Shown: positions 1 through 64,000 of the stretch, piece by piece | How the letters are laid out: each line of letters opens with the position of its first letter | Position numbering within the stretch: position 1 is the first letter of the stretch | Origin: Candidatus Doudnabacteria bacterium | GTDB lineage: Bacteria; Patescibacteriota; Doudnabacteria; UBA920 | NCBI GenBank assembly: GCA_963768175.1 | Contig: CAVYGQ010000001.1 | Coordinates: forward strand, 840,717 to 904,716 | Direction: 5' to 3' | DNA: 64,000 nucleotides | The notes under the pieces: model-generated | Told to the model about the DNA's origin: nothing | Database searches by the model: none | What the model saw: the letters and a program-made list of their open reading frames with translations, nothing else | Program-made: the position numbers and the translations under genes

Positions 1-665
1 CTAGGTCTTTAGAGGATTTGTTAAAATAGGTTTCGCTGGCGGCTTCTACGCCATAGGCGTTTCTGCCATAGGGAATTTCATTTAAGTATAGCTGGAGGAT
101 TTGGCTTTTGGAAAAGTGCGCGTCTATGGCAATAGCTAAAATTACTTCGCGGATTTTTCTGTCTATAGATTTGTTGTCGGTTAAAATGGCATTTTTGACA
201 AACTGTTGGGTAATGGTGCTGCCGCCTTGGGCTTTGCGGCCGCTTAAGATATCGGTTAAAATGGCTCTGGCAGTGCCGGTTAAGGATACGCCACCTTCTT
301 TATAAAAACTTTTGTCTTCAATGGCAATGGTCGCTTCTTGGGCCAGGGGTGGAATTTGGTCCAAAGTAACGAGCGTGCGTTTGTATTCGCCGTGGATTTC
401 GTAAAGCAGGCTGCCGTCGCGTGCGTAAATTTTGGTGGACTGGGGAACGTTGCGGTCAAGCAGTTTATTCGGGTCGGGCAGATCTTTGGAATAATACAAA
501 AACATTACTGCAATCAGCACCACCCCCAGCGCCACCAGGCGGAAAGCCCAGGTGAAAAACCTTTTCCAGCCCGATTTAAAGCCGGAACTTTTTTTTATTT
601 TGCTTGGTTTCGGGAATTTCCCCGAAGTGCTGGGTTTGGGGGGTTGGTAGGAATATACACGCATG
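1..665 (-). CDS. Class A penicillin-binding protein, N-terminal transglycosylase (GT51) domain; runs off the window start (partial)
   Basis: Minus-strand translation from ATG at 663-665 gives MRVYSYQPP, then a TM segment, then EDKSFYKEGGVS and GGSTITQQF, which are GT51 motifs. The plus-strand ORFs 108-305 and 338-673 in the track are antisense artifacts. Confidence 0.75.
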
Positions 666-738
666 GTGTATAAATTATAGCTGTTTTTAAGGTTAAAGAA
701 AAATGCTATAATAAGAAGAAGAAATTAAGGTTACGCAA

Positions 739-1941
739 ATGGGCATCATTACGGATAGAAAAAGGATTGATGAAATATTAAACCGGGGCATAGTGGTTGA
801 GGTTTTGCCGTCCAAGGAAGAATTTGTAAAAAAATTACAGTCCGGTGAGCGCCTAAAAATTTATATCGGGGCCGACCCCACCTCAAACTCCTTGCATCTT
901 AGCCACGCGAAAAATTATATGCTCCTCGAGGAGCTGCGTCAGCTTGGGCACCAGGTGACAATTTTGTTTGGGGATTTTACCGCCCAAATAGGCGACCCCA
1001 CGGGTAAAAGCGCCGCGCGGCCCTTGCTTTCCGAAAAGGAAATAAAAAACAATGTTAAAGGCTGGCTGGCACAAATTAAATCGTTAATGGATTTTAAAAG
1101 TAAACAAAATCCTCCAAAAATTGCTTATAACGGCAAATGGCTTTCCAAATTAAGTTTAAAAGATGTAATCAAGCTGGCTGCGAATTTTACGGTTCAACAA
1201 ATGATAGAACGAGACATGTTTGAAAAGCGCTGGGACAGCAATGTTCCGATTTATTTGCACGAGTTTATTTATCCGTTAATGCAGGGTTATGACAGCGTCG
1301 CTTTGGATACGGATGTGGAGATGTGCGGTACGGATCAGACGTTTAATGCGCTCGCCGGGCGGCTGCTATTAAAAAGGTTGAAGGACAAAGAAAAGTTTGT
1401 GTTGATTGTTAATTTAATGGCTAACCCGAAAACCGGCCAGCTTATGTCCAAGAGCCAAGGTACCGGAGTATTTTTATCTTCTCCGCCGAATGAAATGTAT
1501 GGCGCCATTATGGCCCAACCGGATGAGATGATTGAAGTGTTATTTATTAATTGTACCAGAACCCCTTTGGCCGAAAAAAATATAGTTTTAGGGTTGGGGC
1601 CGAGGGACGCCAAGGCCAAAGTCGCGTTTGAGATTGTAAAAAAGTTTTATGGCGAGAAAAGGGCCGTTTTAGCCCAGGAGGCGTTCGTGTCCCAGTTTAG
1701 CAAAGGCGAGCTGCCCAAAGAAATTCCGACAAAAAAAATTAACCCAGGTTCTTATCAGATTTCGCAACTTATTGTTATGGTTGGTTTGGCAGCAAGCCGA
1801 TCTGAAGCCAGACGACTTATGGAGCAGGGAGGCGTTCAATTGTCCGGCCAAGTTGAAAAATTTGATGATACTTTACTGGTCAAAGGCGGTGACAATTTAC
1901 TGTTACAGGTAGGAAAAAGAAAATTTATCAGGATTATCTGA
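739..1941 (+). CDS. tyrS: Tyrosyl-tRNA synthetase
   Basis: HLSH (HIGH-like) and KMSKS-like (LMSKSQG) motifs, a C-terminal S4 domain and 400 aa length. Confidence 0.88.
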   Translation: MGIITDRKRIDEILNRGIVVEVLPSKEEFVKKLQSGERLKIYIGADPTSNSLHLSHAKNYMLLEELRQLGHQVTILFGDFTAQIGDPTGKSAARPLLSEKEIKNNVKGWLAQIKSLMDFKSKQNPPKIAYNGKWLSKLSLKDVIKLAANFTVQQMIERDMFEKRWDSNVPIYLHEFIYPLMQGYDSVALDTDVEMCGTDQTFNALAGRLLLKRLKDKEKFVLIVNLMANPKTGQLMSKSQGTGVFLSSPPNEMYGAIMAQPDEMIEVLFINCTRTPLAEKNIVLGLGPRDAKAKVAFEIVKKFYGEKRAVLAQEAFVSQFSKGELPKEIPTKKINPGSYQISQLIVMVGLAASRSEARRLMEQGGVQLSGQVEKFDDTLLVKGGDNLLLQVGKRKFIRII

Positions 1942-1942
1942 A

Positions 1943-1978
1943 GCAAAACCCCTCCAGTTTGGAGGGGTTTTGCTTTAC
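1943..1978. terminator. Rho-independent terminator hairpin after tyrS
   Basis: aaaacccctccagtttggaggggtttt: GC stem flanked by A and T runs. Confidence 0.7.
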
Positions 1979-2319
1979 GTGTTATATTCTGGCGTAGTCC
2001 GCAGTTTTACAGAGTATCGCCTGGAACTTCACCGTCTTTATCTTCATCCTTGTCGTCATCTAAAGGGGTGGCAACTACGCCGCCATCGGTTAAAGTGTCG
2101 TCTTCGTCGTCAAAAAACATATTATTTTACCCCGCGCCAATTAAGTAAAGTATTGAATTTAACCAATGCAATTTTTTTAATTGGTGATCACCATTTTCCC
2201 AAAAATTAGTAAGGGAATTGGTGCGGGGTGAACTTAATGCTTAAAGCCTTAACTTTTTTGGCTTGCCGCAATTATACCAAGGGGCTTATGGCATTGCAAA
2301 CCCAGTTGTGCACAGCCGC

Positions 2320-2817
2320 TTACAAGCTATTGCGCAGGCTTTTTATAAAATAATGCCCGGCACATAGGGCGATAGCCAGAGCGTCCGCCGCGTCGTCGGG
2401 CCTAGGGGCTGATTTTAATTTAAAAGTCTTTTGGATGATATATTGCACTTGTTTTTTTTCCGCTTTGCCGTAACCGCAAATAAAACTTTTTACTTGTAGC
2501 GGAGTAAATTCCAGAATCGGGAGATTTAGCGTCTGGCAAATTAGCAGCACTACTCCCCTGGCTTGCGAAACGGTCATTACGGTTTTTTGGTTGGTGGTAA
2601 AAAAAAGCTTTTCCACACCTACGGCGTCCGGTTTATATTTTTTTATCAGCTTTTTTAAATCATCAGCCAAAATTTTTAACCGCTTGGCATCGCCCAAAGT
2701 TTTTTTTGTTGTAATAACCCCAAAATCAACCAAAGTAAAATCATTGGATTTTTTTGAGGACTGGATTATTCCAAATCCGGTGGTGGCGGTTCCGGGGTCA
2801 ATTCCGAGTATGGTCAT
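2320..2817 (-). CDS. ruvC: Holliday junction resolvase RuvC
   Basis: MTILGIDPGTATTGFGII N-terminus and 165 aa, matching RuvC. Confidence 0.88.
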   Translation of the reverse strand: MTILGIDPGTATTGFGIIQSSKKSNDFTLVDFGVITTKKTLGDAKRLKILADDLKKLIKKYKPDAVGVEKLFFTTNQKTVMTVSQARGVVLLICQTLNLPILEFTPLQVKSFICGYGKAEKKQVQYIIQKTFKLKSAPRPDDAADALAIALCAGHYFIKSLRNSL

Positions 2818-2884
2818 GTTAACATATTATCATTTTAGCATTCTAACAATTGAAAAATGTTAGTATGTTAAAATGTTTAAATGA

Positions 2885-3601
2885 TCAGAGGTTTGCTGAC
2901 GTGTGCACCGCTATTACGTCTTCGTCATTTTCCAGCTCCTGAAACAGCGCGTCAACTTTCAGTTTTTGCTCTTCGGTTAGGTCCGTGCCTTGGGAGCTTT
3001 CTTTAATAATCTCCGCTTGGGCGATTTTGGCGCCGGCCTTTTCCAGGACTTGTTTGATTTTGTTCAAATCCGTGGGCTTGGTGTAAACTTCCAAACCTTC
3101 TTCTGACTCGCGTACATCATCGGCCCCCGCATCTATAGCCGCCAATTCAATATCAGATATTTCTGCATCGCGTTCTACCAAAATTTGTCCCTTGGTGGAA
3201 AATTGCCACGCCACGCTCCCTTGTGCCCCTAAGTTGCCGCTGTGTTTGGAGAACACATGTTTGATGTCATTGGTTGTCCTGTTGGGATTATCGGTTGCCG
3301 CTTCCACCAAAAATGCCGTGCCAAATGGCCCGTAGCCTTCATAAACCACTTCTTTTACTGCGCCGGCCCCTTCGCCAAGCGCGTTTTTGATTGCCCTGTC
3401 TATATTATCATTCGGCATGCCTTGTGCTTTGGCGGAATCCACGACGCTCTTTAATTTAAAATTCGCTTCTGGGTTTCCACCCCCGCCTTCCTTAACGGCA
3501 ATGGAAATTTTTTTGGAAAATTTGGAAAACAGCAGTCCTTTTTTTTGGTCAAGGGCTCCCTTAGTTCTTTTGATTTGCGACCATTTACTGTGACCGGACA
3601 T
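2885..3601 (-). CDS. yebC: YebC/PmpR family DNA-binding regulatory protein
   Basis: MSGHSKWSQIKRTKGALDQKKG... conserved N-terminus, 238 aa. Confidence 0.85.
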   Translation of the reverse strand: MSGHSKWSQIKRTKGALDQKKGLLFSKFSKKISIAVKEGGGGNPEANFKLKSVVDSAKAQGMPNDNIDRAIKNALGEGAGAVKEVVYEGYGPFGTAFLVEAATDNPNRTTNDIKHVFSKHSGNLGAQGSVAWQFSTKGQILVERDAEISDIELAAIDAGADDVRESEEGLEVYTKPTDLNKIKQVLEKAGAKIAQAEIIKESSQGTDLTEEQKLKVDALFQELENDEDVIAVHTSANL

Positions 3602-3612
3602 AAATAAGTAAT

Positions 3613-3666
3613 GTAGCGCGCCGATTTATCGGCAACTTGAGACAGCCCATAAATGGGCATGCTACG
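3613..3666. repeat. Compound palindromic intergenic repeat (copy 1 of 2; second copy at 55585-55637)
   Basis: GTAGCGCGCCGATTTATCGGCA...AGCCCATAAATGGGCA(T/C)GCTAC. Two inner palindromes, GCCGATTTATCGGC and GCCCATAAATGGGC, sit inside a GTAGCG/CGCTAC outer stem. Both copies carry identical 22-nt and 16-nt blocks. Confidence 0.8.
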
Positions 3667-3672
3667 CTGAGA

Positions 3673-4458
3673 TTATTTAAATGACACTAATACCGTAAAT
3701 TCTCCTTTAATGGAAGGTTTTTCTTTTAAAACATCAGAAACCTGCATCGGCGTACCGCGGATAAACTCTTCGTGCATTTTGGTGATTTCGCGGGCAATGA
3801 CGATTTGCGATGACGGAAAGGCATTGGTAATATAGTTTAAGGTTTTTAAAATCCGTTCCGGGGATTCATAAAAAATTGCTGTGGCTTCGGCATCGGCCGC
3901 GCTCTGCAGCGCCGAAACGGTTTTTGCCGCGGTTTTTTGTAAAAAACCCAAAAACATAAATTTATCGGTCGGCAAACCGGAGGCTGAAAGCGCGGCAATG
4001 GCGGCATTGGCTCCCGGGATCGGGACAACGGCCACATTTTCTTTTATGCACTCGCGCACCAAGCGAAAACCAGGATCGGAAATCCCGGGTGTGCCCGCAT
4101 CGGTAATTAAACAGCCGTCTTGTTTGGCCAGCCGGCGCGCCAGCTCTTTTACAATTTGTTGTTCGTTAAATTCCGCGAACTGAATAATTGGTTTCGCTGA
4201 AATTGCGAGGAGTGCATCCCGCCCCGACTCGCCGTCTTCGGCGAGGCGGGCCGACGAAGCAATCCCGTCTTTGTTTGAGATTGCCGCGCCCTCAGATGCA
4301 TTCGGGCTCGCAATTTCTAGACGTTCAATGTATTGCAGCAGCCTCCTGCTATATCCTGGATTTTCCGCAATAACAAAACTGCACGATTTTAAAGTTTCAA
4401 TCGCGCGCAGGGTTATGTCCCCCAGATTTCCTATTGGAGTCGCAACGATATACAACAT
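3673..4458 (-). CDS. rsmI: 16S rRNA (cytidine1402-2'-O)-methyltransferase RsmI, with an in-frame insertion of about 40 aa
   Basis: MLYIVATPIGNLGDITLRAIETL and ITDAGTPGISDPG motifs. An extra block, LEIASPNASEGAAISNKDGIASSARLAEDGESGRDALLAISAKP, is encoded by a GC-rich palindrome at 4205-4311. Confidence 0.8.
   Translation of the reverse strand: MLYIVATPIGNLGDITLRAIETLKSCSFVIAENPGYSRRLLQYIERLEIASPNASEGAAISNKDGIASSARLAEDGESGRDALLAISAKPIIQFAEFNEQQIVKELARRLAKQDGCLITDAGTPGISDPGFRLVRECIKENVAVVPIPGANAAIAALSASGLPTDKFMFLGFLQKTAAKTVSALQSAADAEATAIFYESPERILKTLNYITNAFPSSQIVIAREITKMHEEFIRGTPMQVSDVLKEKPSIKGEFTVLVSFK
4205..4311. repeat. GC-rich palindromic element inserted in frame in rsmI
   Basis: Arms gcgaggagtgcatc and gatgcattcgggctcgc are imperfect inverted repeats. 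The element contains nested hairpins ccgcc...ggcgg and ctcgccgtcttcggcgag and has higher GC than the flanking sequence. Confidence 0.65.
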
Positions 4459-4487
4459 TAGAATTTTAAATTTAAAATTTTATATCC

Positions 4488-4766
4488 CTACCAGTTTTTA
4501 TCCGGCGCTTCCAAACCAAAAGCCGCTTCTATAAAATCGTATTCCGCCTTAAGCTTGTCGCGGTATTCTTCCAGTTCGTTTTTTTGCTCGCCTTCGGCCT
4601 CGTACCATTCGTCATAGGAATTTTTTAATTCGTCATCAATCTCCTGCAGTCTCGCGTAGGCTTCGGCTTCTCCCTGCGGGCCCTGCTCCGCCCATTCCTC
4701 GTAGCTCATGCCGAGCGTCTTTTTGTATTTATCATCGTATAGGCTTTGTATGTCTTCTTGGTCCAT
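4488..4766 (-). CDS. Hypothetical acidic protein (92 aa)
   Basis: An ORF rich in E, D and Y with no recognisable domain. Confidence 0.4.
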   Translation of the reverse strand: MDQEDIQSLYDDKYKKTLGMSYEEWAEQGPQGEAEAYARLQEIDDELKNSYDEWYEAEGEQKNELEEYRDKLKAEYDFIEAAFGLEAPDKNW

Positions 4767-4924
4767 AGAAAGTTATATGATACGGATATACGGATTAAAT
4801 ACTGATGATACGGATAATACAGATATCCATCAAGACGTTGCCTGACAGAATCCGTATTATCAGTTTCATCCGCATGTATCAGTATATCAGTATCTCCAAT
4901 TAGTTATTATCTCTACCTATTTTA

Positions 4925-4992
4925 CTCTAAATCTCCAAAAAAGAAAAACCCTCTATGTATTGCCAAGGCCGTCGGGCCTGTTTGGCAATAGA
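4925..4992 (-). terminator. Rho-independent terminator for the dipeptidase operon
   Basis: The long inverted repeat ccctctatgtattgccaa...ttggcaatagaggg is followed on the minus strand by a T run. Confidence 0.6.
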
Positions 4993-5212
4993 GGGTCTTT
5001 CCGAAAAGTCAAAAGAAGCTTTTTGTAAGCCGAAAGATTTACCTTGCGGCCCATCGCCTTATAAATAAAGGCGATATACATCCTGACGAATCAGGATTGG
5101 TTAAAAAACTTTTAGTTGTTTTTTATTTTGGTTTCTTCTGATGAAGAACTAACTTTTCTATACTAAGTATAGCAAATTTTTAGGCAGTTGTCTAGGGCCC
5201 TGACCCGGCATT

Positions 5213-6199
5213 TTATAGCCTGCTAACTATTTTTGCCACGTTTCCATACATAATGCCGTAAATTTCATCATCCGTTAGTCCTGCTATTTCCGAGAGCTGT
5301 TCCGCAATAACCGACAGTTTTCCAATCTCATCAAACTCTTCAAAGAGATGTTGGGCGTCAAGCCCGCCGAAATCGGTCCCGATTGCCGAATATTCTGTTG
5401 AACCGGTTATATCACCGGCTTGTTTGTATGTTTCTATATAATTTTTGAAAGTTGGGAAAAAAGGATTTGCTGGCGTGAACCCGACCACTCCGCCGCGCTT
5501 GGCGATTTCTTTAAGTAATTCGGGAGTGATTAACCGCTGTTTTTCCGAACCCAGGCCGGTGTGGGTGGTGACAATTTTATTATAGTTTCGTACGCGCTCC
5601 AAAATATCGGCAGTAGTTTTGTGGTTGGCATGGGCGGTGTCTATTATCATTTTCAGCTCAACAAGCCGGTCAATTACTTTTTTTCCAAGGTCGGTCAAGC
5701 CCCTGTTTGGATCGCCTGACGAACCTCCGCCAAGCAGGTTGTCGTGGGAGTAGATTGGCCCAACTGACCTGACGCCGCGCGCATACAATTCGTCAGCTAT
5801 ATCGGGCGCAGTAACAATATCCCCGCCTTCTAAATGCAGGATGATTTGTTCTTGGCTGTAAGGCTGATTTTGCAAGCGTAAGTCTTGCGGTCGTGTAAGT
5901 ACTTTAAAGTCTTCGGTTGATTGGTAGTAATCGATCAACCTATTATATTCGTTGCGCACGCCTGCCAATACAACTTCATTTCCGGTTAAGGCGGCTTGTT
6001 TTATCTCCGTATTTGCCCGGCGGTAGATGGTGGCAAAATGCAAGTCTAGCAGTCTTAAGCCTTCGCGCGGCAATTGTTTGCCTCGTTCTTTGGCATGGGC
6101 AAGTTCGGGGTTGTTTAAAATTTGGCACAGCCAGGGATTGAGCCGGTCTTGGTGGAAATCCGCAGCGCGAAAATTTTTACCTTCCTTGGTGTTTAACAT
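5213..6199 (-). CDS. Membrane dipeptidase, peptidase M19 (renal dipeptidase) family
   Basis: An M19-like region (GLTDLGKKVIDRLVELKMIIDTAHA) and a 328 aa length. Confidence 0.6.
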   Translation of the reverse strand: MLNTKEGKNFRAADFHQDRLNPWLCQILNNPELAHAKERGKQLPREGLRLLDLHFATIYRRANTEIKQAALTGNEVVLAGVRNEYNRLIDYYQSTEDFKVLTRPQDLRLQNQPYSQEQIILHLEGGDIVTAPDIADELYARGVRSVGPIYSHDNLLGGGSSGDPNRGLTDLGKKVIDRLVELKMIIDTAHANHKTTADILERVRNYNKIVTTHTGLGSEKQRLITPELLKEIAKRGGVVGFTPANPFFPTFKNYIETYKQAGDITGSTEYSAIGTDFGGLDAQHLFEEFDEIGKLSVIAEQLSEIAGLTDDEIYGIMYGNVAKIVSRL

Positions 6200-6202
6200 A
6201 AG

Positions 6203-7141
6203 CTATTTGCGGTTAAGGGATCTATAGAAACCTAAAAATAGATTATTTAAATTTTGGCCTTGGAATTTGGCGCTGGCAGTCGCCACGCTTGCCGCGCTAA
6301 AACCCGGGTGTACATCTACTTCTATGAGAAAAAGCTTGTTGCCTTTAATTAGAATATTGGATTGGGAAAAAGTGCGGCAACCAAGCGCTTGGTGGGCGAT
6401 TTTGCTAATCTGTTTGACTTTTTTGATAATTTTGGGATTTAAGTGTGCCGGGAATTCTTTTAAAATCGCAGCCTTTCCATCTTTGATTTTTTTGGAAAGT
6501 AGGTCGCCGAGGACGCCGACCGGATCAAAAATTTTTGGTTCCCGGTTTCCAACAACAAGGCATGTTATTTCATAAGTCTTATTTATGTACTGTTCGGCAA
6601 TCATAGCCGAAACAGTGCCAATGTGCTTGTTGACTATTTTAATGCAGTTTTTTTGGCTTTTTGCAATAAACAATCCTCGGCTGTCAGTGCCGGCAACGTC
6701 TTTAATAATACATGGATAACCAATTCTGCTGACAGCTTTTAGTATAGTAGCCCTGGAATTTGTCCATAAGACTTTATCAATAAAAATGTCTTTTGCTACA
6801 GGTAAATGGCATTGCCGGAAAAAGGTTTTGGATAAAAATTTATTGGTTCCCAGAAAGGTTGCCAACGGCCCGGAGCCAAAGTACGGGATATTATAAAGTT
6901 CCAAAAAAGATTCTATGTCCGCTTCATTGCCCCGGCCATAAGCATTTTTTAAGACCACGCCGACTTGTTTGCGTTTAAAATCCTTTAATAATTCATCTGC
7001 CCCGGTGCGGCCGAAGTCATAAGCCTTAATCCGGAAATTTTTTAACTCGCGCTTCAAATCCAAAAGCTGTCTTTGATTTGCTTGAGCTTGCCCGGGATTG
7101 CCGTAAATAACGACGCCTAATTTTATAAGTTTGTTTTTCAT
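6203..7141 (-). CDS. ATP-grasp ligase, D-Ala-D-Ala ligase-like paralog
   Basis: An ATP-grasp fold with similarity to the Ddl C-terminal region. The ATGA overlap with the upstream 487-aa ORF indicates translational coupling. Confidence 0.6.
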   Translation of the reverse strand: MKNKLIKLGVVIYGNPGQAQANQRQLLDLKRELKNFRIKAYDFGRTGADELLKDFKRKQVGVVLKNAYGRGNEADIESFLELYNIPYFGSGPLATFLGTNKFLSKTFFRQCHLPVAKDIFIDKVLWTNSRATILKAVSRIGYPCIIKDVAGTDSRGLFIAKSQKNCIKIVNKHIGTVSAMIAEQYINKTYEITCLVVGNREPKIFDPVGVLGDLLSKKIKDGKAAILKEFPAHLNPKIIKKVKQISKIAHQALGCRTFSQSNILIKGNKLFLIEVDVHPGFSAASVATASAKFQGQNLNNLFLGFYRSLNRK

Positions 7142-8601
7142 AAATTGTTAAAGGTAATGCTGGCTAAATCGTTGAAATTTATGGTTTTCTCGAGTTTTTT
7201 TGCGGGCGGGATATATTTGGACGAGATATAGTCGTAAATATCGGCGGCGCCGGTTTTAAAGAAGTCGCCATATTTCATACTCACCGCCGCTTCAAGATAC
7301 TTTGGACTTAAAGGCCCGTCACAAAATATATCATGCGCGTATAAAGCCTTAAGCTGTCCGTCAAAGCGCCTGAAAAAAAGCGCCATACCGGCAACCAGCC
7401 CGGAGGTGTCAATGTTTTTAATAAGCGGGATTTCTTCCATAAAGGCGGAATGTTCAAGCGTTTTTAGCCATGCATTTTTAAACAGGCTTAAATAAATTGC
7501 GGACCCGTAGCCGGTTAGCGGACGCACGCCGGAGTAAAAATTTAACATTGAAAAAATCGAAAACAGGCTCGGGTAAATTTCTTTTTCCGCTAGCTTCTCC
7601 ATTATAGAACCCTTGTCCATATGGATTTTAAGATGTTCAAATCTGCTGTCGGCGGGAATCAGATATTCTCCTTGAAGGTACATGCGTAAAGAACGAGGCT
7701 GCCCGGGGTACTTTCTCCAGAAAAAGTGGGTGCCCTTTCCTTCTCTTTCCCGCCAGGTGATTATAATTCCTCGAAAGTTTTCCAGTATTTGATCCCGGAA
7801 AGGCTTATCAAAATAAGCGGCGGTTATAAAATTGTCTTCTTTTAACAGTTCAAGCAGACATTGGGTAGTAAGTTCTTCCTGGGTTATATAGAGCAAGTCC
7901 GGCAAAGTGGGGCGGGAGGCCTCGGGAAACAACAGTGGCCAGGTTTCTTTCACAATGACGGTAATTTGGTCGGCGTAGTCTTTGCATCTGTCAAAATTGA
8001 TTGATGAAATAAAGGTGTTAAAATCTTGTAAGAACTTTTGTTCTCCTTTAGTGAATTCATGCCATTGGTGGCTGATTTTAAGTCTGGCGACAAAATCAAA
8101 ATCTCTTTTTGTAATATAATAAGAGCAATGTTCCCGTTCGGCTACGCTAAAAAGGGGAACGTGCTTTCCATGCAGACAAAAGCCGCTTTTCCCGAAATAA
8201 TTATTGGGGGGCACATCGCCGCTGGAGACGACGATGGTGGCGTCCGCTTTTTCCTTTTGGAAAAATTTATTGACGCTGCTTATAACGTTGGCAGACAATA
8301 AAAACGGGTGGTTTAGTATCTGGTGATGGTCGGCAATATTGAAAGCAAGGGAATTTGCGAAGTTAATTTTTAATTTTTCTTTTGCATTGCCGCCGAACAA
8401 CCCTTCAAATTTACGGGTGATTTTATTTTTTAGCAGCTCCTGCCGTTTAAGGTGTAGAGCCGGAGTTTTAAAATTATATAGCCCGTCCGAAAACTCCCTG
8501 ATGCTTAATGGCATTTCAAAATATTCCCGGTAAAGCGGCGCATAACGGGTAATTTGGGAGATTATTTGGTCGCGCTCTTTTAAAATTTTAGCTATTTCCA
8601 T
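7138..8601 (-). CDS. Hypothetical protein of 487 aa with no recognised domain
   Basis: A long uninterrupted ORF, coupled to the ATP-grasp gene by a 4-nt overlap. Confidence 0.5.
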   Translation of the reverse strand: MEIAKILKERDQIISQITRYAPLYREYFEMPLSIREFSDGLYNFKTPALHLKRQELLKNKITRKFEGLFGGNAKEKLKINFANSLAFNIADHHQILNHPFLLSANVISSVNKFFQKEKADATIVVSSGDVPPNNYFGKSGFCLHGKHVPLFSVAEREHCSYYITKRDFDFVARLKISHQWHEFTKGEQKFLQDFNTFISSINFDRCKDYADQITVIVKETWPLLFPEASRPTLPDLLYITQEELTTQCLLELLKEDNFITAAYFDKPFRDQILENFRGIIITWREREGKGTHFFWRKYPGQPRSLRMYLQGEYLIPADSRFEHLKIHMDKGSIMEKLAEKEIYPSLFSIFSMLNFYSGVRPLTGYGSAIYLSLFKNAWLKTLEHSAFMEEIPLIKNIDTSGLVAGMALFFRRFDGQLKALYAHDIFCDGPLSPKYLEAAVSMKYGDFFKTGAADIYDYISSKYIPPAKKLEKTINFNDLASITFNNL

Positions 8602-8681
8602 AGGTATTTAAACTTTACTCCAATTCAAAAAATCCCGCCAGAATACGGTAAAATGCCAAAATTGTGTTTTAAAGTAATATT

Positions 8682-9434
8682 TTATTTTGTTTCCGCCTTA
8701 TCCCACATATACCAAAACCATTTACGATAGCTGTCGGCCAAATCCTTACTGTGCAAAATAAAGAATACAACATTATCAGAAAGCCTAAATAGTTCCAGGC
8801 CGGTGTAGGTAACTACATAGTCGCCAAAGACATGAAAAATGGAATTTGTGGAATATTCTTTTGGCAGAAAACGATATTTTAAAAGTCCCGGCCAGGTTTT
8901 GGCAAAATCTGGCGCCTGGGTTTTGATTTCATGATCAAATAATTGGTGAAATTTAATTTTTTTCCTGGCGGCTTCTTTAAAAAACGCCTGCCTGCTGGCT
9001 TCCAGTTTCGGTTCAAACCAGCCGCCTTTGGCCCCTACAACAAAATTTTCCTCACCAACGCGCAAAACATCCCGCCAAAGATTTTTTTGCCCTTCCAAGC
9101 CCCGATAAATATAGGCTTCTTCCGGGGCAATGCGACGGGTGAATTTCTTTTTTAAATCAGGAAGTATTTTTCCTAGGCTGGTTTGTTTTTCCGCCAGTAA
9201 TTCCGTCAGCTTGTCTGGGTCAACTGCATTGTAGAGATTTTCCGAAGATGAAAAAATCTCAAAGACTAAGCCTTTGTCTATAAGCCGGGCAATGGCATCA
9301 TAGGCATTGCGGCGGTGAATTTTGGCACTAACAGCTATCTTGCTAATACCCGCTTCCCCTGTTTCCACAAGGGATTCGTAAATTTTGGCTTCATTTGGCG
9401 AAAGCCCTAAGCTTAGGAATAAATCTTGGTTCAT
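8682..9434 (-). CDS. TrmB-family transcriptional regulator (paralog 1)
   Basis: N-terminal wHTH (LGLSPNEAKIYESLVETGEAGISKIAVSAKIHRRNAYDAIARLIDKGLV) with a TrmB-like C-terminal domain. Confidence 0.8.
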   Translation of the reverse strand: MNQDLFLSLGLSPNEAKIYESLVETGEAGISKIAVSAKIHRRNAYDAIARLIDKGLVFEIFSSSENLYNAVDPDKLTELLAEKQTSLGKILPDLKKKFTRRIAPEEAYIYRGLEGQKNLWRDVLRVGEENFVVGAKGGWFEPKLEASRQAFFKEAARKKIKFHQLFDHEIKTQAPDFAKTWPGLLKYRFLPKEYSTNSIFHVFGDYVVTYTGLELFRLSDNVVFFILHSKDLADSYRKWFWYMWDKAETK

Positions 9435-9569
9435 ATAATGTGGTGATGATTGCTACCATGTGGCGCTATTGGCCACTCAATATAGATAATATATGCTTAT
9501 CTGTCAACCGTCAACCCCGCCGCTCGCGAGCGGCGGGTCAAGAAACGGCTCTGATAGAAGGAGGAATAC

Positions 9570-9894
9570 AATGCTTGATCAAGAGTTGAAGAGTTCTGCG
9601 ATTGCCCAAAACCCTCTCTTGGAACCGATGCTCGGGCGGAGTTCGTATACCTGCACGATTTTCGTGATTGATCTCCTTGGGGGGAAATCGGATAACTTTA
9701 GGATTTCAGACGAAGTTCTGGAGCAAATTCGAAAGAGGGTGGAGGGGGCGGAGGATGCGACCTACTACATCATCCACTTCATCCCCAGAGACTTTGAAGT
9801 TAGTAGTCTTGAGGACTTGCCTGAGTCCGAGAAAAAGAAGGTTCGCGAAGCGCTTAACCAAGCACCCTTTCCTGTTTGTATCGTTTGGGTTTAG
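9570..9894 (+). CDS. Hypothetical protein of 108 aa in a GC-rich island
   Basis: An SD (gaaggagga) lies 6 nt upstream of the ATG. GC content is far above the flanking sequence. Confidence 0.5.
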
Positions 9895-9967
9895 GCTAAC
9901 TATCGTGTGAGGTCGCTAGTACGAGCGAAGCTTGGGCGAGCTAGTGGGAGATTAAGAAAGGGGTAAT

Positions 9968-10552
9968 ATGAAAGCGGTACTGTTTTTGGCCATTTGTCTC
10001 ACCATCCCCGCTTCGGCCCAGGACTGGCAGACGCGGGACAGCCTGCACGTGCAGGCGGACGTCAGCAAAAATTGGTTCGTCTCCGGCTGGTCGGTGACCA
10101 ACCTGCGGACCGAAACCCCCAACAACACCAACCTGTTCGCAGGCGCAGGCTACCGCGGCAAAAACTGGTGGCTGGAGGCCATAGTACAGCACCAGTGGAA
10201 CACTAAGGCTAACCAGTGGATGCTGGACTTCCGGTTCAACAAGCAGACCGAACGGTGGCGCTTGTATGCCGAGGTCTCGCCTTTTCTGATCAAGAAGGCC
10301 TTCTACGAGTACGTTATTGTAGAACGGCGGACTTGGAAAGGCTTCTCGTTCGGCGCGGAGACCGAGAACACGCACCAGATTGGGCCGGACATGATCGCAA
10401 TAGGCCCTAGGGTTAGTCGCAAGCTCGGCCGGTTTGCTGGCTTTGATGCATCGGCCGCTATTGCGGTTCGGCTTAGCCCTGTCGGTGGGCATACTGAACC
10501 GCGGTTGTCCCTGACGTTCAACCGCCGGCTTTATTTGAGAGACCGCAAGTAG
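9968..10552 (+). CDS. Secreted protein with a signal peptide, possibly beta-barrel-like; GC-rich
   Basis: N-terminus MKAVLFLAICLTIPASAQD, followed by alternating hydrophobic/polar beta-like segments rich in W, Y and R. An SD (aagggg) is present. GC is about 60% against about 42% for the host. Confidence 0.5.
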   Translation: MKAVLFLAICLTIPASAQDWQTRDSLHVQADVSKNWFVSGWSVTNLRTETPNNTNLFAGAGYRGKNWWLEAIVQHQWNTKANQWMLDFRFNKQTERWRLYAEVSPFLIKKAFYEYVIVERRTWKGFSFGAETENTHQIGPDMIAIGPRVSRKLGRFAGFDASAAIAVRLSPVGGHTEPRLSLTFNRRLYLRDRK

Positions 10553-10622
10553 CGCGCGGTCTCTCTTTTTTATTTGTTTTTATGCTATAATAAGCAGTAT
10601 ATTATTAAAACAAAAAATTACT

Positions 10623-11357
10623 ATGCAAGATAAGTTTGGCGGAAAAGAACCAAAGTATTACGATATTTTTACTGGTTTGTTTGTGGCAATATTGCTGATT
10701 TCAGAAATTACCTCTACAAAAATTGTGTCTTTGGGGTTTATCCAAACAGCAGGCGCCGCGGTGCTGTTCCCTATCTCTTACATTTTTAGCGATATTTTAA
10801 CCGAAGTTTACGGCTACGCCAGAGCCAGGCGCGTCATGTGGATCGGCTTTGCGTCTTTGGTATTGCTTTCAGCAATCTTAATTATTGTCCAGTATCTGCC
10901 GCCGGCGCCCTCCTGGCACAACCAGGCCGCTTACGACGTGATTTTGGGTGTTGTGCCCAGAATTTCCTTTGCCAGCGTGATAGCTTATTGGGCCGGCGGT
11001 TTTGCCAACGATTTAGTCTTGGCCAAAATGAAGCTTTTGACCAAGGGCAAATATTTGTGGACGCGCACCGTGGGCTCCACCGTGGTTGGCCAGGCCGTGG
11101 ACACTTTTTTGTTCCTTAGCATCGCGTTTTATGGTACCTTGCCCAACGCGGTTATTTTACAAATTATCTTCAGCTTTTATTTGTTTAAGTGCGGTTATGA
11201 AGTCGTAGCCACCCCGATTACTTATTTTGTGGTCAATAAATTAAAAAAGGCCGAAGGCCTGGATGTGTTTGATTACCATACCAATTTCAACCCTTTCAAG
11301 TTCAAGGTTGAAAATTCGGTAGACCAAGGGGCATCCTTGGACCCGGAACAATCTTAG
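10623..11357 (+). CDS. yhhQ: Queuosine precursor transporter (YhhQ/DUF165 family)
   Basis: A multi-TM protein carrying the SDILTEVYGYARARRV motif typical of DUF165/Vut transporters. Confidence 0.7.
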   Translation: MQDKFGGKEPKYYDIFTGLFVAILLISEITSTKIVSLGFIQTAGAAVLFPISYIFSDILTEVYGYARARRVMWIGFASLVLLSAILIIVQYLPPAPSWHNQAAYDVILGVVPRISFASVIAYWAGGFANDLVLAKMKLLTKGKYLWTRTVGSTVVGQAVDTFLFLSIAFYGTLPNAVILQIIFSFYLFKCGYEVVATPITYFVVNKLKKAEGLDVFDYHTNFNPFKFKVENSVDQGASLDPEQS

Positions 11358-11375
11358 ACCAAGGATGCCCCTTGG
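11324..11375. terminator. Perfect 17-bp inverted repeat (CCAAGGGGCATCCTTGG / CCAAGGATGCCCCTTGG) between convergent genes
   Basis: Seen directly in the sequence. A related copy lies at 57743-57781 after rnhB. Confidence 0.7.
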
Positions 11376-11377
11376 TA

Positions 11378-12154
11378 CTATTGGTGTTTCAAAAACGGTT
11401 TTAATATTGGCGCGTATAAATCTTTTTTCGGCGGAATAACCAATTTGTGATATAAATCCTTTTTGGTAAACTTAACAAATTTCGCCCCTCTTAGCACCAC
11501 CACCGGCGTTTGCTCGCCGCCTTCGCCCATTATCAGCGCTCCCAAGTCCGCCAGCGTGTCCACCAAATTGCGCTGGGTGTATTTTAATTTGCGTTTAAAA
11601 ATATCTTTTTGTCCGCGGTAATCAAACAGTGGCTTTAACCCCCAAAAGCCGATGCTTACCCCTTGCGTTCCCCATCTTAGCGGCGTGGTGCGGCTGTCCA
11701 CGGCCACGGCCGCCAGTTTTTTTGTGCCAAATTTTGTTTGGTATCTTTTGACAATTTGTTTAAGTAATAAATTAACATTCTTCGGCCAAAGAATAAAATA
11801 ACCATTGCCGTTGCTTTCATCTATGCCGGCCGAAGGTATAAGCGTGTAGTCTTTAATGGTCAAAATAATTTCCGAATCGCCAATCATGTAAGCCGGCAAG
11901 CTAAAATCGGCTTCTTTTTTTACAAGCTGGTGTTTTTGGTTGTAGCGTGCCGATTTATCCGCCGTCGCTGAAGCTTTGGCGGACAAGTCGGCCTTCTCGA
12001 TTTTCACGCATCTGCCCTGATGAATCGCCAAAATCTTGGAAGCAATCAACAAAACATCGCCTTCTTTAAGCTTAGGCAGGCGTTTGTCCAGCTCTTGCAA
12101 AATGTCGTCCTTTGGCGGCAGGAACTTGCGGGTTTTTATGGGAATGAATTGCAT
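11378..12154 (-). CDS. CofE-like (F420-0:gamma-glutamyl ligase family) protein
   Basis: IPSAGIDESN and LLIASKILAIHQG regions resemble the F420_ligase domain. The family assignment is tentative. Confidence 0.45.
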   Translation of the reverse strand: MQFIPIKTRKFLPPKDDILQELDKRLPKLKEGDVLLIASKILAIHQGRCVKIEKADLSAKASATADKSARYNQKHQLVKKEADFSLPAYMIGDSEIILTIKDYTLIPSAGIDESNGNGYFILWPKNVNLLLKQIVKRYQTKFGTKKLAAVAVDSRTTPLRWGTQGVSIGFWGLKPLFDYRGQKDIFKRKLKYTQRNLVDTLADLGALIMGEGGEQTPVVVLRGAKFVKFTKKDLYHKLVIPPKKDLYAPILKPFLKHQ

Positions 12155-12254
12155 AGAAGTAGTGTATCAAAAAAAATAACCCCTGGTAAGGAGGGTTTGA
12201 CAAGATAAAGAGAACCATATAAAATGTTAATACTTAGTATTAATTTAAGTTATT

Positions 12255-12518
12255 ATGAGAAATACTTCCTTAGTCACCATATCTTTGCCGCCGGCCATGG
12301 TCAGGGAATCCGATAGTAGGGCAAAAAGCAGGCAGATGACCCGGTCGGAACTTGTCCGTGCGGCCTTGCGCGAGTATTTGGAGCGCTACGGCGCCAAAAG
12401 AATCGCCTGGGAAGAACAGGACACCCTGAAAGCCATTCGGTCCTATGGGCGGGCAAAAAAACAGGGAAAACTAAAAATTTTAAGGTCCGGCGATTTAGCA
12501 AAATGGGCAAGAGAATAA
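12255..12518 (+). CDS. Ribbon-helix-helix (CopG-like) antitoxin
   Basis: An 87-aa protein with an RHH-like region (SRQMTRSELVRAALREYLERY) lying directly upstream of a RelE/ParE-like gene. Confidence 0.6.
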   Translation: MRNTSLVTISLPPAMVRESDSRAKSRQMTRSELVRAALREYLERYGAKRIAWEEQDTLKAIRSYGRAKKQGKLKILRSGDLAKWARE

Positions 12519-12522
12519 TCAA

Positions 12523-12789
12523 ATGAAAATCGCCAAAATCAATTATACCCCCTATTTCAAAAGGGCTTATAAAAGGTTGCCTTCGGAAATTAAAACGATT
12601 TTTTCGGAAAGAGAAAAAATGTTCCGTGAAAATTGTTTTGACCCGAAGCTCAAAACGCATAAGCTTTCAGGAAGGTTGGCGGGTTGTTGGTCGTTTTCCC
12701 TTGATTATTCTTACCGGGTCCTGTTTGTGTTTGTTAGTGGTGGCGGAGCGGACTTTTTAAACGTCGGCGATCATTCTATATATCAATAA
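12523..12789 (+). CDS. RelE/ParE-family type II toxin
   Basis: An 88-aa protein with the HKLSGRLAGCWSFSLDYSYRVLF signature, placed 4 nt after the antitoxin. Confidence 0.65.
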   Translation: MKIAKINYTPYFKRAYKRLPSEIKTIFSEREKMFRENCFDPKLKTHKLSGRLAGCWSFSLDYSYRVLFVFVSGGGADFLNVGDHSIYQ

Positions 12790-12795
12790 TTTTAT

Positions 12796-12872
12796 GGGCT
12801 AGTAGCTCAGCTGGTTAGAGCACGTCTCTTATAAGGACGGGGTCGATGGTCCGAATCCATCCTAGCCCACCA
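12796..12872 (+). tRNA. tRNA-Ile (anticodon TAT)
   Basis: Cloverleaf with acceptor GGGCTAG/CTAGCCC, anticodon loop CTTATAA, a GATGG/CCATC T-arm and an encoded CCA. Confidence 0.6.
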
Positions 12873-12901
12873 TTGGGACTATATTATTAAATTGTAGAAA
12901 A

Positions 12902-13132
12902 ATGGCAAATAAACCAAAGCCGCTCGCAAAATGCACTAGGTGTGGAAAAAGTACAACAGACGTGCGTTTGGTGAACCAGAGATGCCCAATTGTTTATAAA
13001 AAGGGTGGTAGATGTAAGGGTGTATATAGAAGTTTTATAATGCCTGGAGATTGGAAAAAATGCCCAGATTGTTTAGGAGAGAATAGTGAATGTGAGACTT
13101 GCCACGGGGCAGGTTGGCTTTCAACCAGATAA
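12902..13132 (+). CDS. Small zinc-ribbon protein (8 Cys, 76 aa)
   Basis: Paired CxxC motifs (CTRCG, CPDC, CETC). Confidence 0.5.
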   Translation: MANKPKPLAKCTRCGKSTTDVRLVNQRCPIVYKKGGRCKGVYRSFIMPGDWKKCPDCLGENSECETCHGAGWLSTR

Positions 13133-13159
13133 ATAGTAGAGCATCTTGGTACGTTTAAA

Positions 13160-13192
13160 AAAACTCCGGCAGTTGCCGGGGTTTTTTCTTTT
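13160..13192 (+). terminator. Rho-independent terminator
   Basis: Hairpin ccggcagttgccgg followed by ggttttttctttt. Confidence 0.7.
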
Positions 13193-13219
13193 CACTAAGC
13201 ACTTAGCACTAATCACTAA
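13193..13219. repeat. Heptamer tandem repeat (CACTAAG/CACTTAG)n, the reverse complement of (GTGCTTA)n at 61898-61936
   Basis: cactaagcacttagcactaatcactaa lies immediately 3' of gyrA. Confidence 0.7.
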
Positions 13220-13220
13220 T

Positions 13221-15686
13221 TTAAATTATCGTCGCACTCGCCACTTTATCTCCCTCATCCAGCCTCATTACCCTTACGCCTTGGGTGGCGCGGCCTAATG
13301 TGGAAACTTTGTTCAGTGGCGTGCGGATGGTTTGGCCGGATTTGGAAATTATGACCAAGTCGTGCTCTTCACTGTTGTTTAAAATATGCATGCTGACAAT
13401 TTTCCCGGTCTTGGGCGTAACTTTTACGGTTTTAATGCCGCTGCCGCCGCGCTTTTGCACTTTATAATACGACGCTTCGGTTTTTTTACCCAAACCGTTT
13501 TCCGTAACCACCAGAACTTCCAGAGTTTTTACATCCACGCTTTTGCGGATAATATCCATGCTGATAATCTTGTCGTCTTTTTTCAGGCGCATGCCGGTAA
13601 CGCCGCTGGCGTTTCGGCCCATGGCCCGGACGTCCTTCTCGCTAAAGCGGATGGCTTGGCCGTTTTCCGTGGACAGCATAATTTGGTCTTCGCCACTGGA
13701 GGTTTCCACCCACTTTAATTCATCGGCGCCTTTTAGGGAAATAGCTATCATGCCGCTGCGCCGTACTTTACTGAATTCGTCGCGGCTGGTTTTTTTAATC
13801 AGTCCGTTTTTGGTGGCCATAACCAGGAATTTGGCGTTGTCTTTTTTGGAAAAAGTAAGCACGGCTTGCGAAGTCTCGCCGCTTTGCAGCTGCAGGAAAT
13901 TCACCAAAGCCTGGCCTTTGGAAACGCGCGTGCCCTCGGGTAGCTCGTAAACTTTGGTCTGGAATACCCGTCCTTTGTTGGTGAAAAAGAGAATATCGTC
14001 GTGGGTATTGGAAGAAATAAGCTTTTCCACCACGTCTTCTTCTTTTAAGGTTTGGCCGATCACGCCTTTGCCGCCGCGGCTTTGGGTTTTGTAGGTGTCC
14101 GGCGCCAGGCGCTTGACATAGCCGGATTTGGTAATGGTAATAATTACGTTACTTTCCGGAATCAGATCTTCGGCAGAGAAGCTTCCAATGGCATTTTTTA
14201 TTACTTGCGTCCGGCGTTCGTCGCCAAAGCGAGACTTCATATCTTCCACCTCACTTCTAATAATTCCCAAAATTTTCTTCTTGGATTGCAAAATACCTTC
14301 CAATTCTTCTATTAAATTCTTTTTTTCTTTTAATTCGTCGTCAATTTTTTTACGCTCCAGGCCGGCCAAAGTTTGCAGGCGCATTTCCAAAATCGCGTCC
14401 GCCTGGATGTCCGTGAGCTTGAATTTTTTGATTAAATTGACTTTGGCTTCTTCCTTGGTGGGTGATTTTTTGATGGTGTTTATAACCTCATCAATACGGT
14501 CCAGGGCTTTTTTTAAGCCTTCCAGAATGTGGGCGCGTTCTTTGGCCTTTTTGAGTTCAAATTCCGTGCGTTTGCGCACCACAATTTCGCGGTGCTGCAA
14601 ATATTTTTCCAGGACAGTTTTTAAATTCAGGACATGGGGCTCAATGCCGTCTACCAAAGCCAGCATGTTCATGTGGAAAGATTCCTGGAGTTGGGTGTAG
14701 GAAAACAGCTGGTTTAAAATTTTGTTGGGCAACCCGTCTTTTTTTATGTCTATGACAATGCGCACGCCGTCTTTGTCGCTTTCGTCGCGTACGTCGCGGA
14801 TGCCTTCTATTTTTTTATCGCGGACCAGTTCGGCAATTTTTTCAAGTAAGGTGGCTTTGTTCACGCGGTAAGGAATCTCGTGGACCAAAATTTGGTAAGC
14901 GCCGGATTTGCTTTCTGTAATTTCCGTTTTGGCGCGCATCACAATACTGCCTTTGCCCGTGGCATAGGCGTTCTTAATGGCCGCGATGTCGTAAATTATG
15001 CCGCCGGTGGGGAAGTCCGGTCCCTTAACAAATTCCATTAGGTCTTCGGTAGTGGCTTCCGGGTCGTCAATTAGTTTAACAATGGCATCGCAAATTTCGC
15101 CTAAGTTGTGGGGCGGGATGTCTGTGGCCATGCCTACGGCAATGCCGAGCGTACCGTTAAGCAACAGATTAGGCAGTTTGCCCGGCAAGACCACTGGCTC
15201 TTTGCGTGTGGCGTCATAGTTGTCGCGCCAGTCCACGGTTTCTTTATCCAAGTCTACCAACAATTCTTCGGCCAAAGCGGACATGCGGGCTTCGGTGTAA
15301 CGCATGGCCGCGGCGCCGTCGCCGTCCATGGAGCCAAAGTTCCCCTGTCCGTCTATTAGCGGATAGCGCATGGCAAACAGCTGGGCCATATGGACCATGG
15401 AGTCGTAAACCGCAATATCGCCGTGGGGATGGTACTTGCCCAACACGTCTCCGACTACGGCCGCGGATTTGCGGAATTTGACGTTGTGGCGCAGTCCCAG
15501 TTCGTGCATCACGTATAAAATGCGCCTGTGCACGGGCTTTAAGCCGTCGCGGACATCCGGCAGGGCGCGGCTGACAATTACGCTCATGGCGTAATCCAAA
15601 TACGATTCCTGCATTTCCGTCTGGATGTCGCGCTGCTTGATTTCCCCGATGTCGGTGCTAAGTTCTGCTTTGGAATCTTTAGGCAT
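13221..15686 (-). CDS. gyrA: DNA gyrase subunit A
   Basis: [27 protein letters not shown] motif with C-terminal beta-pinwheel repeats. The start is refined to the ATG at 15684-15686; the track start at 15701 is a TTG. Confidence 0.93.
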
Positions 15687-15692
15687 AAAGGT

Positions 15693-15770
15693 AATGAACA
15701 AAAATTAAAAAAATGACACAAATGAGCAAAAATGAACTGTGGTAATTTCCGTCATTTTTATTATTTTTTA
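15693..15770. repeat. AT-rich repeat AATGA(A)CAAAAATTAAAAAAATGACA with an inverted TGTCATTTTTATT arm (copy 1 of 4)
   Basis: Other copies are at 19073-19165, 42272-42368 and 54402-54440. Confidence 0.75.
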
Positions 15771-15967
15771 TTGTAGCTCTCTTTTATATTATGAATCCCT
15801 TGGCCAATGGTTTGGAACAACGACATATTTTTGGCCACGTTCTTCTGGAACCTTGTGCTTACAACCCAAACCAAAATTAAAATTACCACAACAGTAACTG
15901 AAACAATCCACATTATCTTAATTTTCGTGTGTTGGGGCTGGTTTTGGATTTTTTGAATTATATTCAT
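15761..15967 (-). CDS. Small membrane protein (68 aa), hypothetical
   Basis: A single TM helix. The call is weak. Confidence 0.3.
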   Translation of the reverse strand: MNIIQKIQNQPQHTKIKIMWIVSVTVVVILILVWVVSTRFQKNVAKNMSLFQTIGQGIHNIKESYNKK

Positions 15968-16056
15968 AATTTTCTACTAAATACTAAAATGGGCTAAATA
16001 CGAAACTTTGGATATCCGTTGTTTAGTATTTTGCTCCTTTTCGTATTTAGTAGAGG

Positions 16057-16683
16057 TTATCTTAATGGTTCCAAAACAACCACTTTTGTCCCCTCTTCCG
16101 GCAAATCTTTTTTCTTGAGCGTCAGTTTGTCCATTTCTTCCTTTTTCCCGCCCATTTCTTTGATAAACTTGTCCAAAGACTCCAAATCCAAAATTAACTC
16201 TTTGGTTTTATAATGGCTGGGGATGACAATTTTCGGCTCAACTTCGTTAATGACTTTGCCGGCGGCTGATGCCGAAAGCACCGTGTTGCCGCCGACGGGC
16301 AGAATTAAAATATCTATATCGCCCAGCTCTTCCAGCTCGTTTTCCGTTAAATTAAATTCTTTAATGTGGGTAAGGTTCAGTATACGGATGTCCTCGCTCT
16401 CAATTAAAAAGATCGTAATGTATTTGTTTTCCTGCTTTAAGGGTATCCCGGTGACCGTTACGCCTTTTATGTCGTATTCGCCGGGATCGGTAATGTCAAA
16501 ATGCCCGCCGGAAATGCCGGAGACAGCCGAGTAAAGTTTGCTGTTTTTTTGGGCCAAAATTAAAATATCAGCCGCTCCCCTTGGCGGAGTCAGGCCGGAG
16601 TCTTTATTAAACGGGTCGGTTATAATGGTGGCTAATTTGGTGCTGATTTTAAACGAAGATAAACCAAAATACTGGATTTGCAT
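16057..16683 (-). CDS. Metallo-beta-lactamase-fold hydrolase (UPF0173-like)
   Basis: MQIQYFGLSSFKI start, an HxHxDH-like core and ILILPVGG / PSHY motifs. The start is taken at the internal Met (16683); the upstream extension is Cys-rich and junk-like. Confidence 0.6.
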   Translation of the reverse strand: MQIQYFGLSSFKISTKLATIITDPFNKDSGLTPPRGAADILILAQKNSKLYSAVSGISGGHFDITDPGEYDIKGVTVTGIPLKQENKYITIFLIESEDIRILNLTHIKEFNLTENELEELGDIDILILPVGGNTVLSASAAGKVINEVEPKIVIPSHYKTKELILDLESLDKFIKEMGGKKEEMDKLTLKKKDLPEEGTKVVVLEPLR

Positions 16684-16802
16684 ATAATGAATTGTATCAT
16701 TTTTTAGGCAAAAAGAAAAGGGCAAAATAAGGCAAAAACAGTCTTGACTTTTAAGAAAATTTGCCATATTCTTAACTGTTGGAGAATTGTTGAGGAGGCA
16801 CT

Positions 16803-17084
16803 ATGTACCTTGAAGTAGGGTTATTTGGCTTCGTTATCATAAAGGAGGGACCCTCTTCTTTTGCAGATATCGAAGTCGAGCTCGTGAGGCAAGAGCTGGT
16901 TGGTCGGGGGGTGATTTTTGACCTCACCGGCCAGCAGGCCGACCCGAGCGAGGTCAAGAAGATTGCCATGGCGCTGCGCGTGCCGTGGATTGTCGTCGGG
17001 AGTGGTGCCGACGGCCTGGAAGGCCACACTGCCCAGACCGTTGAGCAGGCGGAGGACCAGCTCATGAGAGGGTATGGGAGCTGA
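16803..17084 (+). CDS. Hypothetical 93-aa protein in a GC-rich islet
   Basis: A GGAGG SD lies 6 nt upstream. GC content is far above the flanks. No domain is recognised. Confidence 0.45.
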   Translation: MYLEVGLFGFVIIKEGPSSFADIEVELVRQELVGRGVIFDLTGQQADPSEVKKIAMALRVPWIVVGSGADGLEGHTAQTVEQAEDQLMRGYGS

Positions 17085-17131
17085 GACTTTCTCGACGGGG
17101 GTTGGTTGTGCTGTGCGCCGGCCAACCCCTT

Positions 17132-17159
17132 GATTTATATCTTAAAACTGCTATAATCT
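17132..17159 (+). promoter_or_regulatory. Sigma70-like promoter (TTGATT, 16 nt spacer, TGcTATAAT extended -10) upstream of rpsA
   Basis: Assigned by sequence pattern only. Confidence 0.4.
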
Positions 17160-17361
17160 TAATACTTATTTGGCGCAAAGCGCTACATTAAATAAAATCA
17201 TTGACCCCCAAATAAGTTTTATTTAAGCGCTTTTTAACAATTAACCAAATGCAATAAGGTTTGTAATTGGACAACGATTAGCCGTTGTTTTATTTTTGCT
17301 CCGACGGCAATTTTGTTTAATGTTACTTAATTTTATCTAATTTTGGTCAATTATAATTATT

Positions 17362-18588
17362 ATGTCAGAAGAAAAACAGCAAAATGTAATTCCGGCGGCC
17401 GCGGCTACGGCCCAAACCATGGGCGACTTGCTCGGTAGTGGGATTGAAATTAAAGTTTTAAAACAGGGTGATATGGTGGAAGGCACCCTGATTTCCGTAG
17501 GCAAGAACGAAGTCTACGTGGACTTGGAAGGCTATGGCGTAGGCGTAGTGCGCGGGCGCGAACTTTACGACGACGAAGCCACCCTTAGTGCGCTCAAACC
17601 CGGCGACAAAATTTTTGTTTCCGTGGTAGAGCCGGAAAATAAGGAAGGCATTTCGGAACTGTCTTTGCGTCAGGCCGGCCAAGAGCGGGTTTGGCAGACG
17701 CTTAAAGAAAAAATGGAAAACAAGGAAGTTTTGCGCACCAAAATTTTGGAAGCCAATAAGGGTGGGCTGATGGTGGAAATCAACAACGTTATGGGTTTTT
17801 TGCCGGTCTCCCAGCTGTCGCTTGAGCATTATCCGCGCGTGGAAGACGGCGATAAAAACCGGATTTTAGGCGTCCTGCAAAGTTACATTGGCCAGTTGTT
17901 TGACGTGCAGATTATTACTGCTGACTCCGCCGAGGAAAAATTAATCGTCAGCGAAAAAGCCGTATTTGAAAAAGAGATGGAAAATCGCCTGGGCCAGCTG
18001 AAAATCGGCATGGTGGTGGAAGGCGCGGTTACCGGCGTGGTGGATTTCGGCGCTTTTGTGAAGTTTGGCGAAATGGAAGGGCTGGTCCATATAAGTGAGC
18101 TTGCCTGGCAGAGAATCGAAAATCCTAAAGATATTGTAAAAGTCGGGCAAAAAGTAACGGCTAAAATTATTTCCATAGATAAGGGCCGCGTCTCTTTGTC
18201 CATTAAGCAGCTGCAGGAAGACCCGTGGCTGGAAGCGGTAAAGAAATATCAAATCGGCCAGACCGTAAAAGGCAAGGTTGCCAAAATTATGCCCTTTGGC
18301 GTGTTTGTGGAGCTGGATAAAGATATCCAAGGGTTAGCCCATGTTATGGAATTGTCCCACGAAGCCGTAAAAAATCCGGAAGATATTTTAAAGCCTGGCG
18401 AAGAAAAGGAATTTAAAATTATTTCCATTGAACCGGCCGAGCATCGTTTGGGACTTTCTTTAAAAGCTTTGCAGGAAGCGCCCAAGAAGATTGCAGAGCC
18501 GCTGGTTGAAACTCCGCCAGTCGCAGATTCAAAACAGCAAGAAGAACCGGAGAAAGAAAACGAAGTCGTCCCGGAAGAAGCTAAGTAA
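17362..18588 (+). CDS. rpsA: 30S ribosomal protein S1 (four S1 domains)
   Basis: Repeated S1 domains (GDMVEGTLISVGKNEVYVDLEGYGVGVV and similar), 408 aa. Confidence 0.88.
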   Translation: MSEEKQQNVIPAAAATAQTMGDLLGSGIEIKVLKQGDMVEGTLISVGKNEVYVDLEGYGVGVVRGRELYDDEATLSALKPGDKIFVSVVEPENKEGISELSLRQAGQERVWQTLKEKMENKEVLRTKILEANKGGLMVEINNVMGFLPVSQLSLEHYPRVEDGDKNRILGVLQSYIGQLFDVQIITADSAEEKLIVSEKAVFEKEMENRLGQLKIGMVVEGAVTGVVDFGAFVKFGEMEGLVHISELAWQRIENPKDIVKVGQKVTAKIISIDKGRVSLSIKQLQEDPWLEAVKKYQIGQTVKGKVAKIMPFGVFVELDKDIQGLAHVMELSHEAVKNPEDILKPGEEKEFKIISIEPAEHRLGLSLKALQEAPKKIAEPLVETPPVADSKQQEEPEKENEVVPEEAK

Positions 18589-18600
18589 GTCTGTGAATTT

Positions 18601-18636
18601 AAAAACCCCGCTTCTCGCGAGAAGCGGGGTTTTCCA
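18601..18636. terminator. Rho-independent terminator after rpsA
   Basis: aaaaaccccgcttctcgcgagaagcggggtttt. Confidence 0.75.
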
Positions 18637-18648
18637 TATCAGGATAAA

Positions 18649-18891
18649 TTACATTCCGGCCGGTTTGTTCGGCATCATAGGAGACGATGACGAACACGAT
18701 TTACAGTTGGCTTTGTGGGTGAATAACTCGTAAAGAGCGCCGAGGCCTACGAGCACATAAACAATTCTGGCAAGCGTTTCGCCAAGGTAAGTTACGACAT
18801 TAACACCAAACAATCCGACTATCAGCCAGACCAGCCCTCCAATTATAACCAGTATCCAGGCAATCATGTGTAGAGCTTTCATGTTGTTCAC
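18649..18891 (-). CDS. DUF378 family membrane protein
   Basis: MKALHMIAWILVIIGGLVWLIVGLFG...ARIVYVLVGLGALY, which is the DUF378 signature. Confidence 0.7.
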   Translation of the reverse strand: MNNMKALHMIAWILVIIGGLVWLIVGLFGVNVVTYLGETLARIVYVLVGLGALYELFTHKANCKSCSSSSPMMPNKPAGM

Positions 18892-19072
18892 CCCCTTTTT
18901 ATCCGTCTTTGGAGATTTGGTTCAAAGGACGGAGCTTTTGTTTCTTTAAGTTTTAATTTCCGCAAAGACCTGCGCGGATAACCCTTTAATGCCCCGATAC
19001 AGCCAAGGCTAAGAGTCACCTCTAGTATACTGTTTAAGCCAGAAATTGCAAATCGGTTATCCCCCAGAGAGG

Positions 19073-19165
19073 AAATGACAAAAATGAACAAAAATTAAAA
19101 AATGACAAAAGTTATTGCAGTAGTATTTTTGTCATTTTTATTATTTATTTAATTTTTGTCATTAT
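19073..19165. repeat. AT-rich TGACAAAAAT repeat element (copy 2)
   Basis: aaatgacaaaaatgaacaaaaattaaaaaatgacaaaag...tttttgtcatttttatt. Confidence 0.75.
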
Positions 19166-19169
19166 CCCC

Positions 19170-20558
19170 TTACCATCCGAACATTTTTCCGACCTCTTCC
19201 GACGTTTCACGGCGCCGGGCGATTTTAATTTCCCCGTTTTGGGCAATTAGCTTGGCCGGGGAAGACAGCAGGCAGTGGTGCGAGGCCAGGGAGTCTTGGT
19301 AGGCTCCGGTATCTAAAAATGCGATAAACAGTTCGTCTACATCTCCAAGGCGCGGAAGCAGTATATAGCCGCCGCCGGAGGTGTATTTGTCGTCGCTGTC
19401 GCAGGAACTGCCGGCCAGCCAGACCTTCTCGAGTTTTTTGGTTGTCATATTGTTGACCGGAATTACGTGCCATTTTTGGTGGATGGCCCAAGTATCAATT
19501 AAGTCATTCATAAAGCTGCCATCTATAACGTACCATTTGTTGTTGCCTTTATTGGTCACGGTTTTTTCGGCCAAGATTTTGTAAATGGTAATTTGCGCCG
19601 GCGCCGCAACATACCTGCCCCATTCGGCAATTAGATTGGGATGTCGTATGCCCAGTTTTTCGCTGTGGTTTTTTGCCGTTTTTACTAAGGCATGAATTAA
19701 ACTTTTGGCCGAGTAAAAATGTTTTTTCTTTTCGTAAGGCACGCCCGCCCCGCCGCCAATATCCAAAGTATCCAGTCCCGGATTTTTTTCCTTCAGCTTG
19801 GCGTAAAGTTCCAGCGCGCGCTTAAGCGGTTTGGCCATGCCGTCAATTTTTTCTATCTGGCTGGAAATGTGGTAGTGCAAAACCGAGAGGTTGCGGACTT
19901 TCCCCAAATCCAAAAGTTCTTTTTCCGTAAAGCCGTAACGGTTAAATTTTTTATCCCAATGGCTGTTGACTTTAAGGTCTAAATTTACGCGCACGCCCAT
20001 CTCGCCTTTGAATTTGGACATGTGTTCCAGTTCCACATAATCTTCTATAATCGGGATAACAATTAACCCTTTGGCTTTTAGCTCGTCAATTAATTCAATA
20101 TATTTGGGGGTCTTGGGGCCGTTACAAATAACGCGGATTTTGGAATTAAATTTATCCTGCTCTATCATCCTTTTAACTAAAAACAGCTCATTAGCGCTTG
20201 CTACGTCCAGGTTGGCGCCTTCGGCTACCGCCGGCAAAACAATTTCCTTGTTTTGGTTGACCTTCATGGCGTAGTGGTAGTAAAATTTGCCGCGGTAGCC
20301 CAATACTTTAATGTAGGCGTTAAAGGTTTCAATAAGGTCGCGCACGCGGCTTTCAATAACGGTGGGAAAAACAATTTCCGTTGCCGTGCCGTATTTTTTT
20401 ACAATATCAAAAATATTGTATTGGAAGTTCCCCTCCCTTACAATCAACTCGCCGTCCGGAGAAATGTCGAACATCTGGGTGTTGTATTCTTCAATGCCCA
20501 AACGCCAGAATTTTTTAGAGTCATTCTTTTTTTTCTTTGCTCGAGCTGTTGGGGTCAT
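19170..20558 (-). CDS. speA: Biosynthetic arginine decarboxylase-like PLP (fold III) enzyme
   Basis: SpeA-like N-terminus (YNTQMFDISPDGELIVREG) and an alanine-racemase-fold decarboxylase core. The start is taken at the ATG at 20556-20558; the track start is a GTG at 20597. Confidence 0.7.
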   Translation of the reverse strand: MTPTARAKKKKNDSKKFWRLGIEEYNTQMFDISPDGELIVREGNFQYNIFDIVKKYGTATEIVFPTVIESRVRDLIETFNAYIKVLGYRGKFYYHYAMKVNQNKEIVLPAVAEGANLDVASANELFLVKRMIEQDKFNSKIRVICNGPKTPKYIELIDELKAKGLIVIPIIEDYVELEHMSKFKGEMGVRVNLDLKVNSHWDKKFNRYGFTEKELLDLGKVRNLSVLHYHISSQIEKIDGMAKPLKRALELYAKLKEKNPGLDTLDIGGGAGVPYEKKKHFYSAKSLIHALVKTAKNHSEKLGIRHPNLIAEWGRYVAAPAQITIYKILAEKTVTNKGNNKWYVIDGSFMNDLIDTWAIHQKWHVIPVNNMTTKKLEKVWLAGSSCDSDDKYTSGGGYILLPRLGDVDELFIAFLDTGAYQDSLASHHCLLSSPAKLIAQNGEIKIARRRETSEEVGKMFGW

Positions 20559-20577
20559 ACGTGCGATTAGGTTGGAA

Positions 20578-20680
20578 GAGGACTGTCCTCTGGCCACAAT
20601 TAATATCGTTTAATAAATAATAGCTTGGTATTTATAGATCATTTTCTAAAATTATCAGTCTCTGCCAGAGGACAGTCCTC
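20578..20680. promoter_or_regulatory. Pair of near-identical 13-bp palindromes (GAGGACTGTCCTC and GAGGACAGTCCTC) about 90 bp apart, upstream of speA
   Basis: Seen directly at 20578-20590 and 20668-20680. Confidence 0.5.
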
Positions 20681-20688
20681 GTCATCAA

Positions 20689-21867
20689 TTATTGGTTAAT
20701 GTGTACTACCTTGGCCACCGGGAAGCCATTAAAGTCGGTGGCCGAGGCTAAAGTATAGGCGCCAATGTTTTCCGCGTAAAGCAAATCGTCAATCTGTAAA
20801 TCCTCCGGCAGTTCGTCTGCCAAGGAAATCGTATCAAACGCATCGCAGGTCGGACCGAAAGTTGCGCAAACTTTCAAATCGCCGTCCTTAAAAGAATGAA
20901 GCGGGTAATGCTGGTGGTCGTAAACCTGGCCGGAGAAAGTATGGTACACGCCGTCATCTAGATAATAACAGGTCTTGCCATCACGGATAGATTTGCCGAT
21001 AATTTTGGTAATCAAAGTGCAGGCCGTGGCAACCATAAATCGTCCGGGTTCGGCAATAACTTGAATATTGTCTTTTCCAAACAAGCGCTTTATTTCCGAA
21101 TTCAGTTTTTTGGCAAGTATGGTAAAAGATTTGGCGTCAGAGTCGTATTTTACCGGAAAGCCGCCGCCGATGTCCAAAACCTTTTTTCTCTTTTTCTCTT
21201 TGTCTAGAAAACCGATTTCAAACCCGCGCAGTTGCGCTTCTTTAAAAATTGAAGAGCAGATTTGCAAGGCTTGAATGTAATTGTCAAAATTATTGCATTG
21301 GCTGCCGACGTGGAAACTGATGCCTTCCACGCCTAGACCTAAATTAATGGCTTCCGCAATCAAATCCACCGCTTCGCCCGGATGCGCGCCGAATTTGGAA
21401 GACAGCTCTACCATGCTTCCGGTATTGGGGACGCGTATTCTTAATATTAAACCGACATCGGGGGCATGCTGTTTGATTTTTTTCAGCTCCTCTATGTTGT
21501 CAAAGGTTACCAAAATTTTATAAGGGTTAAGTTTGGTCAAAACTTTAGCCGGCTTAATGGTATTGGCATAGATTATTTTGTCCCAAATAAAATCCTGTCG
21601 CTCTTTTTCCGGCCAGTCTTCAATGTGCTTATAAACCAATTTGAATTCAAAAATGGAGGCCACGTCAAAGCTTGAGCCCATATTGAACATGGTCTTGATA
21701 ATCTCCGGATTGGAGTTGGCTTTAACTGCGAAATATAGTTGCACGTCCGGCAGTTTTTCTCTAAATTCTTTAAAATTTTGCTTTAAGATTTCGTGGTCAA
21801 CCACGAACAACGGGGTACCATTTTTAGCTGCCAATTCTAGCAAAAGTTTTTTGCGTTCTTGGGTCAT
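20689..21867 (-). CDS. Fold-III PLP decarboxylase (ornithine/lysine/carboxy(nor)spermidine decarboxylase family)
   Basis: A lysine in YFAVKAN for the PLP Schiff base, a GGGFPV motif and 392 aa. Confidence 0.7.
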   Translation of the reverse strand: MTQERKKLLLELAAKNGTPLFVVDHEILKQNFKEFREKLPDVQLYFAVKANSNPEIIKTMFNMGSSFDVASIFEFKLVYKHIEDWPEKERQDFIWDKIIYANTIKPAKVLTKLNPYKILVTFDNIEELKKIKQHAPDVGLILRIRVPNTGSMVELSSKFGAHPGEAVDLIAEAINLGLGVEGISFHVGSQCNNFDNYIQALQICSSIFKEAQLRGFEIGFLDKEKKRKKVLDIGGGFPVKYDSDAKSFTILAKKLNSEIKRLFGKDNIQVIAEPGRFMVATACTLITKIIGKSIRDGKTCYYLDDGVYHTFSGQVYDHQHYPLHSFKDGDLKVCATFGPTCDAFDTISLADELPEDLQIDDLLYAENIGAYTLASATDFNGFPVAKVVHINQ

Positions 21868-21904
21868 TAGAAAGTTAATAACACTTTTAATTATTCACGC
21901 TTTC

Positions 21905-22459
21905 TTAGAGTATCTGATGATTTTTTGACAAACTTAAACCATGCGATAACAACCAGGCCTCAACCTCTTTAGCTATTTTTTCGCTCATCCAATAACCCCT
22001 GGAAAGAGCAGCAATATCGGTTTTGGTAAGATCTTCAATAGTTTGAATGTTTGATCGTTTTGCCGTGGTATAAAAAGAGTTCGTGGCTCTAGTTCTTGAA
22101 AGCTTAATTATTGTCACTGGTTGTTTTAACAATTCTTGCTTAATATGTATCTCATTTTCTGCTATACGTTCTGCTTCCTTGTCTAATAAAGGTTTAAGTT
22201 TCCTAATCTCCGGATTAGTTTTTTCGTTTCGAGAAAGATCGCGAATAGGTTTTTCAATTTCAGCCATGGTTTCAGCTGTAATTGGATCTTCCACTTGGTT
22301 TATTCTTCTCTCTATTTCTTCGGAGCGGCGTTGAGTATTTTCAGGATTCACGAAATACCCTTTCTTATTATCATTCCCGCGAAAGCGGAAATTAGATTCC
22401 CGATCAGCTTTGGAATGACATAATGATAATAAATTATGGAATAAACCTAAAATTCTCAA
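21905..22459 (-). CDS. Hypothetical protein whose C-terminus resembles an RNA polymerase alpha-CTD-like HhH domain
   Basis: The C-terminal segment NIQTIEDLTKTDIAALSRGYWMSEKIAKEVEAWLLSHGLSL resembles an alpha-CTD. Confidence 0.4.
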   Translation of the reverse strand: MRILGLFHNLLSLCHSKADRESNFRFRGNDNKKGYFVNPENTQRRSEEIERRINQVEDPITAETMAEIEKPIRDLSRNEKTNPEIRKLKPLLDKEAERIAENEIHIKQELLKQPVTIIKLSRTRATNSFYTTAKRSNIQTIEDLTKTDIAALSRGYWMSEKIAKEVEAWLLSHGLSLSKNHQIL

Positions 22460-23924
22460 ACTGCCAAACGTCCGCGGCCGGTTTGCTGGCCGGGTTTTCT
22501 TTGAAGTAGATTTTACGATTCTTTAGGGGCGTCCAGTCAGACGGCGTGGAAATAAAGTCGCCGAGATAAGGTTTTGCAATATCCAGCACAAAATCGTGCG
22601 GCAAGTCGTCAGGCAGGCAAATACCTTTTTTCGGATTTTCAAACATCCATAGTACGGCGGCAATTACGCCTAGCGCGACCTGTAAAGTGGTGGCATTTTG
22701 GCCAGGTGCCAGCCTCCGGGCTTCCTGTATGCTTAAATCGCTCCCTGTCCACCAAGAATTATACCGATGCCCCATCAGTAGCGCGCCTAAAATGTCCGCC
22801 CCGGAAGTAATCTCATCTTCCAAAATTCTTATCTTGGACTGCATTTCGTAATTCCTGCCGCGAAGTTCGCATAAAGAAGATAGTGTTTCGTGGCACGGCA
22901 TATACGCGTAATGCACTGTCGGGCGGTAAACTGCCCTATCTCCATCCCAAACTGTTAACCTGTCGGATAACCCAAATGCTTCGCCGTGGCGAATGACCAT
23001 GCCCACAATTTCTTCGTTGGGAATCCATGACCTTACCCAGGTATTAATTCCCATTTGGGAGAGCATAATCTGATTTTTTGGCCCGTAAGGCGGAATATTA
23101 GCCAAGTCCGGTAGCCTTTGTTCGTGTGTGCCCCAACCCATCTCGGCCGGCGCGGTTCCTTCTTCCCGCAAGCCTTCCACGCTCCAGGTTCCTACAAATT
23201 CATCAACTTCTTTTGGGCGATTGGTAATTTGCGTGTCGCGCTCGCTGCAGTGGATTACTTTGATTCCCAATTTTTGTCCGAGCAAATTGAATTTGAGGTT
23301 TTTAATATAATTTTCCAGTTCTTCCCTGTCTTTGCCAGCCACTTTTTTATCTGCGATTGTTTTATTGCCGATATCAATCAATCCTTGTTTGACAAAATGG
23401 GAGATCAAACCGGGGTTTGCGCCATGGTCCACGACTGCCGTAGTGGCGTCTTTCCAGTCTTTGGACATGTCGTGCAGTTTCATTTGGCGCCAGTAAAGCG
23501 ATTTTTCAAATGGGCTGTCAGTAAATAATCCCTTAATGGAATCCCAGATTTCAACCGAAGTATTTACATACAAAACATTATGGTCGTGGCACCAGCCGAT
23601 AATATCATTAGCACCAATATTCCATGCCAAATCTATAATCAGGCCGCCCTTGTCTGTGTATTTGGCCAACTCCGGGCCTAGGTTTTCCGGCGTAATCCTG
23701 TTGCGTACAAATTTGATGCCCTTGTCCGTGAATTTTTTTAAAGCCGCTGCTTTGTCTTCAAAATCCATTACCGTGACGTTTTTTGGGTCAACCTCAATTT
23801 TTTCCAGCAGAATCGGCAGGGTGCACTGCGACACCGCGCCATAACCGATAATCAAAATTTTGCGGTCAAACTTTTTTTTTCCGCCGGAGGCGGATCCGCC
23901 TTTAGCGGACATACGTTTTTCCAT
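22434..23924 (-). CDS. hss: Homospermidine synthase / saccharopine-dehydrogenase-family enzyme
   Basis: NAD-binding N-terminus (ILIIGYGAVSQCTLPILLEK) and 496 aa. An in-frame AKGGSASGG cassette sits near the N-terminus. Confidence 0.55.
   Translation of the reverse strand: MEKRMSAKGGSASGGKKKFDRKILIIGYGAVSQCTLPILLEKIEVDPKNVTVMDFEDKAAALKKFTDKGIKFVRNRITPENLGPELAKYTDKGGLIIDLAWNIGANDIIGWCHDHNVLYVNTSVEIWDSIKGLFTDSPFEKSLYWRQMKLHDMSKDWKDATTAVVDHGANPGLISHFVKQGLIDIGNKTIADKKVAGKDREELENYIKNLKFNLLGQKLGIKVIHCSERDTQITNRPKEVDEFVGTWSVEGLREEGTAPAEMGWGTHEQRLPDLANIPPYGPKNQIMLSQMGINTWVRSWIPNEEIVGMVIRHGEAFGLSDRLTVWDGDRAVYRPTVHYAYMPCHETLSSLCELRGRNYEMQSKIRILEDEITSGADILGALLMGHRYNSWWTGSDLSIQEARRLAPGQNATTLQVALGVIAAVLWMFENPKKGICLPDDLPHDFVLDIAKPYLGDFISTPSDWTPLKNRKIYFKENPASKPAADVWQFENFRFIP
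23880..23903. repeat. 24-nt palindromic cassette AAAGGCGGATCCGCCTCCGGCGGA (in minus orientation) in frame in hss
   Basis: Identical 24-mers occur at 44773-44796 (murA) and 53990-54013 (murF). Each encodes KGGSASGG. Confidence 0.85.
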
Positions 23925-24167
23925 ATTAAACTTAGATTTAGGGGTAAAAAATAAAAAGACAAACCCTTTTTGAGAATTTGCCTATAATGAACTAAGCCAT
24001 TGGATTGACTTGCAGGTTTCAGATGCGTTAGCCGTGCGAATGTCTTTTCTGTTCACCTCTCTATAAAATATTAAATATTACACCTAATTTAACATCTGCA
24101 GCCGGGTTTGTCAAATCTTGATTTAAAAGCCGATTTCAAGTAAAATAAAAAAGCTATTTACTGATTT

Positions 24168-24244
24168 GGCGCAGTGGTGAAGTAGTCCAACACGGCGGTC
24201 TGCAAAACCGCTATCCATGGGTGCAAATCCCATCTGCGCCTCCA
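24168..24244 (+). tRNA. tRNA-Cys (anticodon GCA)
   Basis: Acceptor GGCGCAG/CTGCGCC, anticodon arm GCGGT-CTGCAAA-ACCGC, CCA encoded. Confidence 0.7.
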
Positions 24245-24247
24245 CTT

Positions 24248-24359
24248 CTTCGCTAAAGCTACGAAGTGCGAGCAACTTAGTTGGTATGCTCATTTTAATA
24301 GTTAACTGTAAATTTTAGAAGCGAAGAAGTGCCCTACGTAGCCTTGGCGAAGTAGGGCA
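24248..24359. repeat. Inverted repeat CTTCTTCGC/GCGAAGAAG plus hairpin GCCCTAC-GTAGCCTTGGCGAAG-TAGGGC (conserved-loop REP-like motif)
   Basis: Loop motif CGTAGC(C/T)TT(G/A)GCGAAG occurs 5 times in the window: at 24248, 24338, 35448, 51493 and 61948. Confidence 0.7.
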
Positions 24360-24388
24360 GAAAACGGCTATATTCGGTGTCCTTATGT

Positions 24389-24473
24389 GCCCGGGTGGCG
24401 TAATTGGCAGCCGCGCTTGACTTAAGATCAAGTGCCGAAAGGCGTGCGGGTTCGAGTCCCGCCCTGGGCACCA
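24389..24473 (+). tRNA. tRNA-Leu (anticodon TAA)
   Basis: Anticodon arm CTTGA-CTTAAGA-TCAAG, a long variable arm, CCA encoded. Confidence 0.8.
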
Positions 24474-24518
24474 CGAACAAATTAAAACCCTCCCTGTGCA
24501 GGGAGGGTTTTATGGTTA

Positions 24519-25205
24519 TTATTGCGCGATTGTCGCCAATTCCCGGTCAGATTGTTGGGTAATGGCGCTGGCCCTGGCTATTTCTGTCCTTTCCATGTTG
24601 GAGAAGTTTTCAAGCTCTTGGAGCTGGGCAAACATTTTTTTGGAGCCGACTTTCCAGTTATAGCTATAAGGCTGGACATAAACGCCATCCATTTTATCCA
24701 AGGTCCAACCATTATAACGGGTTGCCAACACGCTGCTCATATCATCAATCCACTCGCTATAGTTATTATATTTTTTTAGGTATTCCTGACCTCCGATGCC
24801 GCTGCAGTTATAGTAATAACTGTGAGCACACATGTTGCTTTCCACAAAACTTATAGCTACAACGGTTTTCCAGTTATCGTGACTGAGTAGTTGGCTGGCA
24901 AAACCTTGGAGAGGCGAATTATTATCTTGCAGGAAAGCCTGCAAGTTAACCGTTAAAGGGTCTGTAGTCTGGATATCGTTTAAAGTTATGGAATTTTGGC
25001 TGATATTTTGTTTTGGAGCGGAACCAAGCAAACTTGGGTCCGAGATGTTGATTTCAAAAACTTGAGCTGTTGATTGCCCTGAAGCCTGTAGCGCGGCGGC
25101 TGATGCTAACTGCGGTTGTAACAACGGGGTTAGCAAGACCAAAGCAATAATGCCGACAAAAGAGCTTTGATCTATGGCAGACTTGAGAGTTAAAAGAGCT
25201 TTCAT
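24519..25205 (-). CDS. Secreted hypothetical protein with a signal peptide (228 aa)
   Basis: N-terminal hydrophobic signal, then a Gln/Ser-rich linker, then a Cys-containing globular domain. Confidence 0.5.
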   Translation of the reverse strand: MKALLTLKSAIDQSSFVGIIALVLLTPLLQPQLASAAALQASGQSTAQVFEINISDPSLLGSAPKQNISQNSITLNDIQTTDPLTVNLQAFLQDNNSPLQGFASQLLSHDNWKTVVAISFVESNMCAHSYYYNCSGIGGQEYLKKYNNYSEWIDDMSSVLATRYNGWTLDKMDGVYVQPYSYNWKVGSKKMFAQLQELENFSNMERTEIARASAITQQSDRELATIAQ

Positions 25206-25616
25206 TCTTTAAATCAAACTCCTTTCTCCCCTGTCCCGATTCGCCATCTGGCGGACTATCGAGAAAGTACATTATGTTAAAGTGCGACTGTTGGACCCGT
25301 TCCTGTCCGCCAGTTGGCGGATTAAGGAACGTCAGCCGTCCCGCCAAAGCCTAGAAGGCCTTTTTGGGATACACGCTTACTTTTACCCTGTTAAATGCCG
25401 TTTTACGGCTTCTGCCTAAAAGGAAGAAATTTAACTGGGTAAACAAAAAAGTGCTAAAAAGCACCTTTACTATTTAATTATACTCTTTAAGGAGACCTTT
25501 TTCAAGGTCTTTTAGCCATTTTATCGCTCAAATAAGACAAAAAACATTATATTACTGGCAAAATAGGCAATAAAAAACCCCTTGTTTAAAAGAGATTTTT
25601 TATAAAAATTTTAGTT

Positions 25617-26510
25617 TTAAGGCCTGGTCGCCTTGCAATATTTATAAACCTGATAGCCGTAAACGGTAACTAAAGGGGTCCAAACAAGCGAAAAAATATT
25701 GCCTATCCACGAAAGATTATTATATTTTATGCCTGTTAGTGAGCCAAAAATTGCTAAAATAATCATCAAACCAATATAAATGCCAAAAGTTATAATACCA
25801 ACATAAAACAGCTTGCCAAAAATTTGGCTGATTCTTCCTTTTACGTAATATTTGCTTCTTTTTAGCGCGGCGGTGTTGTTTAGGCCTTCTTCTATGACTA
25901 TATATGGCGACTGGCTGAACCATAAAGCAAAAATTATGCCCGGTATTATAAATAAAATCATCCCTCCTAATACCGCCAAGCCGTTAAGCAGGCCGGTAAA
26001 AAAGAATGGGTTTATTTTAGGGCGAGACCTTTTAAAAGACTCTTTCCAGCCAATACCTTCCGTTTGGTCTTTTATGGCGTATAGCTGTGCCACGGTCGCC
26101 CAAACATAAAGATAAATAAAGAAGATAACGGCGATCGCGGCTAAAATTATTCCAACAATGGCCAAGACCTGGATACTGCCGGGGCTTTGTTTAAGAAGTC
26201 CTCCCGTGATGGCGGCTATTAGGGCTCCCAAAAGTATAAATAGCAAGTAACATGTTGCGGGTATTAATATAATAGTGATTAAGGTTTTAAAACGGTTTTT
26301 GTAAATTGCCCAAGACTCCTTTAGGATTTGTTTGGATTTGGGGAGTTCGGCGGCAACCGGCAAGGGTGCGCCGGAAGTCATACCGGCAAAAGCCTGTTCC
26401 ACATCTTGCGCTCGCCAGCCCTTAGCAAGCAAGGCCGTGGTAATTTCTTCTTTATTTTTGCCGGTTTGCGTTTGTTGTTTTATATAATCCAAGAGTTGTT
26501 GGGTAACCAT
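25617..26510 (-). CDS. Polytopic membrane protein, hypothetical
   Basis: A soluble N-terminal domain of about 60 aa followed by about 6 TM helices. Confidence 0.5.
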   Translation of the reverse strand: MVTQQLLDYIKQQTQTGKNKEEITTALLAKGWRAQDVEQAFAGMTSGAPLPVAAELPKSKQILKESWAIYKNRFKTLITIILIPATCYLLFILLGALIAAITGGLLKQSPGSIQVLAIVGIILAAIAVIFFIYLYVWATVAQLYAIKDQTEGIGWKESFKRSRPKINPFFFTGLLNGLAVLGGMILFIIPGIIFALWFSQSPYIVIEEGLNNTAALKRSKYYVKGRISQIFGKLFYVGIITFGIYIGLMIILAIFGSLTGIKYNNLSWIGNIFSLVWTPLVTVYGYQVYKYCKATRP

Positions 26511-26621
26511 AGGTTTTTGTTTGATTATTTATTCTACTTATAGTTTAACCTAGAATCTAATAAACGCAAATTTAAAAGTCTGATGCTAACAAAAAACACC
26601 ATCTTACAATGATGTCTTTTG

Positions 26622-26695
26622 TGGAGCGGCTAACGGGAATCGGACCCGTCCCCCAACCTTGGCAAGGTCGCGTACTACCACTATACTATAGCCGC
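26622..26695 (-). tRNA. tRNA-Gly (anticodon GCC)
   Basis: The reverse complement folds as GCGGCTA..CGACC-TTGCCAA-GGTTG..TAGCCGC-T-CCA. Confidence 0.8.
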
Positions 26696-26720
26696 GTAAA
26701 ATTATTATATCAGATTTTTT

Positions 26721-26796
26721 TGGTGCCGGGCCCCAGAGTTCGAACTGGGCACGCCTGCCTCTTCAGGGCAGCGCTCTACCGATGAGCTAGCCCGGC
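26721..26796 (-). tRNA. tRNA-Phe (anticodon GAA)
   Basis: The reverse complement is GCCGGGCTAGCTCA...CTGCC-CTGAAGA-GGCAG...CCGGCACCA. Confidence 0.85.
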
Positions 26797-26938
26797 GTAA
26801 TAAATTTGTACTGTTTCTTAACTCGTCGTCTAACTCCTCGCTCGAGACACTCGCCTCGCTTTAACGTTCGTGGTTGCTTGAGGCCGTTCTACGGCCGAAA
26901 CCACGAGCGAGCTTTGACGTTAGTCAAAACGAGTTGAG

Positions 26939-27014
26939 TGGTGGGCAATGTAGGGATTGAACCTACGACCCCTTCCGTGTAAAGGAAGTGCTCTACCACT
27001 GAGCTAATTGCCCC
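26939..27014 (-). tRNA. tRNA-Val (anticodon TAC)
   Basis: The reverse complement is GGGGCAATTAGCTCAGTGGTAGAGC..CTTCC-TTTACAC-GGAAG..CCCACCA. Confidence 0.85.
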
Positions 27015-27061
27015 TTAAGTTTGAATATTGTATCAAGATTCGGCCGTTTTGGCAAGAGAAC

Positions 27062-27364
27062 TTAAATAAATTTTGGCCCCAACCTTAAGATATTTTCAAA
27101 ATTGTCTTCCGGAGCTATTTTGTTTTTCTTTTTTTGGCCGCACTTTTGGCATTGGTGGACTAAAATGTAATCGCCGGATTTTATTTCTACAGCTACGGGC
27201 TTCATCATCCCCCCACAGGCTTCGGCGCGATCCCCCGGATTAACATCTATATGTTTGCTCCACAGGCAATTCGGGCAGTGGTTGGTATAACCCGTGCCTT
27301 TTATCTTTGCGCCGCAATGCTCGCAGACAAAATCTTCAATTGTCCTGGTGAATTTTTTGGACAT
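27062..27364 (-). CDS. RNHCP domain zinc-binding protein
   Basis: CEHCG...TNHCPNCL...CQKCG motifs. Confidence 0.65.
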   Translation of the reverse strand: MSKKFTRTIEDFVCEHCGAKIKGTGYTNHCPNCLWSKHIDVNPGDRAEACGGMMKPVAVEIKSGDYILVHQCQKCGQKKKNKIAPEDNFENILRLGPKFI

Positions 27365-27496
27365 AATAGGCTAATTATAGCTTAAAATAAATCAAGGGGC
27401 ACGTCATCAATCCTTTCGGACGAATCAGTGTCCCCTTGGGTTGTTTTGGCCTTTTAGCGGTTCCTCCTCGTGCCGCTTTTAAGCCGGTGGTGTTGT

Positions 27497-28132
27497 TCAG
27501 GCCGTTGGGAACAAGTAGGCCAAGATCTCATCGTGGGTAGCTTGGCCAATCTTCCCTGCCGACAGGTATAGTCCTAGCAGTTCTGATATCCGCCAAGCTA
27601 CGTAGCCTTTATAGTTCGCATTGGCGAGCTCGGCCATGCCGCCCTGCTCCCGGTCCACGAGCATGAAGATACCCGCGACATGGAGACGTTCGGCTTCTAA
27701 CACCTTAATGGACGCCAGTTTGGAATCCGCTTTGGTGATCAGGTCATCGAAGAGAGCCACGCGCTGGCCAGGCTGGTAAGCGCCGTCAATGTTGGCGCCA
27801 GAGCCGTGTGTCTTCATCTCTCGTGGAGTGATCATTGGTATCGTGGTAAAACTGGAGATTAGCGTAACCAGCGGAGTGGCGGCGGTCGGTACGTCGGCAA
27901 CCAAGTCACAGGTCACGCCTTCCATCATTTCTGTTAGGAGCCATGCGGTGTCCACCAGCAGCGTTGGAAACGAGCGGAGCAGGCGGAAGTTCAGGTAGAA
28001 TGGTGAGAGCGGGGCGTCGGGGTTTTTTTCGTGTAACTTGAGACGAAACCCTTTGCCTTGAGGCGACCTGGACTTGTCCAGGAAGATGCCGGCGTCAAAC
28101 CACGCCAGCGCGAGAGTTTCTTTGTCGATCAT
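27497..28132 (-). CDS. pyrE: Orotate phosphoribosyltransferase, second copy, GC-rich (xenolog)
   Basis: PRTase motif VALFDDLITKADS and FRLKLHEKNPDAPLSPFYLNFR. The start is taken at the internal MIDKE, because the upstream part overlaps pyrF. Confidence 0.7.
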   Translation of the reverse strand: MIDKETLALAWFDAGIFLDKSRSPQGKGFRLKLHEKNPDAPLSPFYLNFRLLRSFPTLLVDTAWLLTEMMEGVTCDLVADVPTAATPLVTLISSFTTIPMITPREMKTHGSGANIDGAYQPGQRVALFDDLITKADSKLASIKVLEAERLHVAGIFMLVDREQGGMAELANANYKGYVAWRISELLGLYLSAGKIGQATHDEILAYLFPTA

Positions 28133-28136
28133 GGTG

Positions 28137-28937
28137 TTAGTCCTGGCAGGCCTCGATGATGTTGTCGATGATGAGCTCCACCGCCGCCAGAGGATCCTGG
28201 GCGGCAGTAATGTCGCGGCCAACTACAATGCCGTTAGCGCCGCCGCTGATGGAGTTTCCTGGCGTTGCCACTGCCTTCTGCTCTTGCTTTGCGGAGCCAG
28301 GCAGTCGGACGCCAGGGGTGTAAATCAGGAAGTCCGGCCCGCAGGCTTCGCGGATAGCGGCGACTTCCAAAGGTGAGGCGATGACACCGTCGCAGCCGCA
28401 TTCCTGGGCCAGCTTGGCGTATCGAACAACGAGCTTGAGCCGATATGGCTCCTCGACCCCTTCTGGTTTCAGGCCAAGATCCACCAGGTCTTCCTCGCCG
28501 AGGGTGGTCAAGAGAGTTACGGCCAGCAGGAGAGGCTTGCGTTGCAGGTCGAGCTTAGCGGCGGTGGTGTCGATGGCTTCGCGGGCGGCTTTCATAGCCG
28601 CCTTGCCGGCAAAGGCGTGCATGTTGAACATAAGCGGTCGGAGACGGGTCAGGGCTGTTGCCGCGCCCTTGACCGTATTGCCTATATCGGCGAGTTTGCA
28701 GTCCATGAAGTCGGTGCCGACAAGCTCGCCAAACAGGTCCCGCAGGTCCTCGAGCGCCGTAAGCGCATCATCGTAGTCGGCGGTCACCAGAGTGGTAAAC
28801 ACCGAAAGTATGAACTCAAAGCCGATCTTGAACCCGCGCACCTTGCCTTTCAGCATGGTGACGAGCCCTGTGGCTTTGATCACATTGTCTACATCCAAGG
28901 CCACGATAATCCGTGACCCCGCGTCTTTTCGAGTCAT
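28137..28937 (-). CDS. pyrF: Orotidine 5'-phosphate decarboxylase, second copy, GC-rich (xenolog)
   Basis: IIVALDV start and the DxKxxDIxNT motif (MDCKLADIGNTV). Confidence 0.75.
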   Translation of the reverse strand: MTRKDAGSRIIVALDVDNVIKATGLVTMLKGKVRGFKIGFEFILSVFTTLVTADYDDALTALEDLRDLFGELVGTDFMDCKLADIGNTVKGAATALTRLRPLMFNMHAFAGKAAMKAAREAIDTTAAKLDLQRKPLLLAVTLLTTLGEEDLVDLGLKPEGVEEPYRLKLVVRYAKLAQECGCDGVIASPLEVAAIREACGPDFLIYTPGVRLPGSAKQEQKAVATPGNSISGGANGIVVGRDITAAQDPLAAVELIIDNIIEACQD

Positions 28938-29113
28938 TGTCTAGTCCTTTCACGTGAAATGAAAAGAAGACCCCACTATACAGCTAATTGGGCCTCCTTT
29001 TGCTTGTGGACGGAGTATACCAAAAGGAAAGCTTAAAATCAAGGCTTTTTTAATGGTGAATTTTCCAAAAATTTGATATGATAAAAGCAGCCCAAAATTA
29101 AAAATTATCAAAA

Positions 29114-30004
29114 ATGAGCTCCGCATCCAAGGTAACCTTAGTGTCCCCGAATTTTTCCGATATCTTTACCCCAAATATTGAAATTGGCCAGTTTCCGGAC
29201 GGTGACAGCCACGTGCGCATCCCATTGATTGCGGAGTGCAAAGATGCCGATGTAGTGGTTTTTCACAGGCTTTACCCCAACCAGAACAGCTTACTGGTGA
29301 GCCTGCTTTTTATTTTGGACTCATTAAAAGAAGTTGGAGCAAAACATATAAGCGTGGTAGCGCCGTATTTGCCGTATTCCCGCCAGGATAAAAAAAAGCT
29401 CAACGGCGAAGTGGCAAGCGCGTACGTGGTTTGCAACATGCTTGCCCGGGCCGGCTGCGGCAAGCTGGTGGCGTTTGACTGCCATTTTTTAAATAATGAA
29501 GGTCCGGCGGAGTTTAACGGTTTGAAAATTCAAAACATATCCATGGGCAAGGCTTTGGTGGAGTACGCCAAGACAGCCGCGTTTTTGGGCGAGGACTGCG
29601 AGGTGATTTCGCCGGATATGGGCGCAAACTATTTGGTTAAAGACCTTGGGGGCAAGTCTTATAAAAAATCCAGGAAAGAATATGACGGTGAAAAAATTAA
29701 TTATCGCGACGTGGAAACCATGGACGGCGACTTTGACGTTAAGGGGAAAAACGTCTTGCTTTTGGACGATATGATAAGCACTGGCGCCACCATGCTCCGG
29801 GCTTTGGAAAAATTAACGGCTAGTGGAGCAAAGAAAATCTGCTGCGCCGCCACCCATGGGTTGTTCTTATACAATTGCGTGGATAAAATCAAAAAGTTTA
29901 CGGATTGTGTTTATTCCACGGATACGATTATTAACGACAACGCCAAAGTTTCCATCAAAGAAAAGTTGGCGGACATTGGTAGCAACCAGCCGACGTTATT
30001 TTAA
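29114..30004 (+). CDS. prs: Ribose-phosphate pyrophosphokinase (PRPP synthetase)
   Basis: FPDGDSHVRI and VLLLDDMISTGATM motifs. Confidence 0.88.
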   Translation: MSSASKVTLVSPNFSDIFTPNIEIGQFPDGDSHVRIPLIAECKDADVVVFHRLYPNQNSLLVSLLFILDSLKEVGAKHISVVAPYLPYSRQDKKKLNGEVASAYVVCNMLARAGCGKLVAFDCHFLNNEGPAEFNGLKIQNISMGKALVEYAKTAAFLGEDCEVISPDMGANYLVKDLGGKSYKKSRKEYDGEKINYRDVETMDGDFDVKGKNVLLLDDMISTGATMLRALEKLTASGAKKICCAATHGLFLYNCVDKIKKFTDCVYSTDTIINDNAKVSIKEKLADIGSNQPTLF

Positions 30005-30020
30005 ACCTATCGGCCAAATT

Positions 30021-30647
30021 ATGGAAAATATTCTGGATATCTTAAAAAAATCCGGGGCGATACTAGACGGCCATTTTGTTTTGACGTCCGGCAAGCACGC
30101 CAACGCTTATTTGAATAAAGACGCGCTTTATCCGCACATTCAAGATACCTCGGATGTCTGCAGGATGTTTGCCGAAAAAGTAAAAAATTTGGATATTGAT
30201 ACGGTTGTCGGCCCGGCTTTGGGGGGAATTATCCTTTCCACTTGGACGGCGCATCACCTTTCTAAATTTAAGGGCAAAGAGGTATTTGGCGTTTATACGC
30301 AAAAAGCCGCTGACGGCAGCATGCAATTTGCCAGGGGCTACGATAAATTTGTTGCCGGTAAAAAGGTTTTGGTGGTTGAGGACTTAACTTCTACCGGCGG
30401 GAGCGCGAAAAAAGTCGTGGATGCCGTAAAGGCCATTGGCGGCATGGTGGTTGGGGTTTGCGTTATGGTTAACCGCAATCCCAAAGAGGTGACCGCGGAT
30501 TATTTTGGCGTGCCGTTTTTTCCGCTCGGTACTTTTGAAGTTGAGGCTCATGAGCAAGTCGATTGTCCCATGTGCAAAGCCGGTGTACCGATAAATACAG
30601 AAGTCGGGCATGGGAAAGAGTATTTGGAAGCTAAAGGGTTGTTATAA
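30021..30647 (+). CDS. pyrE: Orotate phosphoribosyltransferase (native-composition copy)
   Basis: PRTase motif VLVVEDLTSTGGS. The start at 30021 (MENILDIL) is the first ATG in frame after the prs stop. Confidence 0.75.
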   Translation: MENILDILKKSGAILDGHFVLTSGKHANAYLNKDALYPHIQDTSDVCRMFAEKVKNLDIDTVVGPALGGIILSTWTAHHLSKFKGKEVFGVYTQKAADGSMQFARGYDKFVAGKKVLVVEDLTSTGGSAKKVVDAVKAIGGMVVGVCVMVNRNPKEVTADYFGVPFFPLGTFEVEAHEQVDCPMCKAGVPINTEVGHGKEYLEAKGLL

Positions 30648-30659
30648 TTTTGCAACTTT

Positions 30660-31358
30660 ATGCTGACGGAAACAAAAGTTATCTTATCGGCCGATGGTTA
30701 CGATAAAGAGGGATTGCTTGGACTTGTGGAAAAAATCGGCAAGAAAGTTTATTGTGTGAAAATCCATAATTTGTATGACCGGTATGGGCCGCAAATTGTA
30801 AATGATTTGCGCAGAGCAGGGGCGCGAAAAGTTTGGGTGGACGTAAAATTACACGATATCCCCAATACGGTTAAATTGAGGGCGCGAGCCTTAGCCGAAT
30901 CCGGCTGTGAGATTATTACGGTGCACGCTTCGGGCGGTATGGAGATGATGCGGGCGGCCAAAGAAGGTTTTAATAAAGGCAAGGTTTTTGCCGTAACAGC
31001 GCTGACCTCCCTGAACAACGAGGCTATTAAGATTATTTATGGCGCCCAAGATGCCAAAGAATTGGTCATGCGTTTGGCGCTTTTGGTTAAAATGTCGGGG
31101 GTGGACGGTTTGGTATGTTCTCCGCAAGAAGTCCCGGCATTGCGCGCAGTTCCCGATTATAATGATTTAGAGCTGGTTGTACCGGGCATCCGCTCGGCAG
31201 GGGTCGGTGTGGATGACCAAAAGCGTTTTGATACCCCTTCAAATGCCTTAAGAGCCGGAGCGAATTTTTTAGTAATCGGCAGGCAAATAACTAAAGCCCC
31301 CAATCCGGTGGAGGCCGTAGATGCGTTGGAGTCTGAAATTGCGCAAGCCGTAAAATAA
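30660..31358 (+). CDS. pyrF: Orotidine 5'-phosphate decarboxylase (native copy)
   Basis: DVKLHDIPNTV (DxKxxDIPNT) and LVCSP motifs. Confidence 0.8.
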   Translation: MLTETKVILSADGYDKEGLLGLVEKIGKKVYCVKIHNLYDRYGPQIVNDLRRAGARKVWVDVKLHDIPNTVKLRARALAESGCEIITVHASGGMEMMRAAKEGFNKGKVFAVTALTSLNNEAIKIIYGAQDAKELVMRLALLVKMSGVDGLVCSPQEVPALRAVPDYNDLELVVPGIRSAGVGVDDQKRFDTPSNALRAGANFLVIGRQITKAPNPVEAVDALESEIAQAVK

Positions 31359-31364
31359 TGGTAA

Positions 31365-32435
31365 ATGTATAAATTATTTAGGCCGTTAATCTTTAAAGCT
31401 TCGTCCGATCCCGAAGACATACACAGGGTGGTGATGGGGCTTTTGCATATGGTTGGCAGCATTAGTCCACTTGGCTGGGCGGAGCGGCGGGTTTTTGATT
31501 TTGCCGACAAAAGGCTGGCACAAAACCTTTTTGGTTTGAATTTTAAAAATCCGGTCGGTCTGGCTGGAGGTTTTGATAAGCATGGGGAAGCCATTTTAGG
31601 CTTGGCCAATGTAGGTTTTGGGTTTTTGGAAATCGGCACGGTCACACGTTTTGGTCAGCCGGGCAACCCCAGGCCGCGCATTTTTAGATTACAAAAAGAT
31701 GAAGCCTTAATTAACCGTATGGGTTTTAACAACGAAGGCGCGGATTTTTTGGCAAGCAAATTGTCAAAAACAAAAAAATTAACAATTCCGCTGGGCATTA
31801 ATTTGGGTAAGTCTAAAGTTACCGAACTGGCCAATGCGGCGGAAGATTATTTGTATTCCTTTTCCAAACTTTACGATTATGGCGATTATTTTGTGGTTAA
31901 TATTAGCTCGCCCAATACCTCGGGGCTGCGGCAGTTGCACGAAAAAAGTTTTTTGGTTGATATTTTGTCGGGTTTGAACGGTTACAGATTAAGGCAGCCG
32001 GTAATAAAACCGGTCTTGGTAAAAACCGTTGTGGACTTGTCTTTGGAGGCAATTGACGAGGCATTGGAAGTTTGCAAAAACCAAAATGTTGACGGTATAA
32101 TTATTAGCAACACTTCAATTGGTAGGGATGGCTTCAAAATTAAAACCGATGAAACAGGAGGTTTAAGCGGCAAGCCGATAAGACAGAAATCTACTGATTA
32201 TATAAAATATATTCATCGGCAGGCTCCAGGCCTTCCAATTGTAGGTGTTGGTGGAATTTTTAGTGCGGAAGATGCTTACGAAAAAATTAAAGCGGGAGCA
32301 TCGCTTGCCCAAATTTATACCGGATTGATTTACGAAGGCCCGGGAGTGGTAAAAAAAATAAACCAGGGTTTGGTAAAATTGCTTGAGCGCGACGGGTTTA
32401 AAAATATTGGTGAAGCGGTTGGGAAAGGAAACTAA
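31365..32435 (+). CDS. pyrD: Dihydroorotate dehydrogenase (quinone), class 2
   Basis: N-terminal extension, GLAGGFDKHGEA, NRMGFNNEG and GVGGI motifs. Confidence 0.88.
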   Translation: MYKLFRPLIFKASSDPEDIHRVVMGLLHMVGSISPLGWAERRVFDFADKRLAQNLFGLNFKNPVGLAGGFDKHGEAILGLANVGFGFLEIGTVTRFGQPGNPRPRIFRLQKDEALINRMGFNNEGADFLASKLSKTKKLTIPLGINLGKSKVTELANAAEDYLYSFSKLYDYGDYFVVNISSPNTSGLRQLHEKSFLVDILSGLNGYRLRQPVIKPVLVKTVVDLSLEAIDEALEVCKNQNVDGIIISNTSIGRDGFKIKTDETGGLSGKPIRQKSTDYIKYIHRQAPGLPIVGVGGIFSAEDAYEKIKAGASLAQIYTGLIYEGPGVVKKINQGLVKLLERDGFKNIGEAVGKGN

Positions 32436-32440
32436 AGGAC

Positions 32441-32548
32441 GACGTCATTCCGAGCGCCTGCAATATCGCGCGAGGAATCTCTTATTGGCAGTTCGTTATT
32501 TAAGAGATCCTTCACCCTTCGGATGCACTCGGGGTTCAGGATGACGCC
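32441..32548. repeat. Palindromic element of the GGCGTCATYCTGA...TCAGGATGACGCC family (copy A, intergenic, degenerate left end)
   Basis: It shares the GAGATCCTTCACCCTTCGGATGCACTCGGGGTTCAGGATGACGCC right half with copies at 43990, 54177 and 57344. Confidence 0.8.
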
Positions 32549-32618
32549 GCTAATTTGGATGTTTGAGCCTTGAAAAATGTCAGTACTTGGGGTATAATCT
32601 ATAGGCAAATTTGATAAT

Positions 32619-32705
32619 GCCCAGGTGGTGGAACTGGTATACACGTAGGCTTGAGGTGCTTATGGGAGCAATCCCGTGCGGGTTCGAGTCCCGCCCTGGG
32701 CACCA
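32619..32705 (+). tRNA. tRNA-Leu (anticodon GAG)
   Basis: Anticodon arm TAGGC-TTGAGGT-GCTTA and a long variable arm. The 3' half is identical to that of tRNA-Leu(TAA). Confidence 0.75.
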
Positions 32706-32852
32706 GACAGGAAAAGTCAAAGAGTTTCGGTTCGCCTCGCTTCGCTCGGCGACTAATTTGTATTCAATTTTGGGGGTAAAAACGAATTCGCGATTTCGCA
32801 TTTTGGGAGAAGAAAATTTTTTAATCATCTGGAAAAAGGAAAAAACTTGAAT

Positions 32853-33239
32853 ATGAATTTTCCAAGCAGAATATTCCATAGGGTCGTTGCAATGCTGTAT
32901 GTGTTCGGCGTTGTTCTCCTTACATCCAGAGTACTTATCGGGTTTGAGCCGAGCTTGATACCGAGAATAGTTGATGTGATTATTTTAATTGGCGCTCTTT
33001 ATGGAGGAATTGGTTATCTAAAGTTCTGGAAAAATATTGATTTTCCAAGAACAATCACAAAGGTACTCTACGCCATTATCACTTTTCATCTTCTTGGATC
33101 TGTTATTATACATGCTTTTGTTATCGCCATTCCCAACAATAAAATCTTAGATATATTTCCTGTCTGGTATAGTTATATTATGGCTCCGATAATGGCTTTA
33201 TTTGCTTACTATAGCTGGAATGTGAGATTTAAAAAATGA
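32853..33239 (+). CDS. Hypothetical membrane protein (4 TM)
   Basis: The hydrophobic profile only. Confidence 0.4.
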   Translation: MNFPSRIFHRVVAMLYVFGVVLLTSRVLIGFEPSLIPRIVDVIILIGALYGGIGYLKFWKNIDFPRTITKVLYAIITFHLLGSVIIHAFVIAIPNNKILDIFPVWYSYIMAPIMALFAYYSWNVRFKK

Positions 33240-33360
33240 TCATAATTTGCCGCCAAAGAAAAACTTGAAATTGTTATCGGCGCGGCTCCGCCGCCTTTCC
33301 GGATTTTCGCGGGGGGGGATTTTCCGGGAAAATGCGTTCGGACTAATTCAAGAATACTGC

Positions 33361-33476
33361 ACCAATTTAAAATTTCAAATATCAAATTACAAATTTCAAA
33401 CGAATGTCCAATGACAGAATTTTGGAATTTAATAATTAGGATTTTATTTGACATTTGAAATTGGAAATTTGGAATT
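33361..33476. repeat. AT-rich direct repeats AAATTTCAAA / GAAATTGGAAATTTGGAATT upstream of the FMN reductase gene
   Basis: Seen directly. Similar AT repeat tracts lie at 35090-35205 and 42858-43000. Confidence 0.5.
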
Positions 33477-34058
33477 ATGCTCAATATCCCCGTAATTTTA
33501 GGTTCGGTGCGCGAGGGCCGCAAGAGCGAGGCGCCAGCTAAATATATAGTGGAAAAAATCAAAACCGCCGGATACCAAACCCAGCTGGTTGATTTTAAAG
33601 AGCTGCCTTTGCCGTTTTATGACGCTAAGGCTGTGCCGGTGGTATATTTTAAATCGCAATATCCCAATGCCAATGCCCAAAAGTGGAGCCAGATTGCCCG
33701 GGCGGCGGACGCTTTTGTTATTGTTTCTCCGGAATACAATCACGGTTACTCGGCGGTTTTAAAAAATGCGCTGGATTGGGGCTATTTGGAGTTTGAGAAA
33801 AAACCGTTTGGTTTGGTCGGGGTTTCTAATGGAACGGTCGGAGGGGCGCGGATGATTGAAAGCCTGCGTCTGGTGGTTGCGAATTTTGGTGCGGTGACTA
33901 CGCAGGAAACCATTATGATCGGCCCGGTACAAAGCTACTTTGCCGATGACGGGGAAATGATAAATCCCGAACTGGACAAAAGAATCGACGGCCTGCTAAA
34001 AAGTTTAACCTGGTGGGCCGAGGCTTTGAAAGATCACAGATACGCAGATAAAAAATAA
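33477..34058 (+). CDS. NAD(P)H-dependent FMN reductase family protein
   Basis: The FVIVSPEYNHGYSAVLKNALDW motif. Confidence 0.75.
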   Translation: MLNIPVILGSVREGRKSEAPAKYIVEKIKTAGYQTQLVDFKELPLPFYDAKAVPVVYFKSQYPNANAQKWSQIARAADAFVIVSPEYNHGYSAVLKNALDWGYLEFEKKPFGLVGVSNGTVGGARMIESLRLVVANFGAVTTQETIMIGPVQSYFADDGEMINPELDKRIDGLLKSLTWWAEALKDHRYADKK

Positions 34059-34068
34059 TAACACAGAT

Positions 34069-34100
34069 TTAAAAACACCTGGCAATCCAGGTGTTTTATT
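34069..34100. terminator. Rho-independent terminator
   Basis: aaaaacacctggcaatccaggtgttttatt. Confidence 0.75.
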
Positions 34101-34134
34101 AGTCTAATTTGCCCCCTATCTGTGTATTTGTGAT

Positions 34135-35085
34135 CTAAACCACTTTCCACTTCCCTTGCTCATCTTTCATCAGCTTTCCGGCTACGGAAAATCCGGCCGC
34201 TAGTTTATGCCCGCCGCCGCCAAAAATATGGGCGATTTTGGAAACATCTATATTTTTAAAAGTATCCGAGCGCAGGCTTCCCTTTATTACCCCGCCGTCC
34301 TGGCGCAAAAACATGGCGAACTTGGCTTCGGGCATGGTATTTAAGGTCTCGGTAAACCCTTCAAAGGCGGCCTGCGGCAAACTTGTGAATTCCGCCAAAT
34401 CTTTTTCCGTCATTACGGAATAAATGATCTTATTTTTTTTGTCGTAGTAGGAATTTTCCATAGCTTTGCCCCAGGCTTTTAAAATTTGAGGCGATTTGTT
34501 TTTGTAGGTTTCCCGGATAATTTTATGGCTCTGCGCGCCTTTGCGCAAAAGCAGTCCGGCGGTTTTTAGTGTGGAGCTTTGGGTGTTTGAGTGCATAAAA
34601 CCACCCGTGTCGGTAATAATTCCTGTGAGCAGACAAGTGGCAATGTCTTTGGTAATTGGCCAGTTATTAAAGTTAAAAAAGTCATAAACCAGTTCCGCCA
34701 CCGAAGATTTTTTTGCATCCACCACATTGACATGGCCAAAGCCCGTATTGTCGGGATGGTGGTCTATATTTAATATTGGGATATCCAATTCCATAATTTT
34801 TGGGCTGCCACAGCGGGTTTTTTCCGAGCAGCCAAAAGTAATCACAAGATCAAAGTTATTATTTTCAATATCATCGACAATTTTTTCCGCACCGGGCAAG
34901 AAGCTTAAATTCGGCGGCACTCCTTTTTTAACGGCGTAAGTTACCTGCTTGCCCATTTTTTCCAGTTGTTGCCCCATAGCCAAAAGCGCGCCCCCGTCAT
35001 CGCCGTCCATGCGCTCGTGCATGGTTAGGATAATACGCTTTGATTGATCAATTAAGTTTTTTGCTTTTGTAAATTCTTGCTCCAT
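34135..35085 (-). CDS. nrnA: DHH-family phosphoesterase (NrnA-like oligoribonuclease/pAp phosphatase)
   Basis: DHH (NIDHHPDN) and GGGH motifs; DHHA1 C-terminus. Confidence 0.8.
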   Translation of the reverse strand: MEQEFTKAKNLIDQSKRIILTMHERMDGDDGGALLAMGQQLEKMGKQVTYAVKKGVPPNLSFLPGAEKIVDDIENNNFDLVITFGCSEKTRCGSPKIMELDIPILNIDHHPDNTGFGHVNVVDAKKSSVAELVYDFFNFNNWPITKDIATCLLTGIITDTGGFMHSNTQSSTLKTAGLLLRKGAQSHKIIRETYKNKSPQILKAWGKAMENSYYDKKNKIIYSVMTEKDLAEFTSLPQAAFEGFTETLNTMPEAKFAMFLRQDGGVIKGSLRSDTFKNIDVSKIAHIFGGGGHKLAAGFSVAGKLMKDEQGKWKVV

Positions 35086-35205
35086 AATACCGTTAATGCA
35101 AAATTTTCAATTTTTAATTTTCAGTTTTCAAACAATTTTTAATTATCCAATTTTAAAATTAAGTTATTGAAAATTGTTTAGAAATTAGAAATTGAGAATT
35201 ATAAA

Positions 35206-35691
35206 TTATTTTTCCTCGTGTATTTTACGTATAACTTCGTCTATATGCTGCACATATCTCGGGCTAGTGTCTAGATGGAAGCTTATTCGGGGAATGACTT
35301 TGGTGGCAAAGTGCTTGTTAACTTCGCCCTGGAGGTCGTAAATGTTTTTTCCCAAAAATGTTAAGATTTTATAGTCCAAAGATAGAGCAGTCTGAGATTT
35401 TTTATCAGCCTGCGACAAACTTTTTTTCCCTCTCCCTTCTTGCCCGCCGTAGCCTTGGCGAAGGCGGGTGGGAGAGGGTGCCCCAAGCCCGTCTTGGGGC
35501 GGGTGAGGGTCTGGGTTAAAAATAGAAATCCAAATTTTGGCGTACTTCATATCTTTGCTGGTTTCCACTTTGGTTATGGTCACCAGGCCTTTTTGCCAAT
35601 CCAAAAATTTATGCAAAACCGGCCCCAATTCGTGCTGGATTAAGGAGTTTACCTTAGCTATGCGGTTGGTGTCTTTTTTTACCGGCTTCAT
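35206..35691 (-). CDS. rbfA: Ribosome-binding factor A with an in-frame insertion of about 40 aa
   Basis: RIAKVNSLIQHELGPVL and the C-terminal KH-like part match RbfA. The middle segment NPDPHPPQDGLGAPSPTRLRQGYGGQEGRGKK is encoded by a GC-rich hairpin element. Confidence 0.75.
   Translation of the reverse strand: MKPVKKDTNRIAKVNSLIQHELGPVLHKFLDWQKGLVTITKVETSKDMKYAKIWISIFNPDPHPPQDGLGAPSPTRLRQGYGGQEGRGKKSLSQADKKSQTALSLDYKILTFLGKNIYDLQGEVNKHFATKVIPRISFHLDTSPRYVQHIDEVIRKIHEEK
35427..35516. repeat. REP-like hairpin element in frame in rbfA (conserved loop GTAGCCTTGGCGAAG)
   Basis: cccgcc-GTAGCCTTGGCGAAG-gcggg, the flanking cctctccc/gggagagg stem and a second hairpin gccccaag...cttggggc. Confidence 0.7.
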
Positions 35692-35750
35692 AAATTTAAG
35701 TTAGCTGAGTATTGTATATCTTTTATTGCCTTTTAGCAAGAGTGTAAAGT

Positions 35751-36482
35751 TTATATGGTATTCCAAAAATGGTTGAGAATTATGCTTACGGTTTCATATA
35801 TATCGGCGCTTTCAACCACCAGCCCCAGCGAGCTGTCCCCTTCCTGGGTAATAAAAGCCACTTTTCCGTTATAGGCAAACATTTCATTTTTAAACGGAAA
35901 ATTTTGGGCTGGTATTAACTTGGTTTGCCTTAAAGCGAATTTGTCTTTTGATTGTAAATCTTGATAAAAGGGAATATCAGGGGCGATTATTTTTACAAAA
36001 TTTCCTTTTTTTACCCTTCTTTCCACGTATTCTTCGCCCCAATAGTCTCGGATTTTTTCATCAGGCAGTTTTGTGGAAAGTACCTCTATATAGTTGGCAT
36101 GCTTGGATAAAATATCTTCATAAATTTCCTTAATGCCCTCAAGCCCTTGATATATCCTGACTGATGGTTTTTTGCCGGCATGGCTCTGGATAGCCAAAAG
36201 CTGTCCCATGATGTTATCTAAGGCATTCTCTTTTTGTTTAATCAATGGAAAAATATTCTGTGGGTCTTCCACGATGTATATTTTGCGTTTGCCTTTCAAA
36301 ATAGTTTTAATCAATCCTTTTTCTTTTAAGCTGTCTACGAGTTCATAAACCGTGGCGCGTTTTAATTTGGCATTATTAACCAGTTCCTGCATAGTCGCGG
36401 GACCGGTTTGCAGGCCGGCCAAGTAAAGAGCGGACTCTTTTTCGCTTAGTCCGATTTTTTGCAGGTTTTGTTCTAAATTCAT
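35751..36482 (-). CDS. TrmB-family transcriptional regulator (paralog 2)
   Basis: wHTH LGLSEKESALYLAGLQTGPATMQELVNNAKLKRATVYELVDSLKEKGLI. Confidence 0.8.
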   Translation of the reverse strand: MNLEQNLQKIGLSEKESALYLAGLQTGPATMQELVNNAKLKRATVYELVDSLKEKGLIKTILKGKRKIYIVEDPQNIFPLIKQKENALDNIMGQLLAIQSHAGKKPSVRIYQGLEGIKEIYEDILSKHANYIEVLSTKLPDEKIRDYWGEEYVERRVKKGNFVKIIAPDIPFYQDLQSKDKFALRQTKLIPAQNFPFKNEMFAYNGKVAFITQEGDSSLGLVVESADIYETVSIILNHFWNTI

Positions 36483-36631
36483 AAAGTATCGGTAAAACCG
36501 ACGATATTTTAATTACAATATAACCTTATTTTAAAGGATATTTTTAATATTGTCAATAATATATATCAAGATTATTGATATATTTAACAAATTAGTGTAT
36601 AGTGTTTGGTCAACCTTAAGGAGGGTTGGGT

Positions 36632-37277
36632 TATGAGAATATTAGTCGTTGACGACGAGCCCATCAATTTGCTCGCCGCGCAGCAGACTTTGGTTGGGCA
36701 CGAGTTAGTGCTCGTTGACGGTTACGATAAGGCAACGGTACTTTTGGAGCCGGCCGCATACGAAGAAGAGATCACAAAACTCCAGGGAGGGGAAGGCCAC
36801 CGCATTAGCTACCGGCAAGTGCAAGAGATGTTACGCAAGTCTACCAAAGTGTTTGATGCCGTCTTAACTGACCTGCTCATGCCCCCAGGCAAGAGGGGGC
36901 AATCACCGCGGTCTCGCGAAACGTTCCAGAACCTCCCATTTCCTTCGGGGGTGATGCTCGCCCTGCACGCGATCCGGCAAGGCGCAAAGTATGTCGCTGT
37001 GTTCACAAGCGGGATCAACCATCACCACAATCCCGCGGTCTGGATGATGGAGCCGCTCAGGTGGGGCTGGAACGCTACGCCGCAGAAGTTCTTGGTCAAC
37101 GGAGCCATTTTGGGATTCTTTGATGAGTGCGATGGCGGTCGCGTCCCTGTAGATGGCACTGTGTGTCAGGAATGCAATGGCAAAGGTTGCCTAACATATT
37201 GTCATGAAACTGGCAAGCTTTTTGCCAAGAACTGGGGAAGGGTTCTTGAGGAGCTCATCAAGCACCACAACAGCTAG
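36632..37277 (+). CDS. Orphan REC (receiver)-domain protein with a Cys-rich C-terminus; GC-rich
   Basis: MRILVVDDEP..DAVLTDLLMP..VAVFTS gives REC beta1, beta3 and beta4 signatures, and CQECNGKGCLTYCH follows at the C-terminus. A strong SD (aaggaggg) is present. GC is about 58%. Confidence 0.65.
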
Positions 37278-37396
37278 GGAGTTTCGTACCGGACGCGAAT
37301 GCACTTTTTGCGCCCGGTTTTCTTTTGGCCAAAAATAAACCCCCTTATGGGGGTTCGGCGTTATCTCAGCGTCGCTATCAGCGATTGATCAGCGGT

Positions 37397-39331
37397 TTAT
37401 AACGTCTTCTGTTTTATCTTTTCCTCAAAACTCTCCAAGACATCCCCGACTAAAATTTTAATCGGGGTTTTTATTTTCATGCCGAATTCTTCGCCGGAGT
37501 TTACCGACTTAGATATAACTTTGCTTTGCTGGAGCTCCTCAATTTCTCCGCGGCCTAGCTCGGTATCGGCTCGCCAAACGTTAATGTGGCTGGTCTTTTT
37601 TAACAAGCCTTCTTCCACGCGGCCGCCAACAATCATTTGGCCTTTTTCCGTCATAAAAATTGCTAGAACTTTAGCCTTGCCTAAAACGTGTTTTTCCAGC
37701 TCAGGCGTAAACATCTTTATAACCGCCGAAGTAATATCTTCCAAAAGTTCGTAAATGACGTCGTAGGTATCTATAATAACCTTTTTTTGCTTGGCTAAAT
37801 TAATGGCTTTGGGGTTTACTTTGGTGCGAAAGCCGACAATTACGGCTTTGGAGCTGCCGGCGAGCAAAACATCGGACTCGTTAATTTCCCCCACGCCTTC
37901 GCTTAAGATGTTAATTTTAACCTCATCATTTTTTAATTTGGCCACGCTCTGTTTAATGGCTTCCAGCGAGCCGGCTACGTCGGTTTTTAAAATCAAATTT
38001 AAAGTTTTATTTTCCAAATTCCCCACAATGGCTTGTTTGCTGGAAAGTTTGTGGCTGTGGTTTTTGCGCTGGACCAAAACGGCAATAGCCTTGGCTTCGT
38101 CCAAAGTCGCGGTGGTCTGCAAAATGTCGCCGGCCTGCGGAACTTCCGAAAGCCCGGAAATTTGCGCGGCCGTGGAAGGCGTGGCTTCTTTAAGCTTGCG
38201 GCCGGTCTCGTCTTCCAGGCTCCTGACCCTGCCAAACGCGGCGCCCGCGGCAAAAATATCGCCAACCCTTAGCGTGCCGTTTTGCACCATAACCGTGGCC
38301 GTGGCCCCTTTGCCCTGGGTGATTTTGCTTTCTATAATTGTGCCCACCATTTTGCCGTGCGGGTTGGCGCGCAAATTTTCCATTTCCGCCGTCAGTAAAA
38401 TCATTTCTAAAAGCTGGTCTATGCCCTTGTTTTGTTTGGCGGAAATTTCGCAGGCAATGACCTTGCCTCCCCATTCTTCGGTAAGCACCCCTTGACCGGC
38501 CAGCTCTTGCTTAACCCTGGTAACGTTGGCTTCGGGCTTATCTATTTTGTTTATGGCCACAATCATGGGCGTGTTGGTGAATTTGGCGCGATTGATGACT
38601 TCCAAAGTCTGCGGCCTGACGCCGTCGTCCGCTGCCACAACCAACACGATAATGTCCGTTACGTTGGCACCGCGCGAACGCATCTCAGAAAAAGCTTCGT
38701 GGCCAGGAGTGTCCAAAAAAGTTATCCATTTGTCGTTTTTCTTTACTTTGTAGGCGCCAATATGCTGGGTAATGCCGCCGCTTTCGCCTTCGGCCACTTT
38801 GGTTTTACGGATGGTATCCAAGAGTGTGGTTTTGCCGTGGTCAACGTGTCCCATAATGGCAACTATGGGCGGGCGCGGTTTTAGGTTTTCTTCTTTTTCA
38901 GCTTTTAAGACTTCGTTTAAAAACCCTAAGCCGTATTCCGCTACGCTCTGGTCAGCTTCTGTCTCTACCTCAAAACCTAAATCCTGGGCCACAATGCTGG
39001 CGGTATCAAAATCTATTTCCTCGTTAATGGAAGCCATGACCCCGTTGTTTATCAGCACGGTAATAACTTTGGTTACCGGCAATTTTAACAGTAAGGCAAA
39101 ATCGCGGACTTTAATGAACGAAGGCAATTTAACTTTTATTGGCGTAATAGGAAGGCTGGTCGAAGATCCTGAGCGATTAGTCGAGGGACCAAAAGCTTCC
39201 AGCAGTTTTCGCGCTACGTAATTGTCTACCTTGTTGGCTTTGGGCGAAATGAAATAGCCTTTCTCCTTGGCCTTAAGGCGAACGTCTTGTATGGACATAT
39301 TCAGTTGTGAGGAGAGAGATGAGAGGTTCAT
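37397..39331 (-). CDS. infB: Translation initiation factor IF-2
   Basis: G-domain [15 protein letters not shown] and DTPGHEAF motifs, 644 aa. Confidence 0.93.
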
Positions 39332-39417
39332 GTTTTATTCCTCTCCTTTTTAAGGAGAGGCTAGGTGAGGTTATTTTGCGTTTAACTTATTGATTATACT
39401 CATAAATCTTAATAAAA

Positions 39418-40174
39418 TCAAGACATTTTAGCGCTTGGACTTGCGTCCCAAATTGTCTCAAACAACTTAATTTCTCCAGCCACGATATCCGGGCTTTCAA
39501 TAATTACCGTTACCAATTCTTTTTTGGAACTGAAGATTGCCACTTTATTTCCGTAAATTAGTTTTGAACTGTTATATAAATGGTTTTCCGGCAAATATTT
39601 TACTTCCCTTAGAAGTTCGGCGTGATTGGCTGTTAAAAAAGATTCCGGCATCTGGGATTTAAAATATAAAGCTTTAAAGTTTATACGTTTTTTCAATCTG
39701 GTTGGGATATAGTAGTTTAAATCCCAGATCCTCGCCGATGACTTTATGGATTTCGCTAATTGAGCCAATGTGCCTGACGGTGGAATTGAAAGTTTTGAGG
39801 GAATCCTCCGAGGCAATAAAGTATCCTTCTTTGCCTTCGTAGTAAGTAATCTGCGGTTTCAGATCTGGTTTTTGCGCCAGACTGTTTAATTGCGGCAAGA
39901 TACTTTTTAAGTCGTCTAATTCTTTTTCTGTTTTAGATGCCAAAATATGCGGCGGTGTGGCCACAAATTTTAACCCGCTCCGCATTTTAAAACTGCCCAT
40001 TAAACCCTTTTTCTCCAAAGCCTGGAAAATTACATAAGCCGAAGTTCGTTTTAGTTGCGCTTCCAGCGCCAATTCCGACATCCCCGCCTCACCAAGTTTA
40101 AGCGATGCCAAATACAAAGCCACTTCGCCGTCTTCCAGCCCTAATTCTTTAAGAGTTTGTTTAATGTCTTGCAT
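39418..40174 (-). pseudogene. TrmB-family regulator (paralog 3), frameshifted into two overlapping ORFs
   Basis: ORF 39674-40174 carries the N-terminal wHTH (LGLEDGEVALYLASLKLGEAGMSELA). ORF 39418-39816, in another frame, carries the TrmB C-terminal region (KVAIFSS..VTVIIESPDIVAGEIKLFETIW), which is homologous to paralog 2. Confidence 0.6.
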
Positions 40175-40432
40175 ATTAAATACAAATAAATTGATGCCTG
40201 AGCTTGTCGAAGGCTCAATTTATTTGTCCCTTCGACTTTGCTCAGGGGACAAATAAATTTAAATTTGACGTTTTTTACGTCAACAGTATATCAAATCTAA
40301 TAAAAATAAGCAAATAAAGGCAAAATATATAATAAATTATGCCACAATTATTGACGTTATGTCAATTTTGATGTATTGTTATCGGTCAAAACAAAAACAC
40401 CTGACGAGGTTAACAACGCAAAGGAGGTAGTT

Positions 40433-40876
40433 ATGAATATTTTGGTTGTAGAAGACGATCCGAAGCATATGAAGGAGGCTGTTGAGGTCATTCAAGCCGC
40501 CGGACACGAAGTGATACAGGCAACTGATATGTATAGAGCCAGGGAGTATCTCTACGATGACCGCCCCGACGGAGTAATTACTGACCTTTTTATTCCGGAT
40601 GGTGCGGGAGGAGTAAATGAAGATGCGGATCAGCCGCGAGGCCTAGGAATTGTCTTAATGGCGCAGCAGGAAGGCATTCCTTGCATCATCTGCACCGCAG
40701 GATATCACCACGGATCCAAGTACAACTGGATCTGCGGACTCGGGCGGAGGTTGCACTGGCCACCGATGGTAGATCAGCTTCAGGATCGGCACAACTACGA
40801 GGTGGAAAGCCAGTCGAAAGACTGGCAAGAAGCGCTCGACACCCTGGTCAAGATCATAGTGGCCAAGGGATATTAA
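40433..40876 (+). CDS. Orphan REC-domain protein, paralog of 36632-37277; GC-rich
   Basis: MNILVVEDDP..DGVITDLFIP..CIICTAGYHHG. A strong SD (aaaggaggt) is present. It is divergent from TrmB paralog 3. Confidence 0.65.
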   Translation: MNILVVEDDPKHMKEAVEVIQAAGHEVIQATDMYRAREYLYDDRPDGVITDLFIPDGAGGVNEDADQPRGLGIVLMAQQEGIPCIICTAGYHHGSKYNWICGLGRRLHWPPMVDQLQDRHNYEVESQSKDWQEALDTLVKIIVAKGY

Positions 40877-40962
40877 CAGCCAATGTGTTCAAAAACCGGC
40901 GGTTGTTCGGCGTTAGGAGGCGCGCGAACTACTGACCGGTTTTGTTTTGGCAGAATTGTTTA

Positions 40963-40994
40963 CTTGCTAAACTCACGGCCGTGAGTTTAGCAAG
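40963..40994. terminator. Perfect palindrome CTTGCTAAACTCACGGCCGTGAGTTTAGCAAG (a family member is at 60009-60040)
   Basis: A 14-bp stem lying between convergent genes. Confidence 0.65.
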
Positions 40995-40995
40995 T

Positions 40996-41322
40996 TTAGG
41001 TATTTGCTCTGGCCAAAGTCGCAAATTGCAAAAAGTATTTATTTAAACCTTCCGGGTTTTGCGGTTTATCGGATAGCTCCAGGCAGGCGTTTTCCCGCAG
41101 GCGGCATAGCTCTTTTAGTCTTGGCCCGCGCCAACGGGGATCGTTTATGGTTAAATCCGTCAATTCAAGCATTCTATCAAAGGCTTTTTGGAAATAAGCG
41201 GGCTGGTTTTTTTGTTTCCATCTTAAAGCCCGTCCGAACTCACTGCCTATGTTGCCAAGCTGTTCTTCAAGCGACATTTTTTGCCATTTTTGTTTTATCT
41301 CAGGACCATGGATGTATCCCAT
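40996..41322 (-). CDS. Hypothetical protein (108 aa)
   Basis: An ORF with no recognised domain. Confidence 0.4.
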   Translation of the reverse strand: MGYIHGPEIKQKWQKMSLEEQLGNIGSEFGRALRWKQKNQPAYFQKAFDRMLELTDLTINDPRWRGPRLKELCRLRENACLELSDKPQNPEGLNKYFLQFATLARANT

Positions 41323-41423
41323 AAATTTATTTTAGGTTATCTGCGTTCTAGATCCCGGATATTTTTTGTGGCTTGTGATAATCATCAGCACAAAAAATTC
41401 CGGGATGGAACACTAAGGGGTAT

Positions 41424-42266
41424 TTAGAATGTACGGTTTTTTCCCACAATCATCTTCAGCCTCTGAGGGATTATTTCCACGGTGCTGGGGAATTTGGCAA
41501 CAACGCGGCCGAGCATGGTCAAATTGGTGCCGCGCGGCTCCAAAAATTCAATTTTTTTGCATTTAATGACTGTGGTATTGGGCACCTTTTCCAGACAGCC
41601 TTCTGAAATAATGTTGCGGTATTTTAAAACCTGCATTTTATTAAGGTGCTCCATTATGAGCAGATCTAAATTGCCGTCCGTGGGGTTGGCGATTTTTTCG
41701 CTTTGGCAGGAAGTGGAACGGATGTTGGCCACCAGTCCGCCGAGCCCGTTTATGGTCACGTTGTAAGAATCATCCACCCGGATGGTAAAGCCTTTTGCCT
41801 CCGAAGAAAGCAGCTTCAGGCTTTGCCACAAAGAGGCGGTTTTGATGTTGTGGGACATTACGCCAAATTCCAGAAAGCTGATAAAATAATTGCCGGAAAT
41901 TTTGGCCAGGTCAATTTTTTCTATGCGCCTGGCGGCAATGGTTTTTACGCCCAAAAAGACGTTTTCAATGCCTAAAATTTTTGCCAAATTTGAATTTTCA
42001 TCAAACGGGATAAAACCCAAAGTAAAATCCCGCCCCTTAAGCGCCGCCAGCATTAAGTTAAAGGTATCGTCACTGCCGCAGGCCACCAAAGTATTGGTGC
42101 CTCTTTGGCTGGCCGTATCCACCAAATCCTGCACGCTGCGCAAGGGAGTTACCCTTGAAGCCTCGCCGGAAACTTTAAATTCGGCCAAAAGCCCGGAAAG
42201 CTCGGTCTGGAGCTTCTCAAATTTTTCCATGGGCAAATTGTGCTGGTCGAGGATATAGTAGTGCAC
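41424..42266 (-). CDS. Diacylglycerol-kinase catalytic-domain lipid kinase (YegS-like)
   Basis: The VACGSDDTFNLMLAAL region resembles the GGDGT motif. The start is a GTG. Confidence 0.6.
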   Translation of the reverse strand: MHYYILDQHNLPMEKFEKLQTELSGLLAEFKVSGEASRVTPLRSVQDLVDTASQRGTNTLVACGSDDTFNLMLAALKGRDFTLGFIPFDENSNLAKILGIENVFLGVKTIAARRIEKIDLAKISGNYFISFLEFGVMSHNIKTASLWQSLKLLSSEAKGFTIRVDDSYNVTINGLGGLVANIRSTSCQSEKIANPTDGNLDLLIMEHLNKMQVLKYRNIISEGCLEKVPNTTVIKCKKIEFLEPRGTNLTMLGRVVAKFPSTVEIIPQRLKMIVGKNRTF

Positions 42267-42271
42267 AAAAG

Positions 42272-42368
42272 AAATGACAAAAATTAAAAAAATAATAAAA
42301 ATGACAAAAATAAATGGGCCTATAATTTTTGCTCATTTATGCCAATTTTGTCATTTTTGCTCATTACC
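42272..42368. repeat. AT-rich TGACAAAAAT repeat element (copy 3)
   Basis: aaatgacaaaaattaaaaaaataataaaaatgacaaaaat...ttttgtcatttttgctcatt. Confidence 0.75.
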
Positions 42369-42369
42369 T

Positions 42370-42788
42370 TTACTCTTCTGGTTCAATAAGGGGTTCGGCT
42401 TTTTCCACGGGAGTTTTCTTGCCGCTGCCCCCGCTTACTCCGTTGCCGCCCATAACGCACTTGCCGGAAAATTGGGCACCGTCTTCCACCCTAAAAACCG
42501 TGCAGACAATATCCCCTAAAACTTTTGCCGTACTCTGTAATATCAAATGCCCGGATATTTTTAAGTTACCCTGTATTTCCCCGCCGACCACGGCATTGCC
42601 CGCCAAAATGTCTGCCGCAATTTTGGCCCCGGGACAACAAATACGCTCTGGCTAGTTTTGACTTTGCCGCTTACCTGGCCTTCTATTTTTATGTTGCCTT
42701 CGCTGTTTAAATCTCCTTGAATTTTAACGCTGGGGCCGACTACGGTTTCGGCCGGGCTGTTTAGGTTCTCGTCTAAGGTTTTGTCCAT
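42370..42788 (-). pseudogene. Bactofilin (DUF583), split by a 1-nt frameshift in a ggccccggg run
   Basis: The N-terminal ORF (42561-42788) ends ...KVKTSQSVFVVPGPKL. The C-terminal ORF (42370-42606) continues in another frame with ...PGAKIAADILAGNAVVGGEIQGNLKISG. Joined, they give a canonical bactofilin. Confidence 0.6.
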
Positions 42789-42857
42789 AAATGTCTTTTT
42801 CCGCCGGGTTTCCCGGCTTAATTAATGGTTGGGTCCGGTATTTGTTTAGGTTTTAAT

Positions 42858-43000
42858 ATAAATTTGAAGCATTAAATCCGAAATTCGAAACAAATTCTAA
42901 TATCTAAATTGTAAATTCAAAATCCTGGATGTGCCCGTTTAAATATTAAGTATTTGAATTTGTGAATTGTTTCGGATTTCGATATTAGGATTTCAAATTT
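42858..43000. repeat. Large imperfect AT-rich palindrome (AAATCCGAAATTCGAAACAAATTC ... GAATTGTTTCGGATTTCGA)
   Basis: Seen directly. It is intergenic and overlaps the 3' end of the DUF4446 gene. Confidence 0.5.
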
Positions 43001-43455
43001 GCCTTTTCTACTGCCTGTTGCTCTTCATCGGTCAGTTTAATCTCACATTTCCCCTGGTCTATTTTTTTGGTGTAAATCCTGTTTTGCTCGCGTCCATACA
43101 TGGAGGTAATAATTATTCCGGTATTGTGTTCATCCAATAAAGCCAAAGAAAAACTAAAATTCCCGCCGCCATCGTTAAACGGATTAAAACGTACAAGCCC
43201 CACTTTCTGAACGGCAAAAGTAACCTTAGTTTTTAGTTCATTTAATTCCTGCATCAAAGCCGTTTCCTGCTCCCGGCTGTTCTGTAATTCTTGCTTTAAG
43301 GAGTAAATCACACTTTCTAAACTTAGAGCTTTTCCACCCGCGAAAAAAGCCTTTTTTAGCTTATTAATAGAAATTATTTGCCAGGTGCAGTATCCGGCTA
43401 AAATCAGGGCCAAGCCGGCCAAAATTAAGGTGATTGTAGGTAGCTGTGTTATCAT
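42985..43455 (-). CDS. DUF4446 family protein
   Basis: N-terminal TM helix and GLVRFNPFNDGGGNFSFSLALLDEHNTGIIITSMYGRE. Confidence 0.7.
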   Translation of the reverse strand: MITQLPTITLILAGLALILAGYCTWQIISINKLKKAFFAGGKALSLESVIYSLKQELQNSREQETALMQELNELKTKVTFAVQKVGLVRFNPFNDGGGNFSFSLALLDEHNTGIIITSMYGREQNRIYTKKIDQGKCEIKLTDEEQQAVEKANLKS

Positions 43456-43989
43456 ATCTAAGCTATTGTAGCACTAGTTATGGCTTGCGTTCAAATGATA
43501 AATTGTATCATTATCCTTTATCTTTTATCCTTGACAACCTTCGCTTGGTAAAGGATAATGGATAAAAGATTAAAGATAAATTTATTATGTCCAAAAAGCA
43601 CAAAAGAAGCGATTACCAAATACCCCAGCAAGCCGGTATTTCCCATGCCGCGGAATACCGCATTATTAAGTTTGATTTGGTAAAAGTGGTAATTTTAAAC
43701 CTTGTTTATTTAGCGGTTATTTTGTCGTTGTATTTTGGCAACCAGCATACGCATTTTTTGGATAACTGGTTTGCGAAACTTCTCCATTTCTAGTTTATCT
43801 TTGAACAACGGGCATCATTGGTCTTAGAAATATTTCAATCCAATGGTGCCCGTTGTTACCTTTTGTTATAGACGCCCCATAATGGGCGGGTTTTGTCATA
43901 TATGATATAAAGTGGATAATTTTGGTTGACCAAAGGGCAAAAATTTGCTAAAATTGTAATACATATATCACATACGATAGTTTCCCTTT

Positions 43990-44075
43990 GGCGTCATCCT
44001 GAGCGTAGCGAAGGATCTCATTAAAGAAAGAGATTCTTCACCCTTCGGATGCTACTTCAGGTTCAGAATGACGCC
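43990..44075. repeat. Palindromic element GGCGTCATCCTGAGC...TTCAGAATGACGCC (copy B, intergenic, upstream of murA)
   Basis: Terminal inverted repeats plus an internal palindrome, GAAGGATCTC..GAGATTCTTC. Confidence 0.8.
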
Positions 44076-44094
44076 TTAGGAAAGAAAATATTAT

Positions 44095-45648
44095 ATGCAA
44101 AACCTTATAAAGGATCAGCAGAAAATCGGCCAGTTTATAGCCGAAGTCCGTGAGCTTAAAGGCTTTACCCAAAGCCAGTTTGCCAAAAGCTTAAAAACCA
44201 GCCAGTCAGCCGTAGCCAGGATGGAAAGCGGCCAGCAAAACTTAACTACAGAGATGCTGGCTAAGATTAGCGCAGTTTTGAACCATGAAATTATTACGTT
44301 GGCCGACAAGTCGGTAAATTTTAAAATAGAAGGCGGGCGGAAACTTTCGGGAAGGGTCGCGGTTAATACTTCCAAGAATGCCGCGGTGGCGCTGTTGTGC
44401 GCTTCTTTGCTTAATGAAGGTAAAACTATTTTTAAGAATGTGCCTAAAATAGAGGAAGTCTACCGGGTAATTGAAGTTTTGGTCAGTCTTGGCGTCTCGG
44501 TAAAATGGCAGGGCGCGGATGTGGAAATTTTGCCGGGCAAAAAAATTACCATAAATAAAATAGACAAAGAAGCCGCGGTTAAAACCAGAAGCGTTCTTAT
44601 GCTGCTTGGGCCTTTGGCTCATATTCTTCCCGCTTTTAACCTGCCTTTGGCCGGCGGCTGCAAACTGGGCGAACGGACCGTGAGGCCGCATTTGTTTGCT
44701 TTGGAAAAGCTTGGAGTTAAAATTCAGACCCATCATGACCATTACGCCGTAAGCTCGGCTAAAGCTCCCGCCAAAGGCGGATCCGCCTCCGGCGGAAAAA
44801 CCGCGGAGGTAGTGCTTTACGAAATGGGTGACACAGTGACGGAAAACACGCTTATGGCCGCGGCAAAAATAAACGGCGTGACCACCATCAAGCTGGCCTC
44901 TTCCAATTACATGGTGCAGGATTTATGTCATTTTTTGCAAAGTTTGGGCGTAAAAATTGAAGGCGTGGGTACCTCCACCTTAAAAGTGCATGGCAAACCG
45001 CACATTAACCAGCGTGTGGTCTTTTATTTAAGCGAAGACCCCATAGAAGCCATGCTGTTTTTGTCTTTGGCTGTCACCACAAATTCTTCCATAACCGTTG
45101 AGCGCTGCCCCATAGACTTTTTGGAGCTGGAACTGTTGAAATTGGAAAAGATGGGGTTTAAGTACCGGATTATTAAGCGTTATAAAAGCCATAACGGTAT
45201 TACCAATTTGGCAGATATTAAGACTTTCCCGTCTAAATTAATCGCGCTGGAAGAAAAAATCCACCCGTTGACGTCCTCGGCCGGAATTAATATAGATAAC
45301 CTGCCGTTTTTTGTGCCCATTGCCACCCAGGCCAAAGGCACCACGCTGATTCACGACTGGGTTTACGAAAATCGCGCTATTTACTATTTGGAATTAAATA
45401 AGCTGCGGGCCAATATAATTTTGGCCGACGCCCACCGCGTTTACATAGACGGCCCGACCGAACTTAAAGCAGGCGAAGTCATTTGTCCCCCTGCCCTGCG
45501 CCCGGCCGCGATAATTCTAATTGCGATGTTAGCCGCCAAAGGCACCTCTATTCTCCGCAACGTTTATTCCATAAACCGCGGCTATGAGAATTTGGTGCAG
45601 CGATTACAGAAGCTCGGAGCCAAGATCGAAATGATACATGGCATGTAA
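44095..45648 (+). CDS. murA: UDP-N-acetylglucosamine 1-carboxyvinyltransferase fused to an N-terminal XRE-type HTH domain
   Basis: Residues 1-65 form an HTH_3 domain (IGQFIAEVRELKGFTQSQFAKSLKTSQSAVARMESGQQNL). The MurA core follows (KLSGRVAVNTSKNAA...). An in-frame AKGGSASGG cassette is also present. Confidence 0.85.
   Translation: MQNLIKDQQKIGQFIAEVRELKGFTQSQFAKSLKTSQSAVARMESGQQNLTTEMLAKISAVLNHEIITLADKSVNFKIEGGRKLSGRVAVNTSKNAAVALLCASLLNEGKTIFKNVPKIEEVYRVIEVLVSLGVSVKWQGADVEILPGKKITINKIDKEAAVKTRSVLMLLGPLAHILPAFNLPLAGGCKLGERTVRPHLFALEKLGVKIQTHHDHYAVSSAKAPAKGGSASGGKTAEVVLYEMGDTVTENTLMAAAKINGVTTIKLASSNYMVQDLCHFLQSLGVKIEGVGTSTLKVHGKPHINQRVVFYLSEDPIEAMLFLSLAVTTNSSITVERCPIDFLELELLKLEKMGFKYRIIKRYKSHNGITNLADIKTFPSKLIALEEKIHPLTSSAGINIDNLPFFVPIATQAKGTTLIHDWVYENRAIYYLELNKLRANIILADAHRVYIDGPTELKAGEVICPPALRPAAIILIAMLAAKGTSILRNVYSINRGYENLVQRLQKLGAKIEMIHGM
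44773..44796. repeat. 24-nt palindromic cassette AAAGGCGGATCCGCCTCCGGCGGA in frame in murA
   Basis: Identical to the copies in hss and murF. Confidence 0.85.
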
Positions 45649-45713
45649 ATTTAAGCCCAGGCAAATTGGCAGGGCTTTTTTGTTTTGTGCTAAAATAAAG
45701 ATATAAAAGCGCC

Positions 45714-48209
45714 ATGGCGGAAACAAACAACAATTTGGGTTTATCATCAGCCGAAGCCGCTAGCAGATTAAGGCAGTACGGCTATAACGAAATTGCGGAA
45801 AGCAAAAGGCTATCCGGGCTTTTGGCTTTTTTGTTAAGGTTCCGCAATCCGCTGGTGCTGATTTTGGTCTTTGCGGCTACGATATCAGCTGTAACCGGGG
45901 ATCCCGTCAGTGCGCTGATTATCATCAGTATTGTACTGCTGTCCGTTATCTTAGATTTTTTTAATACCTACAAATCCCAAAAAGCCGCGGAAGAGCTGAT
46001 AGAAAAAGTGGAAATTACAGCCGAGGTATTGAGAGGCGGCATAGTGACTCCCCTGCCGCTGCGCTTGATTGTGCCCGGAGACGTGGTGGAACTTGAGGCC
46101 GGAGACGTAATTCCCGCAGACGGCAAAATTTTAAGCGCCAAAGATTTATTTTTGAACGAATCTTCGCTAACCGGCGAATCTTTTCCCGCGGAAAAGCAGG
46201 AAGGCTTGCCTATTTTTTTGGGAACCAACGTGGTTACCGGCACTGGCCGGATGCTGGTGGAAGTTACGGGTAAAAAAACCAAGTTCAGCAAAATCGCGGA
46301 AAGTCTGGAAGCGCCGGAAAGGCCTACGGATTTTGACCGCAGCATAAAAGATTTTAGCTACTTAATTATGAAGATAACTTTTGTCTTGGTTATCTTTATT
46401 TTTTTGGTTAACGCCATACTCAAAGGCAGCACTTATATTTTGGAGTTGTTTTTGTTTGCCGCGGCCTTGGCCGTGGGCTTGACGCCGGAGCTTTTGCCCA
46501 TGATTATTACGCTTAATTTATCCAAGGGCTCTTTGGCCATGTCCAAGCACGGCGTAATTGTAAAAAAACTATCGGCCATCCAAAACTTTGGCGCTATGGA
46601 TGTATTGTGCACCGATAAAACCGGCACGTTGACGGAAGACAGGATTGAACTGGTCAAGTACGTGGACGCCGAGGGCAAGCCGGATGAAAACATTTTTAAG
46701 TACGCTTACCTTTCCAGCAGTTTCCGCAGCGGCTTTAAGAATCCGCTGGATGTGGCTGTAAAAAATTTCAAGATGTTTGATATTGGCGGCAAATCCGCCT
46801 TCGCTGAAGCTTCGGCGGATGACTCGCTATCAAATATATTAATGGGAGTCAAAAAAATAGACGAAATCCCCTTTGATTACCGGCGCAAGCGCGATTCCAT
46901 TATCGTGAAAACTTCTCAAGGCTATGAGCTTATTTCCAAAGGCGCGCCTGAAGAAATGTTTGAGACCTGCAGTTTTTATAGCCAGATGGGTAAAAAACTC
47001 ACCCCTACTATAGCCAAAAAATTGGAAAAAGAATATCAGGCTTTAAGTGCCGACGGCTTTAGGGTTTTGGCTGTGGCCTGCAAGACGCTTCCGGAAAAAA
47101 CGGCATACGAAAAAGAAGACGAAAGGGATTTGGTTATATTGGGCTTTATTGCTTTTTTGGATCCGCCCAAAAAGAGCGTGACCGAAACCCTGCGGACTTT
47201 GGAAAATTATGGCATCGCCATAAAAGTTATTACCGGCGATAACGAAATTATTACCAAAAAAATCGCTCAGGAAATTAATTTGCCCGTTTTGGGCAGTTTG
47301 ACCGGGGCAGAGATAGAAAAATTGACCGATCGGCAGCTAGCAATAGATGCGGAGAAAACTACAGTTTTTGCGCGCGTTACGCCGGAACAAAAAAAGCGCA
47401 TTATTTTGGCTTTGCAAAAAAATAAACACGTAGTCGGGTTTATGGGCGATGGTATAAATGACGCGCCGTCGCTTAAGACCGCGGACGTGGGCATTTCGGT
47501 TAACAACGCGGTGGACGTGGCCAAGGAATCGGCCGATTTAATTTTATTGCACAAGAGTTTAAAGGAGCTGGCTTTAGGCGTTATCCAGGGCCGCAAAACT
47601 TTTGCCAATACTTTAAAGTATTTAATGATGGGTTTGAGCTCAAATTTCGGCAATATGTTTTCCATGGCCGGAGCATCCATGTTTTTTCCGTTTTTGCCCA
47701 TGCTGCCGGCCCAGATTTTGCTAAATAATCTGCTGTATGACGGCTCGCAGTTTGTCATTCCGCTGGACAATGTGGATGAGCAGGACATTGCCAGGCCACG
47801 GCAAATGAAGATCCATTTTTTGCGCAGATTTATGGTGGTTTTTGGCATTTTAAGTTCGGTGTTTGATTTTGTGACGTTTTTAGTGTTAACTTTTGTCTTC
47901 CATTATACCAACCACTACTTCCAGACCGGCTGGTTTATTACCTCTTTTGCCACGCAAATTTTAGTGGTATTTGTTATCCGCACCAAGCAGGTGCCGTTTT
48001 TCAAAAGCAAGCCGGCTAAGTCCTTAGTTATTTCCGTGTTTAGTTTTTTGGCTTTAGCCCTGCTTTTGGCCTTAGGCCCGATAAAAAATATCTTCGGCTT
48101 TGCCCCGCTTTCGCTGGCCATGGTTTTAAGCGCTTTCCTTATTACCCTGCTCTATTTAATCTGTATTGAGTTCGCCAAAAGCAAATTTTACCAATATGTT
48201 TCGGAATAA
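45714..48209 (+). CDS. Cation-transporting P-type ATPase (MgtA-like)
   Basis: DKTGTLT, TGDN and GDGINDAPSL motifs, 831 aa. Confidence 0.8.
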   Translation: MAETNNNLGLSSAEAASRLRQYGYNEIAESKRLSGLLAFLLRFRNPLVLILVFAATISAVTGDPVSALIIISIVLLSVILDFFNTYKSQKAAEELIEKVEITAEVLRGGIVTPLPLRLIVPGDVVELEAGDVIPADGKILSAKDLFLNESSLTGESFPAEKQEGLPIFLGTNVVTGTGRMLVEVTGKKTKFSKIAESLEAPERPTDFDRSIKDFSYLIMKITFVLVIFIFLVNAILKGSTYILELFLFAAALAVGLTPELLPMIITLNLSKGSLAMSKHGVIVKKLSAIQNFGAMDVLCTDKTGTLTEDRIELVKYVDAEGKPDENIFKYAYLSSSFRSGFKNPLDVAVKNFKMFDIGGKSAFAEASADDSLSNILMGVKKIDEIPFDYRRKRDSIIVKTSQGYELISKGAPEEMFETCSFYSQMGKKLTPTIAKKLEKEYQALSADGFRVLAVACKTLPEKTAYEKEDERDLVILGFIAFLDPPKKSVTETLRTLENYGIAIKVITGDNEIITKKIAQEINLPVLGSLTGAEIEKLTDRQLAIDAEKTTVFARVTPEQKKRIILALQKNKHVVGFMGDGINDAPSLKTADVGISVNNAVDVAKESADLILLHKSLKELALGVIQGRKTFANTLKYLMMGLSSNFGNMFSMAGASMFFPFLPMLPAQILLNNLLYDGSQFVIPLDNVDEQDIARPRQMKIHFLRRFMVVFGILSSVFDFVTFLVLTFVFHYTNHYFQTGWFITSFATQILVVFVIRTKQVPFFKSKPAKSLVISVFSFLALALLLALGPIKNIFGFAPLSLAMVLSAFLITLLYLICIEFAKSKFYQYVSE

Positions 48210-48284
48210 ACTTTAACTCATTCTCTAGTGCTTATTCGTGCGAATTAGCACTCGCTCGATAAAAAACAAGCCCTGCGATGAGGC

Positions 48285-48524
48285 TTATTTTTTTATCAGT
48301 TTTAACTTTTTTATCCGTGGCCACTTTTTTATTTCCGCCTCGCGCTTAAGCGCCTTGCCCCAGCTCTTGAATTTTTCATGGTAAACAATTTTTCCGCCGC
48401 CGTGGGCGATTACATATTTGGAACCTTTACCGGAATTGTGTTTTTGCTCCCGCTTTTTTAAATCCTTGGCGCTGCCGGAATATAGCGTGCCGTCTTTGCA
48501 TTTTAGGATGTAGAAATAGAACAT
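48285..48524 (-). CDS. GIY-YIG nuclease-family small protein (UPF0213-like)
   Basis: FYFYILKCKDGTLYSGSAKDLKKREQKH. Confidence 0.65.
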   Translation of the reverse strand: MFYFYILKCKDGTLYSGSAKDLKKREQKHNSGKGSKYVIAHGGGKIVYHEKFKSWGKALKREAEIKKWPRIKKLKLIKK

Positions 48525-48570
48525 GTCTTTACTTAAGTTCGGATTATAGCTAAAATTATAGAGATTTACT

Positions 48571-48602
48571 GGGCCTATAGTAAAGTGGTATTACGCGGCA
48601 TT
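48571..48602 (+). other. tRNA-like 5'-half fragment (a diverged duplicate of the tRNA-Ala 5' half)
   Basis: gggcctatagtaaagtggtattacgcggcatt compared with the intact gggcctatggtccagtggtaagacacggcatt. Confidence 0.5.
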
Positions 48603-48639
48603 TTCACCCCGTCACTAAATTGCATACAATACAAATGCT

Positions 48640-48713
48640 GGGCCTATGGTCCAGTGGTAAGACACGGCATTCGCATTGCCGGGACGCGAGTTCGATTCTC
48701 GCTAGGTCCACCA
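48640..48713 (+). tRNA. tRNA-Ala (anticodon CGC)
   Basis: G3:U70 pair, anticodon arm CGGCA-TTCGCAT-TGCCG, CCA encoded. Confidence 0.75.
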
Positions 48714-48743
48714 GCGTTTAGTGACGGGGCGAGTTGCTGAGGC

Positions 48744-48771
48744 GGGAGTTCGATTCTCCCTGGGTCCACCA
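48744..48771 (+). other. tRNA-like 3'-half fragment (T-arm, acceptor and CCA)
   Basis: gggagttcgattctccctgggtccacca. The inverted repeat ccccgtcactaaa/tttagtgacgggg brackets the intact tRNA. Confidence 0.5.
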
Positions 48772-48944
48772 TTTGACTTCGTTTCAGCAAGTTGAAACTT
48801 CGCTTATGGTTTTCGACCATATTACCGACGAATGTTTATACTTAGATAAAGTCGAATGTCTTGAGCGAGCGAAGCGAGTCGAAAGGCACTCACTCTCGTG
48901 GCCTTCGGCCAAATAATTCCCCCGATAAGGGGTTTTATCGTCTT

Positions 48945-49415
48945 ATGTTAAAAATTGAAATAATCGCTTTAGGAAAATTCAAGGAAAAGGCTTACAGGGA
49001 TCTGGAAGCCGAGTTTTTAAAGCGCTTGTCCCCCTTTGCCAAAATTAAAGTTATTGAACTGCCGGAAATCGGTTACGGCAAGAACCAGGATTTGGGAAAA
49101 ATTAAACAGCAGGAAGCGGAAAAAATAGTTAAACAATTGCCGGACGGCGGGGTAATAATTTTGCTGGAAGAAAAGGGAACATTGCGCAATTCCAAGGATT
49201 TTGCCGGTTTTTTAGAGCGGGTTGGCGGCTTGGGCAAAAAATTGGTTTTTGTCATCGGCAGCGGTATTGGTCTGCACGAATCAATCCGCCAATACAGCAA
49301 CTACACCATTTCCCTGTCCCCTCTTACTTTCCCGCACAATATGGCCAGGATCATTCTTGAGGAGCAGATATACAGAGCGTGTACCATTTTGTCCGGGAAA
49401 GACTATCATAAGTAG
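48945..49415 (+). CDS. rlmH: 23S rRNA (pseudouridine1915-N3)-methyltransferase RlmH
   Basis: The SPOUT fold (MLKIEIIALGKFKEKAY...VFVIGSGIGL). Confidence 0.75.
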   Translation: MLKIEIIALGKFKEKAYRDLEAEFLKRLSPFAKIKVIELPEIGYGKNQDLGKIKQQEAEKIVKQLPDGGVIILLEEKGTLRNSKDFAGFLERVGGLGKKLVFVIGSGIGLHESIRQYSNYTISLSPLTFPHNMARIILEEQIYRACTILSGKDYHK

Positions 49416-49509
49416 ATTTAAGATTAAAGATTTAGGTTTTAAGACTTCCCTCACCCGAGGGATTTTTTGAATCCGCGGCGATCAATGCCAAAAATATCCA
49501 AAGTAAAAG

Positions 49510-50772
49510 TTAAGTCTGGTCAAGAGTGTAAAAGTAGTGGTCAAATTGCATCAAAATTAGAAAAGTTACAAAAATAGTAACAAGAAGTAAGCTATAAGTA
49601 GTAAGTTTTTGTTTTAAAAGTTTATAAAGGTGTGAGAAAAATATCCAAACCAAAATTAACATTGCCGGGATGCCCATTTCCGCGGCGGCGATAATAAAAT
49701 AGTTGTGCGGCGGTTGTTTGTCCCACGGGGCTAGTGTTTTACCAGAGATGGTGTCCATCTCAAGCAGGCTCTCCCCTAGCCCAACTCCAAAAATTGGATT
49801 TTTTACTGCCATTTTTATGCCGGTAACATCGTAAAATTTTCTTGCTATAGTGGATTGGTCGAAAAAGGTCGCTCGGGTAATGAGAAAAGGCTTAAAAAGA
49901 ATAAACGAGGCTATAAGCGAAGCAACAAGAATAATTATGGCTGACGCTATCCTTCGAATGCCGGTCTCGGTATGATGCCAAAGAAGAAAACCAAAGAAAA
50001 TAACCAATCCGGCGGCTAGAGCAAGGAATGCTCCACGTGAAAAGGTAACTGTAAGCCCAAGAATATCAATGAATAGCAGAATTGAGTATAAAACCCTAGA
50101 TTTTTTAGTAATTAGGTTGGTTAATAAGTAAATAGTAATTAGAATCCCCGCCACCAGGAAGGCAGAAAATGGGTTTGGGTGAGGAAAGGTGCCATATCCG
50201 CGTATATAGGCTGTTCCACCTGAAACAATTTTTGCCACCCCAAGGATGCTTGGAGCCAAATGCGACTCCCCTAGTTTGTAAAGTCCGATTGAAGATTGCT
50301 TGGCAAATTGAATTAGAGCAAGGATGGATTCCAAGCCACAGAGCCAGGCAAAAAGCTTTAAAAACAAGTTTTTTATGGCATTTTGCTCAAATAGTAAGCT
50401 AAATGTTCCATATGCAACAATTAATTCTAGCCATTTTATCAATAAATAAGCATTAAGCCTTATATTTAAGCTAAAATGTATAAAAAATATAACAAAAATG
50501 GCTAAAATAAGCCATTTTAACGATTTTGCCACGTGGTAGAAATTTACACCACGTGGTGGAAAAACGGTCAAAGCAGTAAAAAATATCAATATGTCGCTTA
50601 AATATAAGGAAAAAGAAGTAAAATCCGAATAATCGCCGATTAAATAAGCTTCTTTTGTCAGAAAAACATGGCGGACAGGGAAAAAGATGCTAAAAATCGC
50701 TAAAATAAACAGCAAAACGAGGATTTTGTAATAATTTTGACTATTTTTAAGATTTATGATATAATTATGCAT
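49510..50772 (-). CDS. O-antigen ligase/polymerase-like polytopic membrane protein
   Basis: More than 10 TM helices and a Wzy_C-like loop region (TFSRGAFLALAAGLVIF). The start is uncertain. Confidence 0.5.
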   Translation of the reverse strand: MHNYIINLKNSQNYYKILVLLFILAIFSIFFPVRHVFLTKEAYLIGDYSDFTSFSLYLSDILIFFTALTVFPPRGVNFYHVAKSLKWLILAIFVIFFIHFSLNIRLNAYLLIKWLELIVAYGTFSLLFEQNAIKNLFLKLFAWLCGLESILALIQFAKQSSIGLYKLGESHLAPSILGVAKIVSGGTAYIRGYGTFPHPNPFSAFLVAGILITIYLLTNLITKKSRVLYSILLFIDILGLTVTFSRGAFLALAAGLVIFFGFLLWHHTETGIRRIASAIIILVASLIASFILFKPFLITRATFFDQSTIARKFYDVTGIKMAVKNPIFGVGLGESLLEMDTISGKTLAPWDKQPPHNYFIIAAAEMGIPAMLILVWIFFSHLYKLLKQKLTTYSLLLVTIFVTFLILMQFDHYFYTLDQT

Positions 50773-50888
50773 AATAAATAATTTTGCCAGGACAATGGTG
50801 CCCATTGTAAAATACGCTTATCTCTTTAACCATTCTAGCACAGCGGGTTTTTGTGTTATAATTTTTGAGTCCTGATGCTAAATTTTAT

Positions 50889-50963
50889 CTCCTCGTAGCT
50901 CAACGGATAGAGCAGCGGCGTCCTAAGCCGTTGATGTTGGTTCAATTCCAGCCGAGGAGACCA
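50889..50963 (+). tRNA. tRNA-Arg (anticodon CCT)
   Basis: Acceptor CTCCTCG/CGAGGAG, anticodon arm GCGGC-GTCCTAA-GCCGT, CCA encoded. Confidence 0.7.
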
Positions 50964-50988
50964 AAATAATCTATGTTATAATAAAACC

Positions 50989-51357
50989 ATGATTGACCCG
51001 GATTTAAAAAGCCAATTAGATCAAGTTAACGCAAATCTGATTGTTATCAAAAATCGAAAGAGTGGGGGAGTCTGGCGTGCTTTTTTTAACGGCGTGTTTG
51101 GGGCCCTTGGTTATGTGGTCGGTTTGGCAATCGTTGTACTCATTTTGGGCTGGTTTTTGCAAAAAAACGGCTTGCTGGGTGCATTTGAGACGCAGCTAAA
51201 GAATTTTACAGACTTAATTGACTCCGCTAAAAATTTAATTCCCAGCAATCAAAGCACCTCAACCTCAAAGACCATCCAACAGAACGGGGGAACGCCAACT
51301 ATGGTAACCTTGCCGAACGGCCAGCAAATAAAGGTAAATTTGCCTCAGGGGTACTGA
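50989..51357 (+). CDS. Hypothetical small membrane protein
   Basis: One TM helix and a Ser/Thr-rich tail. Confidence 0.4.
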   Translation: MIDPDLKSQLDQVNANLIVIKNRKSGGVWRAFFNGVFGALGYVVGLAIVVLILGWFLQKNGLLGAFETQLKNFTDLIDSAKNLIPSNQSTSTSKTIQQNGGTPTMVTLPNGQQIKVNLPQGY

Positions 51358-51424
51358 CCCCGTTAGAAGTCCAGCATATATCTTTTTAGCGGGTACTTTT
51401 AAGGTGTCCGACTTCTAACGGGGT
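51356..51424. repeat. Inverted repeat GACCCCGTTAGAAGTC ... GACTTCTAACGGGGT (paired family member at 51868-51969)
   Basis: Seen directly. Confidence 0.7.
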
Positions 51425-51485
51425 TGATAAAATAAGCTAAATCTAATAAAATATCTAAGCAACATTTTGTTGATCGTTTAAGGTT

Positions 51486-51515
51486 TGCCCTACGTAGCCT
51501 TGGCGAAGTAAGGGC
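51486..51515. repeat. REP-like hairpin GCCCTAC-GTAGCCTTGGCGAAGTA-AGGGC abutting the tRNA-Ala(GGC) 5' end
   Basis: The same loop motif as at 24338 and 35448. Confidence 0.7.
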
Positions 51516-51585
51516 CTGTAGTATAATGGTAATACGGATCCATGGCATGGATTAGTCGGGGGTCCGATTCCCCCCAGGTCCACCA
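51512..51585 (+). tRNA. tRNA-Ala (anticodon GGC)
   Basis: G3:U70 pair, anticodon arm GATCC-ATGGCAT-GGATT, CCA encoded. Confidence 0.75.
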
Positions 51586-51727
51586 CTCGACTCGCTTTGA
51601 CTAAAAGTCAAAGCTCGCTCGTGGCCTTCGGCCAAATCGAAGCGAGTTGACTGTCCCGAACGAAGTTGAGGGGCAAAAGTAACTCTCGTTGCGAGGGTTA
51701 TTTTTGTAAGGTATAATTAACCAGATT

Positions 51728-51801
51728 CGGGATGTAGTATACCGGTAGTACACACGCTTCGGGTGCGTGGAGACTGGGTTCGATTCCCAGCATCCCGACC
51801 A
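51728..51801 (+). tRNA. tRNA-Pro (anticodon CGG)
   Basis: Acceptor CGGGATG/CATCCCG, anticodon arm CACGC-TTCGGGT-GCGTG, CCA encoded. Confidence 0.8.
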
Positions 51802-51949
51802 GAGATAAAGCCCCAGTAAAATCTGGGGTTTTATCTTAGGTAAAGCAATGGTATGATATAGGTATGAACCCCGTTAGAAATTTATTCTTTCGGGAAACTT
51901 AGAGTAAATTGTTGAACATATCAAATATCTATTGTTTTATTGTTATTCC

Positions 51950-52783
51950 ATGGCTATTTCTAACGGGGTGAATAAGCAGGTTGTTATAAACAATCTTTTG
52001 ATTAGTTACAGCGAGGTACAAAGCGGCGGCGCTCAAACGCTGTTGTTTTTGCATGGCTGGCGGAGCCAAAAGGAAGTTTGGCTGCCGGTAATCCAAAAGT
52101 TGTCGGTCATAAACAGTCAGTTATCAATTTACGCAATAGATTTGCCTGGATTTGGCGGGTCGCAAGCTCCAACCACCCCGCCCCGTCAGACGGGCCACCC
52201 CTCCTTAAATAAGGAGGGGAATACTGCAGGATGGACGGTGGGGGATTATGTGAATATTGTTGCGGAATTTATTGGGAAATTAGAATTAAAAAATGTCATC
52301 GTTGTTGGCCATTCTTTTGGCGGCAGGGTGGCTATAAAATTAGCTTCGGTAAATCCGAAATTGGTAAATAAAGTGGTGTTGGTGGATAGCGCTGGATTTG
52401 CTATGGAAGCATCAAAGAAAAAATTGGCGGCCTTAGCCGCAAAAATTGTTAAACCGGTTTTTAAGCCCAAAGTCATGCAGGGACTACGCAAAAAAATTTA
52501 TCAGACAATCGGCGCGGAAGATTACGTAGCCATCCCGGAACTGCAAAAAACTTTTGTGAACGTTACGAACGAGGATTTGTCGGATGACATGAAAAAAATA
52601 CAGGCACCTACTCTTATAATTTTCGGGGAAAACGATAAAGAAACGCCGGCAACTTACGGCGAGTTAATGAAGTTTTTAATCCCAAAATCCAAATGCTTAA
52701 TTTTGAAAGGCACTGGGCACTTTAGTTTTTTGGAAAGGCCGGAGGAATTTGTAAAAATATTAAGTGATTTTATTCTATCTTAA
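51950..52783 (+). CDS. Alpha/beta-hydrolase-fold protein with an in-frame hairpin insertion
   Basis: LLFLHGW and GHSFGG nucleophile-elbow motifs. The start is taken at the ATG at 51950. The extra segment APTTPPRQTGHPSLNKEGNTAGW is encoded by hairpins at 52180-52219. Confidence 0.7.
   Translation: MAISNGVNKQVVINNLLISYSEVQSGGAQTLLFLHGWRSQKEVWLPVIQKLSVINSQLSIYAIDLPGFGGSQAPTTPPRQTGHPSLNKEGNTAGWTVGDYVNIVAEFIGKLELKNVIVVGHSFGGRVAIKLASVNPKLVNKVVLVDSAGFAMEASKKKLAALAAKIVKPVFKPKVMQGLRKKIYQTIGAEDYVAIPELQKTFVNVTNEDLSDDMKKIQAPTLIIFGENDKETPATYGELMKFLIPKSKCLILKGTGHFSFLERPEEFVKILSDFILS
52198..52219. repeat. Hairpin CCCCTCCTTAAATAAGGAGGGG inside the alpha/beta hydrolase gene (family members at 59294-59320 and 59361-59385)
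   Basis: A perfect 9-bp stem with a 4-nt loop. The similar hairpins are CCTCCCCTTAGAATAAGGGGAGG and ACCCCCTCTTATGAATAAGAGGGGGT. Confidence 0.65.
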
Positions 52784-52819
52784 CTATCTCTAATTCGCGC
52801 GAATAGGAGAACACTTAAA

Positions 52820-54403
52820 ATGGACTTGTTTGTTCCAAAATTTATCCAATACCAATTATACCTGCTCCAGCTGGAAAATTATGAGCTGGGAAGGTATTGG
52901 AAATTGCTTATAAAAAAGGGAGTTTTCCCTAAAAAAAGCCAACCTTTGCGCAAAGAGCTGGTCTGGACCGCTAAAGCTCGGGCGTTAATGCTTATGGCTG
53001 TGGCCCTGCATGGTTTGGTGGTCGTTTTGGTTGGGCTTATGGTTTTAACTTTAAAGCCGGGCATAGATAACTTTTTTACCACAATAATTTTGGCGGTATT
53101 AATTTTGTTGCCGTTTTATTTTGTTTTTTTCAGTCTGGCTTTGTTAATCCTTAAGCCTTTGGACACTCTGGTAAAACAAAGCCTTGTGGCTAAAGCCAAA
53201 ACCAAGCTGGCTGGATTGCCTGATGTCAAGATAATCGGCGTTGCCGGCAGTTACGGCAAAACTACAATGAAGGAAGTGTTGAGGGCAGTGCTAAGTGCTA
53301 AGTTCAAAGTGCTAAGTACGCCGGAGAGCATAAACACGCCGGTGGGGATTGCCAGATGGATTATAAATAAAATAACGGACGAAACCCAAATTCTGATTGT
53401 AGAAATGGGGGAGCATTATGAGAAAGACGTTAAAGAAATTTGCGATATAGCAAAACCCGACATCGCGGTGGTTACCGGCATTAACGAATCCCACTTGGAG
53501 CGGATGAAAAAAATGGATACGGTTATTGCCACAATTTTTGAAATCGTGAGTAACGCCCAGCCCGGCGCGGCTATTGTGCTAAACGGCGATGATCGCAGGG
53601 TTATGGAGAATTATAAAAAATTTGTCTGGCCAGACCATCGGCTGGAATTTTTTACAAAAAATCCCGGCAGTGAAAAGTGTAAAGTGAAAAGTGCAAAGTT
53701 TAACACAGACAAGCTGTGTTGGAATTTAGAGATTGATGATCTTGGCTCGGTAGAACTGGATTTACTTGGGGAATACGCGTTGGGCGACGTTGACGCGGCC
53801 GTGAAAATTGCCAAAAGTTTGGGTATGAGCAATGAGCAAATTATCGCGGGGATCAAAAATATCAAGCCCGTGGAGCACAGGCTCCAGCCGATAAAGTCTG
53901 CCACGAATGTTTTGGTAATAGACGACAGTTACAACGGCAATTCCGACGGAGTAGTGGAAGCCATAAAAGTTTTGTCGCGCTTTTCCGCCAAAGGCGGATC
54001 CGCCTCCGGCGGAGAAGGCCGCCGGAAGATTTATATCACTCCCGGGCTGGTGGAAATAGGCAAAAGTTCCGCCGATATTCATCGCAGTATTGGCAAACAG
54101 CTGGCGGACGTTGCGGATGTGGTTATTTTGATAAAAAATAGCGCGACGGGGTTTATTGAAGAGGGAATCCTCTTAGGGCGTCATTCTGACCCTGAGCGGA
54201 GCGAAGGGGAAGAATCTCAAACTAAGGATAAAGAGATCCTTCGTCCCTCGGATGCACTCGGGGCTCAGGATGACGCCGCTGGTAAGAGACCAAGAATTAT
54301 CTGGTTTAATTCCGCCTTGGAAGCGTACGCGGGGCTAAAAGACATTTTAAAACCCGGGGATGTAATTTTGTTTCAGAACGATTGGGGAGACCAGTATTTG
54401 TAA
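52820..54403 (+). CDS. murF: UDP-N-acetylmuramoyl-tripeptide--D-alanyl-D-alanine ligase with an N-terminal TM extension and two in-frame repeat insertions
   Basis: Mur ligase ATP-binding motif GVAGSYGKTTMKE. Two in-frame inserts are present: the KGGSASGG cassette at 53990 and a palindromic element of about 100 nt at 54177-54277. Confidence 0.85.
   Translation: MDLFVPKFIQYQLYLLQLENYELGRYWKLLIKKGVFPKKSQPLRKELVWTAKARALMLMAVALHGLVVVLVGLMVLTLKPGIDNFFTTIILAVLILLPFYFVFFSLALLILKPLDTLVKQSLVAKAKTKLAGLPDVKIIGVAGSYGKTTMKEVLRAVLSAKFKVLSTPESINTPVGIARWIINKITDETQILIVEMGEHYEKDVKEICDIAKPDIAVVTGINESHLERMKKMDTVIATIFEIVSNAQPGAAIVLNGDDRRVMENYKKFVWPDHRLEFFTKNPGSEKCKVKSAKFNTDKLCWNLEIDDLGSVELDLLGEYALGDVDAAVKIAKSLGMSNEQIIAGIKNIKPVEHRLQPIKSATNVLVIDDSYNGNSDGVVEAIKVLSRFSAKGGSASGGEGRRKIYITPGLVEIGKSSADIHRSIGKQLADVADVVILIKNSATGFIEEGILLGRHSDPERSEGEESQTKDKEILRPSDALGAQDDAAGKRPRIIWFNSALEAYAGLKDILKPGDVILFQNDWGDQYL
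53990..54013. repeat. 24-nt palindromic cassette AAAGGCGGATCCGCCTCCGGCGGA in frame in murF
   Basis: Identical to the copies in hss and murA. Confidence 0.85.
54177..54277. repeat. Palindromic element GGCGTCATTCTGA...CTCAGGATGACGCC (copy C), inserted in frame near the murF C-terminus
   Basis: It encodes GRHSDPERSEGEESQTKDKEILRPSDALGAQDDAA and keeps the reading frame. Confidence 0.85.
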
Positions 54404-54440
54404 TGACAAAAATTAAAAAAATGACATAATTGACAAAAAT
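54402..54440. repeat. AT-rich TGACAAAAAT repeat (copy 4, short) between murF and alr
   Basis: taatgacaaaaattaaaaaaatgacataattgacaaaaatt. Confidence 0.7.
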
Positions 54441-54442
54441 TC

Positions 54443-55588
54443 ATGGGGACAATCGGAAAAATTTTTAATAAGATAGTATCACCAAAAATTAACTATCAAC
54501 CGCTTATAGAAGTGAGGATTTTTAAAGATGCCTTGCTGCATAATTTACACGTTTTCCAAGAAAAATATCCGAGCCTTGAGTTTGCCCCAGTGATAAAAAG
54601 CAACGCTTACGGACACGGTATGGTACAGGTGGCAAAAATTTTTGACAGCAAACCCAAAGCTTTTTTTATGGTGGACTCATTTTATGAGGCTTTGGTGTTA
54701 AGGCGCGCCGGAATTAAATCTAAAATTTTAATGCTGGGTTTTAACCGGATTGAGCAATTGATTAACCCCAAATTAAAAAATTGTTCCTCGGCGATTATTG
54801 ATTTCTCCACTTTGCAGGAAGTGGTGGCAAAATTAAAAAAGCCGGCGATCTTTCATCTCAAGATTGATACGGGTATGCACCGGCAGGGACTGTGGGGGGA
54901 AGAAGTAAATAAGGCAATTGCGTTAATCAAGTCTAACCCAAACTTTAATTTGGAGGGCTTATGCAGCCATTTGGCGGATGCCGACGGGGCTGGGCAGGAT
55001 TTTACCAAACAGCAGATTAGACTGTGGAATCAAGTCGTGGAAAAATTCAAACAAAACTTTCCCTCCATTAAATATTTCCATTTAGCCAATACCGCCGGGA
55101 CTTTTTATACCAACGAAATTACGGCCAACGTGGCGCGCATCGGCATCGGGCTGTATGGGTTAAATAATTCACAGTTTGAAAAGTTGGACTTAAAACCGGC
55201 TTTGGAAATGGCCTCTATTGTCACTTCCGTAAAAACTATTCCGGCTGGGGAGAAAATCGGTTACAATATAACTTATGAGGCGCCGAAAGAAACAAAAATC
55301 GCCACCGTACCGGCGGGATTCAACGAAGGCGTGGACCGCAGGCTTTCAAATAAAGGATTTTACCAAATTAAGGGGCAAAACTGTCCTTTGCGGGGCAAGG
55401 TGAGCATGAACATAAGCAGCGTGGAAGTAACCAGTGTCCCTGGAGTTAAAGTGGGGGATGAGGTGGTAATTATAAGCCGAAATCCGAGCGATAAAAATTC
55501 GGTGGAAAATATTGCCAAAATGTGCGACACGGTACATTACGAAATTCTGGTTCATATACCTTCTATATTAAGAAGAATAATAGTGTAG
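54443..55588 (+). CDS. alr: Alanine racemase
   Basis: PLP-lysine motif VIKSNAYGHG, 381 aa. Confidence 0.88.
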   Translation: MGTIGKIFNKIVSPKINYQPLIEVRIFKDALLHNLHVFQEKYPSLEFAPVIKSNAYGHGMVQVAKIFDSKPKAFFMVDSFYEALVLRRAGIKSKILMLGFNRIEQLINPKLKNCSSAIIDFSTLQEVVAKLKKPAIFHLKIDTGMHRQGLWGEEVNKAIALIKSNPNFNLEGLCSHLADADGAGQDFTKQQIRLWNQVVEKFKQNFPSIKYFHLANTAGTFYTNEITANVARIGIGLYGLNNSQFEKLDLKPALEMASIVTSVKTIPAGEKIGYNITYEAPKETKIATVPAGFNEGVDRRLSNKGFYQIKGQNCPLRGKVSMNISSVEVTSVPGVKVGDEVVIISRNPSDKNSVENIAKMCDTVHYEILVHIPSILRRIIV

Positions 55589-55637
55589 CGCGCCGATTTA
55601 TCGGCATCCTAAGATAGCCCATAAATGGGCACGCTAC
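55585..55637. repeat. Compound palindromic intergenic repeat (copy 2 of 2)
   Basis: GTAGCGCGCCGATTTATCGGCA...AGCCCATAAATGGGCACGCTAC. Confidence 0.8.
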
Positions 55638-55653
55638 AGATGGAAAAAATTTT

Positions 55654-56853
55654 ATGAAAAAAAACATTGGCGTATTTTTTGGCTCGGGCTCTACAGAACA
55701 CGATATTTCGATAATTACGGCCCAGCTGATTATTGCCGGGCTAAAAGGTTTGGAATACCCGGTAACCCCCGTCTATATTACCAAGCAGGGCAAATGGATG
55801 CTCGGGGAAGAGCTGGGGAACTTGAAATTTTTTATTGACCCGAGTAAAAAAGTTGAAGACGAAAAAAAATATTACGAATATTATTTGGATATGCAAGAGT
55901 TGGTGGGGAAGATGGTGTTTAAGCGTAAGGGATTTTTGGGCAAATCTATTGTCATCGATGTGGCTTTTCCGGCCTTACACGGCGCTTTCGGCGAAGACGG
56001 AACCATTCAGGGGGTGTTCGAGATGCTCGGTGTGCCTTACGTGGGCTGCGGCGTGCCGGCCTCGGCCATTGCCATGGACAAGGCTCTGACCAAGATAATT
56101 ATGAAGGACGCGGGCGTGCCGACCACTAAATTTGCTTTTTTCTATAAACAGGATTGGGAAAATAGCAAGCCGCAAATTATAAATCAAATTAATCAGCTCA
56201 AGTGGCCGGTGTTTGTAAAACCGGTACATTTGGGCTCTTCCATCGGCATCGGCAAAGTAAAGGCGGGGGATATTAAAGATTTGGAAAATAAGATTGAAGT
56301 TGCGCTACATTATGACGAAAAAGTTTTGGTGGAAGAAAGCGTGGAAAATTTAATGGATGTGACATGCTGTATAATCGGCAACAACCAGCTGCGCGCCTCG
56401 TTGCTTCAGGAGTCGGTGTTTAGCAGCGAACTGTTTGATTTTGAAAACAAGTATATTTCCGGCGGCGGCAGCCAGACCGGCAAAGCCGTCAATAATTTGA
56501 TTATTCCCGCCAGACTGGACGAGGCCACCACCAAAGCAATTCAGGATTGCGCCATAAAAGTTTATAAAGCTTTGGGCTGTTTTGGCATCGCCAGGGTGGA
56601 TTTTTTATACAACAAGCAAACCAAAGAATTTTTTGCCAATGAAGTTAATCCTTTACCGGGTACGCTTTATCACCATTTGTGGAAAGCCAGCGGTTTGGAA
56701 TTAGGCCAACTTTTGCAGCAGCTGATAAAATTTGCGGAAGAAAAATACGAACAAAAACGCGAAATTACTTTTACCTTTGAATCTAGCGTGTTAAAACAGT
56801 TAAGTAGCGTTAAGTTAAAATCAAAAAAGTTAGATAGTGGTGTTTCATCATAA
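55654..56853 (+). CDS. ddl: D-alanine--D-alanine ligase (canonical copy, with a C-terminal extension)
   Basis: N-terminal Dala_Dala_lig_N (IGVFFGSGSTEHDISIITA) plus an ATP-grasp C-terminal domain. Confidence 0.88.
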   Translation: MKKNIGVFFGSGSTEHDISIITAQLIIAGLKGLEYPVTPVYITKQGKWMLGEELGNLKFFIDPSKKVEDEKKYYEYYLDMQELVGKMVFKRKGFLGKSIVIDVAFPALHGAFGEDGTIQGVFEMLGVPYVGCGVPASAIAMDKALTKIIMKDAGVPTTKFAFFYKQDWENSKPQIINQINQLKWPVFVKPVHLGSSIGIGKVKAGDIKDLENKIEVALHYDEKVLVEESVENLMDVTCCIIGNNQLRASLLQESVFSSELFDFENKYISGGGSQTGKAVNNLIIPARLDEATTKAIQDCAIKVYKALGCFGIARVDFLYNKQTKEFFANEVNPLPGTLYHHLWKASGLELGQLLQQLIKFAEEKYEQKREITFTFESSVLKQLSSVKLKSKKLDSGVSS

Positions 56854-57010
56854 TAATGACGATTTTATGAGGAAATATGATTTGCCCCGCCAGACAAGGG
56901 TATTTTGTCTTGTTTCATTTAAGCTAGTTGGCAATAAACTTAGTAATAAGCCGGTAATTTTGTCTGACGGGGTGAAACCCTCCCACTACGTGGTGGGTTT
57001 GATATAAAAC

Positions 57011-57739
57011 ATGACTTTTAGATACGAAAACCAAAAGTACAAACAAGGCTATAGCCATGTTATCGGCTGTGATGAAGTGGGTAAGGGCAGTTTGGCCGGG
57101 CCGGTGGTCGCGGTGGCAATAATATTGGATTTAAGATGTAAGATTAAAGATTTAAGCGAAGTCAGGGATAGTAAAATGTTGTCTCAAGAACAGAGGGAAA
57201 AACTTCAACCATTGATAAAGCAACATTGCCTGGCTTGGGGGATAGGCGTAGTCGATGAAAAAACTATAGACAAAATAAATATTCACCGCGCAACCTTGGC
57301 CGCGATGAAACTGGCTGTGGGAAATTTGTTGGCCTCTTTCTCCGGCGTCATTCTGAGGCCAAAGTGCTACTCCGAGGCTGAAGAATCTCAAACCGGGAAG
57401 AGATCCTTCGCCCGCACTGATAACTCCAGGGAACGGGCCCAGGATGACGCCGCTAAAGGAGTTTTGGTAGCCATAGACGGCAAGTTTATTATCCCCGATT
57501 TGAATTTGGAACAGGAAGCCGTAGTAGGAGGCGACAATAAAATTCTTTCCGTTGCTGCTGCCTCCATTGTTGCCAAAGTTTACCGCGATGATTTGATGCG
57601 CAAGCTTCATCGTCAATATCCGGTTTACAATTTTGCCCGGCACAAAGGCTACGGCACTTTGTTTCATCGAACAATGATTAAACAAAATGGTCTGTCGCCA
57701 ATACATCGCAGAAGTTTTTGCAAAAACCTATCAATTTAA
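57011..57739 (+). CDS. rnhB: Ribonuclease HII with an in-frame palindromic element insertion
   Basis: DEVGKGSLAGPVVAVA (DEVGRG motif). It is 242 aa against about 200 typical. The insert at 57344-57452 encodes VILRPKCYSEAEESQTGKRSFARTDNSRERAQDDAA. Confidence 0.85.
   Translation: MTFRYENQKYKQGYSHVIGCDEVGKGSLAGPVVAVAIILDLRCKIKDLSEVRDSKMLSQEQREKLQPLIKQHCLAWGIGVVDEKTIDKINIHRATLAAMKLAVGNLLASFSGVILRPKCYSEAEESQTGKRSFARTDNSRERAQDDAAKGVLVAIDGKFIIPDLNLEQEAVVGGDNKILSVAAASIVAKVYRDDLMRKLHRQYPVYNFARHKGYGTLFHRTMIKQNGLSPIHRRSFCKNLSI
57344..57452. repeat. Palindromic element GGCGTCATTCTGA...CCCAGGATGACGCC (copy D), in frame in rnhB
   Basis: Terminal inverted repeats shared with copies A, B and C. Confidence 0.85.
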
Positions 57740-57742
57740 TCC

Positions 57743-57781
57743 ACAAGGGGCATCCTTGTGCTGCACAAGGATGCCCCTTGT
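57743..57781. terminator. Inverted repeat CACAAGGGGCATCCTTGTG / CACAAGGATGCCCCTTGTA 3' of rnhB (related to 11324-11375)
   Basis: Seen directly. Confidence 0.7.
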
Positions 57782-57844
57782 ATTGATTGGAAGCCGCTGA
57801 CAAACAGCGGTTTTTGTTTTATAATAAGCTAAGTAGCCACTTAT

Positions 57845-57936
<92 letters not shown>

Positions 57937-57963
57937 AATTAGAAAAATTAGATTAAAATTTTT

Positions 57964-59286
57964 ATGAAAAAATATTACGGTGAGCAAACGCAAAAAGCCA
58001 TCAGAAATTTTCCTTTCCACGTTTACCGCGTGCACAGCGAATTTATTATGGCTCTGGCCATGATAAAGCGCTCTGCCGCTATTGCCAATTGCGAAGCGGG
58101 TAATTTTAGCCAGAGCATTAAAGGCGCGATTGTAAAAGCTTGTGATGAAATTTTAGCCGGCAAAATGCTCGACCAGTTCCCGTTAAGGGCCCTGCAGGGC
58201 GGAGCAGGCACTTCCATTAATATGAACGTGAATGAGGTAGTAGCTGCCCGGGCCACGGAAATATTGGAAAAGCAGGGCAAGAAAATCGTGGTTCATCCGA
58301 ACGATCATGTAAATTGCAGTATGTCTACAAATGACGCTAACCCCTCGGCCATTAAAATCGCCTCCATTTTTTTAGCCCGTGACTTGCAAAAGACCACGGC
58401 AATTTTGGCTAACGCCTTGGAAGCCAAAGCCAGGGCGTATAAAAACATTATTAAGCTTGGGCGCACTCATTTGCAGGACGCAGTGCCAACAACTCTGGGC
58501 GCGGTCTTTGCTTCTTATGCTGGCATTGTCCGTTGGCATCAGGAAAAAATAAACCGGGTTATCTCCTATATGCAGGAGCTAAATTTAGGAGGCACGGTTT
58601 TGGGTAATAGCATTAATGCCAGTCCAAAATATATTAAAGTAGTATATCGTGAGCTAAATAAACTTACTAAACAGAATTTTCACCCGGCAAAAAATTTAAT
58701 GTCCCAGACTTCCAGCCAGACCGACTTTTTGGCCATTTCTCAGGCAGTTACGGCCCTGTGCGTGGATTTATCCAAAATAGCCAATGATTTAAGGCTACTC
58801 TCCAGTGGGCCGCGCGGCGGCATCGGCGAAATTACCTTGTTGGAACTGCAAAAAGGCTCTTCTATTATGCCCGGAAAAGTGAACCCGGTATTGCCGGAAA
58901 CCGTAAACCAACTTTATTTTTTAATTTCTGGTAACAATTTAACCATTGAACATGCCGCCGCCGCCGCGCAATTTGAACTGGGCGTGATGTTTCCGATTAT
59001 CGCCGACCGCTTGCTTCAAAGCTTAAAATTGACTTCAGAAGTGATTGAACAGTTTGTGAAGGTATGCATTAATAAGATTAAAGCCAATCCTAAGCGTTGC
59101 AAGGAGCTTTTAGAAAAATCCACGGCTTACGCCACGCTATTTAGCCCCAAACTTGGTTACGACGCCACGGCAGAGCTTGTCAAAGAATCGGTTAAAAGCG
59201 GCAAAACTATCCGCGAACTGGTTTTGGGGAAAAAGCTAATGGCTAACAAAGAGTTTGAGGCGGTGGTGAAATCTTTTAGACCGTAA
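57964..59286 (+). CDS. Aspartate ammonia-lyase / class II fumarase family enzyme
   Basis: GSSIMPGKVNP signature, 440 aa. Confidence 0.75.
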   Translation: MKKYYGEQTQKAIRNFPFHVYRVHSEFIMALAMIKRSAAIANCEAGNFSQSIKGAIVKACDEILAGKMLDQFPLRALQGGAGTSINMNVNEVVAARATEILEKQGKKIVVHPNDHVNCSMSTNDANPSAIKIASIFLARDLQKTTAILANALEAKARAYKNIIKLGRTHLQDAVPTTLGAVFASYAGIVRWHQEKINRVISYMQELNLGGTVLGNSINASPKYIKVVYRELNKLTKQNFHPAKNLMSQTSSQTDFLAISQAVTALCVDLSKIANDLRLLSSGPRGGIGEITLLELQKGSSIMPGKVNPVLPETVNQLYFLISGNNLTIEHAAAAAQFELGVMFPIIADRLLQSLKLTSEVIEQFVKVCINKIKANPKRCKELLEKSTAYATLFSPKLGYDATAELVKESVKSGKTIRELVLGKKLMANKEFEAVVKSFRP

Positions 59287-59399
59287 TTTCAGGCCCCTCC
59301 CCTTAGAATAAGGGGAGGCAGGGAGGGGATATTATTCGAGGATAAATATCATCCTCTAACCCCCTCTTATGAATAAGAGGGGGTAACTCGTATCTATTT

Positions 59400-60044
59400 A
59401 TGTACATAGACCTCTCCCACATTTTTAATAACAACATGCCAGTTTACCCCGGCGATCCAGAGCCGGAGCTGGTTAAAATTGCCTCTGTGGGAAAAGACGG
59501 TTTTGCAAACCACCAGCTTAAAACCACCATGCATGTGGGCACGCATATGGATGCGCCGGCGCATATGATTCAAGATGGAAAATATTTGTCCGATTATCCG
59601 GCGGGGAAATTTTTTGGTCGTGGTGTTATAATCGACGCCCGTGGAAAGCCGTTGGCCGATGCCAATTTGTTGGCAAGTCACGAAATCCAGGCCGGCGATA
59701 TAGTAATAGTTAATTTTGGATGGGCACAAAATTTTGGCAGGGATGAATATTATAAAAAATATCCCGAACTGACCGAAGCTTTTGCAAAAAAATTAATTGA
59801 TCTTGGCGTTTCCATCGTGGGCACGGATACCCCAAGTCCGGATCGCCCGCCTTACAATGCCCATAAAATTTTACTTTCACATGATATCTTAATTATCGAA
59901 AACCTTACAAACCTGGAAGCCCTTATCGGCAAAACAAACTTTGAAATTATTGCTCTCCCAGCTAAATTTGCAGCCGAGGCCGCGCCTTGCAGAGTTGTGG
60001 TAAAGCTACTTGCTAAAACCGCGGCCGCGGTTTTAGCAAGTTAA
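59400..60044 (+). CDS. Cyclase-family protein (kynurenine formamidase-like)
   Basis: HVGTHMDAPAH motif. The C-terminal 12 aa are encoded by a palindromic repeat. Confidence 0.7.
   Translation: MYIDLSHIFNNNMPVYPGDPEPELVKIASVGKDGFANHQLKTTMHVGTHMDAPAHMIQDGKYLSDYPAGKFFGRGVIIDARGKPLADANLLASHEIQAGDIVIVNFGWAQNFGRDEYYKKYPELTEAFAKKLIDLGVSIVGTDTPSPDRPPYNAHKILLSHDILIIENLTNLEALIGKTNFEIIALPAKFAAEAAPCRVVVKLLAKTAAAVLAS
60009..60040. repeat. Perfect palindrome CTTGCTAAAACCGCGGCCGCGGTTTTAGCAAG overlapping the cyclase gene 3' end
   Basis: A family member of the palindrome at 40963-40994. Confidence 0.7.
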
Positions 60045-60072
60045 TCTAATCTTTGCAACTTTTTAATTCCAA

Positions 60073-61164
60073 ATGAATAAGAAGATCCTCATTTTTTATA
60101 CTTCTGTAGGTCTGGGGCATAAAAGCATTGCCGAGAATATCGGTTTTTATTTGGAACAGGCCGGTTACGAGGTTAAACTCACCGATATTGGCAAAGTGCA
60201 AAAGGGGAAGTTTGAACATATTGTGGTCGGTGTCCACCAATTTATCAACCGCAATCTCCCATTTGTCTGGGGCTGGCTATATCGGTGGGGGTATTATCCG
60301 ACTTTGCCATTTCGAACCTTTATTGCCGGGTTTAATTATAAATCGGCCAAAAATTATATAGATGAGTTTAAGCCCGATCTGATTATTAGCACTCAAACCA
60401 CCGCCTCGGCCGTGGTTGCTTACTTAAAAAAGCAAAAATTATACAATGGCAAGTTTGGCATAGCGTTTTCGGATTTCCATTTGCACAAGTATTGGCTATA
60501 CCATCAAGCCGATTTTTATTTGGCCAACACCGAGGAGCAAAAAAAGCAAATGGTAGAGCTTGGCACATCAGAAAATATAATTTATGTCTGCGGCATTACC
60601 CTAAAACCGCAAATAAAGATTGCTCTATTATCAGTAAAACAAAAACTTGGCATCCAGCCTACAGAAAAGGTGGTTTTGGTCGGCACCGGATCTTTGGGCT
60701 TGGGTTTTAAGGAAAAAGATTTGGAAGAACTGTCAAAATTGCAGAGCACAAAAATAATTTTTGTCTGTGGGAAGAACGCGGAGCTTTATCAAAAAATTAA
60801 AAAATTAAATTATCCAAATATTTTACCCTTAGGTTTTTATCAGCCCATGGACGAGCTTTACGCCATTGCCGATATTTTTGTGGGCAAGCCCGGGGGCTTG
60901 AGCACGGCGGAATCTTTAAGGTGGGATTTGCCTTTGGCGGTTTGTTACACTTTGCCCGGACAGGAAGAAGAAAACCTTAAATATTTAAATAAACGCAAGT
61001 TGGTTATTGCAAAACCAAAGCATCTTATTTCGGCGGTCAGCGGGGAACTTGAGACCGGAGAGTTTAGAGAATCGTTAAAACACAATCCCGAGAAACTTAA
61101 AATGTTTCAGGAAGGCGAGGCGCCGGTTTTGGCTGTAAAAACAGTTTTAGAGGGTTCTATTTGA
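60073..61164 (+). CDS. Diacylglycerol glycosyltransferase (MGDG synthase/UgtP-like, GT28)
   Basis: ILIFYTSVGLGHKSIAENI N-terminal MGDG_synth signature. Confidence 0.65.
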   Translation: MNKKILIFYTSVGLGHKSIAENIGFYLEQAGYEVKLTDIGKVQKGKFEHIVVGVHQFINRNLPFVWGWLYRWGYYPTLPFRTFIAGFNYKSAKNYIDEFKPDLIISTQTTASAVVAYLKKQKLYNGKFGIAFSDFHLHKYWLYHQADFYLANTEEQKKQMVELGTSENIIYVCGITLKPQIKIALLSVKQKLGIQPTEKVVLVGTGSLGLGFKEKDLEELSKLQSTKIIFVCGKNAELYQKIKKLNYPNILPLGFYQPMDELYAIADIFVGKPGGLSTAESLRWDLPLAVCYTLPGQEEENLKYLNKRKLVIAKPKHLISAVSGELETGEFRESLKHNPEKLKMFQEGEAPVLAVKTVLEGSI

Positions 61165-61303
61165 AGAGTGTTGCACGGGGGTTTGGCATACATCTTAAAG
61201 TTTGATTGGCCGGGTTTGACGTAATTTTAGTGATAGTTTATTATGAAGGTAATCAGAGGGAAAAGTTTGACAAGATTTTGAAAATTATATTAAGCAAAAA
61301 TTT

Positions 61304-61900
61304 ATGGCAAAGAAAGAAAAAACATCGTTTTTTGGCAAGATAATGGGGGGAAACGTTACAGAGGACACGGTTGTGACGCAGCCTGTTTCACAAACGCAGG
61401 AAGAAGATCTGGCTGAAGAACTCGCGCCGGATGATGACAATATAGTGGAGGAACGGGAAATGGTCATAGAGGAAGACTTGGTAGAGCCAGCTGTGCCGGC
61501 AGAGAAGGCCGCGGGGCAACAGGAGGCAGGTCAAGCCAAAGAAGGCAACGAGGAATGGCTTAACGACTTTGAGGGCCAGCTGAACATAGATATGTATCAG
61601 ACCAAGGACAATGTTATTATTAAGTCCACCATTGCCGGAGTCCGCCCCGAAGACATAGATATTACCGTGGCTAACGATATGGTAACCATAAGGGGCGCGC
61701 GCAAAAAAGACGAGAATATCCCGCAGGACGATTATTTTTACCAGGAATGCTACTGGGGCAATTTTTCCCGCTCGGTCATTATTCCCGTGGACATTGAAAG
61801 CGAAAGCATTGAAGCCGACCTAAAAGATGGTATTCTGACAGTGATTATACCAAAGGCGGCTAAGGCGAAGACAAAGAAAGTAAAAGTAAAAGGTTTATAG
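61304..61900 (+). CDS. Hsp20/alpha-crystallin family small heat shock protein
   Basis: ACD with GILTVIIPK. The N-terminus is acidic. Confidence 0.75.
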   Translation: MAKKEKTSFFGKIMGGNVTEDTVVTQPVSQTQEEDLAEELAPDDDNIVEEREMVIEEDLVEPAVPAEKAAGQQEAGQAKEGNEEWLNDFEGQLNIDMYQTKDNVIIKSTIAGVRPEDIDITVANDMVTIRGARKKDENIPQDDYFYQECYWGNFSRSVIIPVDIESESIEADLKDGILTVIIPKAAKAKTKKVKVKGL

Positions 61901-61936
61901 TGCTTAGTGCTTAGTGCTTAGTGCTTAGTGCTTAGA
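61898..61936. repeat. Tandem heptamer (GTGCTTA)x5 immediately after the hsp20 stop
   Basis: tagtgcttagtgcttagtgcttagtgcttagtgcttag. It carries TAG stops in all three frames. Confidence 0.85.
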
Positions 61937-61947
61937 GAGTAGTGAAT

Positions 61948-61971
61948 CCGCCTTCGCTAAAGCTACGGCGG
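61948..61971. repeat. REP-like hairpin CCGCC-TTCGCTAAAGCTAC-GGCGG (loop motif in reverse orientation)
   Basis: The loop is the reverse complement of CGTAGCYTTRGCGAA. Confidence 0.65.
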
Positions 61972-61989
61972 ACAAGTAGGATAAAACAC

Positions 61990-62235
61990 ATGAAAATTGT
62001 CAGAAATATTTATCAATACACCGCGGTATTTGAACCTGACAAAAAACGGGGCGGATTTACCGTGACCATTCCTTTTTTGCCAGGGTGTATTTCCGAAGGC
62101 GATACTTTTGAACAAGCTACCTTAAACATTCAGGAAGCCGCTGAGCTTTATCTTGAAGTAATGAAAAAGAAGAGAACAAAAATCTTGCGGGAAGAAAAAG
62201 GCGTGGTTGTGGCGCCCATTCAAGTTAGAGCTTAA
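61990..62235 (+). CDS. hicB: HicB-family antitoxin
   Basis: YTAVFEPDKKRGGFTVTIPFLPGCISEGDTFEQATLNIQEAAELYLE. Confidence 0.75.
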   Translation: MKIVRNIYQYTAVFEPDKKRGGFTVTIPFLPGCISEGDTFEQATLNIQEAAELYLEVMKKKRTKILREEKGVVVAPIQVRA

Positions 62236-62236
62236 T

Positions 62237-62455
62237 ATGCCAAAATTACCCGTTCTTACACCCAGAGTGGTTTGCAAGGCTTTGGAAAGAGCGGGTTTTG
62301 TTTTGGTTCGGCAAAAAGGCAGCCATAAAATGTATTTAAAAGATAGTTTAGGAGTAACCGTCCCGTATCACAACAAGGATTTAAAACCAAAAACTCTAAA
62401 ACACATTATTCAGGCATCCGGAATGGACTTGGTTGAGTTTATGGATTTGCTGTAA
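62237..62455 (+). CDS. hicA: HicA-family toxin
   Basis: MPKLPVLTPRVVCKALERAGFVLVRQKGSHKMY. Confidence 0.75.
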   Translation: MPKLPVLTPRVVCKALERAGFVLVRQKGSHKMYLKDSLGVTVPYHNKDLKPKTLKHIIQASGMDLVEFMDLL

Positions 62456-62619
62456 AAGTTATTTAACAATTCCGCTCCCAAAAGGCGCGGGATTTTGAAT
62501 ACAAAAAGAAAAGGCAAGTCGCGACGGCCTGCCTTCAATACTGGAGAGATGTCGCTCTTCCGGGCGCTTTGCGTTGGTACCCCGCAAAGCGGGTTTGTGA
62601 TGTGACGCCCAATTTCCAT

Positions 62620-62922
62620 TCAGATGGACGGCAAGTCTTTCCTTTTTTGGAACTCTTGATAAGAGATTTTTTCGCCGTTGGGCAAAAGGACGTGGGTTAT
62701 TGGTTGATTCCAAACAAGCTTCCGCCGATGGTCAAAAACAAGATACTCACAACTCAATTTACCAGAGCCTTTGCAAAAGCCGCACGCTTTTGCTACCGTG
62801 TCGCCTGGGTCAACTGGCCCCCAAAGTCCTGTCATACAGCAGTGGTGGCATCCGGTTATTATGAGTTTAGTTTTTATTTTCATTCTACTTATCCCCGAGT
62901 TTTTCAAGAAGGTCAAGGACAC
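62620..62922 (-). CDS. Hypothetical Cys-rich protein (100 aa), GC about 50%
   Basis: CHHCC and CGFCKGSGKLSC motifs. Only an ORF-level call. Confidence 0.35.
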   Translation of the reverse strand: MSLTFLKNSGISRMKIKTKLIITGCHHCCMTGLWGPVDPGDTVAKACGFCKGSGKLSCEYLVFDHRRKLVWNQPITHVLLPNGEKISYQEFQKRKDLPSI

Positions 62923-63130
62923 CCCCGTAAAGCAGGTACCAAACGGAGAAAACCTTCAGCCCAATTGCTCCAAGCATAGCCGCACTGACTAACAACACTT
63001 TGCCGATAGTTCCTCCGAACACTAAGGCAAGAACAACGAGAAACAGAGCGGCGATGAAAAGGGATAGCGAGATTTTTCCGCAAACCCGTTTTTCCCTCTC
63101 AAAACTCAGTTCTTTGTCCGTATCCATCAT
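62885..63130 (-). CDS. Hypothetical small membrane protein (2 TM)
   Basis: The hydrophobic profile only. It is divergent from TrmB paralog 4. Confidence 0.4.
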   Translation of the reverse strand: MMDTDKELSFEREKRVCGKISLSLFIAALFLVVLALVFGGTIGKVLLVSAAMLGAIGLKVFSVWYLLYGGVLDLLEKLGDK

Positions 63131-63285
63131 AGTTTCCTCCTTGGGGATTGAGCTTTATAATCGTCAAAAAATGAAAAATAGTCAATAAAAATCGACTATT
63201 TATTTAGTGGATATAAATTTTATTAGTAAACATTGATTAAATATGTTATATTTTTGTTGTCAGAAAGCAATGACAAATATTGTTT

Positions 63286-64000
63286 ATGGAAGAAGAATTG
63301 CAAAAATTAGGCTTAAGTGAGCACGAAGCCAAAATATATTTGGCGGCTTTGAGTTTGGGTCCTTCATCGGCGGCCCAAATATCGACGCAGACTAGTATAA
63401 AGCGGCCCACTGTTTATTTGGCTTTGGACAGTTTAATTAAGCAAGGATTAGTTTTAGAAAATTTTGCCGGGAAAAAGAGGTTGTTTGAGGCTGAGAAGCC
63501 TCAAAAGTTAGAAAAGCTGACCAAACGAATGAGGCGGCAAGTTATTGATGCGGAAATTTTGTTAGAAAGCGTATTGCCGGGACTAATTAAACTTCCTAAA
63601 CAATACTCACAAGAGCCGAAAGTAAGTTTTTATTCAGGAGAAGAAGGTTTAAAAAATATTGCGCTTGAAATTTCAGCTTGCTCATCTTCCTGGTATGCTT
63701 TTGGCTCCGGCGCAAAAATATTGGAAAAACTTGCAAAATTCAAAAGGATGGACATACTTTACGATTCTTGGGATATACGCAGTAGCCCGAGCAGGCCGAA
63801 AATTTATATAATTACAGACGCAGGAGTTTTTTCTTTGGGAAAAGAATGGGAAAAAAACAAAACTCCCTGGCGGGAAGTAAAGATTTTACCCGGGATCATT
63901 GGTGTCGGCTCCGGACTTATTATTTATGAAGATAAAGTGGCAGTATTGAGTCTTGAAAATAAACCTTTTGTTGCGGTAATTAAGAGCAAAGAGGTTGTGG
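63286..64000 (+). CDS. TrmB-family transcriptional regulator (paralog 4), running off the window end
   Basis: MEEELQKLGLSEHEAKIYLAALSLGPSSAAQISTQTSIKRPTVYLALDSLIKQGLV. It is not in the ORF track because no stop falls within the window. Confidence 0.75.
   Translation, partial: MEEELQKLGLSEHEAKIYLAALSLGPSSAAQISTQTSIKRPTVYLALDSLIKQGLVLENFAGKKRLFEAEKPQKLEKLTKRMRRQVIDAEILLESVLPGLIKLPKQYSQEPKVSFYSGEEGLKNIALEISACSSSWYAFGSGAKILEKLAKFKRMDILYDSWDIRSSPSRPKIYIITDAGVFSLGKEWEKNKTPWREVKILPGIIGVGSGLIIYEDKVAVLSLENKPFVAVIKSKEVV

Follow-up and report, generated by a model that had tools for sequence, protein, structure and literature searches.

MurA (UDP-GlcNAc enolpyruvyl transferase) catalyses the committed step of peptidoglycan synthesis and is the target of fosfomycin. 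In the 64-kb stretch of DNA analysed here (the window), one gene appears to place an XRE-type helix-turn-helix (HTH) domain in front of this enzyme, which raises the questions of whether the fusion is genuine and, if it is, which DNA the additional domain might bind. The initial annotation had read the gene as MurA with an N-terminal XRE-family HTH and no stop between the two, and both points are borne out: the frame is unbroken and encodes, in order, an XRE-type HTH_3 domain, a short flexible linker and a full-length MurA (Table 1). Pfam recognises HTH_3 (PF01381; E 7e-12 and 45.6 bits, where 23 is the cut-off) together with EPSP_synthase (PF00275; residues 79-504, E 1e-47) within the one 517-residue product, which we refer to as HTH-MurA. 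The MurA core begins about nine residues before the point proposed earlier, at S73/V74, where residue 3 of solved MurA chains lines up with SVNFKIEGG. This leaves a linker of only some 8-10 residues, the length of which is near-constant across the family alignment. The recognition-helix motif TSQSAvxRxExGxQN is near-invariant in an alignment of 47 diverse family members. In an AF2 model of the HTH-MurA monomer (mean pLDDT 88.7, pTM 0.82) the HTH is predicted to form helices at residues 2-21, 26-33, 37-44 and 52-62 with pLDDT of about 88-92, the helix 2-turn-helix 3 element included, and the linker falls below pLDDT 50 at residues 67-71. The monomer model contains no fixed or confident docking of the HTH on MurA, and offers no structural indication that the domains are allosterically coupled or of where a dimer might form.

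Table 1. Features of the HTH-MurA gene and its upstream region (positions in the window)
Feature	Position	Strand	Details
Intrinsic terminator of upstream small gene (43587-43793)	43873..43898	+	stem CGCCC/GGGCG, then T run
Putative operator O1, TTTTGTCATATATGATATAA	43891..43910	.	core 43894-43907; 24.0-bit PWM match
Promoter candidate P1, TTGTCA-16 nt-GATAAT	43893..43920	+	consensus scan 10/12; support weaker than for P2
Promoter candidate P2, TTGACC-17 nt-TAAAAT, upstream TG	43926..43954	+	consensus scan 10/12
Putative operator O2, ATATATCACATACGATAGTT	43963..43982	.	core 43966-43979; 17.0-bit PWM match, weaker
Leader hairpin (~100 nt) between O2 and ATG	43981..44085	+	RNA fold -49.5 kcal/mol, z = -6.7
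HTH-MurA CDS	44095..45648	+	single ORF, 517 aa + stop
XRE-type HTH_3 DNA-binding domain (predicted)	44122..44292	+	residues ~10-66; Pfam PF01381 residues 15-63
Predicted recognition helix QSAVARME	44203-44226	+	residues 37-44
Interdomain linker	44281..44313	+	residues ~63-73; about 8-10 aa
MurA (UDP-GlcNAc enolpyruvyl transferase) domain	44314..45645	+	residues 74-517; PDB, Foldseek, residue alignment
Catalytic Cys189 codon	44659-44661	+	MurA domain; equivalent to E. coli C115
In-frame GC-rich palindromic mini-insertion	44770..44795	+	encodes AKGGSASGG, residues 226-234

An artefact of gene calling had been considered at the outset, and on a lone MAG contig it is plausible a priori that two adjacent genes were joined by an error of assembly or annotation. 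Both Pfam domains are present, however, in all of the 120 best homologous clusters, which are 69-90% identical and come from independent assemblies, and the fusion is found in 77 of the 80 best genome loci, spanning Patescibacteria and Actinomycetota with complete Streptomyces chromosomes among them, with matches that begin at residues 1-11; the three loci without the HTH are L018, L024 and L025 (63-68% identity). No separate HTH gene lies beside murA in any relative examined, such that the orthologue comparison suggested earlier returned fused relatives and no instance of two separate genes. The continuous frame and the constant length of the linker in hundreds of independent assemblies, finished Streptomyces chromosomes included, also argue against two joined genes, as does the region around residues 65-80, which, as previously claimed, shows no sign of an internal start that has a ribosome-binding site. 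A gene-calling artefact is excluded because the fusion is conserved in hundreds of independent genomes, and the chance that the locus really consists of two adjacent genes is negligible. The HTH-MurA fusion is genuine and conserved, and neither chance nor a faulty assembly accounts for it.

In sequence and predicted fold, the enzyme domain resembles a complete MurA. MurA chains in the PDB align from residue 75 (best 5ujs, E 1.7e-53), the model matches MurA structures in Foldseek with TM scores of 0.88-0.94, and HTH-MurA shares with the canonical enzymes (E. coli/E. cloacae 1uae and 3swd, C. jejuni 5ujs) the two-domain inside-out alpha/beta barrel and the catalytic Lys, Cys, Arg and Asp, although no solved chain has an N-terminal HTH. 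Residues K22, N23, R91, C115, R120, D305, R371 and R397 of the E. coli enzyme correspond to residues 94, 95, 165, 189, 194, 401, 427 and 469, and all eight are kept, in a comparison that accepts either Cys or Asp at the C115 position. Of about 210 aligned fused sequences, 200 have the full KNRCRDRR set, among them all those from genome loci. Identity to characterised MurA enzymes is only about 30-35%; the protein scores 313 bits with the NCBIfam MurA subfamily model NF006873 (cut-off 297, residues 75-514) and 304 bits with the stricter equivalog model TIGR01072, below its cut-off of 392.7. By alignment, the catalytic and substrate residue set of HTH-MurA is intact, and a DNA-binding domain and an apparently competent enzyme are predicted to reside in one polypeptide. 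The MurA domain also contains a palindromic mini-insertion (Table 1) with three in-frame copies within the window. Of about 300 aligned family sequences, P0047, the protein of L005, is the only other one to have it; AF2 models the inserted region as a loop, with pLDDT below 50 at residues 225-230.

Candidate binding sites for the HTH are found immediately upstream of the gene. Allowing up to two mismatches, the 14-mer TATCAYATRTGATA is matched only twice in 64 kb, against an expectation of 0.28, and both matches are in the region of about 300 bp upstream of HTH-MurA, at the putative operators O1 and O2; weak PWM matches elsewhere in the window, at 40286 (10.2 bits) and 50745 (11.0 bits), were judged to be noise. 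O1 overlaps the -35-like hexamer of P1, which corresponds to the left arm of the palindrome, and a homologous site is in the same place in L001-L005 and L007. O2 starts 9 nt past the -10 of P2, which puts it on or immediately after the predicted transcription start, and has homologous sites in L002-L004 and L007. The two putative operators bracket P2, the TTGAC(C/T) element of which recurs in L002 and L003, the latter also having TAAAAT as its -10. The regulatory region is bounded on its upstream side by the terminator of the small gene, and the same order of terminator then operator is seen in L001-L005.

The leader between O2 and the start codon is predicted to fold into a long hairpin that is base paired to a Shine-Dalgarno-like AGGAAAG (44078-44084). 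This hairpin is missing in L002-L004, in which O2 is 8-12 nt from the ATG, and because it parts O2 from the ATG the geometry in the window is unlike that of the leaderless majority. Searching 43400-44400 against Rfam at the E-value threshold gave chance matches only, and a known riboswitch or RNA family was rejected for lack of an Rfam match; the hairpin core GTCATCCTGAGCGTAGCGAAGGATC occurs once in the window and in none of 208 other loci examined, and no repeat family was seen.

The same palindrome, with the consensus TATATCAyATrTGATATA, accompanies the fusion across the family. Counting sites of at least 10 bits with the family PWM, 100 of 105 fused loci have it upstream of the gene; the 358 control windows have none. 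Sixty-one of the 100 sites are centred exactly at -19 or -20 relative to the ATG, among CPR and Actinomycetota alike, and in most members the palindrome fills the -35/-10 spacer and extends over the -10 of what appears to be a leaderless promoter. Matches to TATCAYATRTGATA number 33 within -200 to 0 of fused-gene starts and three elsewhere (560 kb), and in the Streptomyces loci the site is an essentially invariant ATCTCATATCTGAGATA within 72%-GC DNA. Using the PWM, no palindrome was detected upstream of the non-fused L018, L024 and L025. We regard the palindrome, its location and its association with the HTH as established. With a domain above the Pfam gathering score and a palindrome in its own promoter, HTH-MurA has the sequence characteristics of an XRE-family (HTH_3) transcription factor.

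The site is AT-rich and overlaps the -10 region, and part of its conservation could stem from promoter constraints; it might belong to the promoter itself or serve another regulator, with the fused HTH directed to other DNA or a protein partner, or vestigial. Non-fused relatives also need promoters, yet have no site, and strict conservation in GC-rich Streptomyces is not a generic promoter feature there. Moreover, the window encodes no other HTH of the HTH-MurA type, and in members with a degenerate enzyme domain (described below) the HTH is more constrained than the MurA domain (44-67% versus 30-42% conserved). As an independent test, the exact 18-mer was located on 120 metagenome contigs, on 24 of which an HTH-murA start is 14-173 nt downstream and on 11 of which there is a Gp49 toxin (PF05973) with an HTH_3 antitoxin; roughly 80 have no recurring family gene nearby, as would be expected more readily of a promoter element or a foreign site. 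Weighing these observations, we consider it improbable that the palindrome serves something other than the fused HTH.

The toxin-antitoxin operons bear directly on this point. The closest relative of the HTH of HTH-MurA is that of Gp49-associated antitoxins (38-49% identity, one of 44% with E 6e-14), and these HigA-like antitoxins, encoded with Gp49/HigB toxins (PF05973 + PF01381), have the identical 18-bp palindrome on their promoter and a very similar recognition helix, T-x-QS-x-[IV]-AR-[MI]-E-x-G-x-QN. Gp49-toxin/HTH_3-antitoxin operons are of a type known to be autoregulated by the antitoxin. That the most similar HTH is paired with the same site argues against a mere promoter element. The antitoxins are about 100 residues long with an N-terminal extension, whereas HTH-MurA has its HTH at the N-terminus followed by a 444-residue enzyme. 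There is no Gp49-like toxin gene in the 64-kb window, and we rejected HTH-MurA as a HigA-like type II antitoxin given that it has no adjoining toxin and is a 517-residue protein with an enzyme domain.

The interpretation we favour, with a probability of about 0.72, is that HTH-MurA is a bifunctional enzyme-repressor, or 'trigger enzyme', which would exert negative autoregulation over the MurA supply. We infer that the palindrome is recognised by the fused HTH and that binding brings about repression. The autoregulation or moonlighting as a transcription factor envisaged by the initial annotation thus gains strong comparative support from the palindrome on the gene's own promoter, with DNA binding predicted from sequence. 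HTH-MurA would bind this site, presumably as a dimer since the site is palindromic, and switch off the murA gene so as to limit MurA supply; where the palindrome fills the spacer and overlaps the -10, as in most family members, the bound protein would exclude RNA polymerase. UDP-GlcNAc, PEP and UDP-MurNAc drive the known open/closed change of MurA. It may be speculated that, as in BirA or PutA, DNA binding responds to which ligand the MurA domain holds, be it UDP-GlcNAc, PEP or UDP-MurNAc, the last being the feedback ligand.

Such an arrangement has parallels. BirA (wHTH and biotin ligase), PutA (RHH and proline dehydrogenase) and NadR likewise join a DNA-binding domain to a pathway enzyme, although HTH-MurA differs from them in its enzyme, its pathway (peptidoglycan precursor synthesis) and its type of HTH (XRE/HTH_3). 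BirA and PutA are established to bind DNA in a ligand-dependent manner, whereas for HTH-MurA an equivalent is conjectural. Archaeal RbkR is also of the bifunctional enzyme-repressor type (PMC5397151), and the operators of all four are on pathway or own-gene promoters, as is the HTH-MurA palindrome. Francisella has BirA paralogues with and without the DNA-binding domain (PMC4462617), a pattern resembling the HTH-MurA family, which also has members of both kinds. A literature search found no description of an HTH-MurA fusion.

Gene neighbourhoods provide a further link to the pathway. The fused gene is adjoined by murB in 23 of 111 loci, and in at least seven fused loci murB is divergent across the palindrome with a gap of 31-76 nt; in the window a Mur ligase gene and ddl are 8-11 kb downstream. 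In seven distant clusters of fused proteins, formed at 50% identity, K22, C115 or R120 has been lost while the HTH and the palindrome are retained, and the degenerate fused genes in L082, L084 and L086 are divergent from plain murA-murB or mur-ligase operons, the plain murA beside these three containing the Cys. The palindrome is on same-pathway genes: on the gene's own promoter throughout, and in some lineages shared with divergent murB or with plain murA-murB or mur-ligase operons. In some lineages the family has, judging by these substitutions, evolved into catalytically dead HTH-'MurA' regulators beside a plain murA.

These degenerate relatives suggest that the protein in the window might also be mainly a transcription factor with a MurA-fold ligand sensor, the working MurA being a separate plain murA elsewhere in the genome. 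The score under the TIGR01072 cut-off is consistent with this, as is the situation in Streptomyces, which has a housekeeping murA besides the fused copy (PMC12161575). However, both this protein and 200 close relatives retain all eight catalytic and substrate residues, murB is often the immediate neighbour, and a second EPSP-synthase-type gene is found neither in the 64 kb of the window nor within about 3 kb of the gene at loci L001-L080. The non-fused members of the same clade (L018, L024, L025 and P0121) also look like ordinary MurA. A dedicated sensor at this locus is thus unlikely, if somewhat less so than a palindrome unconnected with the HTH, and we retain the enzyme-repressor. The HTH-MurA clade is common to Patescibacteria and Actinomycetota and is separate from canonical MurA, and a neighbour-joining tree suggests transfer from CPR to Actinomycetota together with independent losses of the HTH.

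The Streptomyces orthologues are 52% identical to the window protein over the full length, HTH included, and the fused gene is divergent from aconitase. The same arrangement is described for SCO5998/SCO5999, with murA2 divergent from aconitase (PMC12161575), and in L043 and L044 a stretch some 300 nt ahead of the fused gene agrees with the published SCO5998p promoter at 38 of 46 bases. On the basis of synteny and this promoter match, the fused copy is probably murA2 (SCO5998). The N-terminus MPTPTAS... encoded by the published forward cloning primer for S. venezuelae murA2 is in none of the Streptomyces loci examined, and the annotated start of S. venezuelae murA2 may differ from that of the fused gene. 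MurA2 (SCO5998/sven5810/vnz_28735), a second MurA, is reported to be a direct BldM-WhiI sporulation target (PMC4125116), murA2 to be SigB-dependent (PMC8346170), and SCO5998 to have a predicted DmdR1 site (PMC12161575); those passages of this literature that name murA2 or SCO5998 contain no reference to an HTH domain or to the ATCTCATATCTGAGATA palindrome. Apart from aconitase, the neighbours in Actinomycetota are variable (sigma factor, GntR, MFS transporter, GNAT and others), and operon partners there are therefore uninformative as to function.

A broader hypothesis joins these strands, and as a whole we hold it only tentatively and think it rather doubtful. HTH-MurA would represent an unrecognised family of metabolite-sensing transcription factors for cell-wall precursors, in which the open/closed state of MurA, set by occupancy with UDP-GlcNAc, PEP or UDP-MurNAc, gates operator binding. 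The HTH and its operator would have been captured from a Gp49/HigA-type module, and the gene would have moved between Saccharibacteria-like Patescibacteria and Actinomycetota hosts to become the sporulation-specific MurA2 of Streptomyces, decaying in some CPR lineages to a pseudoenzyme that acts purely as a regulator, its target being a separate murA-murB operon.

The means by which cells set MurA levels are under active study, and other bacteria govern flux through this committed step differently. In Firmicutes, MurA degradation is controlled by ReoM/ClpCP. In mycobacteria, MurA is activated by CwlM (PMC4946905). Both systems use separate partners that act on MurA stability or activity, whereas control by HTH-MurA would be transcriptional and built in, and, if the enzyme-repressor interpretation is correct, it would constitute a third, self-contained solution to setting MurA levels. 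Catalytically dead descendants would illustrate how an enzyme becomes a dedicated regulator. Patescibacteria encode few transcription factors and are mostly uncultured, and HTH-MurA would, if the interpretation holds, be their main predicted cell-wall regulator. Because the same architecture and palindrome also occur in Streptomyces (probably as murA2), the model is directly testable in a tractable organism, and the palindrome consensus can be used at once for regulon annotation in thousands of CPR genomes.

The HTH-murA gene is a single uninterrupted ORF encoding a 517-residue protein with both an HTH_3 and a C-terminal EPSP_synthase domain, which confirms the fusion in an unbroken frame proposed in the initial annotation. 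The coordinates and sequence reported there were also correct, but the start of the MurA core is moved to about S73/V74 (SVNFKIEGG) and the linker is therefore very short; in the AF2 model, which is confident overall (mean pLDDT 88.7, pTM 0.82), it is flexible, with pLDDT below 50 at residues 67–71. Residues 75–514 match the NCBIfam MurA subfamily model NF006873 with 313 bits against a cut-off of 297, and the protein scores 304 bits with the stricter equivalog model TIGR01072, below its cut-off of 392.7. Alignment to solved MurA chains begins at residue 75 (best 5ujs, E 1.7e-53), and none of these chains covers the first 74 residues. The nearest named relatives are from Candidatus Doudnabacteria and 'Patescibacteria group' MAGs.

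Comparison with orthologs, proposed earlier as a check, reveals the same fusion. Both Pfam domains are present in 120/120 of the best protein clusters (69–90% identity, ~505 aa, many independent assemblies), and in a one-genome-per-species collection, where 595 stretches encode relatives, 77 of the best 80 have a single-frame match from residue 1–11, so that an artefact is excluded. These 77 are from Doudnabacteria, Paceibacterota, Nomurabacteria, Saccharibacteria/Saccharimonadales and about 50 Actinomycetota (51–55% identity; Streptomyces, Nonomuraea, Actinopolymorpha, Allokutzneria, Marinitenerispora, Dermatophilaceae and Acidimicrobiia). NCBI names the fused proteins either 'UDP-N-acetylglucosamine 1-carboxyvinyltransferase' or 'helix-turn-helix domain-containing protein'. 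The HTH is missing from three Patescibacteria (CPR) relatives (L018, L024, L025; 63–68% identity) and from cluster P0121, and no separate HTH gene was found upstream of any of these.

On inspection of the regions upstream of fused genes we noticed a recurring palindrome. With up to two mismatches, the 14-mer TATCAYATRTGATA has 33 matches within −200 to 0 of fused-gene starts and three others across 560 kb of loci. With a symmetric position weight matrix (PWM) built from the sites (consensus aTATATCATATATGATATAa), 100/105 fused genes have a site scoring 10 bits or more no farther than 250 nt upstream, compared with 0/358 equal-sized control windows from the same loci, and there is none anywhere in the loci of the non-fused L018, L024 and L025. 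At 61 sites, in both phyla, the palindrome centre is exactly 19 or 20 nt before the ATG. In Streptomyces, with ~72% GC genomes, it is essentially invariant (ATCTCATATCTGAGATA) and is followed by a TAnnnT hexamer and then 7 nt to the ATG; in CPR loci a TTGACA-like hexamer is directly 5' of it, and a TATAAT- or TATACT-like hexamer, 9 nt from the ATG, is or abuts its right arm. By sequence this geometry is that of a leaderless promoter with a putative operator over the −35/−10 spacer and the −10, where bound protein would exclude RNA polymerase.

The palindrome could instead be only a promoter element or belong to another factor, but we consider both unlikely given its absence from the non-fused loci and the following independent test. 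Public metagenome contigs were scanned for the exact 18-mer TATATCAYATRTGATATA, returning 120 loci, and in 24 of them an HTH-murA gene begins 14–173 nt downstream. In a second recurrent class (11/120; L114, L115, L141, L160, L175, L177, L178, L188, L197, L200 and others) a Gp49-type toxin gene (PF05973) starts at the palindrome and is followed by that of a roughly 100-aa HTH_3 antitoxin, whose HTH shares 38–49% identity with the HTH fused to MurA (44% with that of the window protein, E 6e-14) and has an almost identical recognition helix. Such type II antitoxins are known to repress their own operons via palindromic operators. The pairing of this HTH subtype with the palindrome in two unrelated gene contexts supports its assignment as the site of the fused HTH, and suggests that a toxin-antitoxin module may have been the source of both. 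No recurring neighbour gene was seen at the other roughly 80 loci, which are probably chance AT-rich matches.

Within the 64-kb window there are only two matches to the 14-mer (0.28 expected by chance), both in the intergenic region before HTH-murA, and the fused HTH is the only one of its type encoded in the window. The first putative operator (O1) follows the terminator of a small upstream gene and overlaps the −35-like hexamer of candidate promoter P1; a better candidate, P2, is positioned between O1 and the second operator (O2), which begins 9 nt past the P2 −10. The closest relatives with two detected sites (L002–L005, L007) have the same layout, with centres 56–72 bp apart. The product of the small upstream gene, whose terminator abuts O1, has no Pfam match and is hydrophobic in its C-terminal half. 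In L003, L004, L006 and L007 the fused gene is likewise preceded by the end of a coding sequence with a similar C-terminus, so this synteny is conserved. We favour the interpretation, with a probability of about 0.72, that this is a bifunctional MurA whose fused HTH represses the gene's own promoter, and that murB or other mur genes are also repressed in some genomes.

Features of the HTH-murA region and of related loci (window coordinates unless a locus or residues are named)
Feature	Position	Strand	Remarks
DUF4446 protein	42985–43455	−	upstream of HTH-murA
Small ORF	43587–43793	+	68 aa; directly upstream
O1, putative operator	43891–43910		PWM 24 bits
P1, candidate promoter	43893–43920		
P2, candidate promoter	43926–43954		TTGACC-17-TAAAAT, upstream TG
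O2, putative operator	43963–43982		PWM 17 bits
Leader insertion	43981–44085		contains GTCATCCTGAGCGTAGCGAAGGATC
HTH-murA ORF	44095–45648	+	
HTH_3 (PF01381)	residues 15–63		E 7e-12
EPSP_synthase (PF00275)	residues 79–504		E 1e-47
P-type cation ATPase	45714–48209	+	directly downstream, 66-nt gap
Mur ligase and ddl group	about 52820–56853	+	peptidoglycan genes, 8–11 kb downstream
Mini-element	44770–44795	+	in HTH-murA
Mini-element	53987–54012	+	in Mur ligase ORF 52820–54403
Mini-element	23881–23906	−	in ORF 22434–23924
Back-to-back MurA-type genes	L082 2558–3916; L084 2624–3940; L086 95–1411		uncultured lineages
SCO5998p-like promoter	L043 2652–2697; L044 2650–2695		

Two further elements occur in the window. 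Between O2 and the ATG is a roughly 100-nt near-perfect hairpin (−49.5 kcal/mol, z = −6.7, very stable), the base of which pairs with the Shine-Dalgarno-like AGGAAAG. It matches no Rfam family and is missing from the close relatives L002–L005 and L007; neither the window nor the loci compared contain a second copy. Either a MITE-like insertion or an added layer of translational control could explain it. The other is a GC-rich double-hairpin mini-element, (T)CCGCCAAAGGCGGATCCGCCTCCGGCGG, with three copies, each oriented along the coding sequence that contains it and read in a common frame to encode AKGGSASGG, reminiscent of the in-frame Rickettsia palindromic elements. The murA copy encodes a disordered loop and is common only to a 75%-identical relative (L005 3676–3695).

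The enzyme half of the window protein looks functional, as judged from residues and model. In a 306-sequence alignment K22, N23, R91, C115, R120, D305, R371 and R397 (E. coli numbering; window residues 94, 95, 165, 189, 194, 401, 427 and 469) are all kept in it and in 200 fused relatives, and the AF2 model superposes on MurA structures with TM 0.88–0.94. The window contains no further EPSP-synthase-type gene, and there is none within ~3 kb of the gene in the best 80 loci; it is unlikely that HTH-MurA is mainly a regulator while another murA does the chemistry.

Distant relatives may show just such a division. The HTH is, from sequence comparison, the most constrained part of the family, with T-S-Q-S-A-[VI]-x-R-[MI]-E-x-G-x-Q-N, spanning helix 3, almost invariant among 47 diverse members. 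Seven distant 50%-identity fused clusters (P0127, P0130, P0142, P0145, P0146, P0167, P0239) have no catalytic Cys loop, and most also no K22 or R120; relative to the window protein their HTH is 44–67% identical and the MurA-like domain only 30–42%. The palindrome is kept before the gene or its operon in six of the seven, and was not found at the P0142 locus (L087). In L082, L084/L085 and L086 the degenerate gene is divergent from a plain Cys-containing murA (in L082, L084 and L086, lying across a palindrome and only 25–30% identical to the window MurA) accompanied by murB or a Mur ligase, and further mur or ddl genes are downstream of the degenerate gene. These members look like enzymes turned dedicated regulators, which argues for DNA binding as the family-defining function.

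Among 111 fused loci, 23 have murB close by, and in at least seven it is divergent with starts only 31–76 nt apart. In several Streptomyces loci the fused gene is divergent from aconitase, the arrangement described for SCO5998 (murA2) and SCO5999 in the murA2 passages of PMC12161575. The SigB-dependent S. coelicolor promoter SCO5998p (GCCATC...GGGTAT; Table 2 of PMC8346170) is matched at 38/46 bases in L043 and L044, ~300 nt before the fused gene, and the Streptomyces gene thus appears to have a distal stress promoter and a proximal leaderless promoter under the putative operator. The corresponding passages of PMC4125116 and PMC11005364 give murA2 as a direct BldM-WhiI target, and the murA2-naming passages of all four papers make no mention of an HTH or palindrome. 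The sequence MPTPTAS..., encoded by the S. venezuelae murA2 cloning primer, was not found in any locus compared; the annotated start may be upstream, or murA2 equivalence may fail in that species.

In a rough neighbour-joining tree without support values, the non-fused forms nest within the fused clade, tentatively suggesting secondary loss of the HTH. The Actinomycetota proteins (L029, L031–L080) are inside the CPR clade beside Saccharibacteria-type sequences in the same tree, again without support values; because Saccharibacteria live as epibionts on Actinomycetota, the gene may plausibly, if tentatively, have passed horizontally between lineages of symbiont and host.

The fused domain arrangement can be seen in public databases, and the Streptomyces gene already has a name; in the literature we found no account of what the fusion means, of the operator, of a leaderless autorepressor geometry or of the pseudoenzyme derivatives. 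Because MurA shifts substantially between open and closed states and holds UDP-MurNAc tightly (PDB 3swd and related entries), ligand gating of HTH function by the MurA domain is an attractive possibility, for which the AF2 model offers no more than the flexible linker. The favoured reading, in which the fused HTH of a bifunctional MurA would bind and repress its own promoter and in some genomes would also repress murB or other mur genes, has its closest functional analogues in BirA, PutA, NadR and archaeal RbkR (PMC5397151).

What the first reader, a model, noticed from the sequence alone, without database searches (positions are those of the whole stretch)
48564..48771. The tRNA-Ala(CGC) gene is bracketed by diverged copies of its own 5' and 3' halves and an inverted repeat, next to a GIY-YIG gene
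A 5'-half look-alike (48571-48602) lies upstream and a 3'-half look-alike with CCA (48744-48771) lies downstream of the intact tRNA (48640-48713). The 13-nt inverted repeat CCCCGTCACTAAA / TTTAGTGACGGGG flanks the intact copy. This could be the scar of an integration or excision event at a tRNA, a partially duplicated tRNA, or an outer tRNA interrupted by an insert carrying an inner tRNA. I could not fold the outer halves into a canonical tRNA after removing the middle. A small GIY-YIG nuclease gene, a family that includes homing endonucleases, lies 110 bp away on the opposite strand.
Basis: partly seen in the sequence, partly recalled or inferred. Interest (0 to 1): 0.55.

Follow-up and report, generated by a model that had tools for sequence, protein, structure and literature searches.

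The report
Mobile tRNA cassette nested in tRNA
A 131-base non-coding cassette carrying its own complete alanine tRNA gene sits in the anticodon loop of the resident alanine tRNA gene, destroying and replacing it, and the same cassette has entered different resident tRNA genes in related bacteria, sometimes several times in succession.

Summary
With the middle removed, 48571-48602 and 48734-48771 form a canonical 74-nt cloverleaf with G3:U70 and CCA. No junction choice gives it an alanine anticodon. Syntenic relatives (Patescibacteria, probably Doudnabacteria) settle the history. Two relatives carry one intact tRNA-Ala(CGC) of exactly the outer type at this locus. One relative carries the same nest. 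Here, nucleotides 34-37 (CGC+A37) of the resident gene are replaced by a 131-nt cassette (48603-48733). It reads TTCA, 13-nt inverted repeat, leader, complete tRNA-Ala(CGC), trailer, inverted repeat, CGAG. The same cassette, with identical junctions, lies in at least three other resident tRNA-Ala(CGC) genes. A sister lineage of one of these (L013) has the uninterrupted gene with identical halves and flanks. A second cassette type has the same repeats but a different cargo tRNA. It lies inside relics of earlier cassettes, with up to four stacked 3' halves. I read this as a site-specific, horizontally spreading, non-autonomous cassette that kills its target tRNA gene and supplies the replacement. 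The mobilising enzyme is unknown. The neighbouring GIY-YIG gene is not linked. I found no precedent in the literature searched.

The parts
48528..48556 (+). Promoter-like site of the resident (outer) tRNA gene, TTTACT-17-TAAAAT, 15 nt upstream of the shell. Presumed to drive transcription of the whole nest.
   Evidence: Consensus scan. The motif block ctttact...gctaaaattat is shared upstream of the tRNA in L006 and L001. Function is inferred, not shown.
48571..48602 (+). Outer shell, 5' half: tRNA positions 1-33 of the resident tRNA-Ala(CGC). Contains acceptor GGGCCTA, the D arm, anticodon stem CGGCA and U32 U33.
   Evidence: Differs by 1 nt in this half (6 nt over both halves) from the intact tRNA of L006/L004.
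48603..48606 (+). Left junction TTCA. Invariant in every nest found. Pairs U.G, U-A, C-G, AxC with the right junction.
48607..48619 (+). Left arm of the 13-nt perfect inverted repeat, CCCCGTCACTAAA.
   Evidence: Invariant in 6 distinct nests.
48620..48639 (+). Leader TTGCATACAATACAAATGCT. Variable between nests. Its 3' part AAATGCT is complementary to A76 plus the trailer (AGCGTTT). Relative to L001 it carries a 5-nt duplication that creates a TACAAT box.
48640..48713 (+). Inner tRNA-Ala(CGC), complete, with G3:U70 and encoded CCA. Presumed to be the functional gene.
   Evidence: ARAGORN and Rfam RF00005 at 61.7 bits. Stems are 100% paired across nests, with double-sided changes in 5 pairs.
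48714..48716 (+). Trailer GCG.
48717..48729 (+). Right arm of the inverted repeat, TTTAGTGACGGGG.
48730..48733 (+). Right junction CGAG, occupying the place of anticodon CGC + A37 of the resident gene. Identical in all five B-cassette insertions.
48734..48771 (+). Outer shell, 3' half: positions 38-76. Contains U38, anticodon stem TGCTG, variable AGGC, T arm GGGAG TTCGATT CTCCC, acceptor TGGGTCC, A73 and CCA.

Best explanation
The locus is a resident tRNA-Ala(CGC) gene (the shell, 48571-48602 plus 48734-48771). Its nucleotides 34-37 have been replaced by a 131-nt non-coding cassette (48603-48733). The cassette consists of terminal inverted repeats (13 nt perfect, 17 nt with one wobble and one mismatch), a leader, a complete foreign tRNA-Ala(CGC) and a trailer.

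Shown here:
- The shell has lost its anticodon and cannot decode alanine codons.
- The inner gene is a canonical tRNA-Ala(CGC) that is conserved with compensatory changes.
- The insert is absent from orthologous genes of close relatives.
- The same insert with the same junctions sits, always in the same orientation, at the same position of several different resident tRNA-Ala(CGC) genes.
- Invasion has recurred, leaving stacked relics.

Inferred:
- The nest is transcribed from the resident promoter as one RNA.
- The shell anticodon stem, the junction pairs and the repeat form a quasi-continuous helix of about 22 bp, a plausible RNase III-type processing stem. This helix presents the inner pre-tRNA.
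- RNase P and 3' trimming then release the inner tRNA, which takes over the function of the gene it destroyed.
- At the DNA level the cassette spreads horizontally and site-specifically through a factor supplied in trans.
- My preferred guess is an enzyme that recognises the anticodon-stem hairpin and the cassette hairpin. It would swap whatever lies between position 33 and position 38, on single-stranded or cruciform DNA.
- The alternative is a break in the anticodon loop repaired from incoming cassette DNA, using the conserved CGGCATT / TTGC microhomologies.
- Carrying a full replacement gene makes the insertion harmless, so a selfish element can persist in a tiny genome.
For: Shell and inner gene:
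- The shell folds as a tRNA, but the possible anticodons are only CGA, UGA, UUA or UUC.
- No Rfam family other than tRNA matches the region. There is no group I intron hit.

Comparison at the syntenic locus (ATPase...GIY-YIG...tRNA...rlmH):
- L006 and L004 each carry one intact tRNA-Ala(CGC) of the outer type with loop TTCGCAT. L001, L008 and L015 carry the same nest as the window.
- An ATPase tree puts the window and L001 together, consistent with one insertion in their common ancestor.

The metagenome scan for the repeat pair found nests with other shells, L012 (A2) and L013 (A3), with identical junctions GCA TTTTCA CCCCGTCACTAAA ... TTTAGTGACGGGG CGAGT TGC.
- L018 and L019 encode a DUF4446 neighbour 82% identical to that of L013. 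They carry the uninterrupted tRNA, identical to L013's shell over all 70 shell positions and with the same flanks.
- The cassettes of L012 and L013 are 98% identical (119/122). Their shells are 83% identical and their DUF4446 proteins 55%.

Second cassette type:
- A cassette with a different cargo (15 of 71 differences) has the same 13-nt repeats and the same left junction.
- The repeat never varies in 6 distinct nests, while the cargo stems covary.

Recurrent invasion:
- L014 has four successive 3' halves, each preceded by trailer, repeat and junction. L026/L033 have three and the L010 group has two. These are strains whose adjacent TrmB proteins are 89-96% identical.

Other points:
- The rod is predicted in all six nests.
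- Nesting is specific to tRNA-Ala(CGC).
- The nests occur in independent assemblies from NCBI, JGI and ENA samples.
Against: - No enzyme is identified. 50 ORFs of the window were scanned against Pfam and no transposase, integrase or homing endonuclease appeared. Nothing of the kind is conserved beside the nests.
- There is no expression or processing data.
- Only about 6 distinct nests are available. My collection pattern required the repeats to lie 80-110 nt apart, so longer (possibly autonomous) forms and diverged repeats would be missed.
- Neither the junction tetranucleotides travelling with the cassette nor the absence of a target-site duplication fits a textbook transposition or integrase scheme.
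- The window's dead shell differs from the ancestral type by 6 transitions, all pair-preserving. This hints at residual constraint on the shell fold.
- In L014/L026 the right junction keeps CGCAT, so there precise removal would restore the anticodon arm (the 5' half is missing in L026 and not covered in L014).
- In the multi-layer loci only the 3' halves are stacked. The matching 5' halves are deleted or lie off the contig.
Confidence: 0.75

Rival explanations
1. It is a genuine intron. The cassette is removed from the transcript by an unknown bacterial splicing activity, and the outer tRNA is also functional, so one gene yields two tRNAs.
For: The shell keeps a perfect cloverleaf, G3:U70 and CCA. 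The window shell's 6 changes against the ancestral type all preserve pairing. The cassette boundaries fall exactly at the base of the helix: the 5' exon ends in U33 and the insert ends in G. In L014/L026 the 3' exon still starts with CGCAT. Group I introns are common in anticodon loops of Patescibacteria tRNAs (PMC13011429).
Against: In all B-type nests the anticodon is gone, and any splice gives CGA, UGA, UUA or UUC on an alanine-identity body. There is no group I or group II match, and about 57 nt of non-tRNA sequence is too little for a ribozyme core. No bulge-helix-bulge motif can be drawn at the junctions (reading). Older shells decay freely, with 5' halves deleted and T-loop and variable-loop insertions. 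Relatives make do with a single ordinary gene.
Confidence: 0.06
2. It is the deletion remnant of a larger integrative element (prophage, island or transposon) that carried a tRNA-Ala gene and integrated into the anticodon loop. The 131 nt are what is left between attL and attR.
For: Anticodon loops of tRNA genes are classical integrase targets (established knowledge, Williams 2002). In L008 a large serine recombinase gene abuts the 3' end of the nest. My pattern search could not have found long forms.
Against: Every instance is the same compact unit of 122-131 nt, in five or more independent insertions. There is no duplicated core sequence at the two junctions, and nucleotides 34-37 are replaced rather than duplicated. 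The repeats are inverted, not direct. No copy of the repeat occurs elsewhere in 36 loci or in the window. There are no matches in the phage, plasmid or viral collections.
Confidence: 0.1
3. It is a one-off local rearrangement or partial duplication of the tRNA gene with no mobility. The resemblance elsewhere would be common descent.
For: The window and L001 can be explained by a single event in their ancestor.
Against: The inner and outer genes differ at 12 positions, and the inner gene is not derived from the outer. L013 against L018 shows presence and absence on an identical shell. The cassettes are far more alike than their hosts. Precise loss cannot regenerate CGCA from TTCA...CGAG.
Confidence: 0.03
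4. It is an assembly artefact: a chimeric join of reads from two tRNA-Ala alleles.
For: Two contigs of one JGI sample break inside the nest (L002 ends in it and L015 starts in it). This shows that assemblers struggle with the internal repeats.
Against: The full nest is assembled in a 949-kb contig, a 38-kb JGI contig, a GTDB MAG, a 104-kb contig and a 26-kb contig. It is also assembled in at least 8 ENA/JGI contigs of the L010 group, made with different assemblers and samples. A chimera would not create the 13-nt inverted repeats.
Confidence: 0.01

Closest known systems
Genomic islands and prophages that integrate into tRNA genes and carry a copy of the displaced tRNA segment (tyrosine-integrase attP/attB; Williams 2002, from my own knowledge)
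   Same: The target is a tRNA gene, often the anticodon loop flanked by the symmetric anticodon stem. The element brings tRNA sequence so that a functional gene persists. Repeated integrations leave stacked 3' tRNA fragments.
   Different: Here the element is about 125 nt, encodes no integrase and brings a whole tRNA rather than the 3' part. It has inverted rather than direct terminal repeats. It leaves no duplicated core, and the functional gene ends up nested inside the dead one.
Group I introns in bacterial tRNA anticodon loops, including Patescibacteria (PMC13011429)
   Same: Single-copy, site-specific insertion in the anticodon loop. No target duplication, fixed orientation, patchy distribution among relatives. 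The 5' exon ends in U and the insert ends in G.
   Different: There is no ribozyme core and no Rfam hit, and the non-tRNA part is about 57 nt. The exons are not restored because the anticodon is replaced. The problem of disruption is solved by carrying a replacement gene instead of by splicing.
Archaeal split and intron-containing tRNAs (Nanoarchaeum split tRNAs, Caldivirga tri-split tRNA, transposing BHB introns of Thermoproteales; cited in PMC10714607)
   Same: Two tRNA halves are followed and preceded by complementary 12-14-nt sequences that zip them together. The interruption lies in the anticodon loop. There is evidence that the intervening sequence moves between tRNA genes.
   Different: This is a bacterium, with no bulge-helix-bulge motif and no known splicing endonuclease. 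The halves are contiguous in one gene, and the intervening sequence carries a complete tRNA.
MITEs and palindromic elements (for example Rickettsia palindromic elements)
   Same: Short, non-coding, with terminal inverted repeats that fold into a hairpin, and dependent on a factor in trans. The window also holds GC-rich palindromic repeats inserted in frame in protein genes.
   Different: One copy per genome region, a single strict target, no target-site duplication, fixed orientation, and a functional gene as cargo.
Twintrons and nested transposon insertions
   Same: Repeated insertion of an element into a previous copy of itself or its target gives concentric layers.
   Different: The layers here are successive generations of the same housekeeping gene, each killed by the next.

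Membership tests
tRNA (inner gene, 48640-48713) | Cloverleaf scoring above the Rfam RF00005 gathering threshold, with an anticodon and identity elements | tested here: met
   61.7 bits against a threshold of 29. ARAGORN calls Ala(CGC). G3:U70 and CCA are read from the sequence.
tRNA (outer shell, as a functional tRNA-Ala) | A 7-nt anticodon loop with an NGC anticodon after removal of the insert | tested here: not met
   All 8 junction choices fold as a 74-nt tRNA, but the anticodons are CGA, UGA, UUA or UUC.
Group I intron | Conserved catalytic core (P3-P8) detectable by a covariance model, length about 200 nt or more | tested here: not met
   No Intron_gpI match at E<=10 in 48300-49000. The insert is 131 nt, of which 74 are the tRNA.
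Group I intron | 5' exon ends in U and the intron ends in G | tested here: met
   U33|UUCA...GGGG|C in the L014/L026 type. This is compatible but not specific.
Archaeal/eukaryal BHB tRNA intron | Helix, 3-nt bulge, 4-bp helix, 3-nt bulge, helix at the splice sites | tested here: not met
   The predicted junction is a 2x1 internal loop, 3 bp, an AxC mismatch and 13 bp. There are no paired 3-nt bulges.
Archaeal/eukaryal BHB tRNA intron | Presence of a splicing endonuclease (EndA) in the genome | not testable with these tools
   Only 64 kb of a 949-kb genome is available. None of the 50 ORFs scanned is one.
Integrase-mediated integrative element at a tRNA gene | Direct repeat of the attB core or tRNA 3' segment at both ends, and an integrase gene within the element | tested here: not met
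   The junctions share no duplicated core and the element has no ORF. The L008 recombinase lies outside the nest.
MITE / classical TIR transposon | Terminal inverted repeats | tested here: met
   13 of 13 perfect, 16 nt at 94%.
MITE / classical TIR transposon | Target-site duplication | tested here: not met
   L013 against L018: CGCA is replaced by TTCA...CGAG, and nothing is duplicated.
MITE / classical TIR transposon | Multiple dispersed copies per genome | tested here: not met
   No other copy within 2 mismatches in the window, beyond chance. In 36 loci the repeat occurs only in nests, apart from two unrelated hits. The whole genome was not available.
IS200/IS605-type single-strand elements (PATE) | Insertion 3' of a fixed 4-5-nt target without duplication, in a fixed orientation, with a separate subterminal hairpin at each end | tested here: inconclusive
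   Insertion follows CATT without duplication and in a fixed orientation. However, the ends pair with each other instead of forming separate hairpins, and nucleotides 34-37 are lost. No TnpA was seen.
GIY-YIG homing endonuclease (neighbouring gene 48285-48524) | GIY-YIG catalytic domain plus a DNA-binding domain, and presence correlated with the mobile insert | tested here: not met
   79 aa, with the catalytic domain alone covering residues 1-71. It is conserved beside intact alleles and absent near the L010/L012/L013/L014 nests.

The most novel reading that the evidence does not exclude
These cassettes are a previously undescribed class of selfish element, a 'gene-replacing' hairpin cassette. 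It recognises the anticodon arm of one specific tRNA gene and swaps the anticodon for itself. It survives because it carries a working copy of the gene it kills. tRNA-Ala(CGC) genes in Doudnabacteria would then be serially overwritten, with cassette types B and C taking turns, leaving nested fossils. Mobilisation would rely on a still unknown nuclease/ligase or recombinase. That enzyme would measure from the anticodon stem and cut after position 33 and before position 38, on single-stranded DNA or RNA.
Probability: 0.5. Interest if true: 0.9.

Novelty: categorically new. Interest (0 to 1): 0.83.

Why it matters
If confirmed, this adds a third way for a mobile element to sit harmlessly in an essential-type gene. 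Introns and inteins splice themselves out. Integrative elements rebuild the end of the gene they cut. This cassette brings a whole spare gene.

It would show that even tRNA genes in 1-Mb genomes turn over by horizontal overwriting. It would explain odd half-tRNA debris around tRNA genes. It would also show that standard tRNA finders silently miss nested genes.

The strict target (positions 33/38 of one isoacceptor) and the invariant 13-bp repeat point to an unknown sequence- and structure-specific enzyme. Such an enzyme could be of practical interest for site-specific insertion.

The stacked layers give a readable fossil record of successive invasions within closely related strains. That makes the dynamics testable in metagenomic time series.

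Tried and rejected
- ARAGORN intron mode on the region called only the inner tRNA. I therefore built spliced variants by hand.
- Looked for a group I intron or any other RNA family in 48300-49000 at E<=10. Only tRNA and noise appeared.
- Tried to draw a bulge-helix-bulge motif and an integrase-type common core at the junctions. Neither fits (reading).
- Tried tyrosine-recombinase, Tn916-type coupling-sequence, IS200/IS605 and target-duplication bookkeeping on the junctions. None reproduces both TTCA on the left and CGAG on the right in independent insertions.
- Exact-protein look-ups of the window's RlmH and ATPase found no record.
- L016 and L017 ended before the tRNA.
- Viral, phage and plasmid collections hold neither the cassette nor the cargo tRNA. 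The single 17-mer hit, L037, is a chance match inside a coding region.
- L009 and L011, from the metagenome scan, match the repeat pattern but hold no tRNA and look unrelated.
- Tested whether the window shell's changes come from tRNA-Ala(GGC) at 51512-51585. They do not.
- Scanned 50 window ORFs against Pfam for a mobilising enzyme and found none.
- Five literature searches found no description of a tRNA nested in a tRNA.

Full report
**1. What is in the window**

ARAGORN and Rfam call one tRNA in the flagged stretch, tRNA-Ala(CGC) at 48640-48713.
- 48569-48602 repeats 48638-48671 at 82%.
- 48734-48771 repeats 48676-48713 at 84%.
- A 16-nt inverted repeat with a 13-nt perfect core (48607-48619 / 48717-48729) brackets the intact gene.

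- The minimum-energy fold of 48562-48771 pairs the outer acceptor stem (GGGCCUA/UGGGUCC, with G3:U70), the D arm, the anticodon stem (CGGCA/UGCUG) and the T arm. They surround a long central rod (-86.3 kcal/mol, z = -4.5).
- After deleting the middle at any of eight junctions, ARAGORN calls a 74-nt tRNA. The anticodon is never NGC.
- As a control I deleted each tRNA plus variable flanks. A foldable outer tRNA appeared only for tRNA-Ala(CGC), among 12 tRNAs of the window and 51 tRNAs of the fetched loci.

**2. What the relatives show at the same locus**

The organism is a member of the Patescibacteria, most likely Doudnabacteria. The basis is the source names of the closest ATPase and DUF4446 homologues.

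Contigs encoding the closest homologues of the upstream P-type ATPase keep the gene order ATPase ... GIY-YIG ... tRNA ... rlmH.
- L006 (ATPase 80% identical) and L004 (85%) each have a single ordinary tRNA-Ala(CGC). Its sequence is the outer shell with an intact loop...CGGCA TTCGCAT TGCCG....
- L001 (87%), together with L008 and L015 from the same lineage, has the same nest as the window, with the same junctions.

So the shell is the resident gene. In it, nucleotides 34-37 (CGCA) have been replaced by TTCA, repeat, leader, tRNA, trailer, repeat, CGAG.

An ATPase tree groups the window with L001, and their leaders share ATACAAATG. One insertion in their common ancestor is therefore enough to explain this clade.

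**3. The same cassette in other resident genes**

A metagenome scan for the repeat pair found further nests in another genomic context. There the tRNA follows a small membrane ORF next to DUF4446, bactofilin and DAGK genes.
- L012 and L013 carry the same cargo tRNA (type B, 70-73 of 74 identical to the window's).
- They have the same left junction (GCA TTTTCA CCCCGTCACTAAA) and the same right junction (TTTAGTGACGGGG CGAGT TGC).
- Their shells differ from each other and from the window's in the D arm, the anticodon stem and the T stem.

The decisive comparison is L013 against L018 and L019.
- These contigs encode a DUF4446 protein 82% identical to L013's.
- They have the same flanks and an uninterrupted tRNA-Ala(CGC).
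- That tRNA is identical to L013's shell at all 70 shell positions, with the loop TTCGCAT.

L022-L024 have an intact gene resembling L012's shell, including its odd TCCGATT T loop.

The cassettes of L012 and L013 are 98% identical. Their shells are 83% identical and their DUF4446 proteins 55%. The cassette is therefore much younger than the hosts' divergence and entered each resident gene separately.

Simple loss cannot explain the intact alleles. Removing TTCA...CGAG does not recreate CGCA.

**4. A second cassette type and stacked layers**

In the L010/L014/L026 group the innermost gene is a different tRNA-Ala(CGC), type C. It differs from B at 15 of 71 positions and has no encoded CCA. It is flanked by the identical 13-nt repeats and the identical TTTTCA junction.

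Its surroundings are relics of earlier rounds. Each 3' half in the lists below is preceded by a trailer, a repeat (sometimes decayed) and a junction.

L014 has four successive 3' halves:
- the functional C gene;
- a B-type half whose junction still reads CGCAT;
- a C-type half after a decayed repeat and CGAGT;
- a decayed half after an intact repeat and CAAGT.

L026 and L033 have three such halves, and the L010 group has two. These strains have adjacent TrmB proteins 89-96% identical, so turnover is fast.

In these loci the 5' halves are largely gone, and the stop codon of the upstream ORF abuts GGAAGCGGCA. The nesting there is therefore inferred from the 3' side and the junction signatures. 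Old shells also carry GC-rich hairpin insertions in the T loop and the variable region.

L018 likewise shows relic 3' halves downstream of its intact gene.

**5. Anatomy and likely working**

On an alignment of six distinct nests the findings are as follows.
- The 13 repeat pairs never vary.
- The cargo stems are 100% paired, with double-sided changes in five pairs, as expected for functional tRNAs.
- The shell anticodon stem also covaries.

Folding the arms with the cargo reduced to its acceptor stem gives the same structure in every nest. It runs: shell anticodon stem, a 2x1 internal loop (U32 U33 / U38), three junction pairs (UUC/GAG), an AxC mismatch, then 13-15 pairs. This is a quasi-continuous rod of about 22 bp.

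The leader and trailer are variable but complementary. The window has AAAUGCU/AGCGUUU and L001 has AAAUGUU/AACAUUU, which includes one double-sided change.

A promoter-like site lies 15 nt upstream of the shell and is conserved in relatives. No internal promoter is conserved, although the window's own leader has acquired TTTTCA-18-TACAAT.

I infer the following steps.
- One transcript is made from the resident promoter.
- The inner tRNA is released by RNase P and 3' trimming, possibly after an RNase III-type cut in the rod.
- The shell halves are left as debris.

None of these steps has been observed.

**6. How it moves**

The facts are these:
- one target, positions 33/38 of tRNA-Ala(CGC);
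- one orientation;
- no target duplication;
- replacement of nucleotides 34-37;
- junction tetranucleotides that travel with the cassette (TTCA always on the left; CGAG with cassette B; CGCA or CAAG with cassette C);
- invariant repeats with exchangeable cargo;
- no coding capacity;
- shells not co-converted (L013 = L018).

These features resemble intron homing more than transposition, but no ribozyme or endonuclease is present.

The cassette boundaries coincide with the base of the rod, at the same distances from the anticodon stem as positions 33/34 and 37/38 of an ordinary tRNA. My preferred guess is therefore an enzyme that measures from the anticodon stem and swaps whatever lies between. 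It would act on hairpin or single-stranded DNA.

The main alternative is a break in the loop repaired from incoming DNA through the conserved CGGCATT / TTGC microhomologies.

An RNA-level swap followed by reverse transcription is possible but needs more assumptions.

The window also carries several families of GC-rich palindromic repeats, some inserted in frame in genes. This lineage therefore seems to mobilise hairpins.

The GIY-YIG gene is not the agent. It consists of the catalytic domain only, it is conserved beside intact alleles, and it is absent from the other context.

**7. Comparison with known systems and novelty**

The nearest known systems are:
- integrative elements that rebuild the tRNA gene they cut;
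- group I introns of anticodon loops (PMC13011429);
- archaeal split or intron-bearing tRNAs whose halves are zipped by complementary sequences (PMC10714607);
- MITEs.

Each shares some features, but each fails on defining ones (see the membership table). Five full-text searches found no report of a tRNA gene nested in a tRNA gene, or of a cassette that replaces the gene it disrupts.

I therefore rate the architecture and logic as new. The caveats are that the sample is small, the search pattern was narrow, and both the mechanism and the expression are unproven.

**8. Verdict**

- Confidence that this is an acquired replacement cassette in a dead shell: 0.75.
- Probability that it represents a dedicated new class of mobile element: about 0.5.

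Noticed in passing
window 46788-46844; 44768-44799; 53985-54016; 54231-54280; also 11957, 23881, 24330, 32502, 35441, 44028, 51486, 61946: The window holds several families of small GC-rich palindromic repeats. Some sit in frame inside protein genes. One copy forms a 19-aa insertion in the P-type ATPase that is absent from all 14 closest homologues. Others encode 'KGGSASGG' in both the MurA-like and MurF-like genes. They resemble Rickettsia palindromic elements. Two copies lie directly beside tRNA genes (24330, 51486).
   Followed up: partly
L008 3951-5498 (minus strand), against L001 7446-8249: In L008 a 515-aa large serine recombinase (Resolvase + Recombinase + Zn_ribbon_recom) abuts the 3' end of the nested tRNA. 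L001, with the same nest, has an unrelated 267-aa ORF there. The 3' end of the shell is therefore also a hotspot for other insertions.
   Followed up: partly
window 48528-48771 against L001 8270-8560, L004 9813-9990, L006 4800-4918: The promoter-plus-tRNA segment lies in opposite orientation between the GIY-YIG gene and rlmH in L001/L004 compared with the window/L006. This pattern conflicts with the ATPase tree and with nest status. The segment has been inverted more than once or exchanged.
   Followed up: partly
window 43587-43793 and 43794-44094: The window has the DUF4446 / small-membrane-ORF module. In L012/L013/L018/L022 that module is followed within 2-5 nt by tRNA-Ala(CGC). In the window no tRNA follows it, only a hairpin. 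The tRNA-Ala(CGC) gene therefore occupies different loci in different Doudnabacteria.
   Followed up: partly
L010 6640-6690; L026 (reverse strand of 3517-3760); L014 120-175 and 300-345; L034, L035: Relic tRNA shells carry GC-rich hairpin insertions of 22 to about 65 nt in the T loop (between TTCGA and ATT). They also carry a hairpin of about 48 nt in the variable region. These differ between closely related strains.
   Followed up: no
L022 4468-5160; L013 3374-3889: Free-standing ORFs sit inside the Leu-Val-Phe-Gly tRNA cluster about 2-3 kb from the tRNA-Ala locus. L022's has a faint LAGLIDADG_3 hit. L013's has a GHFDGDG motif but no Pfam hit. The window's equivalent cluster (26622-27013) has no such ORF.
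   Followed up: no
window 48601-48630: A 5-nt duplication in the window's leader, relative to L001, creates a promoter-like TTTTCA-18-TACAAT ending 9 nt before the inner tRNA. It is not conserved in other nests.
   Followed up: partly
L002 (ends at 8392) and L015 (starts at nest, 44-159): Two contigs from the same JGI metagenome break inside the nest. Short-read assemblers can fragment at these internal tRNA-half repeats, so nests may be under-represented in assemblies.
   Followed up: no
window 44095-45648: The MurA-like (EPSP_synthase fold) gene has an N-terminal HTH_3 DNA-binding domain. The fusion is conserved in relatives (L001, L016).
   Followed up: no
L009 1461-1574; L011 455-575; L037 1130-1146: These sequences match the repeat pattern but have no tRNA. 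L009 is a palindrome with arms of about 50 nt around a structured core of about 90 nt, on a contig without ORFs. L011 is rich in GCGATCGC and looks cyanobacterial. L037 is a coding-region match. All are probably unrelated.
   Followed up: partly

Follow-up and report, generated by a model that had tools for sequence, protein, structure and literature searches.

Hairpins in a Candidatus Doudnabacteria hydrolase gene and in an intergenic region are probably dispersed palindromic elements of two families

The 64,000-nt stretch of Candidatus Doudnabacteria DNA that we analysed (the window) contains an alpha/beta hydrolase gene whose reading frame runs through a pair of hairpins, three consecutive hairpins between an aspartase/fumarase-like gene (end 59286) and a cyclase gene (start 59400), and a further hairpin of similar type on the minus strand (Table 1). 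An earlier, sequence-only reading of this DNA had described one hairpin type recurring at three places, once in frame in the hydrolase and twice between the aspartase-like and cyclase genes. The hairpins themselves are present, namely a perfect 10-bp stem at 52198-52219, in frame and adjoined by a small hairpin CCCGTC-A-GACGGG at 52182-52194, and two intergenic hairpins at 59296-59318 and 59359-59384, and related elements are found within reading frames as well as in intergenic DNA. The single family did not stand: in the hydrolase copy the hairpin is preceded by a 5' box and a variable hairpin, whereas the intergenic two form the outer parts of one composite, so that the three are not one family, and we assign the hydrolase copy to a family F1 and the composite to a family F2.

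Table 1. Coordinates of the hydrolase gene and of the hairpin elements in the window
Feature	Position	Strand	Basis
Alpha/beta hydrolase gene, 277 aa	51950..52783	+	ORF list; exact match to P0001; Abhydrolase Pfam domains
In-frame copy of the dispersed palindromic family F1, TTPPRQTGHPSLNKEGNTAG	52171..52231	+	Exact fit to family pattern; empty-site alignment
F1 5' box, ACCACCCCG	52172..52180	+	CCACCCC upstream in viral-contig matches
F1 hairpin 1, CCCCGTCAGACGGGC, stem CCCGTC/GACGGG	52181..52195	+	Sequence variable, structure kept
F1 hairpin 2 (hairpin of the sequence-only reading), CCCCTCCTTA aa TAAGGAGGGG	52198..52219	+	Perfect 10-bp stem
Third F1 hairpin, left arm only, AATACTGCAGGA	52220..52231	+	Comparison with L218, L083, L009
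Composite three-hairpin element, family F2/E1, about 93 nt, intergenic	59294..59386		L082 alignment; RNA fold
Hairpin A, CCTCCCCTTA gaa TAAGGGGAGG, 10-bp stem	59296..59318		Same stem in L082 and 23 IMG/VR loci
Central hairpin, GGGAGGGGATATT...AATATCATCCTCT	59322..59357		Fold; comparison with L082 and viral-contig copies
Hairpin B, ACCCCCTCTTAT ga ATAAGAGGGGGT, 12-bp stem	59359..59384		Same stem in L082 and 29 IMG/VR loci
Similar pyrimidine/purine hairpin, minus-strand reading CCTCTCCTT aaa AAGGAGAGG	39340..39360	-	Hairpin scan

We scanned the window and 20 dinucleotide shuffles of it for hairpins with a pyrimidine arm, a purine arm and a stem of at least 8 bp, which yielded 3 in the real sequence (starting at 39340, 52198 and 59296) vs. 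0.3 per window in the shuffles; the hairpin at 59359 is left out of these three, as it narrowly failed the pyrimidine filter. A degenerate pattern of the hairpin type likewise gave 0 matches in 100 shuffles. These scans confirmed the three hairpins as real and well beyond what chance would give. The 39340-39360 hairpin shares the same general type and is a candidate only for membership of F1 or F2.

The hydrolase keeps its catalytic GHSFGG motif intact, and its ORF reads the hairpin as ...APTTPPRQTGHPSLNKEGNTAGW..., using the single one of the three sense frames that is free of stops at this point. DNA alignment against three empty orthologous sites gives a net gain of 51 nt (17 codons) for the hydrolase, with no target-site duplication visible at the junctions in this alignment. 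The segment is inserted repeat DNA and is not conserved in orthologs, in agreement with the sequence-only reading: in the 120 closest homologs the loop is mostly of basal length (a 33-residue spacing, 95 homologs), the other 25 carry some insertion at the same loop with differing pyrimidine/purine hairpins, and the insert peptide of the window is found among these 120 in P0001 only. An independent Logan assembly of run ERR10755942 has the identical segment, which is therefore no assembly artefact. Within the copy, which folds with a z-score of -3.2 (DNA, 52168-52234), the box opens at 52172 with the conserved A that precedes CCACCCCG, and 52220 is the conserved A directly after hairpin 2. Patescibacteria-type copies elsewhere have a complete third hairpin (L218, AATACTGCagggGGCAGTATT; L083, ACTACTGCAactGCAGT; L009, AACACTGCAG); the window copy has its left arm only and therefore appears truncated at the 3' side. 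An AlphaFold2 model of the hydrolase (mean pLDDT 82, pTM 0.82) predicts the insert-encoded residues, approximately 75-94, as coil with pLDDT 46-70, against more than 90 in the model core, and places this coil after strand 58-63 and before helix 97-110. Going by this model, the F1 copy probably encodes a floppy, tolerated and disordered surface loop of low confidence.

In general, F1 runs from A-CCACCCCG through a variable GC hairpin to CACCCCTCCT, and then through a loop to AGGAGGGG-A. When we scanned viral contigs (IMG/VR) with hairpin 2 as the sole requirement, 38 of the 53 distinct matches also carried CCACCCC, within 50 nt upstream, and a GC hairpin. A metagenome scan with the full F1 pattern returned at least 120 loci and at least 144 distinct copies, those listed lying on contigs with GC of 0.37-0.70, and overall the pattern recurs in well over 150 loci of unrelated genomes. 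Positions that the pattern did not force are conserved as well: of the 144 copies listed, 98% have an A at -1 and 94% have one at +1. Hairpin 1 behaves differently: among the same 144 copies it has 102 distinct sequences, yet a stem of at least 4 bp forms in 121, vs. 25 of 144 after shuffling, and 89% of covariation cells are paired vs. 68% in shuffles, none of 500 shuffles reaching as high. Hairpin 1 thereby holds its structure while its sequence changes. Near-identical forms of it make up 20% of within-contig pairs vs. 4.2% of between-contig pairs, a comparison showing that copies in one contig are more alike than copies across contigs and pointing to intragenomic copying.

Hosts of F1 include a Burkholderiales contig, Pyrinomonadaceae (Acidobacteria) and Patescibacteria. 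Most copies are extragenic, often in inverted pairs or clusters, such as copies clustered in tandem between pal and ybgF on the Burkholderiales contig and inverted doublets in L136, L165, L116, L188 and L101, and some lie in frame in real genes, including in-frame doublets in P0149 and P0163; the window copy is single. Fully palindromic forms also occur, as do full-length forms with outer inverted arms (CCACCCCG/CGGGGTGG). Some orthologs of an oxidoreductase of Pyrinomonadaceae carry single or double F1 copies while other orthologs have no copy, and in other proteins F1 is read in various frames and on both strands, giving peptides such as TTP..., NHP... and SPP.EGGV.... The 148 ORFs that neighbour F1 copies represent 171 Pfam families, none of which occurs in more than two ORFs (best 25 of the 171 families listed), so that F1 is dispersed rather than gene-linked; on the same count we rejected a gene-specific cis-regulator and a nearby transposase as explanations. 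Among these neighbouring ORFs, a family-count scan, which is blind to single-copy genes, found no RAYT, transposase or other candidate mobilising enzyme.

Searches of cultured phages and plasmids gave marginal or partial matches only (best E about 0.3-1). Rfam 15 returned tRNAs only for the window at the gathering threshold, and no match at the element positions of five copy-rich loci at E<=1. Topic and sequence-string searches of the literature, together with the text of PMC3733652, PMC3116915 and PMC11602168, gave no description of F1 or F2 and no report of in-frame palindromes in Patescibacteria, which is no proof of novelty. We also considered whether the pyrimidine and purine arms are designed to avoid stops; F1 leaves 4.65 of 6 frames open vs. 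4.53 in composition-matched shuffles, which is no real effect.

The intergenic composite (59294-59386) is one copy of the second family, with three consecutive hairpins. Its RNA fold is very stable (z = -4.3 for 59288-59392; -47.8 kcal/mol for the composite), all six of its frames contain stops, and its central hairpin is the counterpart of the "outer arms" (GGGAGGGGTTA / TAACCCCTCCC) found on either side of single F2 hairpins elsewhere. The syntenic relative L082 has two copies of the F2 composite, at sites non-orthologous to that of the window: the composite matches L082 16026-16117 with 83.7% identity over 92 nt in opposite orientation, and in part L082 5700-5815, and the stem of hairpin B occurs in L082 at 10379, 16026 and 5792. 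One of these L082 copies lengthens RNase HII by 28 aa, with no target-site duplication visible at the RNase HII end.

We extended this comparison to six syntenic genes shared by the window, L082 and a further relative, L083, and found that nearly all indels of at least 6 aa in them are palindromic elements. The same slots, in protein loops and between genes, hold different elements in different genomes. For instance, an identical 30-nt element, TCCGCCAAAGGCGGATCCGCCTCCGGCGGA, occurs in the Mur ligase of the window and in both Ddl and RNase HII of L083, and is absent from the Mur ligases of L082 and L083. Random transposition would suffice to fill the same slots with different elements only if selection or targeting were added.

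Comparison of sequences places these elements in families, finds them present or absent at orthologous sites and locates copies in unrelated genes and genomes. We consider it likely that the hairpins are dispersed palindromic DNA similar to REPs, RPEs or small MITEs, selfish or neutral, and not gene-specific RNA signals. On this explanation, F1 would have inserted into the DNA for the surface loop that directly follows the DLPGFGGS strand of the hydrolase, where it persists because the 51 added nucleotides are a multiple of three, the open frame is the one used, and a Pro/Ser...Lys/Glu/Gly loop is tolerated. The elements would spread by DNA-level copying through a putative trans-acting enzyme that recognises the box and hairpin 2, for which a hairpin-binding HUH/Y1 nuclease would be the first candidate by analogy with REP/RAYT and IS200/IS605, and most copies would be neutral or slightly deleterious passengers. 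To our knowledge, the spread of REP-type elements is still poorly understood. The window holds one F1 copy (that in the hydrolase) and one F2 composite in 64 kb, which counts against this explanation, and we therefore make no claim of recent activity in the source genome.

Nearly identical copies of the 27 fixed nucleotides in at least three phyla are unusual for a REP-type element and could point to a conserved function, although this cross-phylum conservation is partly ascertainment because the search patterns fixed those very nucleotides. A bolder reading, which we put forward tentatively and regard as possible but not favoured, is that F1 is a pan-bacterial mobile module, present also on phage-like contigs, with a code consisting of ACCACCCCG and the SD/anti-SD-like CCCCTCCT/AGGAGGGG that would be conserved in Patescibacteria, Acidobacteria and Burkholderiales at the least, with hairpin 1 free to vary. 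Such a module might be moved by a putative widespread enzyme or kept by a universal machine (e.g., the ribosome), and together with its sister families might be the main source of protein-length variation in Patescibacteria.

The best-surviving alternative, though an unlikely one, is that the hairpins work as functional RNA, the intergenic ones as terminators, 3'-end stabilisers or SD-sequestering switches and the coding one as an mRNA pause or stability element. The very stable folds (z = -3.2 and -4.3), the covariation in hairpin 1 and the resemblance of hairpin 2 to an SD/anti-SD duplex are in its favour, and cross-phylum sequence conservation would suit contact with the ribosome or another universal machine. 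It also draws on the 39340-39360 hairpin, which sets AAGGAGAGG 8 nt 5' of the ATG of a 644-aa gene (37397-39331, minus strand) and is the single case with correct SD spacing. However, an SD-like core lies in range (5-13 nt) in only about 5 of the 47 longer genes of the window, leaving about 90% without SD, and ATG or GTG follows the right arm of F2 within 16 nt in 12 of 37 cases, which is about chance level and no enrichment of start codons. The idea that the intergenic copies serve as SD sites is accordingly unlikely: the purine arm of hairpin B ends 16 nt 5' of the cyclase ATG and is fully paired, locked in a stem of 11-12 bp. A terminator role fares no better. The obvious terminators of the source genome consist of an A-run, stem, loop, stem and T-run, whereas no T-run follows 59318, 59384 or, in the hydrolase, 52219, and none of the three hairpins was called in the terminator scan. 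Rfam offers no match either, and F1 adjoins 171 gene families, in both orientations, and is read in at least three frames inside genes. Two internal starts that the purine arm in the hydrolase might serve as a ribosome-binding site, an in-frame GTG 18 nt downstream and an out-of-frame ATG 11 nt downstream, were both judged implausible.

We give very little credence to a local origin of the hairpins, by template switching or snap-back synthesis in hypervariable loop DNA, with their likeness due to composition and no mobile family involved. The different pyrimidine/purine hairpins at the hydrolase loop in 25 of 120 homologs would fit such an origin, as would the empty sites, which already have a CCA-NNN-ACC-like stretch resembling the 5' box. 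Against it stand the 27-nt pattern with its unforced conserved positions in well over 150 loci of unrelated genomes, the identical 30-nt elements in different genes of related genomes, and the hairpin-1 variants common to copies of one contig, and this family evidence has already largely refuted it. It is similarly improbable that the insert peptide was selected for protein function, as an interaction or flexible lid loop with an incidental DNA palindrome, since the kept frame, the intact catalytic motifs and the one fifth of homologs with some insertion at this loop are set against loop peptides that differ between lineages and derive from several element types, the use of different frames and of either strand of F1 DNA by other proteins, low model confidence for the segment, and F1 copies that are mostly extragenic.

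If the hairpins are dispersed palindromic DNA, as we think likely, conserved enzymes encoded by the ultra-small genomes of Patescibacteria would appear to owe much of their variation in length to tiny palindromic DNA parasites and not to adaptive protein evolution, with a bearing on annotation, alignments, phylogenies and structure prediction of CPR proteins. Recurrent odd metagenomic peptides such as TTP...PPL..GGE, NHP...PLLRKEG and SAKGGSASGG would also be explained, and the same 27 nt in several phyla and on phage-like contigs provides a concrete code for seeking the enzyme or vector that spreads them.

Several known systems resemble these elements in part. The PeSL cassettes of T4-type phages (Arbiol et al. 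2010) reportedly carry an early promoter and are specific to phage lineages; they share with F1 and F2, many of whose copies lie on IMG/VR contigs, the repetition of intergenic stem-loops across phage genomes, but a promoter was identified in neither F1 nor F2. The SDR of heterocystous cyanobacteria (Elhai et al. 2008, Genome Res; cited in PMC3116915 and PMC5861425) are said to be hairpin repeats of tens of nucleotides with compensatory stem changes, for which movement through an RNA intermediate was reportedly proposed. Tiny hairpin repeats, compensatory stem changes, nested insertions (compare L082 5700-5815) and diverse contexts including genes are common to both, and the differences lie in sequences and host range.

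Prokaryotic MITEs are likewise non-autonomous, structured and dispersed elements that are sometimes absorbed into ORFs, and in-frame fusions are made by the QMITEs of Coxiella (PMC5896051) and by ERIC and Correia elements (review PMC10969869). [quoted passage not shown] RPEs, in the part of the same review that summarises Ogata et al. 2000 and 2002, measure about 100-150 bp and are described from Rickettsia only, with one conserved peptide reported per family (PMC10969869). The likeness is close in that dispersed palindromes lie in frame in unrelated housekeeping genes, at fold-tolerated sites and with host proteins that apparently remain functional, and the F1 copy in the hydrolase is just such an in-frame insertion at a tolerated site. 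The elements described here differ in measuring 30-115 nt (51-60 nt for the hydrolase insertion) and in their Patescibacteria host, a distinction drawn from the described length and host of RPEs. F1 differs further in that its copies are translated from both strands and in several frames, and in that it occurs on phage-like contigs as well as in at least three phyla.

REPs and REPINs, which are mobilised by RAYT (TnpA-REP), have GTAG or CGTC heads (PMC3733652; also PMC3116915, PMC8266576). The head of F1 is ACCACCCCG (A-CCACCCCG), neither GTAG nor CGTC, and none of four diagnostic F1 strings (GGAGGGG, CCCCTCC, CCACCCC and GGGGTGG) occurs in PMC3733652, the paper defining the GTAG/CGTC super-families. 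F1 is also not species-specific, being nearly identical in Patescibacteria, Acidobacteria and Burkholderiales with some copies in coding sequences; the copy in the hydrolase lies within a gene and keeps the frame, where REPs are predominantly extragenic; and no RAYT was found near F1 copies by the family-count scan of 148 neighbouring ORFs, blind as it is to single-copy genes. F1 occurs in several copies per contig in other genomes and in one copy in the 64 kb of the window. What F1 does share with REPs and REPINs is a short, GC-rich, imperfect palindrome that is mostly extragenic in most genomes and forms within-genome families, a single-stranded 5' "head" conserved beside the hairpin and, in other genomes, inverted doublets and tandem clusters of a BIME-like kind (L188).

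The hairpins noted in the sequence-only reading proved to be real, with perfect stems at three sites in the window: one within an alpha/beta hydrolase ORF (translation ...APTTPPRQTGHPSLNKEGNTAGW...) and two, hairpins A and B, between an aspartase/fumarase-like gene and a cyclase gene. Their occurrence is well beyond chance expectation: 3 pyrimidine-arm/purine-arm hairpins with stems of 8 bp or more were found (39340, 52198, 59296; the 59359 hairpin narrowly failed the pyrimidine filter and is outside this count) vs. 0.3 expected per window, a degenerate pattern for the hairpin type had 0 matches in 100 shuffles, and fold z-scores were -3.2 for the hydrolase hairpin region and -4.3 for the intergenic composite (fold energy -47.8 kcal/mol). 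The hydrolase segment was identical in an independent Logan assembly.

Coordinates of the palindromic elements and associated features (window positions unless a contig of a relative is named)
Feature	Position	Sequence or remark
Alpha/beta hydrolase ORF	51950-52783	
F1 copy	52171-52231	
Hairpin in hydrolase gene (F1 hairpin 2)	52198-52219	CCCCTCCTTA aa TAAGGAGGGG
Aspartase/fumarase-like gene	57964-59286	
F2/E1 composite	59294-59386	
Intergenic hairpin A	59296-59318	CCTCCCCTTA gaa TAAGGGGAGG
Intergenic hairpin B	59359-59384	ACCCCCTCTTAT ga ATAAGAGGGGGT
Cyclase gene	59400-60044	
F2 composites in L082	16018-16118; ~5700-5815	RNase HII end; intergenic
SAKGGSASGG double hairpin	53984-54013 (Mur ligase), 44768-44800, 23876-23909; L083 14529-14558 and ~15490	TCCGCCAAAGGCGGATCCGCCTCCGGCGGA (TCCGCCnnnGGCGGA twice)
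~105-nt element	~54185-54290 (Mur ligase), ~57345-57455 (RNase HII), 32502-32551, 44028-44077	terminal inverted repeats GGCGTCATTCTGA...TCAGGATGACGCC
Palindrome, further family	57743-57781 (RNase HII end), 11323-11376, 43804-43857	ACAAGGGGCATCCTTG...CAAGGATGCCCCTTGT
Palindrome, further family	40962-40995, 60008-60041	ACTTGCTAAA...TTTAGCAAGT
Split tRNA-like gene	5' part 48571-48606; 3' part 48731-48771	CCA at end
Inserted tRNA-Ala(cgc)	48640-48713	
Small stand-alone GIY-YIG ORFs	48285-48524 (-); L082 3079-3366; L083 6325-6666; L157	

As that reading had proposed, the hydrolase hairpin is added DNA that orthologs do not conserve: the spacing of the PGFG-GHSFGG motifs takes its basal value of 33 residues in 95 of the 120 closest homologs and is 50 residues in the window protein, and DNA alignment against three insert-free orthologs gave a single 51-nt (17-codon) gap. 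The window comes from a Patescibacteria (CPR) genome, and the named homologs belong to Doudnabacteria or the Patescibacteria group. In an AlphaFold2 model of the window hydrolase (mean pLDDT 82; fold core >90), the extra residues at ~75-94 form a coil of pLDDT 46-70 between strand 58-63 and helix 97-110, and the catalytic motifs are intact. Some insert, of several element types, occupies this first loop (after DLPGFGxS, window 52160-52235) in 25/120 homologs. A second loop, after KLAxxxP, likewise bears inserts (homologs P0001-P0120), and the same two or three loops hold differing hairpin-derived peptides by lineage (PNPPLRRGGE, PLPKGEGE, SPSPSKGG, PLDKLGTP). Such recurrent use could reflect either targeting or tolerance only.

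The hydrolase insertion is a member of a dispersed multi-copy family, F1. It is similar to the left half of a multi-hairpin insert of ~115 nt that three related genomes (L083, L009, L038) carry in their Mur ligase genes. When IMG/VR was searched with hairpin 2 alone (CACCCCTCCT-N3-7-AGGAGGGG), 38 of the 53 distinct matches listed carried upstream, as in the window, CCACCCC(G) and then a short GC hairpin (hairpin 1). The full pattern was found at no fewer than 120 metagenome loci (at least 144 distinct copies; contig GC 0.37-0.70), lower bounds that represent neither the total copy number nor the full taxonomic range. Hairpin 1 is conserved in structure: it has 102 differing sequences, with a stem of 4 bp or more in 121 of the 144 copies listed vs. 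25/144 when shuffled, 89% of cells paired in the gap-free subset vs. 68% in shuffles (0/500 equally high), and a covariation score of 0.48 vs. at most 0.22 in slid controls. The 5' box and hairpin 2 are conserved in sequence, a conservation that in the metagenome set is partly imposed by the search pattern and that draws unbiased support from the viral scan (hairpin 2 only) and from flanking positions left free in the pattern, with an A preceding the box in 98% and an A following AGGAGGGG in 94% of the metagenome copies listed. The window copy shows all family features; its third hairpin, both arms of which are present in other low-GC copies, has the left arm only (AATACTGCAG), so this copy looks 3'-truncated. 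No Rfam family matched F1, literature searches returned no description of it, and cultured phages and plasmids gave marginal matches only.

F1 is not bound to any gene: the 148 ORFs flanking its copies matched 171 Pfam families, each in at most two ORFs. DUF559 (a Vsr-like nuclease) is among the few families met twice. Its arrangements are REP-like, comprising inverted pairs with 15-25 nt separation, fully palindromic cloverleaf forms (contigs L116 and L165), and tandem clusters, such as one of three doublets between pal and ybgF, on a contig whose TolB matches Burkholderiales TolB. Outside Patescibacteria, F1 lies in frame in an oxidoreductase of Pyrinomonadaceae (Acidobacteria; taxon labels of hosts are source-given names of homologous proteins), some orthologs of which have a single F1 (ENHPVDEASTPLLRKEGSF), some double inverted copies, and others none. 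Copies have been both gained and lost at orthologous sites. The element is translated in different frames and from both strands (TTP..., NHP..., SPP.EGGV...), and therefore no particular peptide is conserved. Near-identical hairpin 1 sequences are found in 20% of same-contig pairs vs. 4.2% of between-contig pairs, and this sharing on one contig fits copying within genomes. Stop-free arms, considered as a special F1 property, failed their control.

All three hairpins had been read as one type; related hairpins do occur both within and between genes, but the intergenic pair is part of a single element that represents a second family, F2/E1. This composite folds as three consecutive hairpins (A, central GGGAGGGGATATT...AATATCATCCTCT, and B) and has stops in all six frames. 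L082, a contig of a syntenic relative, holds two copies, both at sites non-orthologous to that in the window: one, in opposite orientation and 83.7% identical across 92 nt, provides the final 28 residues of RNase HII, and the other is intergenic. The latter is interrupted, between hairpin A and its central arm, by one more small, nested hairpin (CCCCGTA cttga TACGGGG), an example of one element inserted within another. At the end of the window RNase HII, a 39-nt palindrome fills the slot held by the composite in L082. The exact stems were present in IMG/VR at no fewer than 23 loci for hairpin A and 29 for hairpin B, about half of those listed having outer arms TAAC(N)CCCC / GGGG(N)GTTA, the counterpart of the composite's central hairpin. 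On two phage-like IMG/VR contigs (L291, L303), a reverse-orientation F1 copy lies ~25 nt from an F2 hairpin B, and both families can therefore co-occur in one genome. An association of F2 arms with start codons failed its control.

A Shine-Dalgarno (SD) role for the intergenic hairpins, as raised in the sequence-only reading, is unlikely: a spacer of 16 nt separates hairpin B from the cyclase ATG downstream, the purine arm of this hairpin is fully paired, and an SD-like core stands at 5-13 nt in only about 5 of the 47 window ORFs of at least 150 aa surveyed, with starts from crude ORF calls. The sole hairpin of the general type with correct SD spacing lies at 39340-39360, upstream of the gene at 37397-39331. 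AT-rich sequence precedes many window starts, in some cases with a TATAAT-like hexamer only a few bases away (close before the ATG at, e.g., 17362 and 30660), a hint that this organism may initiate translation on leaderless transcripts or independently of SD sequences. The elements are also unlikely to be terminators, with no T-run after them and no call in a terminator scan, while the genome's evident terminators carry A-run/T-run flanks.

Across six syntenic genes compared between the window and the relatives' contigs L082 and L083, nearly all indels of at least 6 aa are palindromic elements. An identical 30-nt double hairpin, translated SAKGGSASGG, lies in frame in the window Mur ligase and in the L083 Ddl and RNase HII genes, and is absent from the L082 and L083 Mur ligases; of all the observations, this distribution signals mobility most clearly. 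Another site in the Mur ligase gene, after GFIEEGI, is occupied in the window and L082 by a 105-nt element from a different family, and in the three genomes L083, L009 and L038 by a composite of F1 type. A ~105-nt element with terminal inverted repeats is in frame in two window genes (…SEGEESQT…AQDDAA…) and is also found in L082, L009 and L004. One copy of the ACTTGCTAAA...TTTAGCAAGT palindrome supplies the cyclase ORF with its 3' end. In all, five or six palindromic families contribute a dozen or more in-gene copies to the window. Together, these indels, slot swaps and in-gene copies indicate that these genomes bear a heavy and changing load of small palindromes, whose visible copies are only those keeping the reading frame at tolerant sites.

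A tRNA-like gene (window 48570-48771) is apparently split by a ~124-nt insert, which is flanked by a 13-bp inverted repeat (CCCCGTCACTAAA / TTTAGTGACGGGG) and holds a complete tRNA-Ala(cgc), to whose corresponding halves the split halves are 82-84% identical. A small GIY-YIG-like ORF adjoins this gene; such stand-alone ORFs are present in the window and both syntenic relatives.

F1 is probably a dispersed mobile or selfish palindromic element. REP/RAYT and IS200/IS605 systems use a Y1 nuclease that binds to a hairpin and also reads a neighbouring short single-stranded motif. By analogy, a trans-acting protein would recognise the box and hairpin 2 and copy the element at the DNA level, and selection would then sort the insertions by frame and tolerated location; we place much lower confidence in any specific enzyme class for this movement. 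No mobilising enzyme was found, no target-site duplication was seen at the hydrolase junctions or the RNase HII end, and nothing in the 64-kb window points to the element having been recently active in this genome. The GIY-YIG ORFs and DUF559 are weak candidate leads for a mobilising nuclease.

Among known systems, F1 has a resemblance to very small cyanobacterial hairpin repeats, which are reported to show nesting and compensatory changes (Elhai 2008). Like Rickettsia palindromic elements (RPEs), it places in-frame palindromes in housekeeping genes (PMC10969869), although its size and host are different. With REP/REPIN repeats it shares a head plus hairpin, doublets and clusters (PMC3733652, PMC3116915), but it has no GTAG/CGTC head and its sequence spans more than one species. 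F1 works like RPEs and REP/REPINs, and belongs to neither.
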